Positions 1 to 64,000 of a DNA stretch of 64,000 nt are shown here, piece after piece (within the stretch, counting starts at the first letter, position 1; the number at the start of each line of letters is the position of its first letter). Both the position numbers and the translations under genes were made by a program. The stretch comes from an uncultured Candidatus Binatia bacterium (GTDB taxonomy: Bacteria > Desulfobacterota > Binatia > UBA9968 > JAJDTQ01), in assembly GCA_965215605.1 (NCBI GenBank), contig OZ244070.1, positions 1,472,001-1,536,000 on the forward strand, in the 5' to 3' direction. Below the pieces are notes generated by a model. It was not told where the DNA came from. It was given only the letters and a program-made list of their open reading frames with translations, and did no database searches.

Positions 1-232
1 CTGCCGACCCTTTGCCGTCCTTGCCCTCGTTGGAATGTTCCATTCCACCTGCAATAGCACATATTGTCGGTGCCAAGGAAAGCCCTGTTCGCATACCGTT
101 GAGACGAGTCCTTGAACCGCCGGGAATCAACGGGATAGACTGGCCGCCGACCCGTGCCTGGGAGGATCCGTCATGACCGAGGTCATCATGATCGGGACGG
201 GACGGGCGCGACGACGGGCCCAGGGAGGAAAC

Positions 233-526
233 ATGCTCGAAGCCAAGGACGTGCAAGGGGTGCTGGCGATCATGCCGACGCCCGCCAAGGACGGCGCCGA
301 CAGCCTGGAGGCCGTGGAAACCGTGGACCTGGACGAGACCGCCCGGCTGGCCGAGAGTCTGGTGCGCGACGGCGTCTCCGGCATCATGGGCGCCTCCGGC
401 TACTGCAAGCCCGGCCCCATCCGGCCGCCCTACGACGTTATGCCGGAGGACTTCGCGGAGGGGTGCCGGGAGTCCGGCCGGCGTTTCGCGGAACTGAGGA
501 CCAAGTACGCACAACCCTTGGGTTGA
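233..526 (+). pseudogene. Internally deleted NahE/PhdJ-like hydratase-aldolase (DHDPS/NAL family); N- and C-termini fused in frame
   Basis: GGAGG RBS then ATG at 233. N-term 'DVQGVLAIMPTPAKDGA...TVDLDETARLAESLVRDGVSGIM' and C-term 'GYCKPGPIRPPYDVMPEDFAEGCRESGRRFAELRTKY' match the two ends of ~330-aa NahE-type enzymes, but the ORF is only 97 aa. Confidence 0.75.
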
Positions 527-559
527 CCCCCATCCGGGGGGCGCCGAAATACGGGCACG

Positions 560-1645
560 ATGACGCTCATCCTCACCAACGAGGAGGTCGAGAGCTGCTT
601 CACCCTGCAGGAGTGCTTCGAGGTGATGGAGCCGGCGTTCATCGACCTGGGCAACGGCGCGGCGGCGAACCTGCCCCGGCAGGACCTGCTGGTGCCCGGC
701 CCCCTGGAGGGCAGCTACCACGGCCTCAAGTCCGCGGGAGGCTCCATGCCGCGGTTCGGCGTGACCGCGGCGCGGTTGACCTCCGATATCGTCACCTGGC
801 CGGAAGTGGACGGCCAGAGGCGCCGGGTCAAGGTGCCGCTGGCCATGGGTGGGAAGTACGTGGGCTTGGTGTTCCTCTTCAGCACCGCCACCGGCGAGCT
901 GCTGGCCATCTTCCCTGACGGCCTGGTCCAGGCCATCCGCGTGGGCGTCACCAATGCCTTGTCGGCCAAGTACATGGCGCGGCCGGAATCGTCGGTGCTG
1001 GGGCTCTACGGCTCCGGCTGGCAGGCCCGGTCCGGCCTGCTGGCCATGTGCTCGGCCATGCCCATCCGAGAGGTGCGGGTCTTCAGCCCGACGGGGGAGC
1101 ATCGGCGGGGCTTCGCTCATGACATGGATGAGCGGGCGGAAGCCGCGGTGCGGGCCGTGGACGTTCCCGAGGACGCCGCCCGCGGTGCCGACATCGTCCT
1201 CCTCACCACCAACGCGCTGGTGCCCTTCTTCCCCGCCGCGTGGATCGGAAACGGCATGCACATCGCCACCGTGCGCTCCAGCGAGATGACCGTGGACGCG
1301 CTGCTTCGCTGCGACCGGGTGGTGGTTTCCAGCCGGGAGGCGGCCCGGCTGGTGACGCTGCCCGGCGAAGAAGAGCGTATCCCCGAGGCCGGCGAGGGCG
1401 ATTACCGCCGGGAGGAGTTGAGCGGCACCGAAGCCGACTGGAGTCTCAAGCCGGAACTGGGAGAGCTCATGGCCGGGAAGGCGGCGTCGCGAGAGCGCCC
1501 ATCGGAGGTGACCTGCATGCTCAACTACGTGGGGCTGGGCCTCCAGTTCGCTGCCGCCGGAGCGCGGATCTACGAGTTGGCGAAGGAGCGGGGCCTGGGG
1601 AGAGAACTGCCCACCGAATGGTTCTCGCAGGACCTGCATTCGTAG
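560..1645 (+). CDS. Ornithine cyclodeaminase/mu-crystallin family protein
   Basis: 361 aa; 'LILTNEEV', 'LFSTATGELLAIF', 'GLYGSGWQAR' Rossmann motif, C-terminal 'GLGLQFAAAGARIYELAKERGLG'. Confidence 0.85.
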   Translation: MTLILTNEEVESCFTLQECFEVMEPAFIDLGNGAAANLPRQDLLVPGPLEGSYHGLKSAGGSMPRFGVTAARLTSDIVTWPEVDGQRRRVKVPLAMGGKYVGLVFLFSTATGELLAIFPDGLVQAIRVGVTNALSAKYMARPESSVLGLYGSGWQARSGLLAMCSAMPIREVRVFSPTGEHRRGFAHDMDERAEAAVRAVDVPEDAARGADIVLLTTNALVPFFPAAWIGNGMHIATVRSSEMTVDALLRCDRVVVSSREAARLVTLPGEEERIPEAGEGDYRREELSGTEADWSLKPELGELMAGKAASRERPSEVTCMLNYVGLGLQFAAAGARIYELAKERGLGRELPTEWFSQDLHS

Positions 1646-1729
1646 GCGTACTTCGCGAGAACGCCTACCGACAAAAGGTAAGCTTCACCAGTAACACCAG
1701 TCATCCTCGACTTCCGGGGCAAGCGACGA

Positions 1730-2719
1730 CTACGTGACCAGCAGGATCTTGCCGGTAGTCGTGCGGGATGCCAGTAGGCGGTGGGCCTCGGCAGCCTGGG
1801 ACAGGGCGAGCGTGGCGCCGATGCGTACGGCGAGCTTTCCGGACTCGATCCATCCCAGCACGTCTCCCGCCCGGGCCAGGATCTCGGCGCGGTCGGTGGT
1901 GTGGTGGGTGAGACTGGGGCGGCTGAGGGAGAGCGATCCCTTGGCGTTGAGCACCGCGGTGTCGAAGGGCGGCACGGCACCGCTGGACTGGCCGAAGACC
2001 ACCATGCAGCCGCGCGGCGCCAACGCGTCGAGGCTCTTCTCGAACGTGCTCTTTCCCACGGAGTCGTAGACCACGTTGACGCCGCGTCCACCGGTTAGCC
2101 GGCGCGTCACGGCGGAGAAGTCCTGCGTCGTGTAATCGATGACCGCGTCGGCGCCGGCATCCTGGGCGATGCGCGCCTTCTCGGGCGTCGACACGGTGCC
2201 GAGCACCCGCGCGCCCCGCATCTTCGCCATCTGCACCAGCAGCAGTCCCGTACCGCCGGCGGCAGCGTGGACGAGCACGGCATCGCCCGGTCCCACGGGG
2301 TAGGTGTCGCGGATGAGGTAGTGGGCGGTCATGCCCTGGAGCATGGCCGCGGCCGCGGTCCGGAGGTCCACGGTCTCGGGCACCCGCACCAAATGGCCCT
2401 CGGGCACCGCGGCCAGCTCGGCGTAGGAGCCGTAGCCGTTGGAGATGCCGTAGGCGACCCGGTCGCCGATCCGGACCTCGGAGACGCCGCTCCCCACCGC
2501 GCGCACGGTGCCGGCGCCCTCCGCGCCGGGGATGTAGGGGAGCTGCCGTCCGTGATGCCCGCCCCAGTGGAAACCCGAGCGGTAGTAGATGTCCAGGTAG
2601 TTGACCCCGGCCGCGGCCACCTCCACCAGCGCCTCGTCCTCCCGGGGCTCCGGGGCCTCCACCTCCTCGTAGCGGAGCACCTCCGGACCGCCCAGCGCGT
2701 GCACCTGGACGGCCTTCAT
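1730..2719 (-). CDS. qor: NADPH:quinone oxidoreductase (zeta-crystallin/MDR family)
   Basis: 'MKAVQVHALGGPEVL', 'GVNYLDIYYRSG', 'HAAAGGTG', 'VVYDSVGK', 'FGQSSG', 'TTGKILL'. Start moved to the MKAV Met. Confidence 0.88.
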   Translation of the reverse strand: MKAVQVHALGGPEVLRYEEVEAPEPREDEALVEVAAAGVNYLDIYYRSGFHWGGHHGRQLPYIPGAEGAGTVRAVGSGVSEVRIGDRVAYGISNGYGSYAELAAVPEGHLVRVPETVDLRTAAAAMLQGMTAHYLIRDTYPVGPGDAVLVHAAAGGTGLLLVQMAKMRGARVLGTVSTPEKARIAQDAGADAVIDYTTQDFSAVTRRLTGGRGVNVVYDSVGKSTFEKSLDALAPRGCMVVFGQSSGAVPPFDTAVLNAKGSLSLSRPSLTHHTTDRAEILARAGDVLGWIESGKLAVRIGATLALSQAAEAHRLLASRTTTGKILLVT

Positions 2720-2840
2720 CGGGGACGAGGGAACCTGAATGAAGCGCACGACGGAGCGCGGTCCGGGCGCGGCTTCCCTTGCGGAGGCCGGCGGCGCGTG
2801 GGCAGCCTCCGGGACACCATGCGCGTGCGCGTCGCCGCCA

Positions 2841-3539
2841 TCAGTCCAGCAGCGCCACCACCCGCGCCGGGGCGGATTCGGTCTTCCACTTGGCCGGAAG
2901 CGCGATGATCTTCGCGGAGGCGCCGATCTGGTCCAGGTTGATGAGATTCTCGATCTGACAGGTGACCCTGGGCAGGATGGTGCGGTGTACGGTCATGCCG
3001 CTGCCCAGTATCTCGTCGGCGTGCTGGTAGTCCGCGCCCTTCTCTTCCTGGGCGAAGTCGTAGCCGATGACCGCTGGCTGCTTGTCCACGACCCATTGGG
3101 CCGCCTCGCGGGAGAGAAACGGCGAGTCGTTCCACCAGGACGGATCGGTGGTCCGGTGCCCCTTGGGCCAGTCGGTGCGGAGAAGCAGAATCCCTCCGGG
3201 ATCGATCGTCACGCCCTGCTCCGCCAGCGCCGCCTCGGCCCGCTCCATGTCCTCGGGCGTGATGCGCGCGCCGGGCTGGCACCGGAAGGACAGGTCCAGC
3301 ACCACCGCCGTGCCCATCAGCGGCTCCAGCGGAAGCTGCTCCACCGACGGCTTGTCGCGAAAGAAGTGGTGCGGCGAGTCGATGTGGGTGCCGGCGTGAA
3401 CGGTCAACTCCACCAGGTTGGAGACGAACCCTTTCTCCTCCCAGTTGATGATGGGCTTTATCTTGAAGTAGGTTTCGTCGGGGGCGAACGGAGCCGAGTC
3501 GCACTCCTCTACGGTCATGCTGAGATCGACGATGCGCAT
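2841..3539 (-). CDS. Cyclase/kynurenine formamidase (KynB-like) metal hydrolase
   Basis: 'MRIVDLS', HxGTHxDxPxH motif 'HAGTHIDSPHH', 'IENLINL', 'SAPARVVA'. Confidence 0.85.
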   Translation of the reverse strand: MRIVDLSMTVEECDSAPFAPDETYFKIKPIINWEEKGFVSNLVELTVHAGTHIDSPHHFFRDKPSVEQLPLEPLMGTAVVLDLSFRCQPGARITPEDMERAEAALAEQGVTIDPGGILLLRTDWPKGHRTTDPSWWNDSPFLSREAAQWVVDKQPAVIGYDFAQEEKGADYQHADEILGSGMTVHRTILPRVTCQIENLINLDQIGASAKIIALPAKWKTESAPARVVALLD

Positions 3540-3679
3540 GGAAAAGGCTCCTTTCCGCAAGACAAACAGTCCGTGTCCTTATATCATTGCACGCTGCCGT
3601 AAAGTCAACGTGGCGGGGGACCGCGGAGGAAACGCGCCATGCGGGGTCCCGCAGACTGCATCATACAGGAGGTCAAATC

Positions 3680-3967
3680 ATGATTTACGAGGTCAGGGTT
3701 CAGACCGTCGATCCCGACAAGCGAAACGAATACGTCAAGGCCTACAAGGAAGCCATCCAGGCCAGCAAGGAGGCCGGATGCCACGGCGGGTTCATCATGT
3801 GCAGCGACGACGATCCTTCGAGGGTCATGGTCCTGCTCCACTGGCCGACCCGCGAGCACCACGAGCGCTGGCGCGGCACGCCGACCCACGTGAAGTTCCG
3901 CCAGACCATCGACCCCTGGCAGACCGCGCCCAGCATCGGCGACTACTACGTCGCCGAGACCATCTGA
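3680..3967 (+). CDS. ABM/NIPSNAP-like dimeric alpha-beta barrel protein (antibiotic biosynthesis monooxygenase family)
   Basis: AGGAGG RBS before ATG 3680; 95 aa with 'DDPSRVMVLLHWPTREHHERW' pattern. Confidence 0.7.
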   Translation: MIYEVRVQTVDPDKRNEYVKAYKEAIQASKEAGCHGGFIMCSDDDPSRVMVLLHWPTREHHERWRGTPTHVKFRQTIDPWQTAPSIGDYYVAETI

Positions 3968-3990
3968 CCGGTTGCCGCCGGAGGTTCACC

Positions 3991-6228
3991 ATGGACGTTG
4001 ATCCCATCCGCTACGAGATGTTTCTCCATCGCCTGTGGGCGGTGGGCGAGGAAGGGCGCTCCACCCTCCAGCGCGTCACCGCCTCGCCCATCGTGGCCCA
4101 GGGCGGCGAGGTCATGAGCTCGTTCTACGACGCCAAGGGCACCATGGTGCTGGCCTGCTCCGGCCACCTGCGGTTCGCCGCCGCCACTTCGGACGCCATC
4201 AAGTACCTCATCGAATGGTACGGCGAGTCGCCGGGTTTCCACGACGGCGACCAGCTCTTCTTCAACGATCCCTACGTGGCCGGGTCCCACACCTACGACA
4301 TGATGGTGATCAAGCCCATCTTCCTCGACGGGCGCCTCATCGCCTGGATCGCCACCAGCACCCACACCGCCGACACCGGCGGCGTGCTGCGGGGCGCGGC
4401 CCTGGAAATCTTCCACGAGGGCATCCGCATCCTGGGGGTCAAGGTGGTGGAGCGGGGCGAGTTCCGGGAGGACGTGTTCCGCACCCTCACCGAGCAGTGC
4501 CGGGACCCCCAGTACGTGGGGCTGGACATCAAGGCGATGATCGCCGGCAACAACGTGTGCGCTTCCCGCTACCTGAGCCTGGTGGAGAAGTTCGGCCTCG
4601 AGTTCATCGAGGCGGCGGGCGAGAAGACGCTGGCGGACGCCGAGGAGATGGCCCGGACCAAGCTGCGGTCGCTGCCCGACGGGGTGTGGCGCTCGCGGGT
4701 CTACTACTCCGCGCGGGAGGCCGACCAGTCCGACGCCGACATCATCGCCGTCATCTGCGCCGTCACCAAGAAGGGCGATACCCTGGACATCGACCTCGAC
4801 GGCACCAGCCCCCAGACCTCCGGCGACACCAACTCGACCCTTCCGAGCACGGTGGCGCACCTCAACATCGCGCTCACCAACCAGCTCTTCTGGGACATAC
4901 CGTGGAACGACGGCAAGCTGGCGCCGATCCGCATGAGCGTGCCCGAGGGCTCGGTGCTGAACTGCACCTTTCCGGCGGCCTGCGGGCTCGCGCCCATGAT
5001 CGGCGGCATGTTCGTGGCCGCGGTCAGCGAATGCCTGGCCAAGATGCTCTACGCCGCCGGGCGCCTTGAAGACGTCAACGCCGGCTGGTTCGGCGCCTGG
5101 TACTCCGGCGGACCGGGGTTCATGTACGGCGGCCACAACCGGGAAGGGCTGGCCAACGCCCAAGGGCTCTACGACATCCACGGCGGCGGCCTCGGGGCGA
5201 GGCCGGACCGGGACGGCGTAGACACCGGGGGCCACATGAACATCCCCTCCGGAGGCATCTCCGACATAGAGCGCATCGAGATGCAGTACCCGTTCATTTA
5301 CTTGGCGCGAAGGCACGTGAAGGACGGCTCGGGCTTCGGCAGGCATCGCGGCGGATACGGCAGCGAGCGCCTGCTGTTCGTCTACGGCTCCACCGATGTG
5401 ACCGCCAACTACCGCCCCTACGGCGCCGTGCCCAACGGCTTCGGCCTCTTCGGCGGCTATCCCGCGGGCTTCGGCGGCAACCGGGCGCTCTATCGCACCG
5501 ACGACCTGTTGCAACGCCTGCGCGATGGCGCCTACCCCACCGGCGCCGACGAGTTGGAGGGCCTCGACTGGTGCCGGCTGGACCTGCCCGAGGGCTTCCG
5601 GCCGCGGGTTTCCATCCCCGAGCTGTCGTTCATCACCGACGTCACCCAGAGCGGCGGCGGCTTCGGCGACCCGCTGGAGCGGAGCCCCGCGCAGGTAGAG
5701 GGCGACGTCCGGACCGGCCGCACGAGTCCCGACGTGGCCGACCGGATCTTCGGCGTGAGGCTCGACCGCGCCGGCGGCGTGGACGTCGCCGCCACCGCGG
5801 AGCGGCGCAGGGAGCTTCGGACGGCGCGCCTGGCAAGGGGGTCCCGGCCCGATACACCGACAAACGCCGGTAACGGCAGCCCCGACGGGACAGACGCCAC
5901 GGACGCCGACGGCGAGGTCCTGCTGCACCTCCACGAGTACCTCGACCTCGTCCGCACCGGCGGCCGCCTGTTGGTGCGATGCCGCAAGTGCGCCCACGCG
6001 TTCTGCAACGGCGGCGAGAACTACAAGCACGCCGCGGTCGAGATCACCATGGACCTCGAAGAGCTGGCGGGCGGGCGCGTCCCATCGGGTGAACCCTACC
6101 GGGGCGTGCTGCTGGGCTATGTCTGCCCCGGATGCGCCACGCTGCTCCAGGTCGACGTCTTCTGCCCGACCCGGGACGACCAGCGACCCCTCTGGGACAT
6201 CCAGCTCGACTGCTCGGGGCTCGACTGA
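3991..6228 (+). CDS. Hydantoinase B/oxoprolinase (acetone carboxylase alpha-like) with C-terminal acetone carboxylase gamma-like Zn-ribbon domain
   Basis: GGAGG RBS; 'FFNDPYVAGSHTYD', 'HTADTGG', 'EIFHEGIRI', 'GSGFGRHRGG', 'GGGFGDPLER'; C-terminal 'HEYL..CRKCAH...NYK...YVCPGCATLLQVD'. Confidence 0.85.
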   Translation: MDVDPIRYEMFLHRLWAVGEEGRSTLQRVTASPIVAQGGEVMSSFYDAKGTMVLACSGHLRFAAATSDAIKYLIEWYGESPGFHDGDQLFFNDPYVAGSHTYDMMVIKPIFLDGRLIAWIATSTHTADTGGVLRGAALEIFHEGIRILGVKVVERGEFREDVFRTLTEQCRDPQYVGLDIKAMIAGNNVCASRYLSLVEKFGLEFIEAAGEKTLADAEEMARTKLRSLPDGVWRSRVYYSAREADQSDADIIAVICAVTKKGDTLDIDLDGTSPQTSGDTNSTLPSTVAHLNIALTNQLFWDIPWNDGKLAPIRMSVPEGSVLNCTFPAACGLAPMIGGMFVAAVSECLAKMLYAAGRLEDVNAGWFGAWYSGGPGFMYGGHNREGLANAQGLYDIHGGGLGARPDRDGVDTGGHMNIPSGGISDIERIEMQYPFIYLARRHVKDGSGFGRHRGGYGSERLLFVYGSTDVTANYRPYGAVPNGFGLFGGYPAGFGGNRALYRTDDLLQRLRDGAYPTGADELEGLDWCRLDLPEGFRPRVSIPELSFITDVTQSGGGFGDPLERSPAQVEGDVRTGRTSPDVADRIFGVRLDRAGGVDVAATAERRRELRTARLARGSRPDTPTNAGNGSPDGTDATDADGEVLLHLHEYLDLVRTGGRLLVRCRKCAHAFCNGGENYKHAAVEITMDLEELAGGRVPSGEPYRGVLLGYVCPGCATLLQVDVFCPTRDDQRPLWDIQLDCSGLD

Positions 6229-6354
6229 GCTCAAATTGCAAACCACCGTGCTCCTGTGATAACCCCGCGGGTGTGCATGGACAGGGATGTGAGACGCGCG
6301 TATCGCGCACGGCCGAGTGACTGGGGTTTGGCAAGTTTGCCACGGAGGTGAGCC

Positions 6355-7368
6355 ATGTGGAGAAGAACGAGTTTGCCGAGGTCCTTCAGGATATCGGTGG
6401 CGGCCGCGGCCGCGATGCTTCTGTGCCTGGTGGCGGGCTCCAACGCCGGCGCCCAGAAGCTGCCGGCCAAGATCACCTGGATCGTCCCCTTCGGGCTCGG
6501 GGGCGGCACCGGGACGTCGGCGCTGCTGCTGGCGCCGAAGCTGCAGAAGAAGCTTGAAGGCAACGGCGTCAAGGAAGTCAAGGCGGTGAGCCTGCCGGGG
6601 GCCGGCGGCACCGTGGGGACGAAGAAACTGTTCACCTCGCCGGCGGACGGGAGCGTCATCGGCAGCATGCTGCCGGCGGGCGGGCTGGCGCAATCCGCCA
6701 CCCGGGACGTGGGCTTCGACCTTTCCAAGTTCACCTATCTGGCCAAGATCACGACGGCGCCCCGGTTTCTGTTCGTGAAAGGGGACTCCCCCATCAAATC
6801 GCTCGACGCCCTGATCGCGGAAGGCAAGAAGCGCCCGCTGAAGGTCTCGTCGGTGGGTCCCGCCTCGGCCGGCTCCTTCGTGCTGGCCAACATCATCGAC
6901 AAGACGGGCATCCAGGTGAAGGACGTCACCGGGTACAAGAGCGGGCGTTCGCTGGTGGTGGCGGTGGCACGGGGCGACGTGGACACCACCATCAAGACCA
7001 CCGGCGGCGTGATCACCTTCATCAAGTCCGGAGAGGTCCGCGGACTGGTCCAGCTCTCTTCGGAGAAGGACAAGGATCCGTTCTTCCCTGACGTGCCTTC
7101 GGCGGAGAGCCTCGGCCGCAAGGACCTCATGGCGGGCGGCATCCTGTACATACTCGTGGCCGCGCCGCCCAAGGTACCGCAGGCCGTGGCGGACGTGCTG
7201 AGGAACGCCGTGCACCAGGTCATCCTCGAGTCCAAGGCGGAGCTAGAGAGCAAGGCCCAGGTCATCCATTCCCCGGCCACCGGCAAGGAGACGGCCATGC
7301 TCGTCAACAACCTGATCAAGGACTACGCGAACCTGATCGCTCTCTACAAAGCGCAGCAGAAGAAGTAG
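6355..7368 (+). CDS. tctC: Tripartite tricarboxylate transporter substrate-binding protein (Bug/TctC)
   Basis: Signal peptide; 'ITWIVPFGLGGGT', 'PGAGGTVG', 'SPADG', 'FPDVPSAESLG'; directly upstream of tctA. Confidence 0.8.
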   Translation: MWRRTSLPRSFRISVAAAAAMLLCLVAGSNAGAQKLPAKITWIVPFGLGGGTGTSALLLAPKLQKKLEGNGVKEVKAVSLPGAGGTVGTKKLFTSPADGSVIGSMLPAGGLAQSATRDVGFDLSKFTYLAKITTAPRFLFVKGDSPIKSLDALIAEGKKRPLKVSSVGPASAGSFVLANIIDKTGIQVKDVTGYKSGRSLVVAVARGDVDTTIKTTGGVITFIKSGEVRGLVQLSSEKDKDPFFPDVPSAESLGRKDLMAGGILYILVAAPPKVPQAVADVLRNAVHQVILESKAELESKAQVIHSPATGKETAMLVNNLIKDYANLIALYKAQQKK

Positions 7369-7392
7369 GCTTACGGCCTGCTACCGCACCGT

Positions 7393-7442
7393 CCGGCCTG
7401 GAATGATTCGCGGAACGTCCCTTCCGCGGTCACCCGGGCCGG
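7393..7442 (+). other. Intercistronic GC-rich stem-loop between tctC and tctA
   Basis: ccggcctgg...tgattcgcggaa-loop-ttccgcggtca...ccgggccgg imperfect inverted repeat. Confidence 0.5.
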
Positions 7443-7469
7443 TCCTTTACGCACCGAAAGAGACGACTC

Positions 7470-8984
7470 GTGATTGAGGCCATCGGTGTAGCGCTCGTCA
7501 ACGTTTTCGGGTTTCCCAACGTCCTCGTGGTGCTGTTCGGCACCACGGTGAGCATGCTCTTCGGAGCGCTCCCCGGCCTGGGCGGCATCGTCATCCTGAC
7601 GCTGTCGCTGCCCATCATCATGGCGCTGGAGCCGGCGCTGGCCATGATGGTCTTCGCCGCCTCCATCGGCGGCATCACCTTCGGCGGGTCCGTCTCCGCC
7701 ATCCTTCTCAACGTTCCCGGCACCGTGGCCAACATCGCCACGGTCTTCGACGGCCACCCGCTGGCGCGGCAGGGACGCGCCGGGTACGCGTTGGCCATCT
7801 CCGCGACGGCGTCGGCCCTGGGCTCGGTGTTCGGCTACCTGATCTTTCTGCTGCTGCTGCCGGTGGTGCGCTCCGTCGTGTTCTCCTTCGGCCCCCCGGA
7901 GTTCTTTCTCATGGCCCTGCTGGGCATCAGCCTGATCGCGTCGCTGACCCAGAAGGAGCCGATCAAGGGACTCATCTCCGCGGGGCTGGGATTCCTGGTG
8001 GCCTTCATCGGATACTCTCCCATCACCGGCGACGAGAGGTTCACCTTCGGCTACCTGTACCTCTGGGACGGGGTCCACACCGGAGTCATCGCCATCGGCA
8101 TCTTCGCCGTCTCCGAGATGTTCTTCCTGGCCGTCAAGGGCGAGGAGCTGGTGCAGCAGACCGAGGTGGTCCGCCCCACGGCTCGCGACGTGTTCGACGG
8201 CATCCGCTTCGTATTGGCCAACTCGTTCCTGCTGCTCCGGAGCGCGGTCATCGGCTGCGTGGTGGGCATCATCCCCGGCGTCGGCGCCAACGTGGCGGCC
8301 TTCCTGGCCTACGCCCAGGCCCAGGCCACCTCGCCCAACCGCGCCGATTTCGGCCGCGGCGCGCCGGAAGGCGTGCTTGCCCCGGAGGCGTCCAACGACG
8401 CCAAGGACGGCGGCGCGCTGCTGCCCACGGTGGCCTTCGGCATCCCCGGAAGCGCGCCCCACGCCATCCTGCTGGTGGGGCTGCTGCTGCTCGGGCTGAA
8501 CCCGGGCAAGGAGTTGCTCACCACCCACCAGGCCACGGTGTTCACCCTGGTGCTGGCGCTGATCGCCGCCAACGTGTGGACATCCATCCTGGGCCTGCTC
8601 TTCGCCAACCACCTGGTCAAGATCACGCGGATCCGGATATCGCTGATCATCCCCATCGTCCTCGTCATCAGCTTCGTAGGCGCCTTCGTGCTGCGGAACA
8701 ACCTCCTGGATGCGTTCGCGGTGCTGGTGTTCGGGTTCATCGGCTACGGCATGAAGAAGTACAGCTACTCCTTCATCACCTTCATCCTCGCCTACGTGTT
8801 GGGAGAAATCGCCGAGGTCTCGCTGTTCCAGACGCTGCTGATCTCGGACACGGGGTTCCTGATCTTCGTCACCCGTCCCGTCTCGCTGGTGCTGACCCTG
8901 CTCATCCTGGCGGCCCTGGGCCTGCCGCTGGTGACGCCCATCAAGCGGGCGTGGCAGGGGCGGCGGCTCCCCGAGGCGCCGTAG
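7470..8984 (+). CDS. tctA: Tripartite tricarboxylate transporter large permease TctA
   Basis: 504 aa hydrophobic; 'FGALPGLG', 'FGGSVSAILLNVPGT', 'FDGHPLARQG', 'PEASNDAKDGGALLPTVAFGIPGS'. Confidence 0.92.
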   Translation: MIEAIGVALVNVFGFPNVLVVLFGTTVSMLFGALPGLGGIVILTLSLPIIMALEPALAMMVFAASIGGITFGGSVSAILLNVPGTVANIATVFDGHPLARQGRAGYALAISATASALGSVFGYLIFLLLLPVVRSVVFSFGPPEFFLMALLGISLIASLTQKEPIKGLISAGLGFLVAFIGYSPITGDERFTFGYLYLWDGVHTGVIAIGIFAVSEMFFLAVKGEELVQQTEVVRPTARDVFDGIRFVLANSFLLLRSAVIGCVVGIIPGVGANVAAFLAYAQAQATSPNRADFGRGAPEGVLAPEASNDAKDGGALLPTVAFGIPGSAPHAILLVGLLLLGLNPGKELLTTHQATVFTLVLALIAANVWTSILGLLFANHLVKITRIRISLIIPIVLVISFVGAFVLRNNLLDAFAVLVFGFIGYGMKKYSYSFITFILAYVLGEIAEVSLFQTLLISDTGFLIFVTRPVSLVLTLLILAALGLPLVTPIKRAWQGRRLPEAP

Positions 8985-8990
8985 CCGCCC

Positions 8991-11900
8991 ATGACCTTCT
9001 ACGCCGACCTGCACGTCCACTCCCGGTTCTCCCGCGCCACCAGCCGGAACTGCGACCTGGAGCACCTGGCCATCTGGGCCCGAAAGAAGGGCATCGGCGT
9101 CGTCGGCACCGGCGATTTCACCCATCCGGCGTGGCGCGCGGAGCTGAAGGAAAAGCTCGTCCCCGCGGAGCCCGGGCTGTTCCGGCTGCGCCCGGACCTC
9201 GAGCGGGCCGTGGAGGGACAACTCCCGCCGGCCTGCGCCGGCAGCCTTGCGCCGGTGCGGTTCATGCTGTCGGTGGAGATCTCCACCATCTACAAGAAGG
9301 GCGAGAAGACCCGGAAGATACACCACTTGGTCTACTGTCCGGACTTCGACTCTGCGGACCGGCTGGTGGCCGGCCTGTCGAAGATCGGAAACCTGCACTC
9401 CGACGGACGGCCGATCCTGGGGCTGGACTCCCGGCATCTGCTGGAGATGACGCTGGAGTCGAGCCCGGGCTCGTACCTGGTGCCGGCTCACGTGTGGACC
9501 CCGTGGTTCGCCGCGCTGGGCTCCAAGTCCGGTTTCGACGCCGTGGACCACTGCTACGGGGACCTGTCGCCGCACATCTTCGCGGTGGAGACCGGCCTCT
9601 CGTCCGACCCGCCCATGAACTGGCGGGTGTCATCCCTGGACCGCTTCCGGCTCATGTCCAACTCCGACGCCCACTCGCCCGAGAAGCTGGGCCGCGAGGT
9701 GTGCGTGTTCCACACCGACATGGACTACTTCGCCCTCCGCTGGGCGCTGGAGACGGGGGAGGGGTACGGAGGGACGCTGGAGTTCTTTCCCGAAGAGGGC
9801 AAGTACCACCTGGACGGCCACCGCAACTGCAACGTCCGCCTGGAGCCGGACGAGACCCGCAGGCGGGACGGCCGCTGCCCGGCGTGCGGCAAGCCCCTGA
9901 CCGTCGGCGTCATGCACCGGGTCGAGGACCTGGCCGACCGGGCGCAGGACGCGGCGCCGCCGGACACCGCCGGGGACGCTCAGGCGCTGATCCCGCTGCC
10001 GGAGATCCTGGGGGAGATCCTCCGGGTGGGCCCCAAGAGCAAGCGGGTGGCCCAGGACTACGAAGGGCTGCTGGCCCGGCTCGGACCGGAGCTCCAACTT
10101 CTGAACGCGCTGCCGCTGGAGGATATCGAGCCGGCGGCGTCGTCCCTGGTGGCGGAGGCGTTGGCGCGTCTGCGCCGGCGGGAGGTGATCCGGGAAGCCG
10201 GCTACGACGGCGTCTACGGCACCATCCGCCTGTTCCGGGACGGGGAGCTCGAGGGCAGGAGCCGGGGGGCTTCACTATTCGGAGAGGCAACAGCGACCGT
10301 CGCGGCGGGTCAGTCCCCACCGGCCGGACCGCGCCACGGCTTGGCGAGCGCCCCTCGGGAAGAGTCCGGCCCGGAGCCGGCGCCGCGGGATTCCGTGCCT
10401 GCGCCCCACCCGGCGCGGGAAGAGGAACCATCGGAGCAACTTTCGCTGCCGGTAGCGCTCTCGCGCGATCTCCTGGCCGGGCTGGACGATGACCAGCGCC
10501 GGGCCGCGGAGATCGTGGACGGCCCCTTGCTCATCGTGGCCGGACCCGGCTCGGGGAAGACCCGGACCCTCACCCACCGCCTCGCCCATCTGATCGCGAG
10601 CCGCCACGCCGAGGCGGCGGGGTGTCTGGCCGTGACCTTCACCCGCCGGGCGGCGGACGAGATGCGGGATCGTCTGCGGGCGCTGCTGCCGGACGCTTGG
10701 GCGGACATCCCGCTGCACACCTTCCATTCCCTGGGGCTGGGCATCCTCCGGGAGCACTGGAACGCCGCCGGGCTGCAGCGCGGCTTCCGGGTGGCGCCCG
10801 AAGCCGAGCGGCTCCGGTTGCTGCGGGACGCCCTCAAGATCTCCGAGCGGCAGGCCCGTGCCGGGCTGTCGGCCATCTCCCAGGCCAAACGCACCGGCGC
10901 GCCGCCGGCCGATGAAAAGCTCGGCCGGGCATGGGAGGCCTACCGGCGCGAGATGGAGGCCCGCAACCAATGCGACTTCGACGACCTCGTCATCCGGGCC
11001 GCGGACGCCCTGGAAGCGGACCCCGAGATCCGCGACGCGGTGCGGCGGCGGTATCCCCACGTGTGCATCGACGAGTACCAGGACGTGGACGAGCAGCAGG
11101 TCCGGCTGATCCGGCTGCTGGCGCCTCCCGACGGCAACATCTGCGCCATCGGCGATCCCGACCAGTCCATCTACGGCTTCCGGGGCGCGGACCCGCGCTT
11201 CTTCGCCGGGTTTACGGAGGACTTTCAGGGCGCCCGGGTGGTGCGCCTCGGCCGCAACTACCGTTCCGACGCCAACATCGTCACCCTCTCCTCCCAGGTC
11301 ATGGCCGCGGCGCCCTCGGCGGCGCCGTCCATCCCGGTGCTCGACGACGCCTCCAACCGCGTGACGCTGCACGAGGCCCGGAGCGAGAAGGCCGAGGCGG
11401 AATTCATCGTCCAGTCGCTGGAGGAAGCCCTGGGCGGCCACAGCTTCTTCTCCATCGACAGCGGCCGCACCGCCGCCGGGCAGGGACACGACTTCTCGTT
11501 CTCGGACTTCGCCGTGCTCTACCGCACCGAGGCCCAGGCCGGTCCCGCGGTGGAGGCGCTGCAGCGCTCCGGCATGCCCTTCCAGCAGCGCTCCCACGAC
11601 CCCCTGCTGTCCCATCCCGGGGTGGCCGCGCTGGTGGAAGCCCTGGAACGCTCGCCCGGCTCGGGCGCCTTGCGGCAACGCCTGGAAGCCGCCTGCGGCG
11701 AGGACGCGTCCCCGGCGGAGGAAACGGCCGAGGCCCTGGAGCTCCTGAAACCTCTGGCCGCCGCCTGCGGCGACGACCTCCACCGCTTCCTGTCCGAACT
11801 CTCCCTCGGCACCCAGGTGGACGCTTGGGATCCCCGGGCCGACCGCATCTCGCTGCTGACCCTCCACGCCGCCAAGGGCCTCGAGTTCCCGGTGGTCTTC

Positions 11901-12182
11901 ATCGTCGGCTGCGAGGATGGCCTGCTGCCCCTGAGCTGGGGAGGAGCCGGCCCCGAGGACCCGGACGAGGAACGCCGGCTCTTCTACGTCGGCGTCACCC
12001 GCGCAAGAACGAAGCTCTACCTTTGCCGAGCCCGCAAGCGCCGCTGGCGCGGAAAGGTCCGCGACATGGCGCCCTCCCCCTACCTCGCCGACATCGAAGA
12101 GCGGCTGCTGGAGCAGAGCCGGTCGAGGCGCCCCGGGCGGCGGGACCAGAAGCCGGACAGCCAGTTGGACTTGTTTTCGTAG
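8991..12182 (+). CDS. Endonuclease Q-like PHP domain fused to UvrD/PcrA-type SF1 helicase
   Basis: N-term 'ADLHVHS', 'GTGD', 'AHVWTPWF', 'ETGLSSD', 'SNSDAHS', 'GKYHLDGHRNC..CPACG'; C-term 'AGPGSGKT', 'DEYQD', 'IGDPDQSIYGFRGA', 'RNYRS', 'TLHAAKGLEF', 'EERRLFYVGVTRA'. Confidence 0.88.
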   Translation: MTFYADLHVHSRFSRATSRNCDLEHLAIWARKKGIGVVGTGDFTHPAWRAELKEKLVPAEPGLFRLRPDLERAVEGQLPPACAGSLAPVRFMLSVEISTIYKKGEKTRKIHHLVYCPDFDSADRLVAGLSKIGNLHSDGRPILGLDSRHLLEMTLESSPGSYLVPAHVWTPWFAALGSKSGFDAVDHCYGDLSPHIFAVETGLSSDPPMNWRVSSLDRFRLMSNSDAHSPEKLGREVCVFHTDMDYFALRWALETGEGYGGTLEFFPEEGKYHLDGHRNCNVRLEPDETRRRDGRCPACGKPLTVGVMHRVEDLADRAQDAAPPDTAGDAQALIPLPEILGEILRVGPKSKRVAQDYEGLLARLGPELQLLNALPLEDIEPAASSLVAEALARLRRREVIREAGYDGVYGTIRLFRDGELEGRSRGASLFGEATATVAAGQSPPAGPRHGLASAPREESGPEPAPRDSVPAPHPAREEEPSEQLSLPVALSRDLLAGLDDDQRRAAEIVDGPLLIVAGPGSGKTRTLTHRLAHLIASRHAEAAGCLAVTFTRRAADEMRDRLRALLPDAWADIPLHTFHSLGLGILREHWNAAGLQRGFRVAPEAERLRLLRDALKISERQARAGLSAISQAKRTGAPPADEKLGRAWEAYRREMEARNQCDFDDLVIRAADALEADPEIRDAVRRRYPHVCIDEYQDVDEQQVRLIRLLAPPDGNICAIGDPDQSIYGFRGADPRFFAGFTEDFQGARVVRLGRNYRSDANIVTLSSQVMAAAPSAAPSIPVLDDASNRVTLHEARSEKAEAEFIVQSLEEALGGHSFFSIDSGRTAAGQGHDFSFSDFAVLYRTEAQAGPAVEALQRSGMPFQQRSHDPLLSHPGVAALVEALERSPGSGALRQRLEAACGEDASPAEETAEALELLKPLAAACGDDLHRFLSELSLGTQVDAWDPRADRISLLTLHAAKGLEFPVVFIVGCEDGLLPLSWGGAGPEDPDEERRLFYVGVTRARTKLYLCRARKRRWRGKVRDMAPSPYLADIEERLLEQSRSRRPGRRDQKPDSQLDLFS

Positions 12183-12216
12183 GCACCCAACCACAGGTTC
12201 GCGAGGGGGACTCCGC

Positions 12217-12246
12217 TTGACACTACGTTCCGCCTTGCGTTACGCT
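12217..12246 (+). promoter_or_regulatory. Putative sigma70 promoter of the higBA locus (probably a leaderless transcript)
   Basis: TTGACA-N18-TACGCT, ending 5 nt before the higB ATG at 12252. Confidence 0.5.
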
Positions 12247-12251
12247 TGAAG

Positions 12252-12310
12252 ATGATCAAGAGCTTCGCCGACAAGCGGACCGCGGCTGTGTTCGCACCGA
12301 TTACCACTGA
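12252..12310 (+). pseudogene. higB: HigB (RelE/ParE family) toxin remnant with large internal deletion
   Basis: 'MIKSFADKRTAAVF' (HigB N-terminus) followed at once, out of frame, by acc-gat-tac-cac-tga = 'TDYH*' (HigB C-terminus); directly upstream of higA. Confidence 0.8.
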
Positions 12311-12324
12311 GGGGGGCAGCGAGC

Positions 12325-12717
12325 ATGACCATCAAGCGCGAAGACGTCGATCGGCAAATGGTCGATTTCTCGGATGTGGCTACCGGGCGGCGGTTGCCGC
12401 CAGTCCATCCGGGCGAAGTTCTGCGGGAAGAGTACCTGAAGCCGCTGGCGCTCAGCGTATACCGGCTCGCCCAGGAGCTAAAAATTCCCCGACCTCGGCT
12501 GAACGATATCGTTCTCGGACGGCGCGCCGTCACCATCGATACCGCCCTGCGTCTCGGACGCTATTTCGGCACCACTCCGGAGTTCTGGATCAATCTTCAG
12601 ACCCGGCACGATCTGGATACCGCGGAGGCCACGTTGCGCCTTGAAGTCGAACGGGAGATAACACCGCGTGCCGCGGGCACGGACGCCGTGCCCATCAGCC
12701 ACGCAGGGCCAGTATGA
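12325..12717 (+). CDS. higA: HigA family addiction-module antitoxin (XRE HTH)
   Basis: 'PVHPGEVLREEYLKPL.LSVYRLA..L.IP..RLNDIVLGRRAVT.DTALRLGRYFGTTPEFWINLQ'. Confidence 0.92.
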   Translation: MTIKREDVDRQMVDFSDVATGRRLPPVHPGEVLREEYLKPLALSVYRLAQELKIPRPRLNDIVLGRRAVTIDTALRLGRYFGTTPEFWINLQTRHDLDTAEATLRLEVEREITPRAAGTDAVPISHAGPV

Positions 12718-12824
12718 ACTCCACGTTCATTTCCAGTTCATTTCTGATCCGCTGCCTGTAGCCTGCCGTTTTTCGTTTCCGCTTCAACTCCAGTCGTTTC
12801 GCGTCCGGTGGATCATGATCCCCC

Positions 12825-13445
12825 TCAGGTGAGCGGGATCATGATGTGCTCCCGGTAGGGGGGGCGTTCGCACAAGCGCGCGTACCAGGCCTCCACGTTG
12901 GGCATGGAGGGGCGGTCGATGGCCATGTTGAACCAGCGGTAGGCCCAGATGCCGGCGGGGATGTCGCCGATGCTGAAGGAGTCGCCGGCGAGGTAGCTCT
13001 GGCCTTCGAGGTAGCGCTCGACGATCTGCCACTTGGGCACGGCCGCGGCCACTGCCTTCTCGATGGCGGCGGGGTCGCGCTCGGCCTCGGGGGTGCGGAC
13101 GATGCCGAAGAAGATCGGCACCAGGAACGCGTTCATGGTGGTCAACTGCCAGTCCATCCAGCGGTTGGCGTTGCCCCGCCCCTCGGGAGTGCCGGGCAGG
13201 AGCCGGCCGCCATTGTACTTGTTGACCAAGTAGCGGACGATGCTGTTGGACTCCCACAGGACGAAGCCGCCGTCCTCGATGGTGGGGACCACGCCGTTGG
13301 GGTTCAGGCTCAGGTAGGGCTCCTCCCTGTTGCCGCCGAACTCTCCCGCCAGATCGATCCGCTCGAACGGGATCTCCAGCTCTCCGCAGCACCACAAAAC
13401 CTTCTGCACGTTGGACGAGGTCTTTCTTCCCCAGATTTTCAGCAA
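12825..13445 (-). CDS. Glutathione S-transferase (GstB/YliJ-like)
   Basis: 'LKIWGRKTSSNVQKVLW', 'LNPNGVVPTIEDG..LWESNSIVRYL', 'WMDWQ'; TTG start preceded by GGAGG. Confidence 0.9.
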   Translation of the reverse strand: MLKIWGRKTSSNVQKVLWCCGELEIPFERIDLAGEFGGNREEPYLSLNPNGVVPTIEDGGFVLWESNSIVRYLVNKYNGGRLLPGTPEGRGNANRWMDWQLTTMNAFLVPIFFGIVRTPEAERDPAAIEKAVAAAVPKWQIVERYLEGQSYLAGDSFSIGDIPAGIWAYRWFNMAIDRPSMPNVEAWYARLCERPPYREHIMIPLT

Positions 13446-13558
13446 CTCACACACCTCCATGAGAAAATTTGGATCCAACGGGGCGGCGTAGAGCAGACAA
13501 CCCGCCGGACTCGGACCGAAATCTACTACGAAACAGGCAAAAGGGTCCAGACACCCCC

Positions 13559-13586
13559 TTGACTGTGGCGAAATCGTGCTTAGATT
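13559..13586 (+). promoter_or_regulatory. Putative sigma70-type promoter for groES-groEL
   Basis: TTGACT-N16-TAGATT upstream of the GGGAGG RBS; no CIRCE inverted repeat seen. Confidence 0.35.
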
Positions 13587-13628
13587 CGCGCTCAAATCCT
13601 ATCATTTCACTCTTAAAGGGAGGTTCTT

Positions 13629-13919
13629 ATGGCGGCAAAAGTGAAGCCTTTGCACGACAGGATCATCGTCAAGAGGCTCGAAGAGGAGGAGAAGACGGCC
13701 GGGGGCATCATCATCCCCGACGCGGCGAAGGAAAAGCCGCAGGAGGGCATGGTCGTCGCGGTCGGCTCGGGCAAGCGCGAGGACGGCAAGGTGTTGGCCC
13801 TCGACGTCAAGACCGGCGACAAGGTCCTGTTCGGGAAGTATTCCGGCACCGAGATCGAGCTGGACGGAGAAGAGCATCTCATCATGCGGGAAGACGATAT
13901 CCTGGGAATCGTCGAATAA
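13629..13919 (+). CDS. groES: Co-chaperonin GroES
   Basis: 'KPLHDRIIV', '[18 protein letters not shown]', '[13 protein letters not shown]'. Confidence 0.98.
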
Positions 13920-15551
<1,632 letters not shown>

Positions 15552-15583
15552 GATCGGCGGGGCCCACTCGGAGCCCGCGACAG

Positions 15584-15620
15584 ACAAAAGGGGGAGGACC
15601 TGCGTCCTCCCCCTTTTTGT
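15584..15620. terminator. Bidirectional rho-independent terminator between convergent groEL and aroE
   Basis: acaaaag-ggggaggac-ctgc-gtcctcccc-ctttttgt: GC stem flanked by A and T tracts. Confidence 0.85.
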
Positions 15621-15636
15621 TCGGAAGTCGGTGGCG

Positions 15637-16530
15637 TTACGACTCGTAGCCGAACGCCCGGAGCGATGCGAACATGACCTCCGTGTCCGGCTCGCCGCCG
15701 AACCAGGTGCGGAAGGATGCGGCGCCTTGGTGCACCAGCATGCCGATGCCCTCCACCGTTCGGCACCCCCGCCGCCTTGCCTCTCCGAGCAGCACGGTCT
15801 CCCGGGGCTGGTAGACGATATCGTAGACGGCGTGGCGCGGCTCGAGCAGCGCAGCGTCGATGGGACACCCCTGAACGTCCGGTGCCATGCCGGCGGAGGT
15901 GCAGTTGATGACGAGGTCGGCTCCGCTTCCGAGGACGGCGAACTCGGCCGGCGTGCCGGAGCGGACGGCGGTGCCGGCGGCGCTGTTTGCGGCGATGTCC
16001 CGTGCCAGCCTGCCGGTCTTTTCCGGGTCCCGGCCCAGTATGTTGAGCTCGGGAAGGTGGAAGGCATCCTGTCCGCCGCCCGCGCCGGCGCAACGGCCCC
16101 GTGCCAGCACGAAGGCCAGCGCCCGGGCCGCGCCGCCGGTTCCCAGCACCGTGACCCTTTTGCCGTCCAACTCGATCCCTGCCTGACGAAGGTTCAGCAC
16201 GGCGCCCGTGGCGTCGGTGGTGGTCCCCACCAGCCGGTGGCCTTCCCAGTAGAGCGTGTTGACGCTTCCGGTGAAGCGGGACTCCTCACTCAACCCGTCG
16301 AGATGCTCGATGACCGCCTGCTTGTGCGGGATGGTGACGTTGGCGCCGAGAAAACCCATGCCGCGGAGGCCGGCGATGACCTCGCCCAGAGCCTCGGGCG
16401 GGCACGGCAAGGGAACGTAGCAAGCGTTCAGGCCCGCCGCCTGGATGGCGGCGTTGTGCATCACCGGCGACATGGAATGCTCCACCGGCCATCCCAGAAC
16501 ACCCAGAAGCTTGGTGGTTCCGTCGATCAT
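15637..16530 (-). CDS. aroE: Shikimate dehydrogenase
   Basis: 'GWPVEHSMSPVMHN', 'GANVTIPHK', 'GSVNT', 'GTGGAARA', 'DIVYQP', 'GMLVHQG'. Confidence 0.93.
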   Translation of the reverse strand: MIDGTTKLLGVLGWPVEHSMSPVMHNAAIQAAGLNACYVPLPCPPEALGEVIAGLRGMGFLGANVTIPHKQAVIEHLDGLSEESRFTGSVNTLYWEGHRLVGTTTDATGAVLNLRQAGIELDGKRVTVLGTGGAARALAFVLARGRCAGAGGGQDAFHLPELNILGRDPEKTGRLARDIAANSAAGTAVRSGTPAEFAVLGSGADLVINCTSAGMAPDVQGCPIDAALLEPRHAVYDIVYQPRETVLLGEARRRGCRTVEGIGMLVHQGAASFRTWFGGEPDTEVMFASLRAFGYES

Positions 16531-17342
16531 GATTCCCGCGGGGTGTCGCCGGTCGGCAGCCGGAACAGCGTCCGGGTGTTGCGGCTGGTGGCCTCGGCGA
16601 CTTCTTCAACGCCGATACCACGGGCCTGGGCCAGGGTCTCGGCCACGTAGCGGACGTAGGCGGGCTCGTTGCGCCGCCCGCGCTTGGGCACGGGGGCCAG
16701 GAACGGCGCGTCGGTCTCGATGAGCAGCCGGTCCAGGGGCGCCCAGCGGGCGACGTCCCGCAAGCCTTCGGCGTTCTTGAAGGTGACGATGCCCGAGAAC
16801 GACAGGTAGAAGCCGAGGTCGAGGAACGAGCGGGCGGCCGCCGCGTCGCTCGTGAAGCAATGGATCACCCCCTCCAGCTTTCCGCCGCCGCGGTTTCGAA
16901 TCGTCTCCGCCACCTCCCGGTCCGATTCCCGGTTGTGGACCACGATGGGCAGCCGCGTCTCCACGGCCAGGCCGGCGAAGCGGTCGAACATCTCCCTTTG
17001 GATGTCCCGGGGCGAGTTGTCGTAGTGGAAGTCGAGGCCGGTCTCGCCGATGGCGACGACTTTGGGATGCCCGGCGAGGCCGCGCAGCCGGTCCATGTCT
17101 TCCGGGGCCACGTCCTTGGCATCATGAGGGTGCATGCCCACGGTGGCGTAGAGCCCCGGGTGTTGTTCCGCCAGTCTCACCGCCGCGTCGTTGGTGGAGA
17201 GGTCCCCGGCGCCTCCGACGACGATCAAGGTGTCGACGCCGGCTTCCCTGGCCCGGGCCAGCACCTCGTGGCGGTCCTCGTCGAACTCCTCGGTCTGGAT
17301 GTGGCAGTGGGTGTCGATGAGAGGTGGACGGCCGGTATTCAT
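16527..17342 (-). CDS. tatD: TatD family hydrolase/DNase
   Basis: 'LIDTHCH', 'GMHPH', 'AIGETGLD', 'GVIHCF', 'LLIETDAPFLAP...RNEP'. Start inferred. Confidence 0.92.
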   Translation of the reverse strand: MNTGRPPLIDTHCHIQTEEFDEDRHEVLARAREAGVDTLIVVGGAGDLSTNDAAVRLAEQHPGLYATVGMHPHDAKDVAPEDMDRLRGLAGHPKVVAIGETGLDFHYDNSPRDIQREMFDRFAGLAVETRLPIVVHNRESDREVAETIRNRGGGKLEGVIHCFTSDAAAARSFLDLGFYLSFSGIVTFKNAEGLRDVARWAPLDRLLIETDAPFLAPVPKRGRRNEPAYVRYVAETLAQARGIGVEEVAEATSRNTRTLFRLPTGDTPRES

Positions 17343-17403
17343 GTGACTCATCTCGAAGATGTGGAGGGTTGCGAGTTCGGCGTTTCTTCCGGCAGCACTG
17401 CTT

Positions 17404-17430
17404 CTGGATTCCCGCTTTCGCGGGAATGAC
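17404..17430 (-). repeat. REP-like palindromic repeat (GTCATTCCCGCGAAAGCGGGAATCCAG)
   Basis: ATTCCC-N8-GGGAAT core; near-identical copies at 47397-47423 and 47472-47497. Confidence 0.75.
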
Positions 17431-17443
17431 GGGGAGGCGGGAA

Positions 17444-18985
17444 TCACTCTGCGTCGGTTTCCGTCTCCTCGATCCGTGGGAAGAGGATCTCGGGCGGCTG
17501 GACCTGGTGCCCCTCGGGGAAGGAGCCGCCCCACTCAGCCTTGAGCGTGTCACTGGCGGGAAGTCCCAGGAGCCTTCGCACCGCGGCGCCGGTCTCCGGG
17601 AGAAAAGGCGCCAGCAGTTCGCCGGTAAGCCGTACGCTCTCCAGCACATGGTGCAGGATCTCGCCCACCCGCCCTTTCTGATCCGGGTCCTTCACGAGGG
17701 TGAACGGCGCCGTCTGCACGATGTACTGGTTGGTCTTGTCCAACGCCACGAAAATCGATTCCAGCGCCCGGTGGAAGGCCATCTCCTCCATGTGCCGGTC
17801 CACGTTTTCCGCCGCCGCCATGAAGGCTTCCTTCAACTCCCGGTCCTCGGGCCGGGCGCCGTCGCCCGCGGGCTGCACCATGCCGCCGAAATACCGTTTC
17901 TGCATGGCCAGCACGCGGCTCACGAGGTTGCCGAAATTGTTGGCCAGGTCAGCGTTGACGCGGTTCACGAACGCTTCCATGGAGAAGGTCGCGTCCTGGC
18001 CGAACACCATCTCCCGCAACAGGTAGTAGCGGAACGCGTCCATGCCGTAGCGTTCCTTCATGTCCAGGGGGCGGATGACGTTGCCCAGGCTCTTGGACAT
18101 CTTGCCCTTGTCCATGATCCAGTAGCCGTGGACGTTGAGCCGGTGGTAGAGCGGCAGCCCCGCGGCCATGAGCATGGTGGGCCAGAACACGGCGTGGGGC
18201 TTGAGGATGTCCTTGGCGATGAGGTGGTTGCAGCAGGGCCAGTAGGCGTCGAAGAAATCCGCGCCCTTGTGTTCCAGCGCGCTCACGTAGTTGATGAGCG
18301 CGTCGAACCACACGTAGGTGACGTAGTCCCCGTCGAAGGGCAACGGGATACCCCACTGCAGCCGGCTCTTGGGCCGGGAGATGCACAGGTCTTCCAGCGG
18401 CTCGCGCAGGAGCGAAAGCACCTCCGCGCGATACCGCTGCGGAGTGACGAAATCGGGGTTCTCGTTGAGGTGCTCGATCAGGCGGTCCTGGTACTTGCCC
18501 ATGCGGAAGAAGTAGTTCTTCTCCTCGATGTAGGCGGCCTCGGTCTGGTGGTCCGGGCACTTGCCGTCCTGCAGCTCCTTCTCGGTGTAGAAGCGCTCGC
18601 AGCCGTAGCAGTAGAACCCGCCGTACTCGCCGAAATAGATGTCGCCGGCGTCGTGGATGTGCTGCAGGATCCGGCTCACCGTGGCCTTGTGGTAGTCGTC
18701 GGTGGTGCGGATGAAATGGTCGTAGGCGATGCCGCAGGTGTCCCAGGTGGAGCGGAACAGCCCGCTGATCCGGTCCGCGTAGGCCTTGGGGTCGATGTTG
18801 TCCGCGGCCGCCGTCTGGGCGATCTTGTCGCCGTGCTCGTCGGTGCCGGTGAGAAAATACGCGTCCCTGCCGCGCATGCGGTGGTAGCGCTTCAGCGTGT
18901 CCGCGATGATGGTCGTGTAGGTGTGGCCGAGGTGCGGCTGGGCGTTCACGTAGTAGATCGGGGTGGTGAAGTATATGCGGTCCAT
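17444..18985 (-). CDS. metG: Methionine--tRNA ligase (short form without C-terminal tRNA-binding domain)
   Basis: 'TTPIYYVNAQPHLGH', 'TGTDEHG', 'YVWFDALINY', 'KMSKS', ends 'LFPRIE'. Confidence 0.96.
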   Translation of the reverse strand: MDRIYFTTPIYYVNAQPHLGHTYTTIIADTLKRYHRMRGRDAYFLTGTDEHGDKIAQTAAADNIDPKAYADRISGLFRSTWDTCGIAYDHFIRTTDDYHKATVSRILQHIHDAGDIYFGEYGGFYCYGCERFYTEKELQDGKCPDHQTEAAYIEEKNYFFRMGKYQDRLIEHLNENPDFVTPQRYRAEVLSLLREPLEDLCISRPKSRLQWGIPLPFDGDYVTYVWFDALINYVSALEHKGADFFDAYWPCCNHLIAKDILKPHAVFWPTMLMAAGLPLYHRLNVHGYWIMDKGKMSKSLGNVIRPLDMKERYGMDAFRYYLLREMVFGQDATFSMEAFVNRVNADLANNFGNLVSRVLAMQKRYFGGMVQPAGDGARPEDRELKEAFMAAAENVDRHMEEMAFHRALESIFVALDKTNQYIVQTAPFTLVKDPDQKGRVGEILHHVLESVRLTGELLAPFLPETGAAVRRLLGLPASDTLKAEWGGSFPEGHQVQPPEILFPRIEETETDAE

Positions 18986-19004
18986 GGCGGTCTGACGATC
19001 CTTT

Positions 19005-19988
19005 TCAAGCGAGTAGTCTGGGAATGAAGCCTTCCAGCACCATGCGCCGGTTGAAATTCCGGTGAATGGCCCGGGTGGCGTTGTCGATCTCGACCAGAGC
19101 CTCCGTGGATTGCGTCACCCGCCGTTCCGCGGCGGCGCGCCGGAGCGGCTCCAGCAGGTCCCGGTTGTAGATCGCCGAGGGGGAGCCGGTTACCTGGAGC
19201 ACCATGATATCGCGCAACCATCCCTTGACCCATTCCAGGAATCGCAGCGTCTTCTCCCGGTCGGCGCCCATCTCCTCGGCCAGCGCCGTGATCCCGCGCA
19301 TGTCGCCGGATGCCAGACCAGCCAGCCGGCGGAAGCATACCTGCCTCTCCTCCAGCATCCCTTCATCGTCGCCGGCCAGCGCCCTGCCCAAGCTGCCGTA
19401 GCCCAGGGCGGCCAGCAGCAGTGCCCGTTCCTCGGGGACTTCCTTGCGCCGCGCCACCGCCACCGCCGCCTGCTCCACCGTCAGCGGGGAGAACCGGAGC
19501 CGGAGACAGCGGGACAGCACCGTGGGCAGGACCCCGCCGGTGCTGTCGGCGACGAGGATCAGCAGGGACTCGCCGGGGGGCTCCTCCAGCGTCTTGAGCA
19601 GCGCGTTCTGGGCATGGAGGTTCATGCGCGTCAACGGGTCGACGACGGCGATCTTCTTCTTGCCGCTGAAGCGGTGCAGGGCCAGGTCCCGCTGCAGCCC
19701 CCTCACCTGCTCGATGGCGATGTCCCGCTTGCCCTTGCGCTGTTCCAGCCAGTGCACATCCGGGTGGTTGCGGTCGTCGACACAACGGCAGCTCGCGCAC
19801 TCGCCGCAGCCGTCTCCGGCCCCTTCCGGGCATTGGACCGCCGCTGCCAGCGCGGTGGCCACGGCGCGCTTGCCGGTTCCTTCCGGGCCCACGAAGAGGT
19901 AGGCGTGATGCAGCCGGTCGCGCTGGACGGCCCGCCGCAGCAGCTCGATCTGGCCCTGGTGGCCGACGATGTCCTGAAACCTCGGCAT
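19005..19988 (-). CDS. holB: DNA polymerase III delta' subunit
   Basis: 'HAYLFVGPEGTGK', 'CGECASC', 'HPDVH', 'NALLKTLEEPP', 'LPTVLSRC'; between tmk and metG. Confidence 0.93.
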   Translation of the reverse strand: MPRFQDIVGHQGQIELLRRAVQRDRLHHAYLFVGPEGTGKRAVATALAAAVQCPEGAGDGCGECASCRCVDDRNHPDVHWLEQRKGKRDIAIEQVRGLQRDLALHRFSGKKKIAVVDPLTRMNLHAQNALLKTLEEPPGESLLILVADSTGGVLPTVLSRCLRLRFSPLTVEQAAVAVARRKEVPEERALLLAALGYGSLGRALAGDDEGMLEERQVCFRRLAGLASGDMRGITALAEEMGADREKTLRFLEWVKGWLRDIMVLQVTGSPSAIYNRDLLEPLRRAAAERRVTQSTEALVEIDNATRAIHRNFNRRMVLEGFIPRLLA

Positions 19989-20001
19989 CGTGCTCTTGGC
20001 C

Positions 20002-20652
20002 TTATGCCCCGCCGGCCCCCGCGCCCAGCCGCTCGGCGACGACCCGCCGGACCTGCTCCTGGGTGGCCTCCACCGGACCGTCGGAACGGACCACCACGCA
20101 ACGTGAAGGCTCGGCCTCCGCGAGCTCCCGGAAGCCCTCGCGCACCCGGCTGTGGAACGCCGCGCCCTCGGCCTCGAAACGGTCTTCCCTCACCGCCTGC
20201 CGGTCCATCCGCTCCGCGGCCCGGGCCAGCGCCGCCTCCACCGGACAGTCCAGGATGATGGTGAGCTCCGGCATGGTGCCGCCCGTCGCCACGAGATTCA
20301 ACCGGCGCAACAGCTCCAGGTCCATGCCGCGCCCGTAACCCTGGTATGCCAGGGTCGAGTCGGCGTAGCGGTCGGACATCACGAGCCTGCCCTGCTCGAA
20401 GGCCGGTCGGACCACCTCGCGCACGTGCTGAGCCCGGTCAGCCAGGACCAGGAAGAGCTCGGTCTCGTCGGACAGGGAGTCCGGGCCGCCCTCCACCAGA
20501 AGCCGTCTGATCTCCTTGCCCATCCGGGTGTCGCCCGGTTCCCGGGTAATCAGGGGAGCTACCCCGCGGGTATCCAGATACTCGCCGAGCAACCTGATGT
20601 GCCGGGTCTTTCCCGACCCGTCACCTCCCTCGATGGTCACAAAACGCAACAT
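20002..20652 (-). CDS. tmk: Thymidylate kinase
   Basis: 'FVTIEGGDGSGKT', 'TREPG', 'SDRYADSTLAYQGYGRG', 'DRFEAE'. Confidence 0.95.
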   Translation of the reverse strand: MLRFVTIEGGDGSGKTRHIRLLGEYLDTRGVAPLITREPGDTRMGKEIRRLLVEGGPDSLSDETELFLVLADRAQHVREVVRPAFEQGRLVMSDRYADSTLAYQGYGRGMDLELLRRLNLVATGGTMPELTIILDCPVEAALARAAERMDRQAVREDRFEAEGAAFHSRVREGFRELAEAEPSRCVVVRSDGPVEATQEQVRRVVAERLGAGAGGA

Positions 20653-20889
20653 TCGAACCCGCGGTGGTCAACGGCTGCCCCGCCCGATCGAGGCGGGCTC
20701 GCAGCATGGACAGGATATTACACGAGAATGGGACGGCTGCCCAACCGGACGGCTGCGCAGCCGGCGCCGTCCGGCCGCCGGGGGGAGAACCCGTATTGCA
20801 AGGCGGCCCTTTGTTCTGATACGGCTGGTCCGGGCGGCAGCGTAGAGGCGACGCTCCCACCGGGGGCGTCCTCAACAAGAGAGGGCTCC

Positions 20890-21792
20890 ATGCGCGGGAC
20901 CACGCCGAGACGAATGCAGGGGATGGCCGACCCGGTGCTGGCCTCCATGGTCCATGACATGGGAATGGAGGAGGTGCCCCACTACGCCAGTCGTTCCGGG
21001 AAGGTGGTCGCCTATACGCAACGCTGGACGGAGAACGCCAAGTTCCGGGACGGTCCGGTGAACCCGCAACGGGTGGAAGTAACGGACCGGTCCGCCATGA
21101 CCGCGCGGATCAAGGCGAAGGCGCGGGAACTGGGCGCCGACCTGGTGGGGATCTGCCGGCTCACTCCCAGCATGGTCGACCTGGGGAAGGAGGTCCCCCA
21201 CGAGTTCGTGATCGCCGCCTGCATCACCGAGGACTACCACAAGGTGCTGGAAGGAGCGGACGCGGTGGAGGAGGAGGCCATGCGGGTCTACGCGGCGTGC
21301 TCCGACCTGTCCACCGAACTGGCGGCGTACATCCGCGACCTGGGATATCCGGCCTGGGCTCATCACAACGGCGTCCGGGAAGTCCAGGCCATACCGGTCT
21401 TCTACCAGGTGGGGTTCGGCGAGTTGGGCCGGCACGGGAGCCTCATCAACGAGAAGTACGGCGCCGACTTCAGGCCCGGGATGGTCACCACCGACCTGCC
21501 CCTGGACGTGGACGAGCCGCGGGAGTTCGGCGTCCAGGACTTCTGCATGAACTGCAACGTCTGCATGCGGAACTGCCCGGGCGACGCCATCCCCGAGGAC
21601 TACGTGGTCACCGACGGCATCAAGCGCTGGTTGATCGACCTGGAGAAGTGCTACCCCTACTCCCGCCTGCGCGACGAGTACTGCCACCTGTGCGTGGACG
21701 TCTGCCCCTACAACGTCCGCAGCCACCGCACCACCTTCAAGACCTTCATGAAGGAGCGCAAGCGGGCGGGCTACAAGACCCCCAAGTACTGA
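20890..21792 (+). CDS. Reductive dehalogenase/QueG-superfamily cobalamin-2x[4Fe-4S] protein, compact and without Tat leader
   Basis: 'IKAKARELGADLVGI', 'LAAYIRDLGYPAWAH', 'GFGELGRHGSLINEKYG..RPGMVTTDLPL', 'CMNCNVCMRNCP', 'C-x10-CHLCVDVCP'. Start inferred from GAGG RBS. Confidence 0.75.
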   Translation: MRGTTPRRMQGMADPVLASMVHDMGMEEVPHYASRSGKVVAYTQRWTENAKFRDGPVNPQRVEVTDRSAMTARIKAKARELGADLVGICRLTPSMVDLGKEVPHEFVIAACITEDYHKVLEGADAVEEEAMRVYAACSDLSTELAAYIRDLGYPAWAHHNGVREVQAIPVFYQVGFGELGRHGSLINEKYGADFRPGMVTTDLPLDVDEPREFGVQDFCMNCNVCMRNCPGDAIPEDYVVTDGIKRWLIDLEKCYPYSRLRDEYCHLCVDVCPYNVRSHRTTFKTFMKERKRAGYKTPKY

Positions 21793-21808
21793 GGCACCGA
21801 GGCACGGC

Positions 21809-21967
21809 GTGGGCAAGTTCTACCTTCAGGAGCGCCGGCCCGACGGCGAGGTCAGCACGGTGGGGCTGTTCTACTCGCGCGAAGAAGCGGAGGAGGTCAT
21901 CGCCGAGCTCCGGGAACTGCCGGACAAGCAGGGCTGCGAATACGTCCTGGTCCGGCCTCCCGAGTAG
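21809..21967 (+). CDS. Small hypothetical protein, 52 aa (below the ORF-track cutoff)
   Basis: GAGG then GTG; MGKFYLQERRPDGEVSTVGLFYSREEAEEVIAELRELPDKQGCEYVLVRPPE; G/C-ending codons like host genes. Confidence 0.55.
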   Translation: MGKFYLQERRPDGEVSTVGLFYSREEAEEVIAELRELPDKQGCEYVLVRPPE

Positions 21968-22039
21968 TCCGGAAGGCCCTGATGCCGGCAGTCTCTGACC
22001 GCCGGGACGGTCTCGCGGCCGTCATCGCCGGCGGCGAAG

Positions 22040-22630
22040 TCACAATCCCAGGTTGGCGGGGGTCACGACCGAGCGTAGCGTGTGTGTGCGGTACCCGCCG
22101 TTCGACGGGTAGCGCGGGTCCCGTTTGCCCGTCCTCGCCGTCACGGTAACGCGGATTCGCCGTATCTCGGCCGCAACCGTGGTGGCGTTGCCCGCGGCGC
22201 CGAGGTGCTCCACCGTGAAGTCCTGGACGTCTTCCGCAACCGGCTGGCCGCCGCCCCCGGTGTCGCGCTTGAGCTGCAGGCGGGCGGGGTCGTGGAAATA
22301 GACTACCCGCTCGTTGGCGTCGGACACGTCCCCGTCGCCGTTGTGGTCGGCCGTGATGATGAGCCGGTCGGGATGGTGGAAGAGTCCCGCGAGCCCGGAC
22401 CCCGCCGGGTCGTACCCCGCCGTCCGCGCCTCCCGGATCACCAGGGACATGGCCGCGCGGGCGGTCTGTTGCATGGCGTTGAGCTGTTCCTGGAGATCGT
22501 AGGCGGTGATCTGGCCGGTAAAGCTCGTGGCCGCCGCCGCCAACAGGATTCCCTGGATCGACAGCACCACCAGCAGCTCGATCAGCGTGAATCCCCGATC
22601 CTGGCGCTTGTCCGTTTTACGCGAAATCAC
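22040..22630 (-). CDS. Type IV minor pilin, PilW-like
   Basis: Prepilin motif 'RGFTLIELLVVL', 'REARTAGY', ends 'VVTPANLGL'; GTGA overlap with the upstream pilin. Confidence 0.8.
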   Translation of the reverse strand: MISRKTDKRQDRGFTLIELLVVLSIQGILLAAAATSFTGQITAYDLQEQLNAMQQTARAAMSLVIREARTAGYDPAGSGLAGLFHHPDRLIITADHNGDGDVSDANERVVYFHDPARLQLKRDTGGGGQPVAEDVQDFTVEHLGAAGNATTVAAEIRRIRVTVTARTGKRDPRYPSNGGYRTHTLRSVVTPANLGL

Positions 22631-22998
22631 CGGGCCAGAATTGTTCGGAGGACTGCCGAGCGCGCGTCCCGGCGCCAGTACACCGTCACCGTGACCGTGC
22701 TCAAGCCGGCTTCGGGGGCATCTTGGCGGACATCGGTGACCCGCCTGTAGGAAGGGAAGCCGGGTATCGTCCCGTAGTCCTCGGTGGCCGTGAGCGGGCT
22801 TCCTCCGGCGAGGCCCTTGAGGCCTTCGATCCGGTCCTGCGCCAGCAGCGTGGCCACCCCGTGATGCCGGCTCGCGCGGTTCCCCTCCATGACCCCGACC
22901 GTAAGACGCACGATCCCCAGGAGAGCCGTGGACAGGATCAACATCGCCACCAGCAGTTCGATCATGGAGAAACCTGCGCGCGCGAGGCATGGTTGCAT
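22627..22998 (-). CDS. Type IV minor pilin, PilV-like
   Basis: 'AGFSMIELLVAMLILSTALLG', 'ATLLAQDRIEGL', 'VTVTVYW'. Confidence 0.8.
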   Translation of the reverse strand: MQPCLARAGFSMIELLVAMLILSTALLGIVRLTVGVMEGNRASRHHGVATLLAQDRIEGLKGLAGGSPLTATEDYGTIPGFPSYRRVTDVRQDAPEAGLSTVTVTVYWRRDARSAVLRTILAR

Positions 22999-23009
22999 GA
23001 CGCGCGGCC

Positions 23010-23480
23010 TCACCGGATCCGCACCCGGCCGGCGATACTGACGCTGACCCGCTTCGAGCCGGCGGCGTTGGCGAGCGTTATGGTGGCGAGGCTGCTGGCC
23101 GTACCCCGGGGACTGAAGACCGGATTGTTGTTGGAATGCATCACCACGCCCTCGTAGTCGGTTCTCAGGTCCCGGGTAAGGGTCCATTCCCCGGGGTCCA
23201 CGGTGCCGTCATTGTCCGCATCGTCGAGGATCCTGTACTCATGCCGGCTGACGAAGAACACCCGGTAGCGGTTGTTCCTCTGGATTGCCCGCATGCGCGC
23301 CCACATGAGGTCCCCGGTAAGCTGGCGCGCGGCGCCGTTCAGCCGGTGCCTCGGCATGACCTTCAGGTACGCCGGAACGGCAATGGCGATCATGATGCCG
23401 GCCAAGGCCAGGGTGATCAGTTGCCCCAGCAGCGAGAATCCCGCGGTCCGTTGGATCGCTCGCGGCGAAGACTCGCTCAT
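23010..23480 (-). CDS. Type IV minor pilin, FimT/GspH-like
   Basis: 'AGFSLLGQLITLALAGIMIAIAVP', 'RLNGAARQLTGDLMWARMRAI', 'FSPRG', 'VSIAGRVR'. Confidence 0.8.
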   Translation of the reverse strand: MSESSPRAIQRTAGFSLLGQLITLALAGIMIAIAVPAYLKVMPRHRLNGAARQLTGDLMWARMRAIQRNNRYRVFFVSRHEYRILDDADNDGTVDPGEWTLTRDLRTDYEGVVMHSNNNPVFSPRGTASSLATITLANAAGSKRVSVSIAGRVRIR

Positions 23481-24253
23481 CCTCTGAAGACCCGCACCAA
23501 GGCGGCCATGCCCAGGAACGGTCCGAACGGCAACGGCGTCGCCAGCGAGACGTCGCTTCGGAACGCCGTGAGGCCGATGCCCCAGAGGGACCCCGCCAGA
23601 GCGCCCAGGAAGAGGACGCCGGGAACGCCGTCCCAGCCCATGAAGGCGCCGATCATCGCCAGCAGCTTCACGTCTCCGCCGCCCAGGCCGTCCCTGCCGG
23701 TGACCGCGCGGTAGCCCCGGGCCGTGGCCAGCAGCACGCCCCCGCCCAACAACGCCCCTAGCAGGGAGCCCGCCGGCGTCGGCAGTTCCGGGATCGAAAG
23801 CGCCGGGCCGCACCACGACAGAACGAACCCCCACGCGGTGCCGTAGACGGTGACGGCGTCGGGGATGATTCCCGTTTCGATGTCGATGACGGCCGCCGCC
23901 AGCAGCGTGCCGGCGAGGGAGAGCCGGGCCACGAGGAGGGGGCCGGGGCCAAACCGGCGGTACCCCGCCACCGTCATGGCGGCGGCGCCGAGTTCCACCA
24001 GGAAATAGCGCGGGGAAATGCGGACGCCGCAACCGGCGCACCGCCCGTGCAACAGAATGTAGCTGGCCAGCGGGACCTTGGCCCAGACCGGAAGCCGCCG
24101 CTTGCAGGCACGGCAATGCGATGCCGGAAAGAGGATCGACTCGCCGGCGGGGAGCCGGGTGATGCAGACGTTCAGAAAGCTGCCGATGCAGCACCCGAAA
24201 AGGAAGAGCAGGAGTCCCTGCGCCTGTTCCGCAATCGCCGTGGTTCCCGCCAT
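23477..24253 (-). CDS. pilD: Prepilin peptidase/N-methyltransferase
   Basis: 'IGSFLNVCITRLP', 'SHCRAC', 'GRCAGC..ISPRY.LVEL', 'GLGGGDVKLLAMIGA', 'PFGPFL'. Confidence 0.93.
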   Translation of the reverse strand: MAGTTAIAEQAQGLLLFLFGCCIGSFLNVCITRLPAGESILFPASHCRACKRRLPVWAKVPLASYILLHGRCAGCGVRISPRYFLVELGAAAMTVAGYRRFGPGPLLVARLSLAGTLLAAAVIDIETGIIPDAVTVYGTAWGFVLSWCGPALSIPELPTPAGSLLGALLGGGVLLATARGYRAVTGRDGLGGGDVKLLAMIGAFMGWDGVPGVLFLGALAGSLWGIGLTAFRSDVSLATPLPFGPFLGMAALVRVFRG

Positions 24254-24311
24254 GAAGGAATAGTCGGCGGAAGCGGACGGAACTTAAGCCCGTGGTGAAG
24301 GGATCTTCGGG

Positions 24312-25415
24312 TCAACGGTTCCTGGCTTCCAGCCATCGCCGGACCAAGGGAAAGACCTCGGTCTTGGCCTTCTTGCCGAGAATCAGGTCGAAGTGGCCGT
24401 AGCTGACGTCCTCGTCGGGGTCCGACCAGAAGATCATGAGGTCGCGGTCCTCCGAGGCCAGCTCCTGGTAGACCTTCTTCAGCGCGCCCGGCGGCGCGAT
24501 GGGGTCCACGCCGCCGCCCACGATGAGGACCGGCAACCGGATACTGGAAAGTGTGTCCCGATAGCTTGTTTCGCCGTCGGCGGAGACGAACTCATCCTTT
24601 TCCACCATGGTGACCAACTGCTCCAGGACTCCGGGGTTGACCGGTATCAGCAGCTCTTCCAGCAGCGCCTGCGCGACCCGCGGCTCGAGGTTCCCGGGAT
24701 TGTAGAACATGTCCCTGAACCCGGGGAGGCTGAACAGGATACGGTTGAAACCGGACGCGTTCCAGGAAAGCAGAGCGTCCCGCACCACCGGACGGCCGTC
24801 GAGCTTGAGCAGGATGTCCAGCGCGTCCTGCTCGGGGCTGTCGAAGGACATGGGCGCGGCGATGCCGACGATGCCGGCGACGCCGTGCTCCCGCACCTTG
24901 CCGGCATGAGCGAAGGCCAGAGCTCCGCCCATCTCGTAGCCCACCACGAAGACCTCGGCGCTGCCGGTCTTCTTCCACACGTAGTCGAGGACCGCGGGGA
25001 GATCGTCCTCAAGGATGTCGTCCAGCGTCCAGGGTTTCCCGCCCCAGCGCAGCGGGTTCAAGCTCCGGCCGGTGCCGCGGAGCGACAGGTTCCAGACGTC
25101 GAAGCCCGCTTCGGCCAAGTGCGTAGCCAGGCCGCCGCGGCCGAAGTCGAGGAAACGGCTGTCCACCAGCAGACCGTGGATGAGGATGACGGGTCGCGGG
25201 TATCGGACGTTCTTGTTGAGACGGTGGCGCTTGAGGGAAATCTCGAACTTCTTGCCGGTGACAGCCCAGTGGCGCTCCCAGGTTACATACTCGTCGTCCA
25301 GGGAGGCCGATTCCACCGCCCCCGGCAGCATGAATGAGAGCGCCGCGATCAGACAGGCCCGGAGAGCTACGCGACAGGTAAAGGACATGGGACACGCAGG
25401 ACGGCGACCGTTCAC
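24312..25415 (-). CDS. Alpha/beta-hydrolase fold protein with probable signal peptide; nucleophile elbow reads GYEMG
   Basis: 'PVILIHGL', 'GFDVWNLSLRGTGRS', 'VVGYEMGG', 'GGVDPIAP', 'YGHFDLILG'. Start uncertain. Confidence 0.8.
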   Translation of the reverse strand: MNGRRPACPMSFTCRVALRACLIAALSFMLPGAVESASLDDEYVTWERHWAVTGKKFEISLKRHRLNKNVRYPRPVILIHGLLVDSRFLDFGRGGLATHLAEAGFDVWNLSLRGTGRSLNPLRWGGKPWTLDDILEDDLPAVLDYVWKKTGSAEVFVVGYEMGGALAFAHAGKVREHGVAGIVGIAAPMSFDSPEQDALDILLKLDGRPVVRDALLSWNASGFNRILFSLPGFRDMFYNPGNLEPRVAQALLEELLIPVNPGVLEQLVTMVEKDEFVSADGETSYRDTLSSIRLPVLIVGGGVDPIAPPGALKKVYQELASEDRDLMIFWSDPDEDVSYGHFDLILGKKAKTEVFPLVRRWLEARNR

Positions 25416-25552
25416 GCCGAGTACGGCGAGACGGGCGTGATGTTCCTGTAGTCCACCGGCAGAAGCTCGACCCGGACGCCGGCGTCGGTCTCGGCCATGT
25501 GCGCTTCGACGCGCTCATCGAGTTGTCTTGCGTCCGGTCCGGCCTTTGCCAT
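25412..25552 (-). CDS. Possible small hypothetical protein (46 aa)
   Basis: GAGGG before ATG and GTGA stop/start overlap with the downstream hydrolase; no recognisable motif. Confidence 0.3.
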   Translation of the reverse strand: MAKAGPDARQLDERVEAHMAETDAGVRVELLPVDYRNITPVSPYSA

Positions 25553-25706
25553 GGTACCCTCGCTCGGAAGCCGCCGCCGGCCCCCTTCCCGCCGGGACAT
25601 TGATTACGGCGGGGGCGATTGTATATAGACCTGAACGGAAGGGTCAAGGACCGTGGACCGGAAGTCGCACGGCCACACTTCGATTCGGCGAGAGGGGATT
25701 ACGATC

Positions 25707-26918
25707 ATGCGCGCAAGCACCGAGAGGAAGATGAAACGCTGGCAGGAGCAGCGCTGGATACTGGACCAGGTCATCAAGGTGAGCGGCCTCGACTTCGATC
25801 AGGGCCGCTCGGGCAAGATGCTGAGGAACTGCGGCCCGGGCATCGCCGGGGAGCTTCGGGGGATCGGGCAGCGGGTGCAGAAGTTCACGGACTTCCCGCG
25901 GGAGTTCTCCCACGCCGCCGAGCGGCGGGAGCAGCGGGGGCGGGCCGCCGAGGCACTGGGACACACGGTGGAGGCGCGCGAGCACTACTACGTGGCAGCC
26001 ACCTACTACACCGCGGCCCAGTGGGGCATCTTCGAGGACGGCAACCCGCGGCGGATGGCCTGGGCGGAGAGCAAGCGGGACTGCTACGACCGCTACATCG
26101 GGTTCGCCGACCATCCCATCGAGCGGGTGGACCTCTCCGTGCCGGGCGGCAAGCAGGCCGCCTTGCTGCATTTGCCGCACAAGCCGGCGCCGGGGGAGCG
26201 GTTCCCGTGCATCCTCTATCAGCCGGGCATGGACGGGGTGAAGGAAGACAACCCCTTGACGGGCGATCCGTTGCTTCAGCGGGGGCTGGCGATCCTGTCC
26301 ATCGACGGGCCGGGACAGGGCGAGACCCGGGAGCGCGGCATCACCGTCACCGCCTCCAACTGCGAGGACGGCGCCAAGGCGGCCTACGCCTTTCTCAAGA
26401 CCCGCCCCGATATCGACGGCGACCGGGTGGCGGTCTACGGCTCCAGCATGGGCTCCTACTGGGGCACGCGCATGGCGGCGGCGGTGCCCGAGCTCAGGGC
26501 CTGCGCGGTGGTGGGCGTGTGCATGGAGCCCAGCCAGTACACCATCTTCAATACCGCCGCGCCGACCTTCAAGCTCAACTACATGTACATGTCCGGCTAC
26601 GATAACGAGGCGGAGTTCGACGAGTTCTGCAAGACCCTGACCCTGGAGGGGGTGGCGGCGAGAATCCGCTGCCCCTACATGGTCGTGGCGGGGGAGGACG
26701 ACGAGCTCTGTCCCATCGAGTTCGCCTACGAGGTCGTAGACGGGGCCACCTGCCCCAAGGTGCTCTACGTCTACGAGGGCGAGCGCCACTCGCTCCGCAA
26801 CCCGGCGGCCCGCACCATCGTCGTGGACTGGCTCAAGGACTGCCTCGACGGCAAGCCGGTGACGTCGGAAAAGGTCTACGTAGAGACGAGCGGCAAGGAA
26901 ATCCGGACGCCGTTCTGA
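25707..26918 (+). CDS. Alpha/beta hydrolase, 2,6-dihydroxypseudooxynicotine hydrolase/FrsA-like
   Basis: 'PGMDGVKE', 'DGPGQGE', 'GSSMGSYW' nucleophile elbow, 'GEDDEL', 'GERHSL'. Confidence 0.8.
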   Translation: MRASTERKMKRWQEQRWILDQVIKVSGLDFDQGRSGKMLRNCGPGIAGELRGIGQRVQKFTDFPREFSHAAERREQRGRAAEALGHTVEAREHYYVAATYYTAAQWGIFEDGNPRRMAWAESKRDCYDRYIGFADHPIERVDLSVPGGKQAALLHLPHKPAPGERFPCILYQPGMDGVKEDNPLTGDPLLQRGLAILSIDGPGQGETRERGITVTASNCEDGAKAAYAFLKTRPDIDGDRVAVYGSSMGSYWGTRMAAAVPELRACAVVGVCMEPSQYTIFNTAAPTFKLNYMYMSGYDNEAEFDEFCKTLTLEGVAARIRCPYMVVAGEDDELCPIEFAYEVVDGATCPKVLYVYEGERHSLRNPAARTIVVDWLKDCLDGKPVTSEKVYVETSGKEIRTPF

Positions 26919-27261
26919 CGTGTTCCGGCGCCGTTGCGCATGAGGTTCGTTCTTATGCCCCGGCGGCCTGGGTCGTGCGCTCTCGCAAAGCCCCCATTTC
27001 TTCCCGCAGGGTGGTTACGTCCCGCTGAAGCTCGCGTACGTCCTCACGCACTTCGGCGATGCTCTGGTTCACCTGACCAAAGCGTTGGCCCTGAGCCGGT
27101 CAACACAGTTCCTTGACAGGCCTGCGCTGACATGGTTCATTCTGCCTCAGCCTTCGACTGACGCAGATTCGCCGAAACCGCCCCTACACCGGTTACGACG
27201 CAAAATCCCGGCCAAGTCCCGCGGGCTGCAAATTTATTCATTCACGAGGAGAGTTCGTCCC

Positions 27262-28719
27262 ATGCAGATGTTCATTGCAGGTGAGTACACGGATACGGCA
27301 AGCGGCGAGACCACGACCATCTACGACCCCGCCACGGGCGAGGTGGTGGATACCATTCCCAAGGGCACGGCCGAGGACGTGAAACGGGCCGTGGCGGCGG
27401 CGGAAGAGGCGGCGGTGGAATGGGGCAAGTTCGCGCCTTCCAAGCGTGGAGAGTGCCTGTCCGAGGCCGCGCGGCTCGTGCTGGAGAATGAGAAGGAGTT
27501 GACCCAGTTGCTCACCAAGGAGCAGGGCAAGGCTCTGCGCGAGTCGGTGCTGGAAATCCGCCGCTTCGCCCACACCCTGGAGCACTACGCGGGCATGGCC
27601 AAGACCCTGCGGGGCGGCTACGTCAAGCTCGCCGACGGGCGCTACGGGCTCATCATGCACAAGCCCATGGGCGTGGTGGGCTCCATCGTGCCGTGGAACT
27701 TCCCGGTGTCGCTGATGGGCAACAAGGTGGGCCCGGCGCTCCTGGCCGGCAACGCCATGGTCATCAAGCCCGCCAGCACCACGCCGCTGACGGCCACCCG
27801 CTGCGTCGAGCTGGTGCAGCAGGCGGGGCTTCCCAAGGGCACCATCAACATGGTCACCGGGCCGGGCGGTGCAGTGGGCGAGGAGATACTCCGCAACCCG
27901 GCCATCCGTAAGGTGGGTTTCACCGGCGCCACCGACACCGGCAAGCGGATCATGGAGGTGGCCTCCCAGGAGGTCAAGCGGGTCACCCTGGAACTGGGCG
28001 GCAGCGACCCCATGATCGTGTGCGACGACGCCAACATCGACCGGGCGGTGAGCGCCGCCTCGGTGGGCCGTTTCTTCAACTGCGGGCAGGCGTGCCTGGC
28101 GGTGAAGCGCCTCTACCTGTACGACGGCATCGCCGACGAATTCATCGGGAAGCTGGTGGAGAAGGTCCGCAAGCTGCGGGTGGGCAACGGCCTGACACGC
28201 GGCACCATGCTCGGACCGCTGCACACCAAGGCGCAGCGCGAGGAAGTCGAGGAGCAGGTGGCCGACGCGGTGCAGAAGGGTGCCAAGGTGCTGGTGGGCG
28301 GCGACCGTCCCAAGGGCGACGAATACGACAAGGGCAACTTCCTGAACCCTTCCGTCGTCGTGGACGTCGACCCCGCGTCCAAGCTGCTGTCGGACGAGGT
28401 GTTCGGACCGGCCCTGCCGGTGGTGCGGATCAAGAGCCTCGAAGAGGGCCTGGCGCTGGCCAACGGTTCCATCTTCGGCCTGGGCTCGTCGGTGTGGACC
28501 CAGGACATCGACAAGGCCATGTTCGCCGCCGAGAACCTTGACGCCGGCTACACCTGGGTCAACTCCGCGCAGATCATCTACGACGAGCTCCCCTTCGGCG
28601 GCGTCAAGCAGAGCGGCGTCGGCAAGGAGCACGGCAACGAGGCTGTGGAGCATTACAGCGAGGTCAAGTCCGTGGTCGTGGCCACAGAGCAAACTTCCGA
28701 GATGGTGGGAGGAGAATAG
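27262..28719 (+). CDS. NAD(P)-dependent aldehyde dehydrogenase
   Basis: 'IVPWNFP', 'FTGATDTG', 'TLELGGSDP', 'NCGQAC', 'EVFGP', 'PFGGVKQSG'; GAGGAG RBS. Confidence 0.93.
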   Translation: MQMFIAGEYTDTASGETTTIYDPATGEVVDTIPKGTAEDVKRAVAAAEEAAVEWGKFAPSKRGECLSEAARLVLENEKELTQLLTKEQGKALRESVLEIRRFAHTLEHYAGMAKTLRGGYVKLADGRYGLIMHKPMGVVGSIVPWNFPVSLMGNKVGPALLAGNAMVIKPASTTPLTATRCVELVQQAGLPKGTINMVTGPGGAVGEEILRNPAIRKVGFTGATDTGKRIMEVASQEVKRVTLELGGSDPMIVCDDANIDRAVSAASVGRFFNCGQACLAVKRLYLYDGIADEFIGKLVEKVRKLRVGNGLTRGTMLGPLHTKAQREEVEEQVADAVQKGAKVLVGGDRPKGDEYDKGNFLNPSVVVDVDPASKLLSDEVFGPALPVVRIKSLEEGLALANGSIFGLGSSVWTQDIDKAMFAAENLDAGYTWVNSAQIIYDELPFGGVKQSGVGKEHGNEAVEHYSEVKSVVVATEQTSEMVGGE

Positions 28720-28779
28720 GCCGAACCCGCCGTCGCCGCGGACTGGCCGGCGGCCAAGTCCGCGCGACTCGACAAGAGC

Positions 28780-30333
28780 ATGAGCGCTCCGCGACTCGAA
28801 CTGCCGGATCCCTACAACGCGGCCACCACGTTCGTCGACGACAACGTCGCCGCGGGCCGCGGCGAACGTACCGCCATCCTGTACGAGGACCTGCGGTTCA
28901 GCTACCGGCAGGTCCAGGCGGCGGTCAACCGAGCCGGAAACGCCTTCCGCGGCCTGGGCCTGGAAACCGAGCAGCGTATCCTGCTGGTGCTTCCCGACTG
29001 CCCGGAGTTCGCCTTCAGCTTCTTCGGCGCCATCAAGATCGGCGCCGTCCCCATTCCCGTCAACCCCTGGATGCACGCCAGGGACTACGAGTACCTCCTG
29101 AACGACAGCCGCGCCCGCATCGTGGTGGCGCACGAGTCCGCGCTGCCCGAGATCGACGCCATCAGCGAGCGGCCTCGTCACCTGCGGCACATCGTGGTGG
29201 TGGGAACAGCGCGGGACGGCGCAACCGGGTGGGACGGCCTCACGGAAAGCCAGTCCGCGGAGCTCGAGGCGGAGCCCACCGGACGCGACGACGTGGCCAT
29301 GTGGAACTACACCTCGGGCAGCACCGGCAATCCCAAGGGCGCGGTCCATCTCCAGCACGACATGATCACCATCACCGATCTGTTCGTGAAGCCCGTGCTC
29401 GGCATGACCGAGGATGACGTCTGCCTGTCCGCCTCCAAGTTGTTCTTCTCCTATGGTTTGGGCAATTCCCTGTACTTCCCCTTTCGCTTCGGCGCCGCCG
29501 GGGTGCTGTGGCCCGAACGGCCGGATCCGGAGAAGATCCTCCAGACCATCGAGCGGTACCGGCCGACCTTCTTTTTCTCGGTGCCGACGCTCTATTCCCG
29601 CATGCTGCGGGTGGAAAAGGAGTACGACCTCGGCTCCCTCAAGGTCTGCCTGTCCTCCGGCGAGCCGCTGCCGCCCGCCTTGTTCCACCAGTGGCGGGAC
29701 AAGGTCGGCGTGGAGCTGCTGGACGTGGTCGGCTCCACCGAGGCGACCCACGACTTCCTGGCCAACCGCCCCGGGCGGGCCAAGGCCGGGAGCAGCGGCG
29801 AGGTGACGCCGGCCTTCGTCGCCAAGGTGGTGGACGACGACGGGCGGGAAGTGCCCAACGGCGAGGTGGGCAACCTCTACGTCAGCGGCGACGCCACCGC
29901 GCCCTGCTACTGGAACAAGCACGAGCAGACCCAGCGCACCATGCTCGGGGAGTGGCTCAAGACCGGCGACACCTACTACCGGGACGACGACGGCTACTTC
30001 TGGTACTGTGGCCGGTCCGACGACATGCTCAAGGTGGGCGGGCTCTGGGTGTCGCCCATCGAGGTGGAGAACGCGCTCATGGAGCACCCGGCGGTGCTTG
30101 AGGCGGCGGTGACCGGAGAGGCGGACGGCGACGGCCTCATCAAGCCCAAGGCCTACGTCATCCTCAAGACCGAGCACCAAGGCGCCGGCGGGTTGGCCCA
30201 GGAGCTGCAGGACTTCGTCAAGGACAGCCTGGAACCGTACAAGTACCCGCGCTGGGTGGAGTTCGTGGACGACCTGCCCAAGACCGTCACGGGCAAGATA
30301 CAGCGGTTCAGGCTCAGGCAAGGGAACGGGTGA
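28780..30333 (+). CDS. Benzoate-CoA ligase family aroyl-CoA synthetase
   Basis: 'YTSGSTGNPKGAVHLQHD', 'SKLFFSYGLGN', 'GSTEATH', 'GRSDDMLKVGG.WVSP.EVE', 'PKTVTGKIQRF'. Confidence 0.9.
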   Translation: MSAPRLELPDPYNAATTFVDDNVAAGRGERTAILYEDLRFSYRQVQAAVNRAGNAFRGLGLETEQRILLVLPDCPEFAFSFFGAIKIGAVPIPVNPWMHARDYEYLLNDSRARIVVAHESALPEIDAISERPRHLRHIVVVGTARDGATGWDGLTESQSAELEAEPTGRDDVAMWNYTSGSTGNPKGAVHLQHDMITITDLFVKPVLGMTEDDVCLSASKLFFSYGLGNSLYFPFRFGAAGVLWPERPDPEKILQTIERYRPTFFFSVPTLYSRMLRVEKEYDLGSLKVCLSSGEPLPPALFHQWRDKVGVELLDVVGSTEATHDFLANRPGRAKAGSSGEVTPAFVAKVVDDDGREVPNGEVGNLYVSGDATAPCYWNKHEQTQRTMLGEWLKTGDTYYRDDDGYFWYCGRSDDMLKVGGLWVSPIEVENALMEHPAVLEAAVTGEADGDGLIKPKAYVILKTEHQGAGGLAQELQDFVKDSLEPYKYPRWVEFVDDLPKTVTGKIQRFRLRQGNG

Positions 30334-31055
30334 ACGCCCGATCGGGGGATTTCATGGACGACTTGGTAGCGCTGCGGGACAAGGTGGCGATCTCGTGCAA
30401 CATCCTGGCCATCGACGGGCACTGGGACAACATCCTGGGGCACGTATCGGCCCGGGTGCCGGGCGAGAACGCGCTGCTGATGAAGCCCCACAGCTACGGC
30501 TTCGAGGAGATCCGCCCGTACCACATCATCAAGGTGGACTTCGACGGCAACAAGATCGAGGGTGACTACGAGCGTCACTCCGAGGTGTTCATCCACACCG
30601 AGATCTACAAGGCCCGGCCCGACGTGAACTGCGTCATCCACAGCCACCCGCCCCACGCCACGGCGTTCGGCTCACTGAGACAGCCGCTACGCCCCGTGAG
30701 CCACGAGGGCTCCATTTTCCACGACGGGCTGCCGCTCTTCGACTATACCACGGTGCTGATCCGGAGCCCGGAGCTGGGAGTGAAGGTGGCCGAGAAGCTG
30801 GACCAAGCCCGCGCCGTGCTGATGAAGAACCACGGCACCACCGTGGTGGCCGAATCGGTGGAGACCGCCACCCTGTACGCGATCTTCCTGGAGAAGGCGT
30901 GCCGCATTCAGCTTCTGGCCAGCGCCGCGGGCGATCCTACCTGGAGCAGCGACGAAGAGGCGCGCGAGAAGTACGAGCAGATCTACACGCCGCACCGGCT
31001 GGGCAGCATGTGGGACTACTTTGTGCGGCGGGCGAAGCGGCTCGCCATCGACTGA
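30330..31055 (+). CDS. Class II aldolase/adducin family protein
   Basis: 'GHVSARVP', 'SEVFIHTEIYKARPDVNCVIHSHP', 'LMKNHG'. Confidence 0.9.
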   Translation: MNARSGDFMDDLVALRDKVAISCNILAIDGHWDNILGHVSARVPGENALLMKPHSYGFEEIRPYHIIKVDFDGNKIEGDYERHSEVFIHTEIYKARPDVNCVIHSHPPHATAFGSLRQPLRPVSHEGSIFHDGLPLFDYTTVLIRSPELGVKVAEKLDQARAVLMKNHGTTVVAESVETATLYAIFLEKACRIQLLASAAGDPTWSSDEEAREKYEQIYTPHRLGSMWDYFVRRAKRLAID

Positions 31056-31143
31056 CCTTCGACTTCGCCCGGCTACGCTTCGCTACGTCTGACCCGAGCC
31101 TTTCGAATGGCCCAGGTCACACGCAGCGAAGCGTGGTTGAAGG
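31056..31143. repeat. Long imperfect intergenic inverted repeat (CCTTCGAC...GTTGAAGG; REP/REPIN-like)
   Basis: ccttcgac...tacgcttcgctacgt.tgacc pairs with ggtca.acgcagcgaagcgtg.gttgaagg. Confidence 0.55.
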
Positions 31144-31182
31144 GCGCAAGCTCGCATTGACCAAGTACCGGGAGGCAAGACC

Positions 31183-32181
31183 ATGGCCGAAAAACTGCAT
31201 CTGACACTGGCGTGCGGCGACTACGAGAGCATCCGGGCCCTCAAGGAAGGGGTGATCCAGCCGGACGGCATCGAGCTCACCGTGCTCACGGACATGGACT
31301 CGTCCACCCGCCACTGGCGCATCGCCCGGTTCCGCGAGTTCGACGTGGGCGAGCATTCGGGCTCGTCCTACCTGCTGGCCAAGGACCGCGGCGAGGCGGA
31401 CGACCTGACCGCCATCCCGGTGTTCCTGCACCGCCGGTTCCGCCACGGCTTCATCTTCGTCAACGCAGACAAGGGCATCCGGTCGCCCAAGGACCTCATC
31501 GGCAAGACCGTAGGGCTCAAGAACTGGCAGGCTACGGCGCTCCTGTGGATCCGCGGCACCTTGCAGGACGAGTACGGCGTCTCGTTCACGGACCTGGAAT
31601 GGCGCGCCGAGAGGGAGGAGGACGTGCCCTTCGATCCGCCGGAGGGGCTTCGGATGGAGCGTCTGCCCAAGGGCAAGCGGGTCGAGGAAATGCTCGCCGA
31701 GGGCGAGCTGGACGCGGTGATCCACCCCGACATCCTCGCGCCCATCCTGGAAGGCGATGCCCGGGTCAAGCGCCTCTTCGACGATCCCAAGCAGGTGGAG
31801 CTGGACTACTTCCAGCGCACCGGCATCTTCCCCATCATGCACACGACGGTCATCAAGCGGGAGATCGTGGAAAAGCACCCTTGGGTGCCCATGAACATGA
31901 TGGTGGCGTTCGAGAAGGCCAAGCAGTGGACCTACAACCGGATGAACAATCCCAGGATCGTGCCGCTGGCGTTCTTCCGGGACTCCTGGGAGGAGCAGCT
32001 CGAGACCATGGGCGAGGACCCGTGGGTCTACGGGCTCAACGACACCAACCGCAACAACTTCGGCACCCTCGCGCGCTATTCCCGCGAGCAGGGCATGATC
32101 AAGAAGGAACCCAACCTGGACGAGCTCTTCCACGAGACCGTCCGCGGCGAGGAGTGGCGGCTGGCGCGCTCCCGCGGGTAG
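31183..32181 (+). CDS. 4,5-dihydroxyphthalate decarboxylase-like protein (periplasmic-binding-protein type II fold)
   Basis: 'LTLACGDYE', 'EFDVGE', 'AIPVFLHRRFRHGFIFVN', 'TGIFPIMH', 'MGEDPWVYG'; no signal peptide. Confidence 0.8.
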   Translation: MAEKLHLTLACGDYESIRALKEGVIQPDGIELTVLTDMDSSTRHWRIARFREFDVGEHSGSSYLLAKDRGEADDLTAIPVFLHRRFRHGFIFVNADKGIRSPKDLIGKTVGLKNWQATALLWIRGTLQDEYGVSFTDLEWRAEREEDVPFDPPEGLRMERLPKGKRVEEMLAEGELDAVIHPDILAPILEGDARVKRLFDDPKQVELDYFQRTGIFPIMHTTVIKREIVEKHPWVPMNMMVAFEKAKQWTYNRMNNPRIVPLAFFRDSWEEQLETMGEDPWVYGLNDTNRNNFGTLARYSREQGMIKKEPNLDELFHETVRGEEWRLARSRG

Positions 32182-32197
32182 CCGCGCCCGCCTTCCC

Positions 32198-33079
32198 ATG
32201 ATCCCCCCGCCCTTCGAATACCGGGCGCCGGATTCGCTTCCGGAAGCGCTGGCGCTGCTCCGCGAGCACGGGGATGAAGCGCGCCTGATGGCGGGAGGGC
32301 AGTCGCTCCTGCCCATGCTCAAGCTGCGGCTGGTCCGTCCGGCGGTCATCATCGATATCGGGCGGCTCCAGGAGTTGGACGGCATCCGGGAAGAGGCGGA
32401 TACGGTGCGCCTGGGCGCCCTGGTGACGGAGCGCGCCCTCGAACGCACGCTGGAACAGCGCCTGCCGCTCCTTTCCGAGGCCGCCGCAAGCATCGGCGAC
32501 ATTCACATCCGCAACCTCGGCACCCTCGGCGGCACCCTGTGCCAGGCGGACCCCTCGGGCGACCTCGCCCCCGCGGCGCTGGCGCTGGAGGCGACGCTGA
32601 CGGCGCAATCCACGGACGGAAGCCGCGCCATCGCCGCCCATGAGTTCTTCTCCGGTCCGTTCGAAACCTGTCTGGCGGACGACGAAATGGTAACCTCCAT
32701 CGACGTGCCAGACCCGGCGGGAGTCCGCGGCCACGCCTACGTCAAGCTGACGCGCCGGGCCGGCGACTACGCCGTGGTGGGGGCCGCGGCGCTGGTGAGC
32801 CTGTCACCGGACGGCACCTGTTCCGATGCCCGCGTCGCCCTCTGCGCGGTGGGTCCCACGGCGTTCGTCGCCGATGCCGCGGGCCGGTCGCTCCAGGGCA
32901 CGAGGCTCGCGGACGGCGATCTGGCTGAAGCCGCCGCGCTCGCCGGGAAGGATGCGGATCCGGTGAGTGACGTCCACGCGTCGGCGGACTACCGCAGGGC
33001 CATGACCCCGGTGGTGGTGAACCGGGCCCTGGCCAAGGCGCGGGAAAGGGCGCGGGCGAGTCACGCGCAAAGATCGTAA
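32198..33079 (+). CDS. Mo-hydroxylase FAD subunit (CoxM/CutM-like)
   Basis: 'MIPPPFEY.AP', 'AGGQSLLPMLKLRL', 'IRNLGTLGG', 'SADYRRAM'. Confidence 0.9.
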   Translation: MIPPPFEYRAPDSLPEALALLREHGDEARLMAGGQSLLPMLKLRLVRPAVIIDIGRLQELDGIREEADTVRLGALVTERALERTLEQRLPLLSEAAASIGDIHIRNLGTLGGTLCQADPSGDLAPAALALEATLTAQSTDGSRAIAAHEFFSGPFETCLADDEMVTSIDVPDPAGVRGHAYVKLTRRAGDYAVVGAAALVSLSPDGTCSDARVALCAVGPTAFVADAAGRSLQGTRLADGDLAEAAALAGKDADPVSDVHASADYRRAMTPVVVNRALAKARERARASHAQRS

Positions 33080-33088
33080 CCGCGGATC

Positions 33089-33559
33089 ATGCAACGGATC
33101 ACCGTCAACACCACCATCAACGGCACGGACTTCTCGTTCGAGGTGGAGCCGCGGCTCCTGCTGGTGGACCTCATCCGCGACAAGGCCGGCCTCAAGGGTA
33201 CCCACGTGGGCTGCGACACCGGCAACTGCGGCGCCTGCACGGTGCTCATGAACGGCGTGACGGTGAAGTCGTGCCAGGTGCTGGCCCCCCGGGCGGGAGG
33301 GGCGGACATCCGCACGGTGGAAGGGCTGGCCCGGGACGGAACGCTGCATCCGATCCAGGAAGCGTTCTGGGAGTGCGACGGGCTGGAGTGCGGCTTCTGC
33401 ACCCCCGGCATGCTCATGACCACGGCGGCGTTCCTCGAAGAGAATCCCCATCCCTCCGACCGGGAAATCCGCCGGGCCTATTCCGGCAACCTGTGCCGCT
33501 GCACCGGCTACCTGAACATCATCAAGGCGGTGAAACGGGCGGCGGAGACGATGGGCTGA
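33089..33559 (+). CDS. Mo-hydroxylase 2Fe-2S subunit (CoxS/CutS-like)
   Basis: 'GCDTGNCGACTV', 'CGFCTPG', 'GNLCRCTGY'. Confidence 0.93.
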   Translation: MQRITVNTTINGTDFSFEVEPRLLLVDLIRDKAGLKGTHVGCDTGNCGACTVLMNGVTVKSCQVLAPRAGGADIRTVEGLARDGTLHPIQEAFWECDGLECGFCTPGMLMTTAAFLEENPHPSDREIRRAYSGNLCRCTGYLNIIKAVKRAAETMG

Positions 33560-33569
33560 TCGAACCACC

Positions 33570-35981
33570 ATGGCGACCTACGTCGGCAAGAGCATCAAGC
33601 GCAAGGAGTCCTTCGACTCCATCCAGGGGAAGAACACCTATATCGGCGACATCGAGGTCCCCGGGATGCTCCATGCCGCCATCCACCGAAGCCCCTACGC
33701 CCACGCCCGGGTGATGCGAGTGGACCTGTCGGAGGCGCTTGAGCAGCCGGGCGTGGTGGCGGCCATGAGCGGCGAGGATGTCCGGCGCCTGTCCCGGCCC
33801 CTGGCGCCCTTCCCCTTCACCCGGACCAAGCCGTACACCAGCGACTACCCACGGGTGCGGTTCGCCGACCACTACTGTCTGGCGGTGGACCGGGTGCGGC
33901 ACGTGGGCGAGGCGGTGGCAGTAGTGGTGTCGGAGGACCGCTACGCGGCGGCGGACGCGGCGGAGGCGGTGCGGGTGGAATACGAGCCCCTGCCTCCGGT
34001 GGTGGACGTGGAGGCCGCGCTGGAGCGGGGGTCCGTGCGGCTCTACGAGGAGTGGCCCGACAACATCCAGTACGAGTTCCGCTTCAGCGAAGGGCCGGTG
34101 GAGAAGCTTCTGGAGGAAGCCCCGGTGGTGATCCGGGAACGCATCGTGCAACACCGGTACACCGGAACGCCCATGGAGCCCCGGGGAGTCATCGCCAGCG
34201 TCGACCAGCGGGACAACCTGCTGACGCTGTGGTCGTCCACCCAGGTGCCCCACGCGCTTCCCAATCTGGTCCTGGAGACCCTCGGCCGCGAGGACCTCAA
34301 GATCCGGGTGATCTCGCCCACCATGGGCGGCGGCTTCGGCATCAAGTGGGCGTTCTATCCCGAAGAGGTGCTGATGCCGCTCTTGTCGCTCCAGCTCAAC
34401 CGGCCGGTGGGCTGGCGGGAGAGCCGCAGCGAGCACATGGTGGCGTCACACCATTCCCGGGCCCAGGTGGACCACGTGGAGGCGGGCTTCGACCGGGCCG
34501 GCCGCATCACCGCCCTCAAGACCCATGTGATCGTGGACTTGGGCGCCGCCTACCCCAGCGGCGGCACCTCCCTGGCCTTCGTCACCGCCAACTTCATCCC
34601 CGGGCCCTACCGTGTCGACAACTACGCCACCACCTCCTTCGGCGTGGTCACCAACAAGACCGCCGCCGGCCCCCACCGGGCCAACGGCAAGGCCGAGTCC
34701 AACTTCATCATGGAGCGGGTGATGGACCGGGCCGCCCTGGAGCTGGGTTTGGGCAAGGACGAGATCCGGCGCCGCAACCTGATCCAGCCCCACGAGTTCC
34801 CCTACACCTGCGTTACCGGGTCCACCTACGACAGCGGCGACTACCCCGCGTGCCTGCGGAAGGCGCTGGCGGAGGCGGACTACGCCGACCTGCTGGCGGA
34901 CCGGGACCGGTGCCGCCTGGAGGGGCGCTACCGGGGCGTCGGCCTGGCGTTCCTGCTGGAGCCCCTGAGCTCGCTCCGGCCCAATGCCTACAACGCGGGC
35001 TACGAGACTGTGACGGTCCGGGTGGACCCGGTGGGCAAGGCCTGGGTGTTCTCGGGCGACGTGAACATGAGCATGAGCCACAAGACCACCCTGTCCCAGG
35101 TGGTGGCGGACGAGCTGGGCGTGCGCTTCGAGGACGTGCACGTGTTCGAGGGCGACAGCGCCCTGGTCTCGGCGTCCAGCGGGTCCTACGCCAGCCGGTT
35201 CTCGACGGTGACGATTTCGGCGGCCATCAAGGCCAGCCGCGCCGTGAGGACAAAAATACTGGCGATCGCCGCGCACTCGCTCCGGACCCATCCCGAGGCC
35301 CTCGAATGTACCGGCGGCGTGATTCTGGGCCGGGACAAGCCGGGCGTTGCCCTCACGGTCAAGGAAGTGGCCAACATCGCCTACTACTCCATCAACCAAC
35401 TGCCGGGGAACATGGATCCGGGCCTGCACGACACCCACTATTTCATCAATCCCAACACCAGCTTCGAGCCGGACGCCAAGGGCCGGACGTCGAACTTCTC
35501 GACGTTCCCCTACGCCGCTCACGTGGCCTACGTGGAAGTGAACGCCGCCACCGGCGAGACCACGATCCTCCGGTATCTTACCGTGGACGACTCCGGCAAC
35601 ATGGTGAACCCGATGATCGTCGACACCCAGATCACCGGCGCCATCTCCCACGGCGTCGGGGGCGCGTTTCTGGAAGAGCTGGTGTATGACGAGCAGGGAC
35701 AGCTCCTGTCCGGAAACTTCGCCGACTACCTGATCCCGTCCATGGCGGAGATGCCGGACCTGGAGATCCATCACATGGTGACGCCCATGCCCTTCACCCC
35801 GGGCGGGTTCAAGGGAGTTGGGGAGATCGGCGCCATCGGCCCGCCGGTGGTGCTGGCCAGCGCGATCGAGGATGCGCTGGCGCCGCTGGGGGTCAAGATC
35901 ATGAGTCTGCCGCTCAAGCCGGAGAACATCTGGCGGGCGATACACGGAAAGCGCAAAGCAACAACAGGAGAGCGGACATGA
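33570..35981 (+). CDS. Xanthine dehydrogenase-family molybdopterin-binding large subunit (CoxL-like, not form I CODH)
   Basis: 'RSPYAHA', 'SSTQVPH', 'MGGGFGIK', 'YDSGDY', 'GGFKGVGE'; active-site loop reads 'GPHRANGK'. Confidence 0.9.
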   Translation: MATYVGKSIKRKESFDSIQGKNTYIGDIEVPGMLHAAIHRSPYAHARVMRVDLSEALEQPGVVAAMSGEDVRRLSRPLAPFPFTRTKPYTSDYPRVRFADHYCLAVDRVRHVGEAVAVVVSEDRYAAADAAEAVRVEYEPLPPVVDVEAALERGSVRLYEEWPDNIQYEFRFSEGPVEKLLEEAPVVIRERIVQHRYTGTPMEPRGVIASVDQRDNLLTLWSSTQVPHALPNLVLETLGREDLKIRVISPTMGGGFGIKWAFYPEEVLMPLLSLQLNRPVGWRESRSEHMVASHHSRAQVDHVEAGFDRAGRITALKTHVIVDLGAAYPSGGTSLAFVTANFIPGPYRVDNYATTSFGVVTNKTAAGPHRANGKAESNFIMERVMDRAALELGLGKDEIRRRNLIQPHEFPYTCVTGSTYDSGDYPACLRKALAEADYADLLADRDRCRLEGRYRGVGLAFLLEPLSSLRPNAYNAGYETVTVRVDPVGKAWVFSGDVNMSMSHKTTLSQVVADELGVRFEDVHVFEGDSALVSASSGSYASRFSTVTISAAIKASRAVRTKILAIAAHSLRTHPEALECTGGVILGRDKPGVALTVKEVANIAYYSINQLPGNMDPGLHDTHYFINPNTSFEPDAKGRTSNFSTFPYAAHVAYVEVNAATGETTILRYLTVDDSGNMVNPMIVDTQITGAISHGVGGAFLEELVYDEQGQLLSGNFADYLIPSMAEMPDLEIHHMVTPMPFTPGGFKGVGEIGAIGPPVVLASAIEDALAPLGVKIMSLPLKPENIWRAIHGKRKATTGERT

Positions 35982-36841
35982 GCGAGACAGGGAACGGTTT
36001 CACGGAACGGGCGACGCGGGAGCTGGCGCGGGTGTCGGCGGTCTTCGCCGCGGGCGAGGCGGAGATCGCCGACACCTATTTCAACTGGGACCAGCGGGAC
36101 CGGGAAAAGGAGGTCCTCTGGCTCACCAAGCAGGCGGGCCGGGAGATCGAGAGCACCTTCACGGGCCTGAAGGAGGTCGTCGAGAAGGTGGGCGGCGACT
36201 TCATGAAGTCGGACCAGTACTGGGTCGACCGGTGGGGCGGCGACGTCGACCGGAACTGGCTGGAGGAAAACCTCTGGCGCACCAAGCAGGAGCTCAACCA
36301 CGGCAACCGGTGCGTGGACATCATCGAATGGCTCACCGGCGAGCCCGTGGACATCAAGGAGGTGGTGCGCCGCTACAATCGCTGGACTCCCGATCCGTCG
36401 CTGCCCGACATGAAGGAATGGGTGCGGCTGGCGGAGGTGTTCCGGGAGCAGGAGGCCCGCCAGGAACCCTGGGCGCGGCTCATCAACTCCCAGGGACTGC
36501 TCGAGGGCGGCAGTTGCGGCCTGTTCTACGCAGCATCCCAATTGAGCGGCAGCGAGCTCAACGACCGCCTTTCCGAGGCCTTCACCGTGGTGCTCGACGA
36601 CGAGCGCGGCCACGGGCCCGCCAACATCTACCAGATCGCCGACGCCTTCACCACGCAGGAGGCGGTGGACGGCGCCAGGGGCCTGATGGTGGAGCGGGGC
36701 ATCCAGCGTCTGCGCATGCGCAACGAGCAGTTCAGCTTTCCCATCGACGAGGCCCGCATCCAGGACATCGCCGCCGGCAACATCGGCCTGGACGTCACCA
36801 AGGCCATCTGGGGCGAGACCTTGGCGAAGTTCATCGACTAG
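35978..36841 (+). CDS. Ferritin-like (putative di-iron carboxylate) protein
   Basis: ATGA overlap with the Mo subunit gene; helical sequence with two ExxH motifs ('QELNHG', 'DDERGHG') and intervening Glu-bearing helices ('GREIE', 'LLEGG'). Confidence 0.6.
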   Translation: MSETGNGFTERATRELARVSAVFAAGEAEIADTYFNWDQRDREKEVLWLTKQAGREIESTFTGLKEVVEKVGGDFMKSDQYWVDRWGGDVDRNWLEENLWRTKQELNHGNRCVDIIEWLTGEPVDIKEVVRRYNRWTPDPSLPDMKEWVRLAEVFREQEARQEPWARLINSQGLLEGGSCGLFYAASQLSGSELNDRLSEAFTVVLDDERGHGPANIYQIADAFTTQEAVDGARGLMVERGIQRLRMRNEQFSFPIDEARIQDIAAGNIGLDVTKAIWGETLAKFID

Positions 36842-36860
36842 CACCAAACGCCACCGCACC

Positions 36861-36894
36861 GCCGAACTCAGAGGTATTCCTCTGACCCGTCGGC
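36861..36894 (+). terminator. Stem-loop downstream of the ferritin-like gene (possible terminator, no U-tract)
   Basis: gccga..tcagagg-tatt-cctctga...tcggc. Confidence 0.35.
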
Positions 36895-37117
36895 AAAGAC
36901 GTGCGCAGGTTCGATCGACGTCCTTTTCGCTCCCCTGTGCGAAGTCACGGACGATGCGCCGACCGAAGGGGTCATGGCAGTTGATGAGATAGACAGACTC
37001 CGTCGCTTGCCTGCTCTTCCGATCGCTCAAGGGCAACAGTAAAACGTGCTAAAAAGGGAGTCCGAGGTACCGCTTGCCTGCCGAAATGATTCCTATGAGA
37101 GGTGGAGGCACGTAACC

Positions 37118-39907
37118 ATGAGCGGCAGCACAAAAGACGAGTGGCCGTATCCGGGTTCGCGCTGGTGGAAATTCGATTTCCACACACATACACCCGCTTC
37201 TTTTGATTTTGCGGAGCCGGGACTGTCACCCGAGGGTTGGCTACAGTGCTACATGGCGGCGGGTGTCGACTGCGTGGTCGTAACCGATCACAACAGCGGC
37301 TCGTGGATCGATAAGCTCAGGCATGCTTATCAACAGATGAAACAGCAGGCGGCGTCAGAAACCGGACATGGTGGATTTCGTGAACTGACACTCTTTCCGG
37401 GCGTAGAACTTTCAGTGAACGGCGGTTTCCATCTGCTGGCGATACTCGATCCAAGTGCCGACACGGCCCAGGTTGACACCCTGCTGGGACAGGTGGACTA
37501 CGACGGCACCAAGGGTCAAAGCGACGGCGTCACACGTAAGGGGGCTGCGGAGGTCGTCAAGGCTGTGTTGAACGCCGGAGGCATCCCGATTCCGGCCCAT
37601 GCTGATGGTGAAAAGGGGTTGTTGCGCCTGAAACAGGGGAATTCCGGCGCACTCGACGCCAATTCCGTCCGTCAAGTTCTGGATGAACCCGGTATTCTGG
37701 CAATGGAGGTGGTGGATACAAGGAACCCGAAACCTGAAATCTATCACGAACGTAAGTTGTTGTGGTCGGAAGTCCTCGGCAGTGATTGCCATAGGTTGCA
37801 GGGCGAATTCAGTCCTGGTTCCCAGTACACTTGGGTGAAGATGGCAGAGCCTTCACTTGAAGGGCTCCGGTTAGCTCTGTTGGACGGCAACGGCGTTTCG
37901 ATTCGGCGTAGCGATGAGGGTGGGTTCGAGCCGTTCAAGACGCCCGCGCACTTCATTACCGGTTTGCAGGTTCGAAGCGCCCGCTTTATGGGGAACGGAG
38001 TCCCCGAGACCGTAGCGTTGAGTCCCTTCTACAATGCCGTGGTCGGCGGCCGCGGCACGGGCAAGTCCACCCTCGTATGTGCGATCCGGTTGGCGTATCG
38101 TCGCGAGTCTGAACTCAAGAGACTCAGCGAAGACGCAGACCCGCGTCGTCACCTCGAAGCTTTCGTGAAACCAATCAAAGGCCGTGACGGTGGCGGCGCG
38201 CTACGGGAGAACACCGAAATTAGGGTCGAATTGCTGCGCGAAGGTATCGTCCACAGGCTAAGGTGGCGGCCGGATGGAACAGGAGATGTTGTCGAAGAAT
38301 GCGACGCTGATGGCCAGTGGCGATCCTCTGCCAGCCAGGCAATCCATGCCGAGCGCTTTCCAATCCGTTTGCTGTCACAGGGACAGATTGCAGCAATGGC
38401 GGGCGACAATCGCCAAGCCCTACTCGATATTATCGATGATGAAGCACACGTTGCTGCGCAGCATCGGACCTTCGACGAAGCAAAGAACACATACCTCTAC
38501 CAACGAGCTAGACTCCGTGAACTCGAAGGACGCTTGGCTGGTCGGCAGGAGTTGCAGCGCAAGCTCGATGAGGTGTCTCGCAAGCTCGAGACTTTGACTC
38601 AATCACACCATGCGGAGGTCCTGAAAGCCCACCAACAGGCGACGAGACAGCGACGGGAAATCGACGCCACATTAGAGCAGTTGAAGGAGATACCTGAACG
38701 GATCCAGACATTCGCGCAGGATTTGATACTCGACGACTGGCCAGAGGATGTCTTTGATACCGAACTGGATGCCGACGCCTTGGAGTGGCGCCGTGAGGTA
38801 GAGAAGGTACTGTCGGAAGCGCTTGAAGCACTGGCCGAGGCAGGTGGAAACTTGCTCGCTACGACGCAACCTCTTGTTTCACATGATCGGCTCAACCAAT
38901 GGCGCCAACGCGCGGGTCAAGCCCATGCAGCCTATGACGCGCTTCAGGTCACATTGGCGGAGCAGGGGGTGTCCGACCCACGCGTGTTTGGCGATCTCGT
39001 CTTGGAACGGCAGCGTTTGGAAGCACAAGGCAAGGAACTCGAACAGTTGCAGGAGGAGGCAGCGCGGTTGCAAACCGATATTGAGGCTCAATGGCAACGA
39101 GTGTTTTGGGCACGCAAAGCGATAGCAGACGCACGAGCGGCGTTTGTGGACGGTGCATTGGCCGCGAATGCGTTCGTGAAAATGGAAGTGATCCCGTTTG
39201 GCTTTGATGCGCAAGTGATTGAGCGCAGCCTGCGTGCAATGCTGGACGTCGAGGATGAACGCTTCGAGGGCGATCTACTCCCTTTGGTTAACGGTGAGCC
39301 CAAGTCCGGTTTAGTAGTCGAATTGTCGCAAGCAACCGATCATGCGGAGAAGCTCGCTGAAGTGAAGCAGAGGATGATCGACGTTGACGAAAGGCTCGGC
39401 GGTCACTTCCGAAACTACCTGAAGCGCCGGTTGGAAAGGCCGGAGTTTGCCGATCACCTCCGTTGCTGGTTCCCCGAAGATGACCTGCGCATCGAATACA
39501 GCCGTGGCGACAACCAGTGGGCGCCGATCCGAGAAGGCTCACAGGGCCAACGCGCGGCGGCTCTGCTGGCGTTTCTGCTCGCATTTGGAGACGAACCCTT
39601 GGTGCTCGATCAACCGGAAGATGACCTGGACAATCACCTGATCTACGACTTGATCGTACGCCAAATTCGCGCGAACAAGCTGCGCAGGCAACTCATCATT
39701 GTAACGCACAACCCCAATGTCGTGGTGAATGGGGATGCCGAGATGGTCCACGCGCTGGATTTTAGTTCGGGCCAGTGTCGCGTCATTCAGCGTGGCGCGC
39801 TTCAGGACACGTCAGTGCGTGAGGAGGTGTGCCGAGTCATGGAAGGCGGTCGTGAAGCGTTCGCACGCCGCTGGGCGCGTCTGGGAAGAGACCCCAAGTA
39901 TGTTTGA
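37118..39907 (+). CDS. PHP phosphoesterase + SMC-like ABC ATPase (TrlF/Ppl-like), putative defence protein
   Basis: PHP motifs 'WWKFDFHTHTPAS', 'TDHN', 'GVE', 'AHAD', 'GSDCH'; Walker A 'GGRGTGKST'; long coiled coil; signature 'SQGQR'; Walker B 'LVLDQPEDDLD'; 'VTHNPN'. GGAGG RBS; codon usage unlike flanks. Confidence 0.85.
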   Translation: MSGSTKDEWPYPGSRWWKFDFHTHTPASFDFAEPGLSPEGWLQCYMAAGVDCVVVTDHNSGSWIDKLRHAYQQMKQQAASETGHGGFRELTLFPGVELSVNGGFHLLAILDPSADTAQVDTLLGQVDYDGTKGQSDGVTRKGAAEVVKAVLNAGGIPIPAHADGEKGLLRLKQGNSGALDANSVRQVLDEPGILAMEVVDTRNPKPEIYHERKLLWSEVLGSDCHRLQGEFSPGSQYTWVKMAEPSLEGLRLALLDGNGVSIRRSDEGGFEPFKTPAHFITGLQVRSARFMGNGVPETVALSPFYNAVVGGRGTGKSTLVCAIRLAYRRESELKRLSEDADPRRHLEAFVKPIKGRDGGGALRENTEIRVELLREGIVHRLRWRPDGTGDVVEECDADGQWRSSASQAIHAERFPIRLLSQGQIAAMAGDNRQALLDIIDDEAHVAAQHRTFDEAKNTYLYQRARLRELEGRLAGRQELQRKLDEVSRKLETLTQSHHAEVLKAHQQATRQRREIDATLEQLKEIPERIQTFAQDLILDDWPEDVFDTELDADALEWRREVEKVLSEALEALAEAGGNLLATTQPLVSHDRLNQWRQRAGQAHAAYDALQVTLAEQGVSDPRVFGDLVLERQRLEAQGKELEQLQEEAARLQTDIEAQWQRVFWARKAIADARAAFVDGALAANAFVKMEVIPFGFDAQVIERSLRAMLDVEDERFEGDLLPLVNGEPKSGLVVELSQATDHAEKLAEVKQRMIDVDERLGGHFRNYLKRRLERPEFADHLRCWFPEDDLRIEYSRGDNQWAPIREGSQGQRAAALLAFLLAFGDEPLVLDQPEDDLDNHLIYDLIVRQIRANKLRRQLIIVTHNPNVVVNGDAEMVHALDFSSGQCRVIQRGALQDTSVREEVCRVMEGGREAFARRWARLGRDPKYV

Positions 39908-41168
39908 CAACCCACTAGAGCTACTGGACGCGATTCGGCTGGGCGAAAGCAGCCGTCTGGAGTTCAAAGAAGTGCGCTTCGCTGGCGGTAAAGTCCGGGG
40001 ACCCAGCCGCGACGCGCTCGCAGACGGGCTGGCTGCTTTCGCCAACAGTCATGGTGGTGTGTTTGTCCTCGGGGTTGAGGACAAGACTCATGAAGTGACT
40101 GGTGTTCCAGAGGAGCGCCTGGATGCGGTCGTGGATCTGGTCCGCGAAGTGTGCTCGGATTCCATCGATCCCCCCATTGAAGACGTCGTTCTGGAGCGGC
40201 TCCGGTTGCCTTCAAGCTCTGGTGAGTCATTGGCCGTTGTAAGGGTAGAAGTGCCGCGCAGCCTGTTTGTCCATCGAAGCCCGGGCGGTTTCATGGCTCG
40301 GACGACCGATTCAAAACGCCCTATGTCCCCGGAGCGGCTTGCCCGTCTCTTTCAGCAACGCAGCCAGACGCGTCTCATCCGCTTCGACGAGCAGGTCGTC
40401 GGGACCGCCCGAATGGACAATCTGGAGCCACGCTTGTGGCAGCGGTTCCGCACGTCCCGCTCCGACGACGACCGGGACGATTTTCTCAACAAGCTTGGTA
40501 TGGTACGTGCCGACGAGGACGGCACGGTGAAGCCAACGGTGGCCGGCATCTTGATGGCCACCGAAGATCCGCGCCTGTGGTTGCCCAATGCGTATGTCCA
40601 AGCAGTCGCGTATCGTGGAGACGTTATCCGACCCTCGACGGTTGACGCCTACCAACTAGACGCCGCGGATGTGACAGGACCTCTCGACCATCAGATTGTC
40701 GAGGCCTGTCGATTCGTGGCTAGGAACATGAAGACGGCGGCATACAAGGAACAAGGACGCACGGACAAACCACAATATGAGCTAACCGCCGTGTTCGAGG
40801 CTATGGTGAATGCAGTAGCCCACAGGGACTACTCGATTCATGGCTCCAAGGTAAGACTGCGACTATTCGAGAACCGCCTGGAGATATATTCCCCCGGAAC
40901 CGTTCCTAACTCGTTGACCATTGAGAACCTCCGCTACCGGCAGTCAGCGCGGAACGAGGCCATTTGCAGCCTTTTGGCCAAGTGTGCAGTCCCTGACGGG
41001 GCTTGGTTGACGACGGACCGACGGAACATTATGGACAAACGCGGTGAAGGAGTGCCGCTTATCCTGGATCGTAGCGCAGAGTTGTCCGGCCGGGATCCCG
41101 AGTACCGGCTGATTGACGATGCAGAACTCCTTCTGACGATTTTCGCCGCAAGTGAGTATACTCTCTAG
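39900..41168 (+). CDS. Schlafen/AlbA_2 domain + HATPase_c_4 (RecG C-terminal-like) protein
   Basis: 'GESSRLEFKE', 'AAFANSHGGVFVLGVED', 'EAMVNAVAHRDYS', 'RLEIYSPG', 'RNEAI', 'DKRGEG'; overlaps the upstream gene by 8 nt. Confidence 0.82.
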   Translation: MFDNPLELLDAIRLGESSRLEFKEVRFAGGKVRGPSRDALADGLAAFANSHGGVFVLGVEDKTHEVTGVPEERLDAVVDLVREVCSDSIDPPIEDVVLERLRLPSSSGESLAVVRVEVPRSLFVHRSPGGFMARTTDSKRPMSPERLARLFQQRSQTRLIRFDEQVVGTARMDNLEPRLWQRFRTSRSDDDRDDFLNKLGMVRADEDGTVKPTVAGILMATEDPRLWLPNAYVQAVAYRGDVIRPSTVDAYQLDAADVTGPLDHQIVEACRFVARNMKTAAYKEQGRTDKPQYELTAVFEAMVNAVAHRDYSIHGSKVRLRLFENRLEIYSPGTVPNSLTIENLRYRQSARNEAICSLLAKCAVPDGAWLTTDRRNIMDKRGEGVPLILDRSAELSGRDPEYRLIDDAELLLTIFAASEYTL

Positions 41169-41191
41169 CTCTCGTAAATCCTGAGAACGGC

Positions 41192-41974
41192 ATGGCATCC
41201 TGCATCGACCTCGAAGCCAAGGACGGCGTTGCGTTCATCACCCTGAACAGGCCAGAGCGGCTCAACGCCATGAACGAGGAGATGTGGGCGGAGCTGGGGC
41301 GGGTGTGGGACGCGTTCGCGGCGGATCCGGCGGTTCGGGTGGCGGTGGTGAGCGGTGCCGGCGAGCGGGCGTTCTCCACCGGCATGGACCTGAAGGAGCG
41401 GGCGGTGGCGGGCGACCCCCGTGCGCGGGAGTTCTGGACGTCGGCGCTGGCCCGGGACCCGGGGCGCCGGGAGCCGGTGTGGAAGCCGATGATCGCGGCG
41501 GTGCACGGGTACTGTCTCGCCGGCGGCTTCGAGATCGCCCTTTCCTGCGACATCCGCATCTGCAGCGACGACGCCTCCTTCGGCCTGCCGGAGATCAAGC
41601 GCGGTTTCTTCCCGGGCAGCTCCGGCACCGTGCGGCTCCCCCGCCTCATGCCCTTGGGCAGGGCCCTGGAAATGCTCTACACCGGCGAGTCCATTTCCGC
41701 GGACGAAGCCTTCCGCTGCGGCCTGGTGAATCGGGTGGTGCCGCGGGACGAGCTGTTGCCGGCGGCGGAGAAGCTGGCCCGGTCCATCGCCGACGGGCCG
41801 CCGCTGGCGCTGCAGGCGGTCAAGGAGGTGGTGCTGCGGAGCCTCGACCTGCCGTTGGCCGACGCCATCCGCTTCGAGGCCGGGTTCCGCGCCATGGTGG
41901 GCGGTACCGAGGACGCCGGCGAGGGCCCCCGGGCCTTCAGCGAGAAGCGGCAGCCGCAGTACAAAGGGCGCTAG
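41192..41974 (+). CDS. Enoyl-CoA hydratase/crotonase family protein
   Basis: 'ITLNRPERLNAM', 'AFSTGMDLKE', 'KPMIAAVHGYCLAGGFEIAL.CD', 'FGLPE', 'AFSEKRQP'. Confidence 0.92.
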   Translation: MASCIDLEAKDGVAFITLNRPERLNAMNEEMWAELGRVWDAFAADPAVRVAVVSGAGERAFSTGMDLKERAVAGDPRAREFWTSALARDPGRREPVWKPMIAAVHGYCLAGGFEIALSCDIRICSDDASFGLPEIKRGFFPGSSGTVRLPRLMPLGRALEMLYTGESISADEAFRCGLVNRVVPRDELLPAAEKLARSIADGPPLALQAVKEVVLRSLDLPLADAIRFEAGFRAMVGGTEDAGEGPRAFSEKRQPQYKGR

Positions 41975-41994
41975 TGTCGCGGGAGAGGACCCCC

Positions 41995-43623
41995 ATGTAC
42001 CAGGACCTCCGGGAATATCTCCAGTTGCTGGACCGCCAGGGCCTGCTCATGCGGGTAGCCGCCCCGGTGGACAAGGACACGGAGTTGCATCCGCTGGTGC
42101 GCTGGCAGTTCCTGGGATTGCCGGACCACCAGCGCAGGGCGTTCCTGTTCGACAACGTGACCGACGCCAAGGGCCGGCGGTACGAGACCCCGGTGGTGGT
42201 GGGAGCGCTGGCGTCCAACGAGGCCATCTACGCCCTGGGCATGGGCTGCGAGCCCGGCAAGAGCTTCGAGAAGTGGTCCGCGGCGGTGGCCGCGCCACTG
42301 GCGCCGGAGCTGGTGGACACCGGCCCGGTCAAGGAGGAGATCCACGTCGGCGACGGTCTCCTGGAGCACGGCGGCCTGGACGAATTCCCGGTGCCCATCT
42401 CGACGCCGGGGTTCGACAACGGCCCCTACTTCACCGCCTGCCACTGGATCACCAAGGACCCGGAGACCGGCATCCGGAACGTCGGCAACTACCGCGGCCA
42501 GATCAAGTCCCCCGCAAAGACCGGCGTCTACCTCATCAGCGCCCAGCAGGATCTGGCCATCCACTGGAACAAGGCCAGCGCCCTGGGGCAGCCCCTCCCC
42601 GCCGCCGGGGTCATCGGCGCGGTGCCCTGCCTCTCCTACGTGGCGGTGCAGAAGATCGCCTACGGGGTGGACGAACTGGGCGTGGCCGGCGCCATCCTGG
42701 GCCGGCCTATGGAACTGGTCAAGTGCGAGACCGTGGACCTGGAGGTGCCGGCCAACGCGGAGATCGTCATCGAGGGCTACATCCGCACGGATCTGCTCGA
42801 GCCCGAGGGCCCCTTCGGCGAGTCCCACGGCTACATGGACCCGCGCAGCCTGAGTCCGGTGTTCGAGGTGACCTGCATCACCCACCGGAGGAACCCCCAC
42901 TACGTGGGCGTGCTGAGCCAGGTAACGCCCAGCGAGAGCAGCAAGATCAAGCACCGGGGCTGGGAGTCGCTGGTGCTGGACCACCTGCGCAACCACTGCA
43001 GCCTCAAGAGCGTGGTGCGGGTGGGCATGCACGAGCCCTTGGTGAACCTGCGCCAGTTCGTGGTGGTGCAGATGCGCAAGACCCACAAGCTCGAGCCCTG
43101 GCAGGCGATGATGGCGGTGCTGGGTTTCCGCTACGACCTCGGCAAGGTGGTGATCGCGGTGGACGACGACATCGACCCCGAGAACTTCGCAGCGGTCAAC
43201 TGGGCCATCTGCCACCGCTCGCAGCCGCACAAGGACGTGCGCATCATCGAGGGCCGCCAGACCGTGCATTCGCCCATCAACCTGGTGCGCATGCACGGCC
43301 ACGCCGGCGACTACGACAGCGAGGACTCGTCACTCCTCATCGACGCCACCAAAAAGGCCGAGTTCCCGCCGGTGTCGCTGCCCACCCGGGAGTACATGGA
43401 GCGGGCGCGGAAGCTGTGGGACGAACTCGGCATGCCGGAGCTGAAATACGGCAACCCGTGGCACGGTTATTCCCTGGGCCTGTGGCCGTCGGAGCTCGAC
43501 GAGGAAGCGGCCCTGGCGGTCAAGGGCGAGCACCACCGCACCGGCGCCAAGCTGGACGAGCGCGCCGTCCCGGTGGAGCGCGGCGAGCGCCTGCAGGACG
43601 TGCAGAAGCGATGGAAGCCGTAG
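41995..43623 (+). CDS. UbiD family prFMN-dependent (de)carboxylase
   Basis: 'MYQDLREYL', 'KDPETGIRNVGNYR', 'VPANAEIVIEG', 'EGPFGESHGY', 'VIAVDDDID', 'LIDAT'. Confidence 0.9.
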   Translation: MYQDLREYLQLLDRQGLLMRVAAPVDKDTELHPLVRWQFLGLPDHQRRAFLFDNVTDAKGRRYETPVVVGALASNEAIYALGMGCEPGKSFEKWSAAVAAPLAPELVDTGPVKEEIHVGDGLLEHGGLDEFPVPISTPGFDNGPYFTACHWITKDPETGIRNVGNYRGQIKSPAKTGVYLISAQQDLAIHWNKASALGQPLPAAGVIGAVPCLSYVAVQKIAYGVDELGVAGAILGRPMELVKCETVDLEVPANAEIVIEGYIRTDLLEPEGPFGESHGYMDPRSLSPVFEVTCITHRRNPHYVGVLSQVTPSESSKIKHRGWESLVLDHLRNHCSLKSVVRVGMHEPLVNLRQFVVVQMRKTHKLEPWQAMMAVLGFRYDLGKVVIAVDDDIDPENFAAVNWAICHRSQPHKDVRIIEGRQTVHSPINLVRMHGHAGDYDSEDSSLLIDATKKAEFPPVSLPTREYMERARKLWDELGMPELKYGNPWHGYSLGLWPSELDEEAALAVKGEHHRTGAKLDERAVPVERGERLQDVQKRWKP

Positions 43624-43656
43624 TGTCCTGGCTCGCGGATACGTGCACCCGGCGCG

Positions 43657-44406
43657 ATGGAGCTTGACGGCACCCTGGCCCTGGTGGCCGCGGCCATCTT
43701 CTTCGCGGGCTTCGTCAAGGGCGCCGCCGGCATGGGCTTTCCGCTCATTGCCACCCCCATGCTGACGCTGCTGCTCGACATCCGCATGGCCATCGTCGTG
43801 CTGGTGCTGCCCAGCGTGGTGATGGACCTGAGCCAGATCTTTCGCCACGGCGTCCCCACCGCCATCTTCCGGCGCTTCTCGTCCATGTTCCTGTTCGCGT
43901 TGGCGGGCGTGTTCCTCGGCACCTGGGAGCTGACCCAGCTCCCCCTGTGGGTGTTGAACCTCATCCTGGGAACGGTGGTGATCCTCTTCGCGGGTTCCGG
44001 GCTATTCTCGTTCACCCTCACCACCTCGCCAAGGGCGGAACCGGTCATGTCCCCGGTCATGGGGTTCGCCGGCGGCTTCTTCCTGGGACTGACCAACACC
44101 ATGGGTCCGGTCATGGCCCTCTATCTGCACGGGTTGAAACTCGACAAGGCCGACTTCGTGAAGGCCATCTCCACCGCCTTCATCATGGCCAAGTTCTGGC
44201 AGATCGTGGCCATCTCCACCTGGGGCCTGTTCACCATCGAGGCCATGAAGCTCTCGCTGTTCGTCACCGCGTTCATTCTCGTGAGCTTCTACCTGGGCCT
44301 GAAGGCGCAGGACCGGATCCGCCAACAGACGTTCAACCGGGGCATCCTGGCGCTGCTGATCTGCACCGGGCTGATGCTGGTCTACCGCGCCCTGAACGCC
44401 CCGTAG
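43657..44406 (+). CDS. TauE/SafE (TSUP) family membrane transporter
   Basis: 249 aa hydrophobic; 'AGFVKGAAGMGFPLIA', 'GGFFLGLTNTMGP'. Confidence 0.85.
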   Translation: MELDGTLALVAAAIFFAGFVKGAAGMGFPLIATPMLTLLLDIRMAIVVLVLPSVVMDLSQIFRHGVPTAIFRRFSSMFLFALAGVFLGTWELTQLPLWVLNLILGTVVILFAGSGLFSFTLTTSPRAEPVMSPVMGFAGGFFLGLTNTMGPVMALYLHGLKLDKADFVKAISTAFIMAKFWQIVAISTWGLFTIEAMKLSLFVTAFILVSFYLGLKAQDRIRQQTFNRGILALLICTGLMLVYRALNAP

Positions 44407-44475
44407 CGGCTCGAGGTTTCCGCTTCTTCCGCCATCGGGAAACACTTTCCCGCCGAACCACGGTACGACCTCCCC

Positions 44476-44498
44476 GTCACCCCGGACTCGATCCGGGG
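44476..44498 (+). repeat. REP-like palindrome (GTCA-CCCCGGA-ctcga-TCCGGGG)
   Basis: GTCA tetranucleotide directly followed by a 7-bp stem, the same architecture as the 17404 and 47397 repeats. Confidence 0.45.
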
Positions 44499-44595
44499 GC
44501 CTTGCGTGACATCCCCGCCCGTTATCTGCTAAGGAAAACCTTCGAAGAGCGGACCCCGACCCGGAGCTGGACCAGCCGTAGCGGACATACGACTC

Positions 44596-46029
44596 ATGCA
44601 GGCTTTCGACTACGACGTCATCGTCATCGGCAGCGGCCCCGCGGGCTACACCGCCGCCGTTCAGGCGTGCGAACTCGGCGCCAGGGTCGCCGTTCTCGAG
44701 CGGCAGGACACCCTGGGCGGCATCACTCTCCTTTCGGGCACCATCCCCAGCAAGACCTTGCGCGAGGCCATCATCTACCTTCGAGGGGTCCGCCAACGCC
44801 CCTTTTACGGCACCGATTTCACCGAAAAGAAAGACATTACCCTCTCGGACCTGTTCATCCGGGTGCGGAAAGTGGTGGAACGGCGGGTGGCGACCATGGA
44901 CGACCGGCTGCGGGTCTACCGCGAGCGAAACCGGATCGATGTCTTCCGCGGCTACCACGCGACCCTGGACGGGCCCAACTCGGTGCACGCCTGGGTGCTC
45001 AAGAACCCCATGGAGTCCATCACCCTGAAGGCGGAGAAGATCATCATCGCCGCGGGCTCGAGGCCCCGCTTCACGCCCGACATACCCATCGACAACGAAG
45101 TCATTTTCGACTCCGACTCCGTGTTCACCCTGGAGTTCAAGCGCAAGGCGCTGCCCGAGTCGCTGATCGTCGTCGGCGCGGGGGTCATCGGAGCGGAATA
45201 CGGCTCGGCGTTCGCGGTTCTGGGCTGCAAGGTATCGCTGATCCAGCGTGACCACACTTTCCTGACGTTCGCCGAGCGTTCCATCGTCGACATGCTGATC
45301 CGGCGCATGGAGGACTACGGCGTGGAGTTCGTCTGGGGCGCCTGGTACGACAAGATCGAGCGGATGTCCGGCCGGGAGGAAAAGGCGCGGGTCTCGCTTG
45401 CCGACGGCCGGGTGCTCGAGGCGGACGCGGTGATCATCGCCAGCGGACGCGAGGTGGCCGTCAAGGTCCTGGGCCTGGAGGACGTGGGGGTGGAGACCAC
45501 CGAGCACGGGCTCATCAAGGTCAACGAGCTGTTCCAGACGTCGGTGCCCAGCATCTATGCCGCCGGCGACGTGGTCGGCTTCCCGGCGCTGGCCTCCACC
45601 AGCAGCGAGCAGGGCCGCATGGCCGCCAACTACGCGCTGGGACGCCGCGCGGGCGGACGCAGGACGCTGTTCCCCATGTGCGTCTACACCATCCCCGAGA
45701 TCGCCATGGTGGGCTACACCCAGCAGGAACTGGAAGCCAAGGGCATCCCTTACGCCAAGGGCGTAGCCACCTACGAGGAGGTCACCAAGGCCGGCATCAT
45801 CGGCGACTCGCACGGCATGCTCACCCTGCTGTTCGAGCCCAACAGCGGACACTTGCTCGGGGTGCACATCATCGGCGACCAGGCCTGCGAACTGATTCAC
45901 ATCGGGCAGGCGGTGCTGAGCTACAACGGCACCATCGACTACTTCATCGACAATGTGTTCAACTTTCCGACCATGGGGGAGTCCTACAAGATCGCGGCCC
46001 TGAACGGGGTGAAGGAGCTGGGCGCCTGA
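44596..46029 (+). CDS. sthA: Soluble pyridine nucleotide transhydrogenase
   Basis: 'VIGSGPAG', 'GTIPSKTLRE' without a redox CxxxxC, 'IYAAGDVVGFPALASTSSEQGR', 'FNFPTMGESYKIAALNG'. Confidence 0.88.
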   Translation: MQAFDYDVIVIGSGPAGYTAAVQACELGARVAVLERQDTLGGITLLSGTIPSKTLREAIIYLRGVRQRPFYGTDFTEKKDITLSDLFIRVRKVVERRVATMDDRLRVYRERNRIDVFRGYHATLDGPNSVHAWVLKNPMESITLKAEKIIIAAGSRPRFTPDIPIDNEVIFDSDSVFTLEFKRKALPESLIVVGAGVIGAEYGSAFAVLGCKVSLIQRDHTFLTFAERSIVDMLIRRMEDYGVEFVWGAWYDKIERMSGREEKARVSLADGRVLEADAVIIASGREVAVKVLGLEDVGVETTEHGLIKVNELFQTSVPSIYAAGDVVGFPALASTSSEQGRMAANYALGRRAGGRRTLFPMCVYTIPEIAMVGYTQQELEAKGIPYAKGVATYEEVTKAGIIGDSHGMLTLLFEPNSGHLLGVHIIGDQACELIHIGQAVLSYNGTIDYFIDNVFNFPTMGESYKIAALNGVKELGA

Positions 46030-46050
46030 ACGGGCCCATGGCGGCAATGG

Positions 46051-46064
46051 AATGGAATTCCATT
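46051..46064. promoter_or_regulatory. Perfect 14-bp palindrome, candidate operator upstream of the Liv-type ABC operon
   Basis: AATGGAATTCCATT in an AT-rich intergenic region ~105 nt before the ATG at 46170. Confidence 0.4.
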
Positions 46065-46169
46065 TCAGAACCCTTTGATTCGAAATGTGAATGTGCATAT
46101 GAATGAGCCTATGATTGGATCAGTCTAGCCAAGTGAACCCAGGTACATCGAACTCGAAAGGAGCGAGCC

Positions 46170-47360
46170 ATGAGAAAGCTGATTCCCGGTATCCTGTTTG
46201 TCTTCGTATCCGTGTATGCGACCACGGCCCTTGGAGCCGACGTCAAGTTGGGCGTGGTGTTGGGTTATACCGGACCCATCGAGTCGCTGACCCCCCACAT
46301 GGCAGCCGGCGCCGAGCTTGCGATGAAGGAAGTCAGTGACAGCGGCGCGTTGCTCGGCGGCGCGAAGGTCGTCTCCGTGCGAGCCGATTCCACCTGCGGC
46401 GACTCCGCCGCCGGGTCTGCGGCGACGGAGCGGATCGTGACCTCCGACAAGGTGAACGCCATCGTCGGCGGGGACTGCTCGGGCGTCACCACCGCCATGC
46501 TCAAGAACGTGGCCAAGCCCAACGGCGTCGTGATGATCTCGCCGTCGGCCACGTCCCCGAGCCTGTCCACCGTCGAGGACAACGGCCTCTTCTTCCGGAC
46601 CGCTCCCTCGGATGCCCGCCAGGGCATGATCGTCGCCGACATCCTGAAGGAGATGGGAATCAAGGAAGCCGCGCTGACCTACACCAACAACGACTACGGC
46701 AAGGGTCTGGCGGACAGCATCGCCGCCAACGTGAAGAAGGGCGGCGGCAAGATCACGATCTCGGCGCCCCATGAGGACGGCAAGGGCGACTACAGCGCCG
46801 AGGTGGCTGCGTTGGCCGCCGCGGGCGGCGACATCCTGATCGTGGCCGGCTACCTCGACCAAGGCGGCAAGGGCATCATCCAGGGCGCCCTCGACACCGG
46901 CGCCTTCGACAAGTTCTACCTGCCCGACGGCATGATCGGCGACCAGCTGGTGGAGGCCATCGGCAAGGGTCTGGAAGGCGCCATCGGCGCCCACCCCGGC
47001 ACGGACAGTCCGGGGAAGGCCAAGTTCGACAAGATCGCCGAGGCGGCCAAGGTCAAGTCGGACAGCGCGTTCGTGGGCGAATCCTATGACGCGGCCGCAC
47101 TGATCATGCTCGCCATGCAGGCGGCGAAGTCGGCCGAAAGCGGCAAGCTCAAGGACAAGGTCATGATGGTGGCCAACGCGCCGGGCGAGAAGATCTATCC
47201 GGGCGAGCTGGCCAAGGCGCTCAAGATCCTCGCCGGCGGCGGCGACGTGGACTATGTCGGCGCCTCGGCGGTAGAGCTCATCGGACCGGGCGAGAGCGCC
47301 GGCAACTACCGCCAGATCGTGGTCAAGGGCGGCAAGATCACCACCGTCAAGTACCGGTAG
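46170..47360 (+). CDS. Branched-chain amino acid (Liv-type) ABC transporter substrate-binding protein
   Basis: Signal peptide; 'ADSTC', 'GGDCSG', 'ISPSATSP', 'FFRTAPSDARQG', 'NNDYGKGL'. Confidence 0.9.
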   Translation: MRKLIPGILFVFVSVYATTALGADVKLGVVLGYTGPIESLTPHMAAGAELAMKEVSDSGALLGGAKVVSVRADSTCGDSAAGSAATERIVTSDKVNAIVGGDCSGVTTAMLKNVAKPNGVVMISPSATSPSLSTVEDNGLFFRTAPSDARQGMIVADILKEMGIKEAALTYTNNDYGKGLADSIAANVKKGGGKITISAPHEDGKGDYSAEVAALAAAGGDILIVAGYLDQGGKGIIQGALDTGAFDKFYLPDGMIGDQLVEAIGKGLEGAIGAHPGTDSPGKAKFDKIAEAAKVKSDSAFVGESYDAAALIMLAMQAAKSAESGKLKDKVMMVANAPGEKIYPGELAKALKILAGGGDVDYVGASAVELIGPGESAGNYRQIVVKGGKITTVKYR

Positions 47361-47396
47361 CCATCGTAGCGGGCGGGCGGATGCGGTCCCGAACTC

Positions 47397-47497
47397 GTCA
47401 TTCCCGCGAACGCGGGAATCCAGGTGGGGCGGGGGGACGCTGCAGGGACGCTTCCCCTGCCCCACCTCACACGGATTACCGCGTTCGCGGGAATGAC
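47397..47497. repeat. Inverted pair of REP-like repeats (REPIN-like unit)
   Basis: gtcattcccgcgaacgcgggaatccag (47397-47423) and inverted cggattaccgcgttcgcgggaatgac (47472-47497); the spacer also pairs (gtggggc...gggg with cccc...gccccac). Confidence 0.8.
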
Positions 47498-47574
47498 ATC
47501 CGCGAGCATCCGCCGGAGATCGCGGGGCCTGGATTCCTGCCACCTCCGGCGGCCGGGCGGAGGTCCACGCGTCG

Positions 47575-48357
47575 ATGATCGCCGTAGAAGACCTGCACAT
47601 GCACTTCGGCGGCATCCGGGCCGTCGACGGCGCGTCTCTCACCATCGAACGCGGCAGCATCACCGGGCTCATCGGCCCCAACGGGGCCGGCAAGACCACC
47701 CTCTTCAACGTCATCGCCGGTGTCCACAAGCCCACTTCCGGCAAGGTCTACCTCGAAGGCGAAGACGTCACCGGGCTCACGCCTCACGAGCTCTTCTCGA
47801 AAGGCGTGCTCCGCACCTTTCAGATCGCCCACGAATTCTCCACGCTGACGGTCCGCGAAAACCTCATGACCGTACCGGCGGGCCAGTCGGGCGAAAGCCT
47901 GCTGGACGTGTGGTTCCGGCCCGGCAGGATCCGCGCGCAGGAGGAGACCATCCGCGCCCGCGCCGACGAGGTCATCGACTTTCTGAAGCTCGAGCCGGTG
48001 GCGGGGGAGCTGGCCGGAAACCTCTCGGGAGGGCAGAAAAAGCTGCTGGAGCTGGGCCGCACCATGATGGCCGAACCCCGTGTGGTGCTGCTCGACGAAG
48101 TGGGCGCGGGCGTCAACCGGACGCTGTTGAAGGACATCGCCGGCGCCATTCTGCGCCTCAACCTCCACCACGGCTACACCTTCTGCATCATCGAGCACGA
48201 CATGGACCTGATCTCGCTCCTGTGCGATCCGGTCATCGTCATGGCCGAGGGCAAGGTGCTGATGCAGGGCCCTGCGCCCGAGGTGCGCTCCGACGAGCGT
48301 GTCATCGACGCCTACCTGGGCCGCGGGCTGGTGACCCGGGAGGAGCGGACCTCATGA
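47575..48357 (+). CDS. Liv-type ABC ATP-binding protein (LivG-like)
   Basis: 'GPNGAGKTT', 'LSGGQKKLLELGR', 'LLDE', 'IEHDM'. Confidence 0.92.
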   Translation: MIAVEDLHMHFGGIRAVDGASLTIERGSITGLIGPNGAGKTTLFNVIAGVHKPTSGKVYLEGEDVTGLTPHELFSKGVLRTFQIAHEFSTLTVRENLMTVPAGQSGESLLDVWFRPGRIRAQEETIRARADEVIDFLKLEPVAGELAGNLSGGQKKLLELGRTMMAEPRVVLLDEVGAGVNRTLLKDIAGAILRLNLHHGYTFCIIEHDMDLISLLCDPVIVMAEGKVLMQGPAPEVRSDERVIDAYLGRGLVTREERTS

Positions 48358-49058
48358 GCTTCCTGGTGGGCGAGGATCTGACCGGAGGCTACGGCGGCCC
48401 GGACATCCTGCAAGGCTGCGCCATCGCTGCGGAGCGCGGCGAGATCACCGTGGTGGTGGGTCCCAACGGCGCCGGCAAGTCAACGGCCATGAGGGCGCTC
48501 TTCGGCATGCTGAACCTTCGTTCGGGGACGGTGCGGCTGGACGGCGAGGACATCACCGCGCTGGCGCCCCAGGCGCGGGCCCACAAGGGCATGGGCTTCG
48601 TGCCGCAGACGGACAACGTGTTCCGCTCCATGACCGTCCAGGAAAACCTGGAGATGGGAGCGTTCGTCCGGGACGACGACATCTCGGGCACTCTGGACGA
48701 GGTCTACGGCCTGTTCCCGGCCCTCAGGGACAAGCGCCGCCAGCCGGCGGGCGAGCTGTCCGGCGGCCAGCGCCAGCAGGTGGCCATCGGCCGGGCGCTG
48801 ATGAACCGGCCCCGGGCGCTCATGCTCGACGAGCCCAGCGCCGGCGTTTCGCCCATCGTCACCCGCGAGCTGTTCGAACGCATTCTCGACATATCCCGCA
48901 GCGGCGTCGCCGTCCTCATCGTGGAGCAGAACGCCCGCCAGGCCCTGGAGCTGGCGGACAAGGGCTACGTGCTGGTGCAGGGGCGCAACCGCTTTACCGG
49001 AACCGGGCAGATGCTGCTGGCAAACCCCGAGGTCCGGAAATCGTTTCTCGGGGGATGA
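48354..49058 (+). CDS. Liv-type ABC ATP-binding protein (LivF-like)
   Basis: ATGA overlap; 'GPNGAGKST', 'LSGGQRQ', 'LDEPS', 'VEQNA'. Confidence 0.92.
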   Translation: MSFLVGEDLTGGYGGPDILQGCAIAAERGEITVVVGPNGAGKSTAMRALFGMLNLRSGTVRLDGEDITALAPQARAHKGMGFVPQTDNVFRSMTVQENLEMGAFVRDDDISGTLDEVYGLFPALRDKRRQPAGELSGGQRQQVAIGRALMNRPRALMLDEPSAGVSPIVTRELFERILDISRSGVAVLIVEQNARQALELADKGYVLVQGRNRFTGTGQMLLANPEVRKSFLGG

Positions 49059-49062
49059 CGGG

Positions 49063-50076
49063 TTGGAAGACGTCGTCAACGCGGTCGTGCTCGTCACCAA
49101 TTTCCTGGTGGTCCCCGCCACCGCCTACGGCTGCCAGCTTGCCCTTGGCGCGCTGGGCGTAACGCTGGTGTACGGCGTCCTGCGCTTTTCCAACTTCGCC
49201 CAGGGCGAGACCATGTCGTTCGGCGCCATGGTCACGATCCTGTTCACCTGGCTGCTGCAGTCCTGGGGGGTGGGTCTCGGGCCGCTGCCCACGGCGCTGT
49301 TGGCGCTGCCCCTGGGAATGGCGGTGACCGCCGGTCTCTGCCTGCTGACGGACCGCTGGGTGTTCCGGTTCTACCGGCGCACCAAGGCGCCGCCCGTCAT
49401 GTTGCTGGTGGTGTCCGTGGGGCTCATGTTCGTCATCAACGGGCTCATCCGCTTCGTCATCGGCCCCGCCGACCGGGTGTTCACCGACGGCACCCGCTTC
49501 CTGCTCACGGTGCGGGAGTTCAAGGCCTTCACCGGGTTGTCGGAGGGCCTTGCCATCAAGACCACCCAGACCCTCAGCGTGGTGGTGGCGGTGGTGCTGG
49601 TGGCGGCGCTCTTCTGGTTCCTCGAGAGGACGCGCACCGGCAAGTCCATGCGCGCCTATTCGGACAACGAGGATCTGGCGCTGTTGTCAGGGGTGAGCCC
49701 GGAGAAGGTGGTGGCGGTCACATGGCTGATCGTCGGCGCCCTGGCGGCGGTGGCGGGAACGCTCTACGGCCTCGACAAGAGCTACAAGCCGTTCACGTTC
49801 CTGTCGCTGCTGCTGCCCATCTTCGCCGCCGCCATCGTCGGCGGCCTGGGCAACCCGCTGGGCGCCATCGTCGGCGGTTTCGTGGTGGCTTTCTCCGAAG
49901 TGTTCCTGACGTACCCCTACCGGAAGTTCCTGGCCTATCTGGGGCCGGAGGGCTGGCGCCCCGACGGTCTGGTGCAGTTCCTTTCCACCGACTACAAGTT
50001 CGCCGTGTCGTTCTTCATCCTGGTGGTGGTGCTGCTGGTGAAGCCCACCGGGGTCTTCAGCGGGAAGTCGTCATGA
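49063..50076 (+). CDS. Liv-type ABC permease (LivH-like)
   Basis: 'LGVTLVYGVLRFSNFAQG', 'TRTGKSMRA', 'AAAIVGGLG'. Confidence 0.9.
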   Translation: MEDVVNAVVLVTNFLVVPATAYGCQLALGALGVTLVYGVLRFSNFAQGETMSFGAMVTILFTWLLQSWGVGLGPLPTALLALPLGMAVTAGLCLLTDRWVFRFYRRTKAPPVMLLVVSVGLMFVINGLIRFVIGPADRVFTDGTRFLLTVREFKAFTGLSEGLAIKTTQTLSVVVAVVLVAALFWFLERTRTGKSMRAYSDNEDLALLSGVSPEKVVAVTWLIVGALAAVAGTLYGLDKSYKPFTFLSLLLPIFAAAIVGGLGNPLGAIVGGFVVAFSEVFLTYPYRKFLAYLGPEGWRPDGLVQFLSTDYKFAVSFFILVVVLLVKPTGVFSGKSS

Positions 50077-51431
50077 GTGACGGTGACGGTCACAGGCCGT
50101 TTTCCGCTCGCGTCGGCCGGGCGCTGCAGACCCCCCGCAAGCCGGTCCTGCTCGCCGCCATGGCGGCCCTCATCTGCCTCGTGGGCGTGGTCCAGAGCTG
50201 GTCGCTGGCTCTGGCGATCCTGAACCTGTGCCTGATTTCGGCCATCATGACCCTGGGCGTGAACATCCAGTGGGGCTACGCCGGGCTGTTCAACGCCGGG
50301 GTGATGGGTTTCGCCGCCCTGGGCGGGCTGGCAGGCGTGCTGGTCTCCATGCCGCCGGTAGGGCCGGCCTGGCAGGCGGGAGGCACGGGCGTGGTGCTGG
50401 CGCTGGCGATGGCGGCGACCGCCATCGTGGCCGCGGTGCTGGTCTACCGCCGGATGCGCCACCCGGGGTACCGAAAGTTGGCGGTGACGCTTGTGGTCGT
50501 CATCGGATACTTCGCGGCCCGGACGCTGTTCGAGCCGGCGGTGCACGCCATCGAAGCGGTAGACCCGTCCGTGACCGGCTACCTGGGCGGTTTCGGCCTG
50601 CCCATCGTCCTCTCGTGGTTCGTGGGCGGCGCGCTGGCGGCGGGCGCCGCCTGGGCCGCCGGCAAGATCAGTCTCGGGCTGCGCGCCGACTATCTCGCCA
50701 TCGCCACCCTGGGCATCTCCGAGATCATCGTCGCGTTCCTCAAGTACGAGGAGTGGCTCGCCCGGGGCGTCAAGAACGTCACCGGCCTGCCGCGTCCGGT
50801 ACCCTACGAGGTGGACTTGCAGAACGCCCCGTGGTTCCGGGAATGGGCGGTGAGCCTCGGCGTGTCGCAGGTGGACCTTTCCTCCATCGTGGTGAAGCTT
50901 TGCTACGCGGGCCTCTTCGTGCTGGTGCTGGCGGTCCTGATGTGGCTCTCCGAAGCGGCCCTCCGGGCGCCCTGGGGGCGGATGATGCGGGCCATCCGTG
51001 ACAACGAGACCGCGGCCGAGGCCATGGGCAAGGATGTCACCGCCCGGCACCTGCAGGTCTTCGTGCTCGGCTCGGCGGTGATCGGCATCGCCGGCGCCAT
51101 GCTGGCGACCCTCGACGGGCAGTTCACGCCCAACACCTACCATCCGCTGCGCTTCACCTTCCTCATCTGGGTCATGGTCATCGTCGGCGGCTCCGGCAAC
51201 AACTGGGGCGCCGTCCTGGGCGGCTTCGTGGTGTGGTACTTCTGGGTGGAAGCCGAGCCCATGGGCCTATGGCTGATGGAGTTCATCACCTCGCCTCTGG
51301 CCGCGGACAGCCCGGTCCGGAGCCATCTGATGGCAAGCGCCGCACACATGCGACCGGTGGTCATGGGACTGGTGCTGCTGCTCGTCCTGCGCTTCGCGCC
51401 CCGCGGCTTGATACCGGAAGAACGGCGTTAG
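50073..51431 (+). CDS. Liv-type ABC permease (LivM-like)
   Basis: 'LGVNIQWGYAGLFN', 'LRADYLAIATLG', 'PWGRMMRAIRDNE', 'PRGLIPE'. Confidence 0.9.
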   Translation: MSDGDGHRPFSARVGRALQTPRKPVLLAAMAALICLVGVVQSWSLALAILNLCLISAIMTLGVNIQWGYAGLFNAGVMGFAALGGLAGVLVSMPPVGPAWQAGGTGVVLALAMAATAIVAAVLVYRRMRHPGYRKLAVTLVVVIGYFAARTLFEPAVHAIEAVDPSVTGYLGGFGLPIVLSWFVGGALAAGAAWAAGKISLGLRADYLAIATLGISEIIVAFLKYEEWLARGVKNVTGLPRPVPYEVDLQNAPWFREWAVSLGVSQVDLSSIVVKLCYAGLFVLVLAVLMWLSEAALRAPWGRMMRAIRDNETAAEAMGKDVTARHLQVFVLGSAVIGIAGAMLATLDGQFTPNTYHPLRFTFLIWVMVIVGGSGNNWGAVLGGFVVWYFWVEAEPMGLWLMEFITSPLAADSPVRSHLMASAAHMRPVVMGLVLLLVLRFAPRGLIPEERR

Positions 51432-51482
51432 CCCGCGACGTTCCGGATCCGCGCCTTGGCGCTAACACTTGGCGCAAAATTC

Positions 51483-51511
51483 TTGACGTCATGGCCGTGG
51501 TGCCGTACAGT
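51483..51511 (+). promoter_or_regulatory. Putative sigma70 promoter of the aap/bzt-like operon
   Basis: TTGACG-N17-TACAGT upstream of the AAGGAG RBS. Confidence 0.5.
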
Positions 51512-51588
51512 AGATTGTGGTGCGAAGTAACCAGACAGGACAATAGCCCAAGGGTTAGGTTAGCCGAAATTGCCTGAAAGGAGTAGCG

Positions 51589-52620
51589 ATGACGAATTCG
51601 ATACGCGCGTTTTCGGTAGGCTTGGTGGCCGTGGCGTTGGCGACGGCGTCCCTGGCGTCGGCGGGTACTCTGGACGATGTCCGCCAGCGGGGGCACCTGA
51701 TCTGCGGCATCAACACCGGCTTGGTGGGCTTCGCCGCGCCGGACGACAAGGGCGTGTGGAAGGGCTTCGACGTGGACGTGTGCCGGGCGGTGGCCGCCGC
51801 GGTGTTCGGCGACGCCAACAAGCTCAAGTACAAGAACCTCACCGGCAAAACGCGCTTCACCGCGCTGCGTTCGGCCGAGATCGACATGCTGTCGCGCAAC
51901 ACCACCTGGACCTTCAGCCGGGACGTGGACCTGCAACTCACCTTCGTGGGCATCAACTACTACGACGGCCAGGGCTTCATGGCCCCCAAGAAACTCGGCG
52001 TCAAGTCCGCCAAGGACTTGGCCGGCGCTTCGGTCTGCATCCAGACCGGCACCACTACCGAGCTGAACCTCGCGGACTACTTCCGCGCCAACAACATGAA
52101 GTATGAGCCGGTGCCCATCGAGACCAACACCGAGGCGCGCACCAACTACCTGGCCGGCCGTTGCGACGTGTACACCACCGACCGCTCCGGCCTGGCGGCG
52201 ACCCGAGCCGCCACCGACAACCCGGACGCCCACGTGGTGCTTCCGGAGATCATCTCCAAGGAGCCGTTGGGGCCGCTGGTTCGCCACGGCGACGATCAGT
52301 GGGCGGACATCGTGCGCTGGTCCCTCAACGCCATGATCGCGGCCGAGGAGATGGGCGTGACCTCCAGGAACGCCAAGGCGATGGCGTCGAAGGAAAACAA
52401 GAACAAGGAGGTCAACCGCCTTCTCGGCGTCGAGGAGCTGCAGGGCCGCGAGCGGCTGGGTTTGTCCAAGGACTGGGCGGTGAACATCATCGCGCAGGTG
52501 GGCAACTACGGCGAGGTCTTCGAGAAGCACCTCGGCAAGAAGACCCCCATCGGCCTGGACCGGGGCCTCAACGCCCAGTGGACCGACGGCGGCCTGCTCT
52601 ACGCCCCGCCGTTCCGGTAG
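51589..52620 (+). CDS. aapJ: General L-amino acid ABC transporter substrate-binding protein (AapJ/BztA-like)
   Basis: 'GTLDDVRQRG.LICG', 'GFDVDVCRAVAAA', 'RNTTWTFSRD', 'ISKEPLGP', 'GGLLYAPPFR'. Confidence 0.9.
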   Translation: MTNSIRAFSVGLVAVALATASLASAGTLDDVRQRGHLICGINTGLVGFAAPDDKGVWKGFDVDVCRAVAAAVFGDANKLKYKNLTGKTRFTALRSAEIDMLSRNTTWTFSRDVDLQLTFVGINYYDGQGFMAPKKLGVKSAKDLAGASVCIQTGTTTELNLADYFRANNMKYEPVPIETNTEARTNYLAGRCDVYTTDRSGLAATRAATDNPDAHVVLPEIISKEPLGPLVRHGDDQWADIVRWSLNAMIAAEEMGVTSRNAKAMASKENKNKEVNRLLGVEELQGRERLGLSKDWAVNIIAQVGNYGEVFEKHLGKKTPIGLDRGLNAQWTDGGLLYAPPFR

Positions 52621-52641
52621 ACCGGACTGGTTTCACACCAG

Positions 52642-52708
52642 CATGAGCCGTGTGGATCCAGTGTCGCGCCGCCATTGCGCGTGATACTGGTAATCCATAC
52701 GGCTCATG
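52642..52708 (+). other. Long intercistronic RNA hairpin between aapJ and aapQ
   Basis: catgagccgtgtggat-ccagtgtcgcgc pairs with gcgtgatactgg-ta-atccatacggctcatg; the mismatches are G.U on the + strand. Confidence 0.7.
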
Positions 52709-52725
52709 TCCTATGACTATCGGGC

Positions 52726-53931
52726 GTGGTGCAACCTAACGACAGGCCCGGTCCGCCTCCAGGGCCCGTGCTCAGCCTCGGCAGCCTGTGGTACGACGAG
52801 GCGGTACGTGGCGTCGCCATCCAGATCCTGGTGCTGCTCGGCGTGTTCGCGACCGTGGCCTGGATGATCGCCAACGTCGTCGCCAACTTCGCCATCCTCG
52901 ACAAGACCTTCGGTTTCGACTTCCTCTGGCTCCCCGCCAACTACGACATCAACCAGACGCTCATCGAGTACACCAACCGGGACACGCACCTGCGCGCAGC
53001 GCTGGTGGGGCTGATCAACACGGGAGTGGTGGCCTTCCTCGGGATCATCCTGGCCACGGTGCTCGGTTTCCTCGTCGGCATATTCCGGTTGTCGGACAAC
53101 TGGCTGGTGTCGCGCCTGGCGTACTGCTACGTCGAGTTCACCCGCAACACCCCCGTGCTGCTGCTCATCCTGCTGTGGCACGGGATATTCATCAACACGC
53201 TGCCGCATCCACGGCAGGCCATGACCGTCGGCGGCGCCACGTTCCTCACCAACCGGGGCTTCTACGTTCCCAAGCCCGTGTTCGAATCGGGGTTCGAGTG
53301 GGTCGCGCTGGCTCTCGTGGTGGCCATCGTGGGGGCGGTCTTCGTCCACCGTCACGTACGCCGGGTCCGGGAAGCCACCGGCCGGCAGCTTCCCGGCGGC
53401 TGGATTTCCGCCGCCCTGATCATGGGACTGCCGGGGCTTGCCTACGCGGCCGCCGGCGCTACCCTTTCCTTCGACGTGCCGGAGCTCCATGGGTTCAATT
53501 TCCGGGGCGGACTCTACCTCACGCCGGAGCTGGTGGCGTTGACCTGGGCGCTGGCGTTCTACACCTCCGGCTTCATTGCCGAGAACGTCCGCGCCGGCAT
53601 CCTCGCCGTGGACAAGGGCCAGGTCGAGGCGTCGCAAGCGCTGGGACTTTCCCGCAGACGCGTCCTGCGCCTGGTGATCCTGCCTCAGTCGCTTCGGGTG
53701 ATCGTCCCGCCGCTCACCTCCCAATACCTTGACCTCACCAAGAACTCGTCCCTGGCCATCGCCATCGGCTACGTGGACCTGGTGGGGACCCTGGGGGGGA
53801 TCACGCTGAATCAGACAGGGCGGGAGATCGAGTGCATGATGCTGGTCTTGCTGGTTTACCTGGCCGTTTCCCTGAGCATTTCCGTGTTCATGAACTGGTA
53901 CAACCGCCGGGTCCGGCTGGTGGAGCGCTGA
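52726..53931 (+). CDS. aapQ: General L-amino acid ABC permease (AapQ/BztB-like)
   Basis: 'GFDFLW', 'RLSDNWL', 'RNTPVLL', 'KNSSLAIAIGY.DL', 'MNWYNRR'. Confidence 0.88.
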   Translation: MVQPNDRPGPPPGPVLSLGSLWYDEAVRGVAIQILVLLGVFATVAWMIANVVANFAILDKTFGFDFLWLPANYDINQTLIEYTNRDTHLRAALVGLINTGVVAFLGIILATVLGFLVGIFRLSDNWLVSRLAYCYVEFTRNTPVLLLILLWHGIFINTLPHPRQAMTVGGATFLTNRGFYVPKPVFESGFEWVALALVVAIVGAVFVHRHVRRVREATGRQLPGGWISAALIMGLPGLAYAAAGATLSFDVPELHGFNFRGGLYLTPELVALTWALAFYTSGFIAENVRAGILAVDKGQVEASQALGLSRRRVLRLVILPQSLRVIVPPLTSQYLDLTKNSSLAIAIGYVDLVGTLGGITLNQTGREIECMMLVLLVYLAVSLSISVFMNWYNRRVRLVER

Positions 53932-55052
53932 TGTCACTTCCCGCCACCGCAACCCCGACCTATCCGCCCGGACAGCACCCGAACCTGCCGCCGCCTCCGG
54001 GCACCGCCGGCGTCATCGGCTGGTTGCGCGCCAACCTGTTCTCGTCGGTGTTCAGCACCGCGCTGACCTTGGTTTCCATCTGGCTGATCTACGAGTTCGT
54101 GACCGCCGCCATCGGCTGGTTCGTCCTGGAAGCGGTGTGGGAGGCCGGCTCCCGGGTGGACTGCCGCAAGCAGGGTGAGGGCGCCTGCTGGGCGGTCATC
54201 ACCACCCGGCTGGACCAGTTCGTCTACGGCTTCTATCCCGCCGACCAGCGCTGGCGTCCGGTGCTCACCTTCGTCCTGCTTTTTCCCGCGCTGGCGCCGG
54301 TGCTGTTCGACCGCACGCCCTATCGCAGCCAGCTGCTGTGGTTCTCGCTGGCCTATCCCGCGGTGGGCGCCTGGTTGATCTACGGCGGCCTGGGCCTGCC
54401 GGTGGTGGACACCGACGCCTACGGCGGATTTCTGCTCACCATGATCCTGGGCGTCACCGGCATCGTGGCGTCGCTGCCGCTGGGCATCCTGCTGGCCCTC
54501 GGCAGGCAGTCGCGGCTGCTGGCGATCCGTGTCCTGTGCGTCACCTTCATCGAAGTGGTGCGGGGGGTGCCGCTGATCACGCTGCTATTCATCGCCTCCA
54601 CCATGCTCAACTACTTCCTGCCCCCGGGGACGAACTTCGATCTTCTCATCCGGGTGCTCATCATGGTCACGCTGTTCGCCGCGGCCTACCTCGCCGAAGC
54701 GGTGCGCGGCGGTTTGCAAGCCCTTTCCCGCGGCCAGTACGAGGCCGCGGACTCCCTCGGGCTGTCCTACTGGAAGACCACCTGGCTGATCACGCTGCCC
54801 CAAGCCCTCAAAATCGCCATCCCCGGCATGGTCAACGTCTTCATCGGGCTTTACAAGGACAGTACGCTGGTAGTAATCATCGGCCTGTTGGACCCGCTGG
54901 GCGTGGCTCGGGCGGTGCTCGCCGACGCCAAGTGGAACGGGCTGTCCAACGAGACGTATCTCTTTATCGCGCTCTTCTTCTTCCTGAGCTGCTTCGCCAT
55001 GTCGCGATATTCTCTCTGGCTCGAAGGACGGCTGAGCGTCGGAGACCGTTAG
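53931..55052 (+). CDS. aapM: General L-amino acid ABC permease (AapM/BztC-like)
   Basis: 'WLRANLFSS', 'GACW', '[10 protein letters not shown]', 'RGGLQAL..GQYEAA'. Confidence 0.88.
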
Positions 55053-55074
55053 CAGACCGTCAGCGATTTTCCTC

Positions 55075-55863
55075 ATGGCTACCATCGAAGAAGAAACCGA
55101 ACGCATCCGATCCGCGGTCGACTCCTCCAGGGTGATGGTGGAGATCCAGGCCATGCACAAATGGTTCGGCACGTTTCACGTGCTGAAGAACATCAATCTG
55201 CGCGTGACCGCCGGCGAGCGCATCGTGATCTGCGGACCGTCGGGCTCGGGCAAGTCCACCCTGATCCGCTGCATCAACCGGCTGGAGGTGCATCAGCAAG
55301 GGTCCATCGCGGTGGACGGCACGGAACTGACCCGCGACGTCAAGAACATCGAGCAGATCCGCTCCGAGGTGGGGATGGTGTTCCAGCACTTCAACCTCTT
55401 TCCCCACCTCACCGTGCTGGAGAACTGCACTCTAGGGCCCATGTGGGTGCGCAAGCTGCCCAAGGACGAGGCCGAGGCAATCGCGCAACGGTACCTGGAG
55501 CGCGTGCAGATTCCCGAGCAGGCCGACAAGTACCCGGGCCAGCTCTCGGGCGGGCAACAGCAGCGCGTGGCCATCGCGCGCTCGCTGTGCATGCAGCCCA
55601 AGATCATGCTGTTCGACGAGCCCACCTCCGCCCTCGACCCGGAGATGATCAAGGAAGTGCTCGACACCATGCTCGAGCTCGCCGAGACCGGCATGACCAT
55701 GCTGGTGGTGACCCACGAGATGGGCTTCGCCCGCCGCGCCGCCGACCGCGTGATCTTCATGGACGGCGGCGAGATCATCGAGGAGAACGCCCCCGAGCCG
55801 TTCTTCAACAACCCCCATAACGACCGCACCAAGCTGTTCCTGAGCCAGATCCTGTCGCACTGA
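55075..55863 (+). CDS. aapP: Amino acid ABC ATP-binding protein (AapP/BztD-like)
   Basis: 'GPSGSGKST', '[13 protein letters not shown]', '[11 protein letters not shown]', '[10 protein letters not shown]'. Confidence 0.9.
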
Positions 55864-56022
55864 GCCGGGAAAGACCCGTTCGCCGTGGACGGGTCCCGTC
55901 ACCAAAGGGCGGCGGTGCGGAGTGACGGCGCGGTCCTCGGTGGCGGCGCGGCGCCTGAATTCGACGGGTTTCTGTGCTACGGTCCTGAATCTGAATCTCT
56001 GCCGCAAAGGGGCCGTCCGTAC

Positions 56023-57192
56023 ATGTCCACAACGCTGATCAAGAACATCGGGACTCTGGCCACCGGGATGCTGGAGGACCCCCTCCGGGACGCCGACTCC
56101 ATGCTCGTGGCGGACGGCATCATCCAGGAGGTCGGTAACGGCCTGGGCGGCAACGTGGACCGCACCATCGACGCCAACGGCACCACGGTGGTCCCCGGAC
56201 TCATCGACTCGCATTCCCATCCCACCTTCGGCAACTTCACGCCGGCCCAGAACTCCATGGGATGGATCACCCACTACATGCACGGCGGGGTCACCTCCAT
56301 CATTTCCGCCGGGGAGCTGCACGTGCCCGGGCTGCCGCTACCACCGGACCCGCTGTGCGCGGTATCGCTTTCCATCGTCGCCAAGCGCTGCTGGGACAAC
56401 CTGCGGCCCACCGGCGTCCGGGTGCACGGCGGCACGCTGCTGCTGGTGCCAGGCCTGGAAGAGAAGGACTTCGATACCATCGCCGAGGCGGGTGTCCGGC
56501 TGGTCAAGTTCATCTTCTACGACTACAGCCTCTTGCCCACGGGCGAGGCGGAGCGCTACGTGAAGTGGGCCAGGGCGCGGGACATCAAGGTCAAGATCCA
56601 TTCCGGCGGTGTCTCCCGCTCCGGCGTGAGCCAGGTGGCGGGGGTGGACATCGTCAAGGCCATCGACCCCGACGTCATCGGCCACAGCACCGGCGGCCCC
56701 ATCCCCATGCCGGAAGAAGACCTGCGCCGCATCGTGGCCGAGACCGAGTACTACGTCGAGATCTGCACTTCCGGCAACCTGCGCATGGGCATGGTGCTGG
56801 CGGACGCGGTCCGGCAGTGCGGAGCCGAGGCCCGGGTGCTGGTGGGCACGGACACGCCGGGCGGCACCGGGGTGGTCCCCCGGGGCATCCTGCGCGAGAT
56901 GTGCTTTCTGGCCTCCCTCGGCGGCGTCGCGCCGGAGCACGCCGTAGCCATGGCCACGGGCAACACCGGCCGCGCCCACGGCCTCGACCTCGGCATCATC
57001 GCCGAGGGCAGGCCCGCGGACCTGGTGATCATGGACCGCATCACCGGCTCGGTGTCCAGTGACGCCCTGGACTCGTTCGCCAAGGGCGACCTGCCGGGAA
57101 TCTCGGTGGTGATGATCGACGGCGAACTCACCGTGGCGGGGCGGAGCCAGCAGACGCCGCCCCCCGAGCGGGGAGTGGTCATCAGCGGCTGA
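56023..57192 (+). CDS. Enamidase-like amidohydrolase
   Basis: 'TLIKNIG', 'PGLIDSHSH', 'HGGVTSIISAGELH.PG', 'GVRVHGG', 'HSGG', 'GTDTPGGTGVVPRG', 'SQQTPP' follow the E. barkeri enamidase pattern. Confidence 0.8.
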   Translation: MSTTLIKNIGTLATGMLEDPLRDADSMLVADGIIQEVGNGLGGNVDRTIDANGTTVVPGLIDSHSHPTFGNFTPAQNSMGWITHYMHGGVTSIISAGELHVPGLPLPPDPLCAVSLSIVAKRCWDNLRPTGVRVHGGTLLLVPGLEEKDFDTIAEAGVRLVKFIFYDYSLLPTGEAERYVKWARARDIKVKIHSGGVSRSGVSQVAGVDIVKAIDPDVIGHSTGGPIPMPEEDLRRIVAETEYYVEICTSGNLRMGMVLADAVRQCGAEARVLVGTDTPGGTGVVPRGILREMCFLASLGGVAPEHAVAMATGNTGRAHGLDLGIIAEGRPADLVIMDRITGSVSSDALDSFAKGDLPGISVVMIDGELTVAGRSQQTPPPERGVVISG

Positions 57193-57313
57193 GGGGTCGT
57201 TTCTTGGACTATGAAATTGAGGTGCAGTGTGGCTGTAACTTACTGCCGGCACTGACAAAAGGGGCACGGCCGGCGGGCAGGACGCCGCGGCCGGCATCCA
57301 GGGAGGTTTCCCG

Positions 57314-58294
57314 GTGAGCTCACTACAGTACGGCGTGGGAATGTTTCCCACCGAATCCATGTCGCGCATCATCCAACTCAGCAAGCAGGCGGAGGATCTC
57401 GGCTACAGCCACATCTGGGTCGGCGACTCGCACCTCATCTGGCGCGAGGCCTTCGTCAACATGGCGGCGGTGGCGCTCAACACCTCGAAGGTGGTCATCG
57501 GCACCGGCGTCACCAACCCCGTGACCCGGCATCCCTCGGTGCTCGCCAGCGCGTATGCCACCCTGGACGAGCTGGCCCCCGGCCGGTTCGCGGTGGGCAT
57601 CGGCCTGGGCGACAGCTCGCTGGAAACCATGGGCCGCAAACAGGCGCGGCTGGCGGAGTTCGAGGAGGCGGTGGCGCAGATGCGGGCCGTCATCGAGGGC
57701 GGCGAGGCCGAGCTTGAGAGCGGCAGCAAGATACACCTCAACTTCGCCCAGAACCGGCAGATCCCGTTCTACGTGGCCGCCAGCGGCCCAAAGATGCTCG
57801 AGCTTTCCGGGCGCATCGCCGACGGCGTCATCATCCTCGTGGGCGTGGATTCCGGCGCCATCGAGCGGGCGGTGGAGCGGATCGCGGCCGGAGCGGAGTC
57901 GGCGGGCCGCAAGCTCTCCGACATCGACCTGGTGCTGTGGGTCCCGTGCGCGGTGTCCGAGAACCCCGGCGCCAAGGACGCGGTCAAGGCCCACGTGGCC
58001 CGGGTCATCGCCCACCCGCTGCCCTTCACCCTGGACGAGCAGGAGCAGAAGGTCCTGGACGACATCCACCAAGCCTACAACTACTACCAGCACATGGACC
58101 CGCTCGCCGCCCAGGCGCGCGTGATCCCGGACTGGCTGGTGGACAAGTTCGCGGTGGCCGGCACCCCGGACCAGTGCCGGGCCAAAGTGGCAGAGTTGAA
58201 GCAGAGTGCCATCAACCAGGTGGCGATCATTCCCTATAACGTCGGCGACGCCGACCGCGGCGAAACCCTGCGGCTCTTCGCCGGCGCCATGTAG
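57314..58294 (+). CDS. Luciferase-like (LLM) flavin/F420-dependent oxidoreductase, Mer-like
   Basis: 'AEDLGYSHIWVGDSH', 'IGTGVTNPVTRHP', 'GIGLGDS', 'YVAASGPKMLELSGRIADG'. Confidence 0.87.
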   Translation: MSSLQYGVGMFPTESMSRIIQLSKQAEDLGYSHIWVGDSHLIWREAFVNMAAVALNTSKVVIGTGVTNPVTRHPSVLASAYATLDELAPGRFAVGIGLGDSSLETMGRKQARLAEFEEAVAQMRAVIEGGEAELESGSKIHLNFAQNRQIPFYVAASGPKMLELSGRIADGVIILVGVDSGAIERAVERIAAGAESAGRKLSDIDLVLWVPCAVSENPGAKDAVKAHVARVIAHPLPFTLDEQEQKVLDDIHQAYNYYQHMDPLAAQARVIPDWLVDKFAVAGTPDQCRAKVAELKQSAINQVAIIPYNVGDADRGETLRLFAGAM

Positions 58295-58344
58295 ACAACG
58301 TCCTGCCCCAAACACCTCGTTGCGAGGCGGGACGCCAAGAACCA

Positions 58345-58719
58345 GTGCGAACTGTCACCCGCTACTACCTGTTTCAGATTCCCGGCTGGGCCTTGACGGC
58401 CGTGCTGGTGACGCTGCTGCACGCGTGGCTGGGGCTGCCGGTGTGGGTGGGCCTGACCGTCCTCGGGGTGGTGGTGCTGAAGGACGTCGTCTTCTATCCG
58501 TTCCTGCGCAGAGCCTACCAGTTGGAAGCCTCCGGCGCCGCCCGGCTTGTGGGCCTGCGCGGCGTCGCGCGCGACCCCTTGGACCCTACCGGCTACGTCT
58601 ACGTACGCGGTGAGCTGTGGCGCGCGCACACCGAGGCCGGTGCCGCGGCGATACCGGCGGGTGCCGAGGTCAGGGTCGTCCAGGGCCACCGCATGACGTT
58701 GACCGTGGCCGGGGATTAG
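58345..58719 (+). CDS. NfeD-like membrane protein (TM helices + C-terminal OB fold)
   Basis: 'LVGLRGVARDPLDPTGYVYVRGELWRA...GAEVRVV..HRMTLTV'. Confidence 0.78.
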   Translation: MRTVTRYYLFQIPGWALTAVLVTLLHAWLGLPVWVGLTVLGVVVLKDVVFYPFLRRAYQLEASGAARLVGLRGVARDPLDPTGYVYVRGELWRAHTEAGAAAIPAGAEVRVVQGHRMTLTVAGD

Positions 58720-58810
58720 TCAGACGACGACCACGCGTGCACTACGCGTCGTCTTCCTGACCTTTCTGGTAGCTACCAGAAATTTGATCGTACGGCTTCA
58801 GGCGTACAAC

Positions 58811-59788
58811 CTACAAGAACCCCTTGTCCTTGTAGAACTGCTTCGCGCCAGGATGCAGCGGAATCCCCAACGGACTGGCGTCGGTGTCGCGGCAGACCTC
58901 CTTGATGTTCAGCCGTGCGGCGTCCACAGGAATGTCGCGGCGGCGCCGGTAGATGGACTCGCAGAGCGAGTAGGCCATGTCCTTGCTCAACCACTTGTGG
59001 GTGATGATGGGCCAGCCGCTGAAGTCCACGGTGCGGATGTCTTCCTTGAGCCCGGGGAACCGCCGCCTGGGAATCACCGCGCGCTTGAATCCCAGGGCCT
59101 CCATGCCCCGGATCACGTCCTCGTCGAGGTGGAGCACCTGGTAGCCGTTCTCCAGCGCGGCCTCAAGCCACTTGGTGGACAAGCCCTCATCGAAGACCGC
59201 GTCCACGCGCCTCGCCTTGATGGATTCGATGCGCTTGGGGGAGGAAGGATGGGCGCACTCGTCGATCTCGCCGCCCCAACGCGTGATCTTGCGGAAAGTC
59301 AGCCCGTAGAGCGACATGATGGTGGAGATGGCGTAGTGGGTGGAGTTGTCGATGCCCGCGGTGCGGGTGGAGACTCTTAGCGGTATCCTGTTCTTGACGA
59401 TGTCCCGGACCGAGCGGACGCCGAGTTCCGCCGACACCACAAAGGCGATGCGATCCCACGAGGGGAAGCTGGCCAGCGCGCGCAGGGGCAGCGCTTCCTT
59501 GTAGTATCCCTTGCCGAGGTAGCACATGGTGGCGATCACCGAGGGGTTGACCTGGGAGACGTCCACGCGGCGCTTCCCCACCTCGATGGGCGTCTTCATG
59601 CCGCCCAGGAGCTCGCCGTGGACGCCGAACCGGAGCGGTGGGAAGATATTGTCTTCCTCGTCAGTGGAACGGATGGACACGTCCAGCGCCACCCCCAGGT
59701 CGAGCTTGCGGTCGGCGTAGACCCCGGCGGCCAACTCCAGCATCGTTTTGACCCGCTTCATCCGTGAATTCGGTTTCTGTTGCGCCAT
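58811..59788 (-). CDS. TAXI-family TRAP solute-receptor-like protein, no evident signal peptide
   Basis: 'PLRALASFP', C-terminal 'GIPLHPGAKQFYKDKGFL'. Confidence 0.7.
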   Translation of the reverse strand: MAQQKPNSRMKRVKTMLELAAGVYADRKLDLGVALDVSIRSTDEEDNIFPPLRFGVHGELLGGMKTPIEVGKRRVDVSQVNPSVIATMCYLGKGYYKEALPLRALASFPSWDRIAFVVSAELGVRSVRDIVKNRIPLRVSTRTAGIDNSTHYAISTIMSLYGLTFRKITRWGGEIDECAHPSSPKRIESIKARRVDAVFDEGLSTKWLEAALENGYQVLHLDEDVIRGMEALGFKRAVIPRRRFPGLKEDIRTVDFSGWPIITHKWLSKDMAYSLCESIYRRRRDIPVDAARLNIKEVCRDTDASPLGIPLHPGAKQFYKDKGFL

Positions 59789-59914
59789 TCCGTCCCCCTT
59801 TCGAACGTTCCTGACCGTGTACCAAATCGCGCGGCCGGCCGCGAATCCGCGCGACGAGGCCGGCGGAGCGCCCTCCGCGGGTGGCGTTCCTTGCAGTCCC
59901 GGGACCCCTCAAGT

Positions 59915-61174
59915 ATGAATAATGCCATGAGCGACACCGCGCAGCGCCTCAAGGAGGTCATCGACGACGACCGGCAGGATCTGGTCCAGTTGTGCCTGGA
60001 GTTGGGTGGCATGCCGAGCCCGCACGCCAAGGAAAGGGCCCTTGGCGAAGCGGTGGTGGCATGGCTCGAGCGAAACGGCATCGAGAGCTGGCTCCAGTGG
60101 ATCACCGACGAAAGCGTCAACGCCGTCGGGATGATCCGGGGCTCGGGCGACGGCTCCAGCCTGATCCTCAACGCACACATGGACACCGGCCCCGAGCTTC
60201 CGGCCGACGCCTCCGAGGCGGACGTACGGATGGAGGGGGCATGGGTCGACGGCGAGCTGATGTTCGGCAAGGGCCTCATCAACGACAAGGCCCAGCTCTG
60301 CGCCTTCATGATCGCGACCAGGGCGATCAAGAAGGCCGGCATCGCGCTCGGCGGCGACTTGTACGTCACCGGCGTCGCCTTCGAGACCGGCGAGCCGTCG
60401 GTGGACGACACCCAGGGAGTGAACTTCCCCGGCGAGGGTCTCGGCGCCAAGTGGCTGATCGACCGGGGCGTCACCGCCGACTACTGCCTCGTGGGGGAAA
60501 CGTCCGGATTCGGCATCATCATGGGGGAATGCGGCGCGGTGTGGCTCAAGATCCGCTGCCAGGGACGCGAGCTGTACACGCCGCGGCTGGCCCGGGGGGA
60601 ATCCCTGCGCGAGCATCCCAACCCGTACATCAAGATGGCCCATGCGGTGATGGCGCTGGAACAGTGGGCCATCAACTACGAACACGAGGCGCGCTTCGAG
60701 TTTCCAGGCGGCACCATGATCCCCAAGGCCCAGGTGGTGGGGGTGCGTGGCGGTCCCGGCTACTGCGACATCTACTACGACGTGCGCATCGTCCCCAAGA
60801 CCGATCCCCAAGCCATCAAGCGCGGAATCGAGGGGGTGATGGCGACCCTGGACTTCGACTCCGAGGTGTCGGTCTACCAGTATTCCAGGGGGCACGTGGC
60901 GCGGAACGCCGACATGCTCATCGACTCCATCGACCAGGCACACCGGGACGTCATGGGCACCGAGCCCCCGGCGCCGCCGTCGGCCGAGATCAGCATGTGG
61001 CGGGACATGAACGTGTTCAACGAGGTGGGGATTCCGGCCGTATGCTACGGGCCGCCGCGGCAGAAGGAGACCATCAGTCAGGCGCGGAACCGCGCCATGA
61101 AGATCGATGATCTCGTCGCCGCGACCAAGGTGTACGCGCTCACCATCCTGTCGGTGTGCGGGGAAGCGAAGTGA
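59915..61174 (+). CDS. M20 family metallopeptidase/deacylase (ArgE/DapE-like), divergent metal site
   Basis: 'GSGDGSSLILNAHMDT', 'GKGLINDKAQ', 'VGET', 'GIPAVCYGP'. Start may be 59927. Confidence 0.82.
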   Translation: MNNAMSDTAQRLKEVIDDDRQDLVQLCLELGGMPSPHAKERALGEAVVAWLERNGIESWLQWITDESVNAVGMIRGSGDGSSLILNAHMDTGPELPADASEADVRMEGAWVDGELMFGKGLINDKAQLCAFMIATRAIKKAGIALGGDLYVTGVAFETGEPSVDDTQGVNFPGEGLGAKWLIDRGVTADYCLVGETSGFGIIMGECGAVWLKIRCQGRELYTPRLARGESLREHPNPYIKMAHAVMALEQWAINYEHEARFEFPGGTMIPKAQVVGVRGGPGYCDIYYDVRIVPKTDPQAIKRGIEGVMATLDFDSEVSVYQYSRGHVARNADMLIDSIDQAHRDVMGTEPPAPPSAEISMWRDMNVFNEVGIPAVCYGPPRQKETISQARNRAMKIDDLVAATKVYALTILSVCGEAK

Positions 61175-61186
61175 GGGGAGGTTGCC

Positions 61187-61576
61187 TTGGGTAGCTCGAA
61201 GGCGGTCACACGCGGGGTCCGGGTCGAGGTCAGCACCGAATACGACCCCAACCGTTCATTCCCCGAGCACAACCGCTGGTTCTATCTCTACACCGTGGAG
61301 ATCAGCAACGAAGGCTCGGAAACCGTGCAACTCGTAAGCCGCCACTGGATCATCACGGATGCCTCCGGCCACATGGAGGAGGTCAAGGGTCCGGGCGTGG
61401 TGGGCGAAAGCCCCGTGCTGGAAGAGGGAGAGTCCTTCGAGTACACCTCCGGCTGCCCGCTGTCGACCCCCTACGGCACCATGCACGGCACCTACCAGAT
61501 GGTCACCTCCGACGGCGACCGCTTCGACGCCCAGATCGCCGAGTTCGTGCTCGGCGAGCCGCGGTCGCTGCACTAG
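61187..61576 (+). CDS. apaG: ApaG protein
   Basis: 'YTVEISNEG..TVQLVSRHWIITD', 'GPGVVGE.P', 'YTSGCPL.TP.GTMHG'. Confidence 0.93.
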   Translation: MGSSKAVTRGVRVEVSTEYDPNRSFPEHNRWFYLYTVEISNEGSETVQLVSRHWIITDASGHMEEVKGPGVVGESPVLEEGESFEYTSGCPLSTPYGTMHGTYQMVTSDGDRFDAQIAEFVLGEPRSLH

Positions 61577-61619
61577 CGCGCCTCATCCGCGGTCCCTTCG
61601 GACTTGGCCGTTCTGCCGG

Positions 61620-63848
61620 CTACCCCTTCCGGCTCAGCGCCTCGAACACCTTCTCGGACGTGATCGGCAGCGACGTGATGCGGGCACCGCAGGCGTCGGC
61701 CACGGCGTTGGCGATGGCTCCCGCGGTGGGGATGTTGGCGGTCTCGCCGATGGCCATGCTGTTGTAGGGGCCCGGCCCGCGTTTGTGCTCCGTCACCAGG
61801 GTGGTCAGCTCCGGGACGTCCCGGACCGTGGGGATCTTGTAGTCGCCGAAGTTGGCGGTGGTGACCTTGCCGTCGTCCACCATGAGGTGCTCCATCAGGC
61901 CGTAGCCGATGCCGGTCATGCTGGCGCCCTCGATCTGGCCCTGGTGCATGAGCGGGTTCAGGATGGTGCCGGTGCTGTGGCTCGTGACCAGCCGCTTGAG
62001 CTCGATGTTGCCGGTCTCGGGGTCCACCTCCACCTCGGCGATCTGCGCGCACATGGCGGCATCCGCCACCTTGGAGGTGTCGTCGTAGAGCCCCTCGGTC
62101 TCGATGGCCGAGCCCTTGGCCTTGACTACGTCGGCGTAGCTCATGCCCCGGTCGGCGCTCTTGTGCACCACCTGTCCGTCGGAAAGGTCGAGGTCTTCCC
62201 TGGGCGCGTCCAGCGCGTTGGCGCCGGCGTCCAGGAGCTCCTCCCGCGTCTTCATGATGCCGTCGTAGCCCGCGTTGCCATAGACCCGGGTGCCGCGGCT
62301 GCCGCCCAGGCCGGAGTCCTGGATGCCGGCGCTGGTGTCGAAGTGCTCGAACTTGATGTTCTCGGCCGGGATCTTGAGCTCCTGCTCCGCCATCTGCTCC
62401 AGCAGCGTGAAGGTGCCGACGCCCTGGTCTAGCATGGCCGAGGAAACCGTCAGCGTGCCGGTTTCGTCCAGCCGAAATTTCACCAACCCCTTGCCGCCGT
62501 TCACCGACCACTGCACCAAGCCGATGCCCCTGCCCACGTTCTTGGGCCGGGGCTCGTAGTACTTGACCTCGTCAAGGGCCTTGTCGAACACCGCGTTGGA
62601 GCCGACGTAGTCGACCTTCTCGCCCACCGGCGAGTCGTGGACCCCCTCCAGCAGGTTCTTCTTGCGCAGCTCCGCCGGATTCATGCCAAGCGCCTCGGCC
62701 AGCAGGTCGAGCTGGCTCTCGTTGGCGAAGAATCCCTGCGGGTCGCCCGGCGAGCGCATGTGCCCGCACGGCACCTGGTTGGTGTAAACCATGTGCTCTT
62801 CCACGAACGTATTGGGCATGTTGTAGGGGCCGGGGGACTTCTGCGGTCCGCCGAGGATGCCGTTGGGCTTGAAAGCGCAGTAGGCGCCGGTATCGAAGAT
62901 GAAGTCCATGTGGTGGGCGGTGATGGTGCCGTCCTTCTTGGCCCCGGTCTTGACCTTGATGATGGAAGCGTGGCGCGGGTTGCCGGCAATGAACTCCTCG
63001 TCGTAGTCCATGACGATCTTGACCGGACGGCCGCCGCTCTTCTTCGACAGCGAGTAGCACAGGGCGATGTCCATGAAGTCGCCCTTGCCGCCGAAGTCGC
63101 CGCCGATGTAGCACGGATGCACCACGATGGTCTCGGGGTCCACCTGCACCGCGGCGGCTACCTGACCGCGGATGCCGTAGGGCACCTTGCTGCACGCCCA
63201 GATCTCGGCCGCGCCGGTGGCCGGGTCGGTCCTGGCCACGCAGGAATGCGGCTCGATGTAGGCTTGGTGGACCTTGGGCGTGGTGAAGGTGTTCTCGACG
63301 ATGACGTCCGCCTCCTCGAATCCCTTGTCGATGTCGCCCTTTTCCCAGCTGACGTAGATCACCCGGTTGGTGGGGCCGTCGAGCTTCTGCGGCAGCCCCT
63401 TGTAGGTATGCACCTCCGGGTGAAGCAGCGTCGCCGAGGACTCCATGGCCTCCACGGGATCGAGGACGGGATCCAATTCCTCGTACTCCACCTCGATGAG
63501 CGCGGCGGCTTCCTCGGCCGCGTCCTCGGTCTCGGCGGACACCGCCGCCACCTTCTCGCCGATGAAGCGCACGATGCCGTCGGCCACGATGGGCATGTCC
63601 ACCACGCGCCGGCCGATGCGCAGTCCGGCGACGTCCTCGCCGGTGAGAATTCCGACGACGCCCGGTACCTGCATGGCCTTGCTGGTGTCGATGCTCTTGA
63701 TGCGGCCATAGGAGATGGGACTGCGCAGGATCTTGCCCCAGAGCATGTCCGGGAACGTGACGTCCACCGCGTACTTGGCCTTGCCGCTTACCTTGTATTC
63801 ACCATCGATGCGGGGTGTGGAAACCCCCACGCTGTGCTTTTCCGCCAT
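61620..63848 (-). CDS. Xanthine dehydrogenase-family molybdopterin-binding subunit
   Basis: 'RIDGEYKVSG.AKY', 'HQAYIEPH', 'IGGDFGGKG', 'GHMRSPG', 'GQIEG', 'AIGE'; GAGG RBS. Confidence 0.9.
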   Translation of the reverse strand: MAEKHSVGVSTPRIDGEYKVSGKAKYAVDVTFPDMLWGKILRSPISYGRIKSIDTSKAMQVPGVVGILTGEDVAGLRIGRRVVDMPIVADGIVRFIGEKVAAVSAETEDAAEEAAALIEVEYEELDPVLDPVEAMESSATLLHPEVHTYKGLPQKLDGPTNRVIYVSWEKGDIDKGFEEADVIVENTFTTPKVHQAYIEPHSCVARTDPATGAAEIWACSKVPYGIRGQVAAAVQVDPETIVVHPCYIGGDFGGKGDFMDIALCYSLSKKSGGRPVKIVMDYDEEFIAGNPRHASIIKVKTGAKKDGTITAHHMDFIFDTGAYCAFKPNGILGGPQKSPGPYNMPNTFVEEHMVYTNQVPCGHMRSPGDPQGFFANESQLDLLAEALGMNPAELRKKNLLEGVHDSPVGEKVDYVGSNAVFDKALDEVKYYEPRPKNVGRGIGLVQWSVNGGKGLVKFRLDETGTLTVSSAMLDQGVGTFTLLEQMAEQELKIPAENIKFEHFDTSAGIQDSGLGGSRGTRVYGNAGYDGIMKTREELLDAGANALDAPREDLDLSDGQVVHKSADRGMSYADVVKAKGSAIETEGLYDDTSKVADAAMCAQIAEVEVDPETGNIELKRLVTSHSTGTILNPLMHQGQIEGASMTGIGYGLMEHLMVDDGKVTTANFGDYKIPTVRDVPELTTLVTEHKRGPGPYNSMAIGETANIPTAGAIANAVADACGARITSLPITSEKVFEALSRKG

Positions 63849-63966
63849 TGGCTCACCTCTGGAAGGTTGTTGAAGATGCGGGTGTCGAGACCCTGGAAAC
63901 AAAGCACCTTCCTTACCACACGAGTCGGTCAATGTGTAATTGTCAGCGGTCCGCCAGCGCTCGAAC

Positions 63967-63999
63967 AAAAACGGCCCGGCAGTGGGTACTGCCGGGCCG
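63967..63999 (-). terminator. Rho-independent terminator of an upstream minus-strand transcript
   Basis: On the minus strand: cggcccggcagt-accc-actgccgggccg-TTTTT, a perfect 12-bp stem. Confidence 0.8.
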
Positions 64000-64000
64000 G

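Follow-up and report, generated by a model that had tools for sequence, protein, structure and literature searches.

The temperature restriction locus (TRL) of Photorhabdus laumondii DJC is a three-gene operon, trlR-trlF-trlG (Hapeshi et al. 2020, bioRxiv 10.1101/2020.06.02.129163; PMC7554251). As far as the accessible text of that report goes, TRL transcription rises on temperature upshift, growth arrest at 36°C is relieved by trlG mutations or by deletion of the operon, and TrlG-type proteins are often misannotated as RecG-like. All temperature-tolerant mutants were in trlG and none in the twice larger trlF (few lineages, so that their independence is limited). Ppl is described (review PMC12904381; PMC13648713) as an exonuclease that degrades single-stranded DNA 3'-5' and whose activity is released by loss of NTPs and by 3'-OH ends; its mechanism is the subject of Xu et al. 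(Mol Cell 2026), as summarized in reviews. Schlafen (AlbA_2) domains joined to GHKL domains have been named the pSlfn-HisKinase class (Perez Taboada et al., Nat Microbiol 2026, PMC13056530) and the "Schlatpase" supradomain (Kuzmenko et al., preprint 10.64898/2026.05.29.728809); the available parts of both sources give this as the most frequent bacterial Schlafen architecture, linked to defense islands; PMC13056530 and its own earlier preprint have tRNA cleavage as the protection route of bacterial Schlafens. The Schlafen-GHKL module of SLFN-pAgo is reported in the preprint to form an ATP-induced tetramer and to cut tRNA, and in at least 1017 taxa Schlafen-HisKinase RNases are described in close linkage with the core loci of BREX and BREX-related systems (NAR 2026, PMC12839542). 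Here, we report a two-gene insert that is, as judged from its sequence, the published trlF-trlG pair of TRL without trlR.

The insert lies in a 64,000-nt stretch of DNA, analyzed as a whole (the window), between two host genes of a catabolic operon. Its two open reading frames, previously noted to overlap by 8 nt, do so at positions 39900-39907. The features are as follows.

35978..36841, +, left flank: 287-aa host gene, the last before the insertion point (no Pfam family)
36842-41191, whole insert, 4.35 kb
36842..37117, +, leader of the insert, 276 nt, with the trlF ribosome-binding site at its 3' end
37118..39907, +, trlF (gene 1): TrlF-family (Ppl-like) PHP nuclease plus SMC/Rad50-like ABC ATPase, 929 aa
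37154..37927, +, PHP-type metal-dependent nuclease domain, residues 13-270
37949..38452, +, ATPase N-lobe with Walker A, residues 278-445
38453..39157, +, antiparallel coiled coil, residues 446-680
39176..39463, +, mixed alpha/beta insert between coiled coil and C-lobe, residues 687-782 (from model secondary structure; no family assigned)
39482..39904, +, ATPase C-lobe (signature, Walker B, H-loop) plus conserved C-terminal helices, residues 789-929
39900..41168, +, trlG (gene 2): stand-alone Schlafen-GHKL protein ("Schlatpase", pSlfn-HisKinase type), 422 aa
39945..40328, +, Schlafen (AlbA_2) nuclease domain, residues 16-143 (Pfam SLFN_AlbA_2, 1.7e-13)
40767..41114, +, GHKL-type ATP-binding domain, residues 290-405
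41169..41191, +, right junction, 23 nt, from the trlG stop to the start of the enoyl-CoA hydratase gene
41192..41974, +, right flank: host enoyl-CoA hydratase gene (ECH_1, 3.3e-63)

The left-flank gene has orthologues in 28/28 genus genomes (82-98% identity) and is followed in relatives by orthologues of the enoyl-CoA hydratase gene (84-95% identity). Upstream, co-oriented genes encode an AMP-ligase, a class II aldolase, three xanthine-dehydrogenase-family subunits, and then the 287-aa protein, and the co-oriented catabolic flanks of the preliminary description were found on both sides. GC content (500-nt windows) is 0.56-0.61 across 37000-41000 versus 0.64-0.73 in the flanks, and the leader is at 0.576. 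The GC3 values of genes 1 and 2 (0.624 and 0.655) compare with 0.857-0.940 in nine flanking genes (287-aa gene, 0.931; enoyl-CoA hydratase gene, 0.935), which bears out the lower GC and A/T-ending codons described earlier (rounded, 0.62-0.66 versus 0.86-0.94); the hand counts given there, 31/60 in line 38461 and 47/60 in line 34861, were exact.

Homology to empty sites ends at the stop codon of the left-flank gene, with the leader beginning at 36842. The site is empty in 17/27 genus relatives, with the flanking genes 23-36 nt apart; it holds the same insert in 1/27 (G020), gaps of 132-190 nt in 2/27, and different cassettes in 7/27. These other cassettes are a type II methyltransferase with a 509-aa open reading frame (RM-like), HEC-01 (3 genomes), an N6-methyltransferase with a PIN gene, DUF900, and a MazE-like gene. 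One public metagenome contig joins 36839 straight to 41192, and a cassette of about 93% similarity occurs in a separate public metagenome run; in one genome (G012), only a TrlG remnant is left, lacking the nuclease domain. The stretch 36842-41191 is a horizontally acquired cassette, as the term "lower-GC two-gene insert" had implied, and the genus uses this junction as a slot for small defense and toxin-antitoxin cassettes. The leader contains no + strand open reading frame longer than 35 aa, so trlR is absent here; its sequence was not found in the 27 other genus genomes, G020 included, and a simple scan found no sigma-70-like site or promoter of its own.

The trlF start codon (ATG, 9 nt past GGAGG) gives an N terminus that agrees with homologues. 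The protein passed the NCBIfam model NF045780, "TrlF family AAA-like ATPase" (591 bits; cutoff, 350), and matched PADLOC Ppl over residues 13-922 (6.4e-139). Because it missed the cutoff of the NCBIfam Ppl_antiphage equivalog (539.5 of 1000 bits), Ppl biochemistry would be carried over to TrlF purely by homology. As the Pfam PHP model had no match to gene 1 at E ≤ 0.1, the PHP assignment rests on motifs, on an NCBIfam CehA/McbA metallohydrolase match (residues 15-254; 2.2e-8, below its cutoff), and on the Ppl and TrlF profiles. The PHP metal motifs, Walker A/B, and ABC signature read earlier from the sequence are invariant in 40 TrlF homologues: PHP-type residues D20, H22, H24, D57, H58, E97, H161, D223, and H225; Walker A residues G310, G311, R312, G313, G315, K316, and S317; and, in the C-lobe, S808, G810, Q811, D831-D838, T863, H864, N865, M908, E909, G910, and G911, which include the signature (S808-G810-Q811), Walker B (D831-D835), and H864. 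AAA_23, SMC_N, and ABC_tran matches begin at about residue 298, and AAA_21 matches the C-lobe (7.9e-12). In the AlphaFold2 model (pLDDT, 88; pTM, 0.76), strands and helices alternate in the PHP region and the long coiled coil noted earlier is helical (446-473, 476-494, 499-535, 552-588, 590-615, and 622-680); this is the least conserved part of TrlF (mean top-residue frequency, 0.50). The top Foldseek matches were the heads of MukB, Smc, JetC, RecN, and Rad50, and the solved sequence closest to the C-lobe was AriA of PARIS (residues 772-877; 7.7e-6). Over its full length, TrlF is related to anti-phage Ppl, and it combines a PHP-type nuclease with an SMC/Rad50-like ATPase that bears a coiled coil.

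TrlG consists of a Schlafen RNase domain whose catalytic site is conserved (E16 in 69/69 homologues, E21 in 69/69, K23 in 68/69, and D61 in 66/69) and, after it, a GHKL ATP-binding domain. The latter matches HATPase_c_4 (residues 315-405; 3.6e-18) and is invariant in 34 homologues at E300, N304, R309, D310, G315, P332, G333, R351, N352, R381, G382, and G384; it resembles PDK and HK853 kinases in structure. Foldseek with the AlphaFold2 model (pLDDT, 86.7) returned DIP2311 (3lmm; 2.6e-19), then the N-domains of SLFN5/13/11/14/12 and GHKL kinases. The catalytic stretch (Ex4ExK plus Asp) aligns with the Ex4ExK of chain 5yd0_A, a chain named Schlafen 8 in one search and SLFN13 N'-domain in another. 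No HTH family matched TrlG, which stops 17 residues past the GHKL domain, in keeping with the first reading of gene 2 as AlbA_2 plus HATPase_c_4 lacking a C-terminal HTH.

The trlF-trlG identity follows from gene 1 exceeding the TrlF cutoff and from a partner with the AlbA_2/HATPase_c_4 architecture described for TrlG; gene 2 was equated with P. laumondii TrlG on the basis of the described architecture. The preliminary description was therefore wrong to say that the two genes form no named system, since NF045780 names gene 1 as TrlF and the TRL report (PMC7554251) describes the pair. Its observations are confirmed and its interpretation is partly supported: the two-gene insert of foreign origin and the candidate anti-phage sensor-plus-effector pair both outlived the checks run, with the homologues adjacent in 67/77 evaluable loci, the insert in only 1/27 relatives against 17/27 empty sites, frequent BREX, Hma, and RM neighbors, and foreign codon usage.

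These 67 loci, spread over many phyla, have the TrlG homologue directly after TrlF. The full set of 78 loci comprised 66 intact pairs, 1 with TrlG interrupted by an insertion sequence (L128, counted as the 67th paired locus), 1 that was not evaluable, and 10 lacking TrlG, so TrlF can stand alone. In the intact pairs, the TrlG start lies between -4 and +66 nt relative to the last TrlF codon, and 18/66 repeat the 8-nt overlap. All five full-length homologues in the genus are paired (5/5), and so is a deeply divergent TrlF branch for which tblastn aligned only about 390/929 residues (30-44% identity). Among 400 evenly sampled Gammaproteobacteria, TrlF was present in 8/400, with 7/9 genes paired. 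TrlG is often more conserved than TrlF (L103, 71% versus 47%), and no conserved small open reading frame was found upstream of trlF in the 78 loci. PADLOC matches were counted in 32/73 upstream neighbors (E ≤ 1e-10) and 21/72 downstream neighbors (E ≤ 1e-40), both raw counts with no matched random-gene control. The pair often lies inside BREX or Hma operons, namely, between PglX and PglZ (5 loci, and a sixth, L136, with TrlF alone), between HmaB and HmaC (8 loci), and between DUF499 and DUF1156 (2 loci); RM genes are also among its neighbors. The overlapping trlF and trlG nearly always travel together.

The best reading of the pair is an anti-phage, abortive-infection-type module, and we consider it probable, with moderate confidence, that the whole is such a cassette acquired into a defense slot. 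By analogy with Ppl, TrlF would sense free 3' ends of DNA, falling NTP levels, or both during infection and degrade DNA; TrlG would be the growth-arresting effector, cutting tRNA and stopping translation once an active oligomer has assembled. We infer this division into sensor and effector. Most speculatively, TrlF may restrain or gate TrlG and be dispensable for its activation, in the way that AriB is held by AriA in PARIS; gating is preferred to activation because the tolerant Photorhabdus mutants all fell in trlG and none in trlF. Schlafen-GHKL assembly is ATP-dependent and Ppl is NTP-inhibited, opposite pulls that make simple co-activation not obvious. In the literature searched, temperature restriction was the only published trlF-trlG phenotype found, and no experiment with phage protection by any TrlF-TrlG pair was found.

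The two genes might instead encode independent defense proteins, a nuclease of the Ppl type next to a stand-alone Schlafen, that share an operon only through the clustering of defense genes and without functional coupling. E. coli Ppl acts as a single gene in the available parts of PMC12904381, PMC13648713, and PMC11482910, single-gene Schlafens protect alone, TrlF occurs alone in 10/77 loci, and larger systems (BREX, Hma) in turn enclose the pair. This is nonetheless unlikely given adjacency in 67/77 loci across many phyla, the recurrent overlap, and pairing even of the divergent branch, far beyond ordinary island clustering, together with the often better conservation of TrlG; moreover, HisKinase-type Schlafens were among the architectures selected for single-gene tests, yet neither of the two constructs that protected was of this type (PMC13056530). 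Quite unlikely, too, is a physiological module in which an abiotic cue such as heat arrests growth, as in Photorhabdus: the patchy, horizontal spread (1/27 relatives at the site; 8/400 Gammaproteobacteria), a slot otherwise holding RM, HEC-01, and toxin-antitoxin cassettes, and the embedding in BREX/Hma, a signature of defense genes, weigh against it. Heat-triggered arrest is, besides, a known type of side effect of auto-active abortive systems. In favor of this stress-response alternative are the sole published phenotype and the induction on upshift (PMC7554251, in its accessible text).

A selfish addiction cassette, with TrlG as toxin and TrlF as neutralizer kept by post-segregational killing and not by host benefit, would fit the restriction of loss-of-function mutants to trlG, the PIN and MazE-like genes in the same slot of relatives, and the damaged TrlG of G012 and L128. 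We regard it as improbable; a nuclease-ATPase of 929 aa, with all its catalytic motifs conserved, would be implausibly costly as an antitoxin, the Photorhabdus operon is reported to be deletable in full without harm (PMC7554251, accessible text), and toxin-antitoxin-like logic and defense are not mutually exclusive. A DNA repair or recombination accessory, as a Mre11-Rad50 analogue plus regulator, is suggested by the nuclease joined to a Rad50/SMC-like ATPase, by the structural matches to Rad50, RecN, and SMC heads, and by the RecG-like misannotation of TrlG-type proteins, but it is highly improbable for a pair of foreign composition that is outside the core genome, missing in most relatives, set in defense contexts, and partnered by a conserved Schlafen RNase site.

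As a candidate anti-phage module, the pair can be compared with several known systems. It shares with the TRL operon, as described in the accessible text, a PHP ATPase annotated "histidinol phosphatase" followed by an AlbA_2 plus HATPase_c_4 protein of about 400 aa, in the same order and strand, and a patchy, horizontally acquired distribution; it differs in lacking trlR and in its host and genomic site. With Gao_Ppl of E. coli, it shares full-length profile similarity, the catalytic residues of the PHP domain, and an ATPase of the Rad50/ABC type that carries a coiled coil. The descriptions of Ppl are of a single-gene system, whereas trlF here has an overlapping Schlafen partner; in the sample of 400 Gammaproteobacteria, every gene fell short of the Ppl cutoff, and the nearest (614 bits; L144) had no TrlG neighbor. 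TrlG resembles the pSlfn-HisKinase or "Schlatpase" proteins in the fusion of AlbA_2, with Ex4(E/D)xK, to a PF13749 GHKL domain, and differs from other Schlafen-GHKL proteins in standing alone at 422 aa, without pAgo, Ig-like, DUF262, or HTH parts. A further difference is its tie to a TrlF gene: the terms PHP, Ppl, and operon, which would point to such a partner, are absent from PMC13056530, and the available part of the Kuzmenko et al. preprint names no conserved partner for SLFN-pAgos.

A possible shared logic links the pair to PARIS (AriA ABC ATPase plus AriB Toprim tRNA nuclease), in which an ABC/SMC-type ATPase with a tRNA-targeting nuclease leads to abortive infection. Membership in PARIS was rejected because the similarity is confined to the ATPase core; trlF-trlG has no DUF4435/Toprim AriB, and TrlF has its own nuclease and long coiled coil. 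The Schlafens of PMC12839542, where the terms Ppl, TrlF, SMC-like, and PHP are absent, are described in its accessible text with a wHTH, which TrlG here lacks. The positions in the PglX-PglZ and HmaB-HmaC intervals liken the pair to auxiliary or backup nucleases of BREX/Hma (DUF499) systems, whereas the pair of this window is set in a catabolic operon instead.

The lower-GC insert noticed in the preliminary description is a foreign two-gene cassette, trlF-trlG, encoding a TrlF family ATPase (P0001) and a Schlafen-GHKL protein (P0002), and it is placed as follows.

Upstream flank, co-oriented: genes for an AMP-dependent ligase and a class II aldolase, then for a xanthine-dehydrogenase-family enzyme (FAD, 2Fe-2S, and molybdopterin subunits), then a 287-aa gene (35978-36841)
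36842-37117: leader, 276 nt, GC content 0.576
37118-39907, + strand: trlF (gene 1), 929 aa, ATG 9 nt past GGAGG
39900-41168, + strand: trlG (gene 2), 422 aa
Downstream flank, co-oriented: enoyl-CoA hydratase gene (41192-41974)

The two open reading frames overlap by 8 nt, and the N terminus of P0001 aligns with those of its homologues. GC content was 0.56-0.61 across 37000-41000 versus 0.64-0.73 outside, and GC3 was 0.624 in trlF and 0.655 in trlG versus 0.857-0.940 in nine flanking genes. The overlapping, lower-GC pair and its co-oriented catabolic flanks (Pfam-typed genes on both sides) were therefore read correctly from the outset, and the hand GC counts given then (31/60 and 47/60) were exact on recount. 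The leader contained no plus-strand frame longer than 35 aa and was not found in the 27 other genomes of the genus, including G020, a relative that carries the same cassette but with only ~44 nt from host gene to trlF. A simple promoter/terminator scan returned two promoter-like sites (1.3 expected), none of them within the leader.

The 287-aa protein matched no Pfam family and is encoded within an acyl-CoA/molybdo-hydroxylase catabolic operon; it is kept in 28/28 genus genomes, each with two to six matches, which points to paralogues (29-42% identity). Farther downstream, a plus-strand frame at 42273-43667 (464 aa, no Pfam match) had a GC3 of 0.42, versus ~0.9 for genes of this genome, is overlapped by a minus-strand 443-aa frame (41971-43302), and is probably not the true frame.

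P0001 scored 591.3 bits (cut-off, 350) against the NCBIfam equivalog NF045780, "TrlF family AAA-like ATPase," with residues 13-923 aligned to profile positions 2-944; the NCBI pipeline would already give gene 1 this name, which its homologues bear; TrlF/Ppl proteins make up more than 3,400 clusters. The match to the NCBIfam Ppl model (NF042955) was full length and, at 539.5 bits, below the cut-off of 1000. With PADLOC, the looser Ppl model matched at 6.4e-139, and matches to the mad3, AriA, LmuB, and GajA ATPases were far weaker. The PHP, Walker A/B, and ABC signature motifs, noted earlier, are invariant columns across 40 homologues: PHP-type metal ligands D20, H22, H24, D57, H58, E97, H161, D223, and H225; Walker A G310-S317; signature S808-G810-Q811; and Walker B D831-D835 with H864. 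The PHP assignment rests on these motifs and on family profiles, because the Pfam PHP model had no match on P0001; it matched a divergent TrlF homologue weakly. The AlphaFold2 model of P0001 (pLDDT, 88.0; pTM, 0.76) was divided as follows.

15-265: alpha/beta domain
278-445: ATPase N-lobe
446-680: helical coiled coil, agreeing with the long coiled coil first described
687-782: small insert
789-893: C-lobe
C terminus: two conserved helices

Its top structural matches were the heads of MukB, Smc, JetC, RecN, and Rad50. A sequence search of the PDB found no Ppl/TrlF structure, the top match being AriA of PARIS (7.7e-6, C-lobe only).

P0002 comprises SLFN_AlbA_2 (16-143) and HATPase_c_4 (315-405, 3.6e-18) by Pfam, with no helix-turn-helix, as had been recognized, and matched no NCBIfam family; PADLOC aligned it (1.3e-17) to a pAgo model, within its N-terminal Schlafen-GHKL region. 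Its structural model (pLDDT, 86.7) matched DIP2311 (3lmm; 2.6e-19), followed by the N-domains of SLFN5, 13, 11, 14, and 12 and by GHKL kinases. The AlbA_2 Ex4(E/D)xK catalytic motif is present (E16, E21, K23), and across 69 homologues E16 was conserved in 69, E21 in 69, K23 in 68, and D61 in 66. GHKL residues E300, N304, D310, G315, G333, G382, and G384 were invariant in 34 homologues. Contig 1 of the same genome encodes five more AlbA_2 (Schlafen) genes (L009, L010, L012, L013, and L014; frames of 304-532 aa), and the genome has one TrlF-type gene.

The pair was at first not recognized as a named two-gene system; that statement is withdrawn, since trlF-trlG has been named in print, P0001 exceeds the NF045780 cut-off, and the architecture of the partner matches. 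The accessible text of Hapeshi et al. 2020 (bioRxiv 10.1101/2020.06.02.129163, PMC7554251) describes a "temperature restriction locus" (TRL) of Photorhabdus laumondii made up of trlR, which encodes a putative regulator of 79 aa; trlF, which carries a histidinol phosphatase annotation; and trlG, which was misnamed RecG and whose product has AlbA_2 (14-128) and HATPase_c_4 (298-365). According to that text, growth at 36°C was gained through trlG point mutations, stop codons, an insertion sequence (IS), or operon deletion, and the larger trlF carried no mutation among the temperature-tolerant mutants.

The left-flank gene has an orthologue (82-98% identity) in 28/28 genus genomes, and in 17 of the 27 relatives 23-36 nt separate it from the enoyl-CoA hydratase gene, so that the site is empty; in one of these, G014, the flanks are 98% and 95% identical to ours. 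The same cassette is found in G020 (TrlF, 94%; TrlG, 95%), gaps of 132 and 190 nt in two relatives, and other content (GC, 0.52-0.60) in the remaining seven. The empty-site comparison proposed earlier thus confirms a foreign insert.

Other content at the junction in seven relatives (genome; size; content)
G006; 3.2 kb; type II methyltransferase and 509-aa ORF
G003, G011, G012; about 1.9 kb (G012 gap, 2.8 kb, including a TrlG remnant); HEC-01
G023; 3.4 kb; 803-aa N6-methylase and PIN protein
G007; about 1 kb; DUF900 hydrolase
G010; 0.9 kb; MazE-like antitoxin

HEC-01 consists of an AAA_21 ATPase and a DUF4276 protein (PADLOC, 2e-179 and 1.6e-80). The TrlG remnant of G012 (L053:14248-15075, minus strand; 276 aa, 54% identity to residues 152-419), a GHKL domain without the Schlafen domain, is placed between the HEC-01 cassette and the enoyl-CoA hydratase gene and looks like the scar of a former trlF-trlG occupant of the slot. 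In G011, the HEC-01 ATPase (L052, gap 889-2821) is split into frames of 138 and 258 aa, probably because it is a pseudogene with a frameshift or because the assembly is in error; it is intact (389 aa) in G003 and G012.

Homology to the empty sites extends no farther than the left gene's stop codon. Insertion as an integrative element was rejected: there were no direct or inverted repeats flanking the junctions, no tRNA genes within 25000-50000, and no integrase. We infer that cassettes are exchanged by recombination in the conserved flanks. In public metagenomes, contigs from two runs were identical to the window over both junctions and are not independent support, because they perhaps come from the source sample. 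In a contig from another study, 36839 is followed by 27 different letters and then by 41192, the empty site of a relative, and a 4,175-nt contig from a third study spans 37266-41227 with 263 differences. The value of the locus lies in this clean natural experiment, a junction that in sister species is empty, holds trlF-trlG, or holds other cassettes; the junction series apart, the locus is ordinary.

Within the genus, five full-length TrlF homologues (G020, G010 twice, G008, and G006) each lie directly before a TrlG homologue (50-95%). A divergent TrlF branch in G022, of which tblastn aligned only ~390 residues, yet scored above the NF045780 cut-off (512 bits), and a 458-aa AlbA_2 plus HATPase_c_4 protein begins 10 nt downstream of it. 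G010 has two full pairs (L016 and L017; TrlF 48% and 43% identical to P0001) and a third, divergent TrlF-like gene on its chromosome (C1:2055481-2057460). A wider scan (one genome per species) found 636 relatives, of which the best 80 yielded 78 loci (44-93% identity), a sample skewed toward closer relatives. These loci came from Gamma- and Betaproteobacteria, Binatia, Myxococcota, Latescibacterota, Acidobacteriota, Chloroflexota, Actinomycetota, Spirochaetia, Bacteroidota, Verrucomicrobiota, a cyanobacterium, and others; Pseudomonas, Methylococcus, and Marinobacter are among the culturable hosts. The TrlG homologue started -4 to +66 nt from the last TrlF codon in 66/78 loci, and 18 of these 66 intact pairs had the same 8-nt overlap. 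Co-occurrence as an operon, suggested earlier as a check, was found in 67/77 evaluable loci (66 intact and L128, split by an IS; the DNA of L085 was too short), and TrlF occurred without TrlG in 10/78. In L128 (7837-10537), the element, with two transposase-like ORFs of 105 and 283 aa, interrupts trlG and leaves a 143-aa N-terminal and a C-terminal piece, a break reminiscent of the IS66 insertion that disrupted trlG in a temperature-tolerant clone of Photorhabdus.

Two checks reach beyond this skew, the G022 branch and a second sample. The second sample, 400 evenly drawn Gammaproteobacteria, contained nine Ppl/TrlF-type genes in eight genomes, none above the Ppl cut-off. Seven of the nine had a TrlG-like gene downstream (one in two pieces, one just 26% identical); the others were L142 and L144, the most Ppl-like. 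A rule of "Ppl solo, TrlF paired" was checkable on one Ppl-leaning gene (L144), because no gene exceeded the Ppl cut-off. Conservation in 10 solo versus 65 paired TrlF genes gave no clear interface signal. Sites with 90% or higher conservation among the paired genes were retained in solo genes at 0.88-0.89 in the C-lobe, C-tail, and coiled coil, versus 0.97-0.98 in the PHP domain and N-lobe; a single position, D540, differed strongly. An uncontrolled complex prediction (TrlF 278-500 and 640-929 with full TrlG) scored 0.00, which gives no verdict either way.

Neighbors were taken as the longest ORF on each side of the 78 loci (73 upstream and 72 downstream proteins). Proximity to defense genes, also among the checks suggested earlier, was seen as raw counts without a random-gene baseline: PADLOC matched 32/73 upstream proteins (E ≤ 1e-10) and 21/72 downstream proteins (E ≤ 1e-40). 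Upstream matches were HmaB (11), PglX (7), DUF499 (2), ZorD/DpdE-like helicases (2), a type I S subunit, several methylases, a type IIG enzyme, HerA, PDC-S01, and others; downstream were HmaC (8), PglZ (7), DUF1156 methylase (2), BrxL, a type III REase, PDC-M28B, and HEC-06. The pair occupies the PglX/PglZ position in five loci, HmaB/HmaC in eight, and DUF499/DUF1156 in two. Solo TrlF genes were also seen within other defense operons (L136, L108, and L114; L107 too), flanked by PglX and PglZ, a BrxL-like start lying farther along (L136), or after a PglZ-like 343-aa ORF and before a ~1070-aa ORF (L108 and L114). Published work agrees with this in part. In at least 1017 taxa, Schlafen-HisKinase-wHTH RNases are reported to be closely linked to the core loci of BREX and related systems (PMC12839542); the accessible text of that paper does not mention Ppl, TrlF, SMC-like, or PHP proteins. 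The main text of Payne et al. 2021 speaks of neither PHP nor Schlafen proteins, and the view that it documents the Hma embedding was set aside. Among 5,930 bacterial Schlafens, 69.6% lie within 10 kb of a defense gene and HisKinase fusions are the commonest class (34%), and two of seven constructs tested, both of non-HisKinase architecture, were protective (Perez Taboada et al., PMC13056530).

The biochemistry of Ppl and of the Schlafen-GHKL module was carried to TrlF and TrlG by homology. As described in the accessible text of two reports (PMC12904381, PMC13648713), Ppl is a single-stranded DNA 3'-5' exonuclease whose PHP and NTPase domains are inhibited by NTPs; it responds to 3'-OH ends from phage homing endonucleases and is toxic once RecBCD is disabled. 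For the Schlafen-GHKL module of SLFN-pAgo, the available part of a preprint (10.64898/2026.05.29.728809) describes tetramerization on ATP, by which the Schlafen nuclease is built, with tRNA cutting and abortive infection as the outcome. In the likeliest mechanism, by analogy, TrlF would detect DNA ends and/or NTP loss and attack DNA, and TrlG is predicted to be a growth-arresting RNase. It is unlikely that TrlG needs TrlF as an activator, because all described temperature-tolerant Photorhabdus mutants are in trlG even though trlF has over double its length, a pattern from few lineages that is suggestive only. TrlF may instead hold TrlG back, as AriA does AriB in PARIS, and heat would then imitate the trigger.

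We tentatively put forward an obligate TrlF-TrlG immune device, a possible if doubtful reading in which a Rad50-like DNA-end sensor with a PHP exonuclease restrains a Schlafen tRNase and frees or licenses it on phage DNA ends or NTP collapse. Such a device would therefore couple DNA damage sensing to translation shut-off. Human cells have a DNA damage, SLFN11, and tRNA cleavage axis, of which the obligate device would be the bacterial counterpart. The depth of the linkage and the defense contexts bear on the rivals of an anti-phage, abortive-infection-type module, the reading we favor: both oppose two independent defense genes that share an operon, which is unlikely; both oppose a physiological stress or growth-control module, which is quite unlikely; and both oppose a repair accessory, which is extremely unlikely. 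A selfish toxin-antitoxin-like cassette is compatible with a defense role and, as a reading in its own right, very unlikely.

Both halves of the pair come from families lately characterized in phage defense (Ppl and bacterial Schlafens), and this near-obligate pair has a name but a phenotype that is only temperature related. A single TrlF-TrlG device would account for a growth restriction of an insect pathogen that has been published but lacks a mechanism: the failure of Photorhabdus to grow at 36°C would be a heat-induced misfire of the same switch. It would also reveal what controls the most common architecture of bacterial Schlafens and offer a simple bacterial model of DNA-end sensing coupled to tRNA cleavage.

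The pair is already named, Ppl and the Schlafen-GHKL module are studied families, and Schlafen RNases embedded in BREX-type operons have been published; in the literature searched, with subscription papers and supplements outside its scope, we found no phage test of trlF-trlG and no link between TRL and Ppl. Membership of RloC was weighed and rejected, as was Lamassu (LmuB match weak, 5.8e-9; no LmuA or LmuC model match on either protein). PARIS was rejected as well: there is no AriB (DUF4435/Toprim) partner, P0002 having only AlbA_2 and HATPase_c_4, and the resemblance to AriA is confined to the ATPase core of P0001. With pSlfn-HisKinase/Schlatpase, P0002 shares the AlbA_2 motif and a fused GHKL domain (PF13749). 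P0001 shares with Ppl the intact PHP catalytic residues, ABC/Rad50-type ATPase motifs, and an SMC/Rad50-like fold; it differs from this single-gene system in scoring below the curated cut-off and in being overlapped by trlG, a pairing prevalent in the related loci. Compared with TRL, trlR is missing here, its place being taken by a leader devoid of any frame of that size, and no conserved trlR-like small upstream ORF was found among the 78 related loci, where clusters of short upstream ORFs proved to be antisense artefacts of PglX/HmaB genes. The window has the trlF-trlG part of TRL, a TrlF family protein with a TrlG-type partner directly downstream on the same strand, whose domains (16-143 and 315-405) correspond to those of P. 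laumondii TrlG (14-128 and 298-365; accessible text of PMC7554251); from this architecture and the conserved linkage to TrlF-family genes, we infer that P0002 is related to P. laumondii TrlG.
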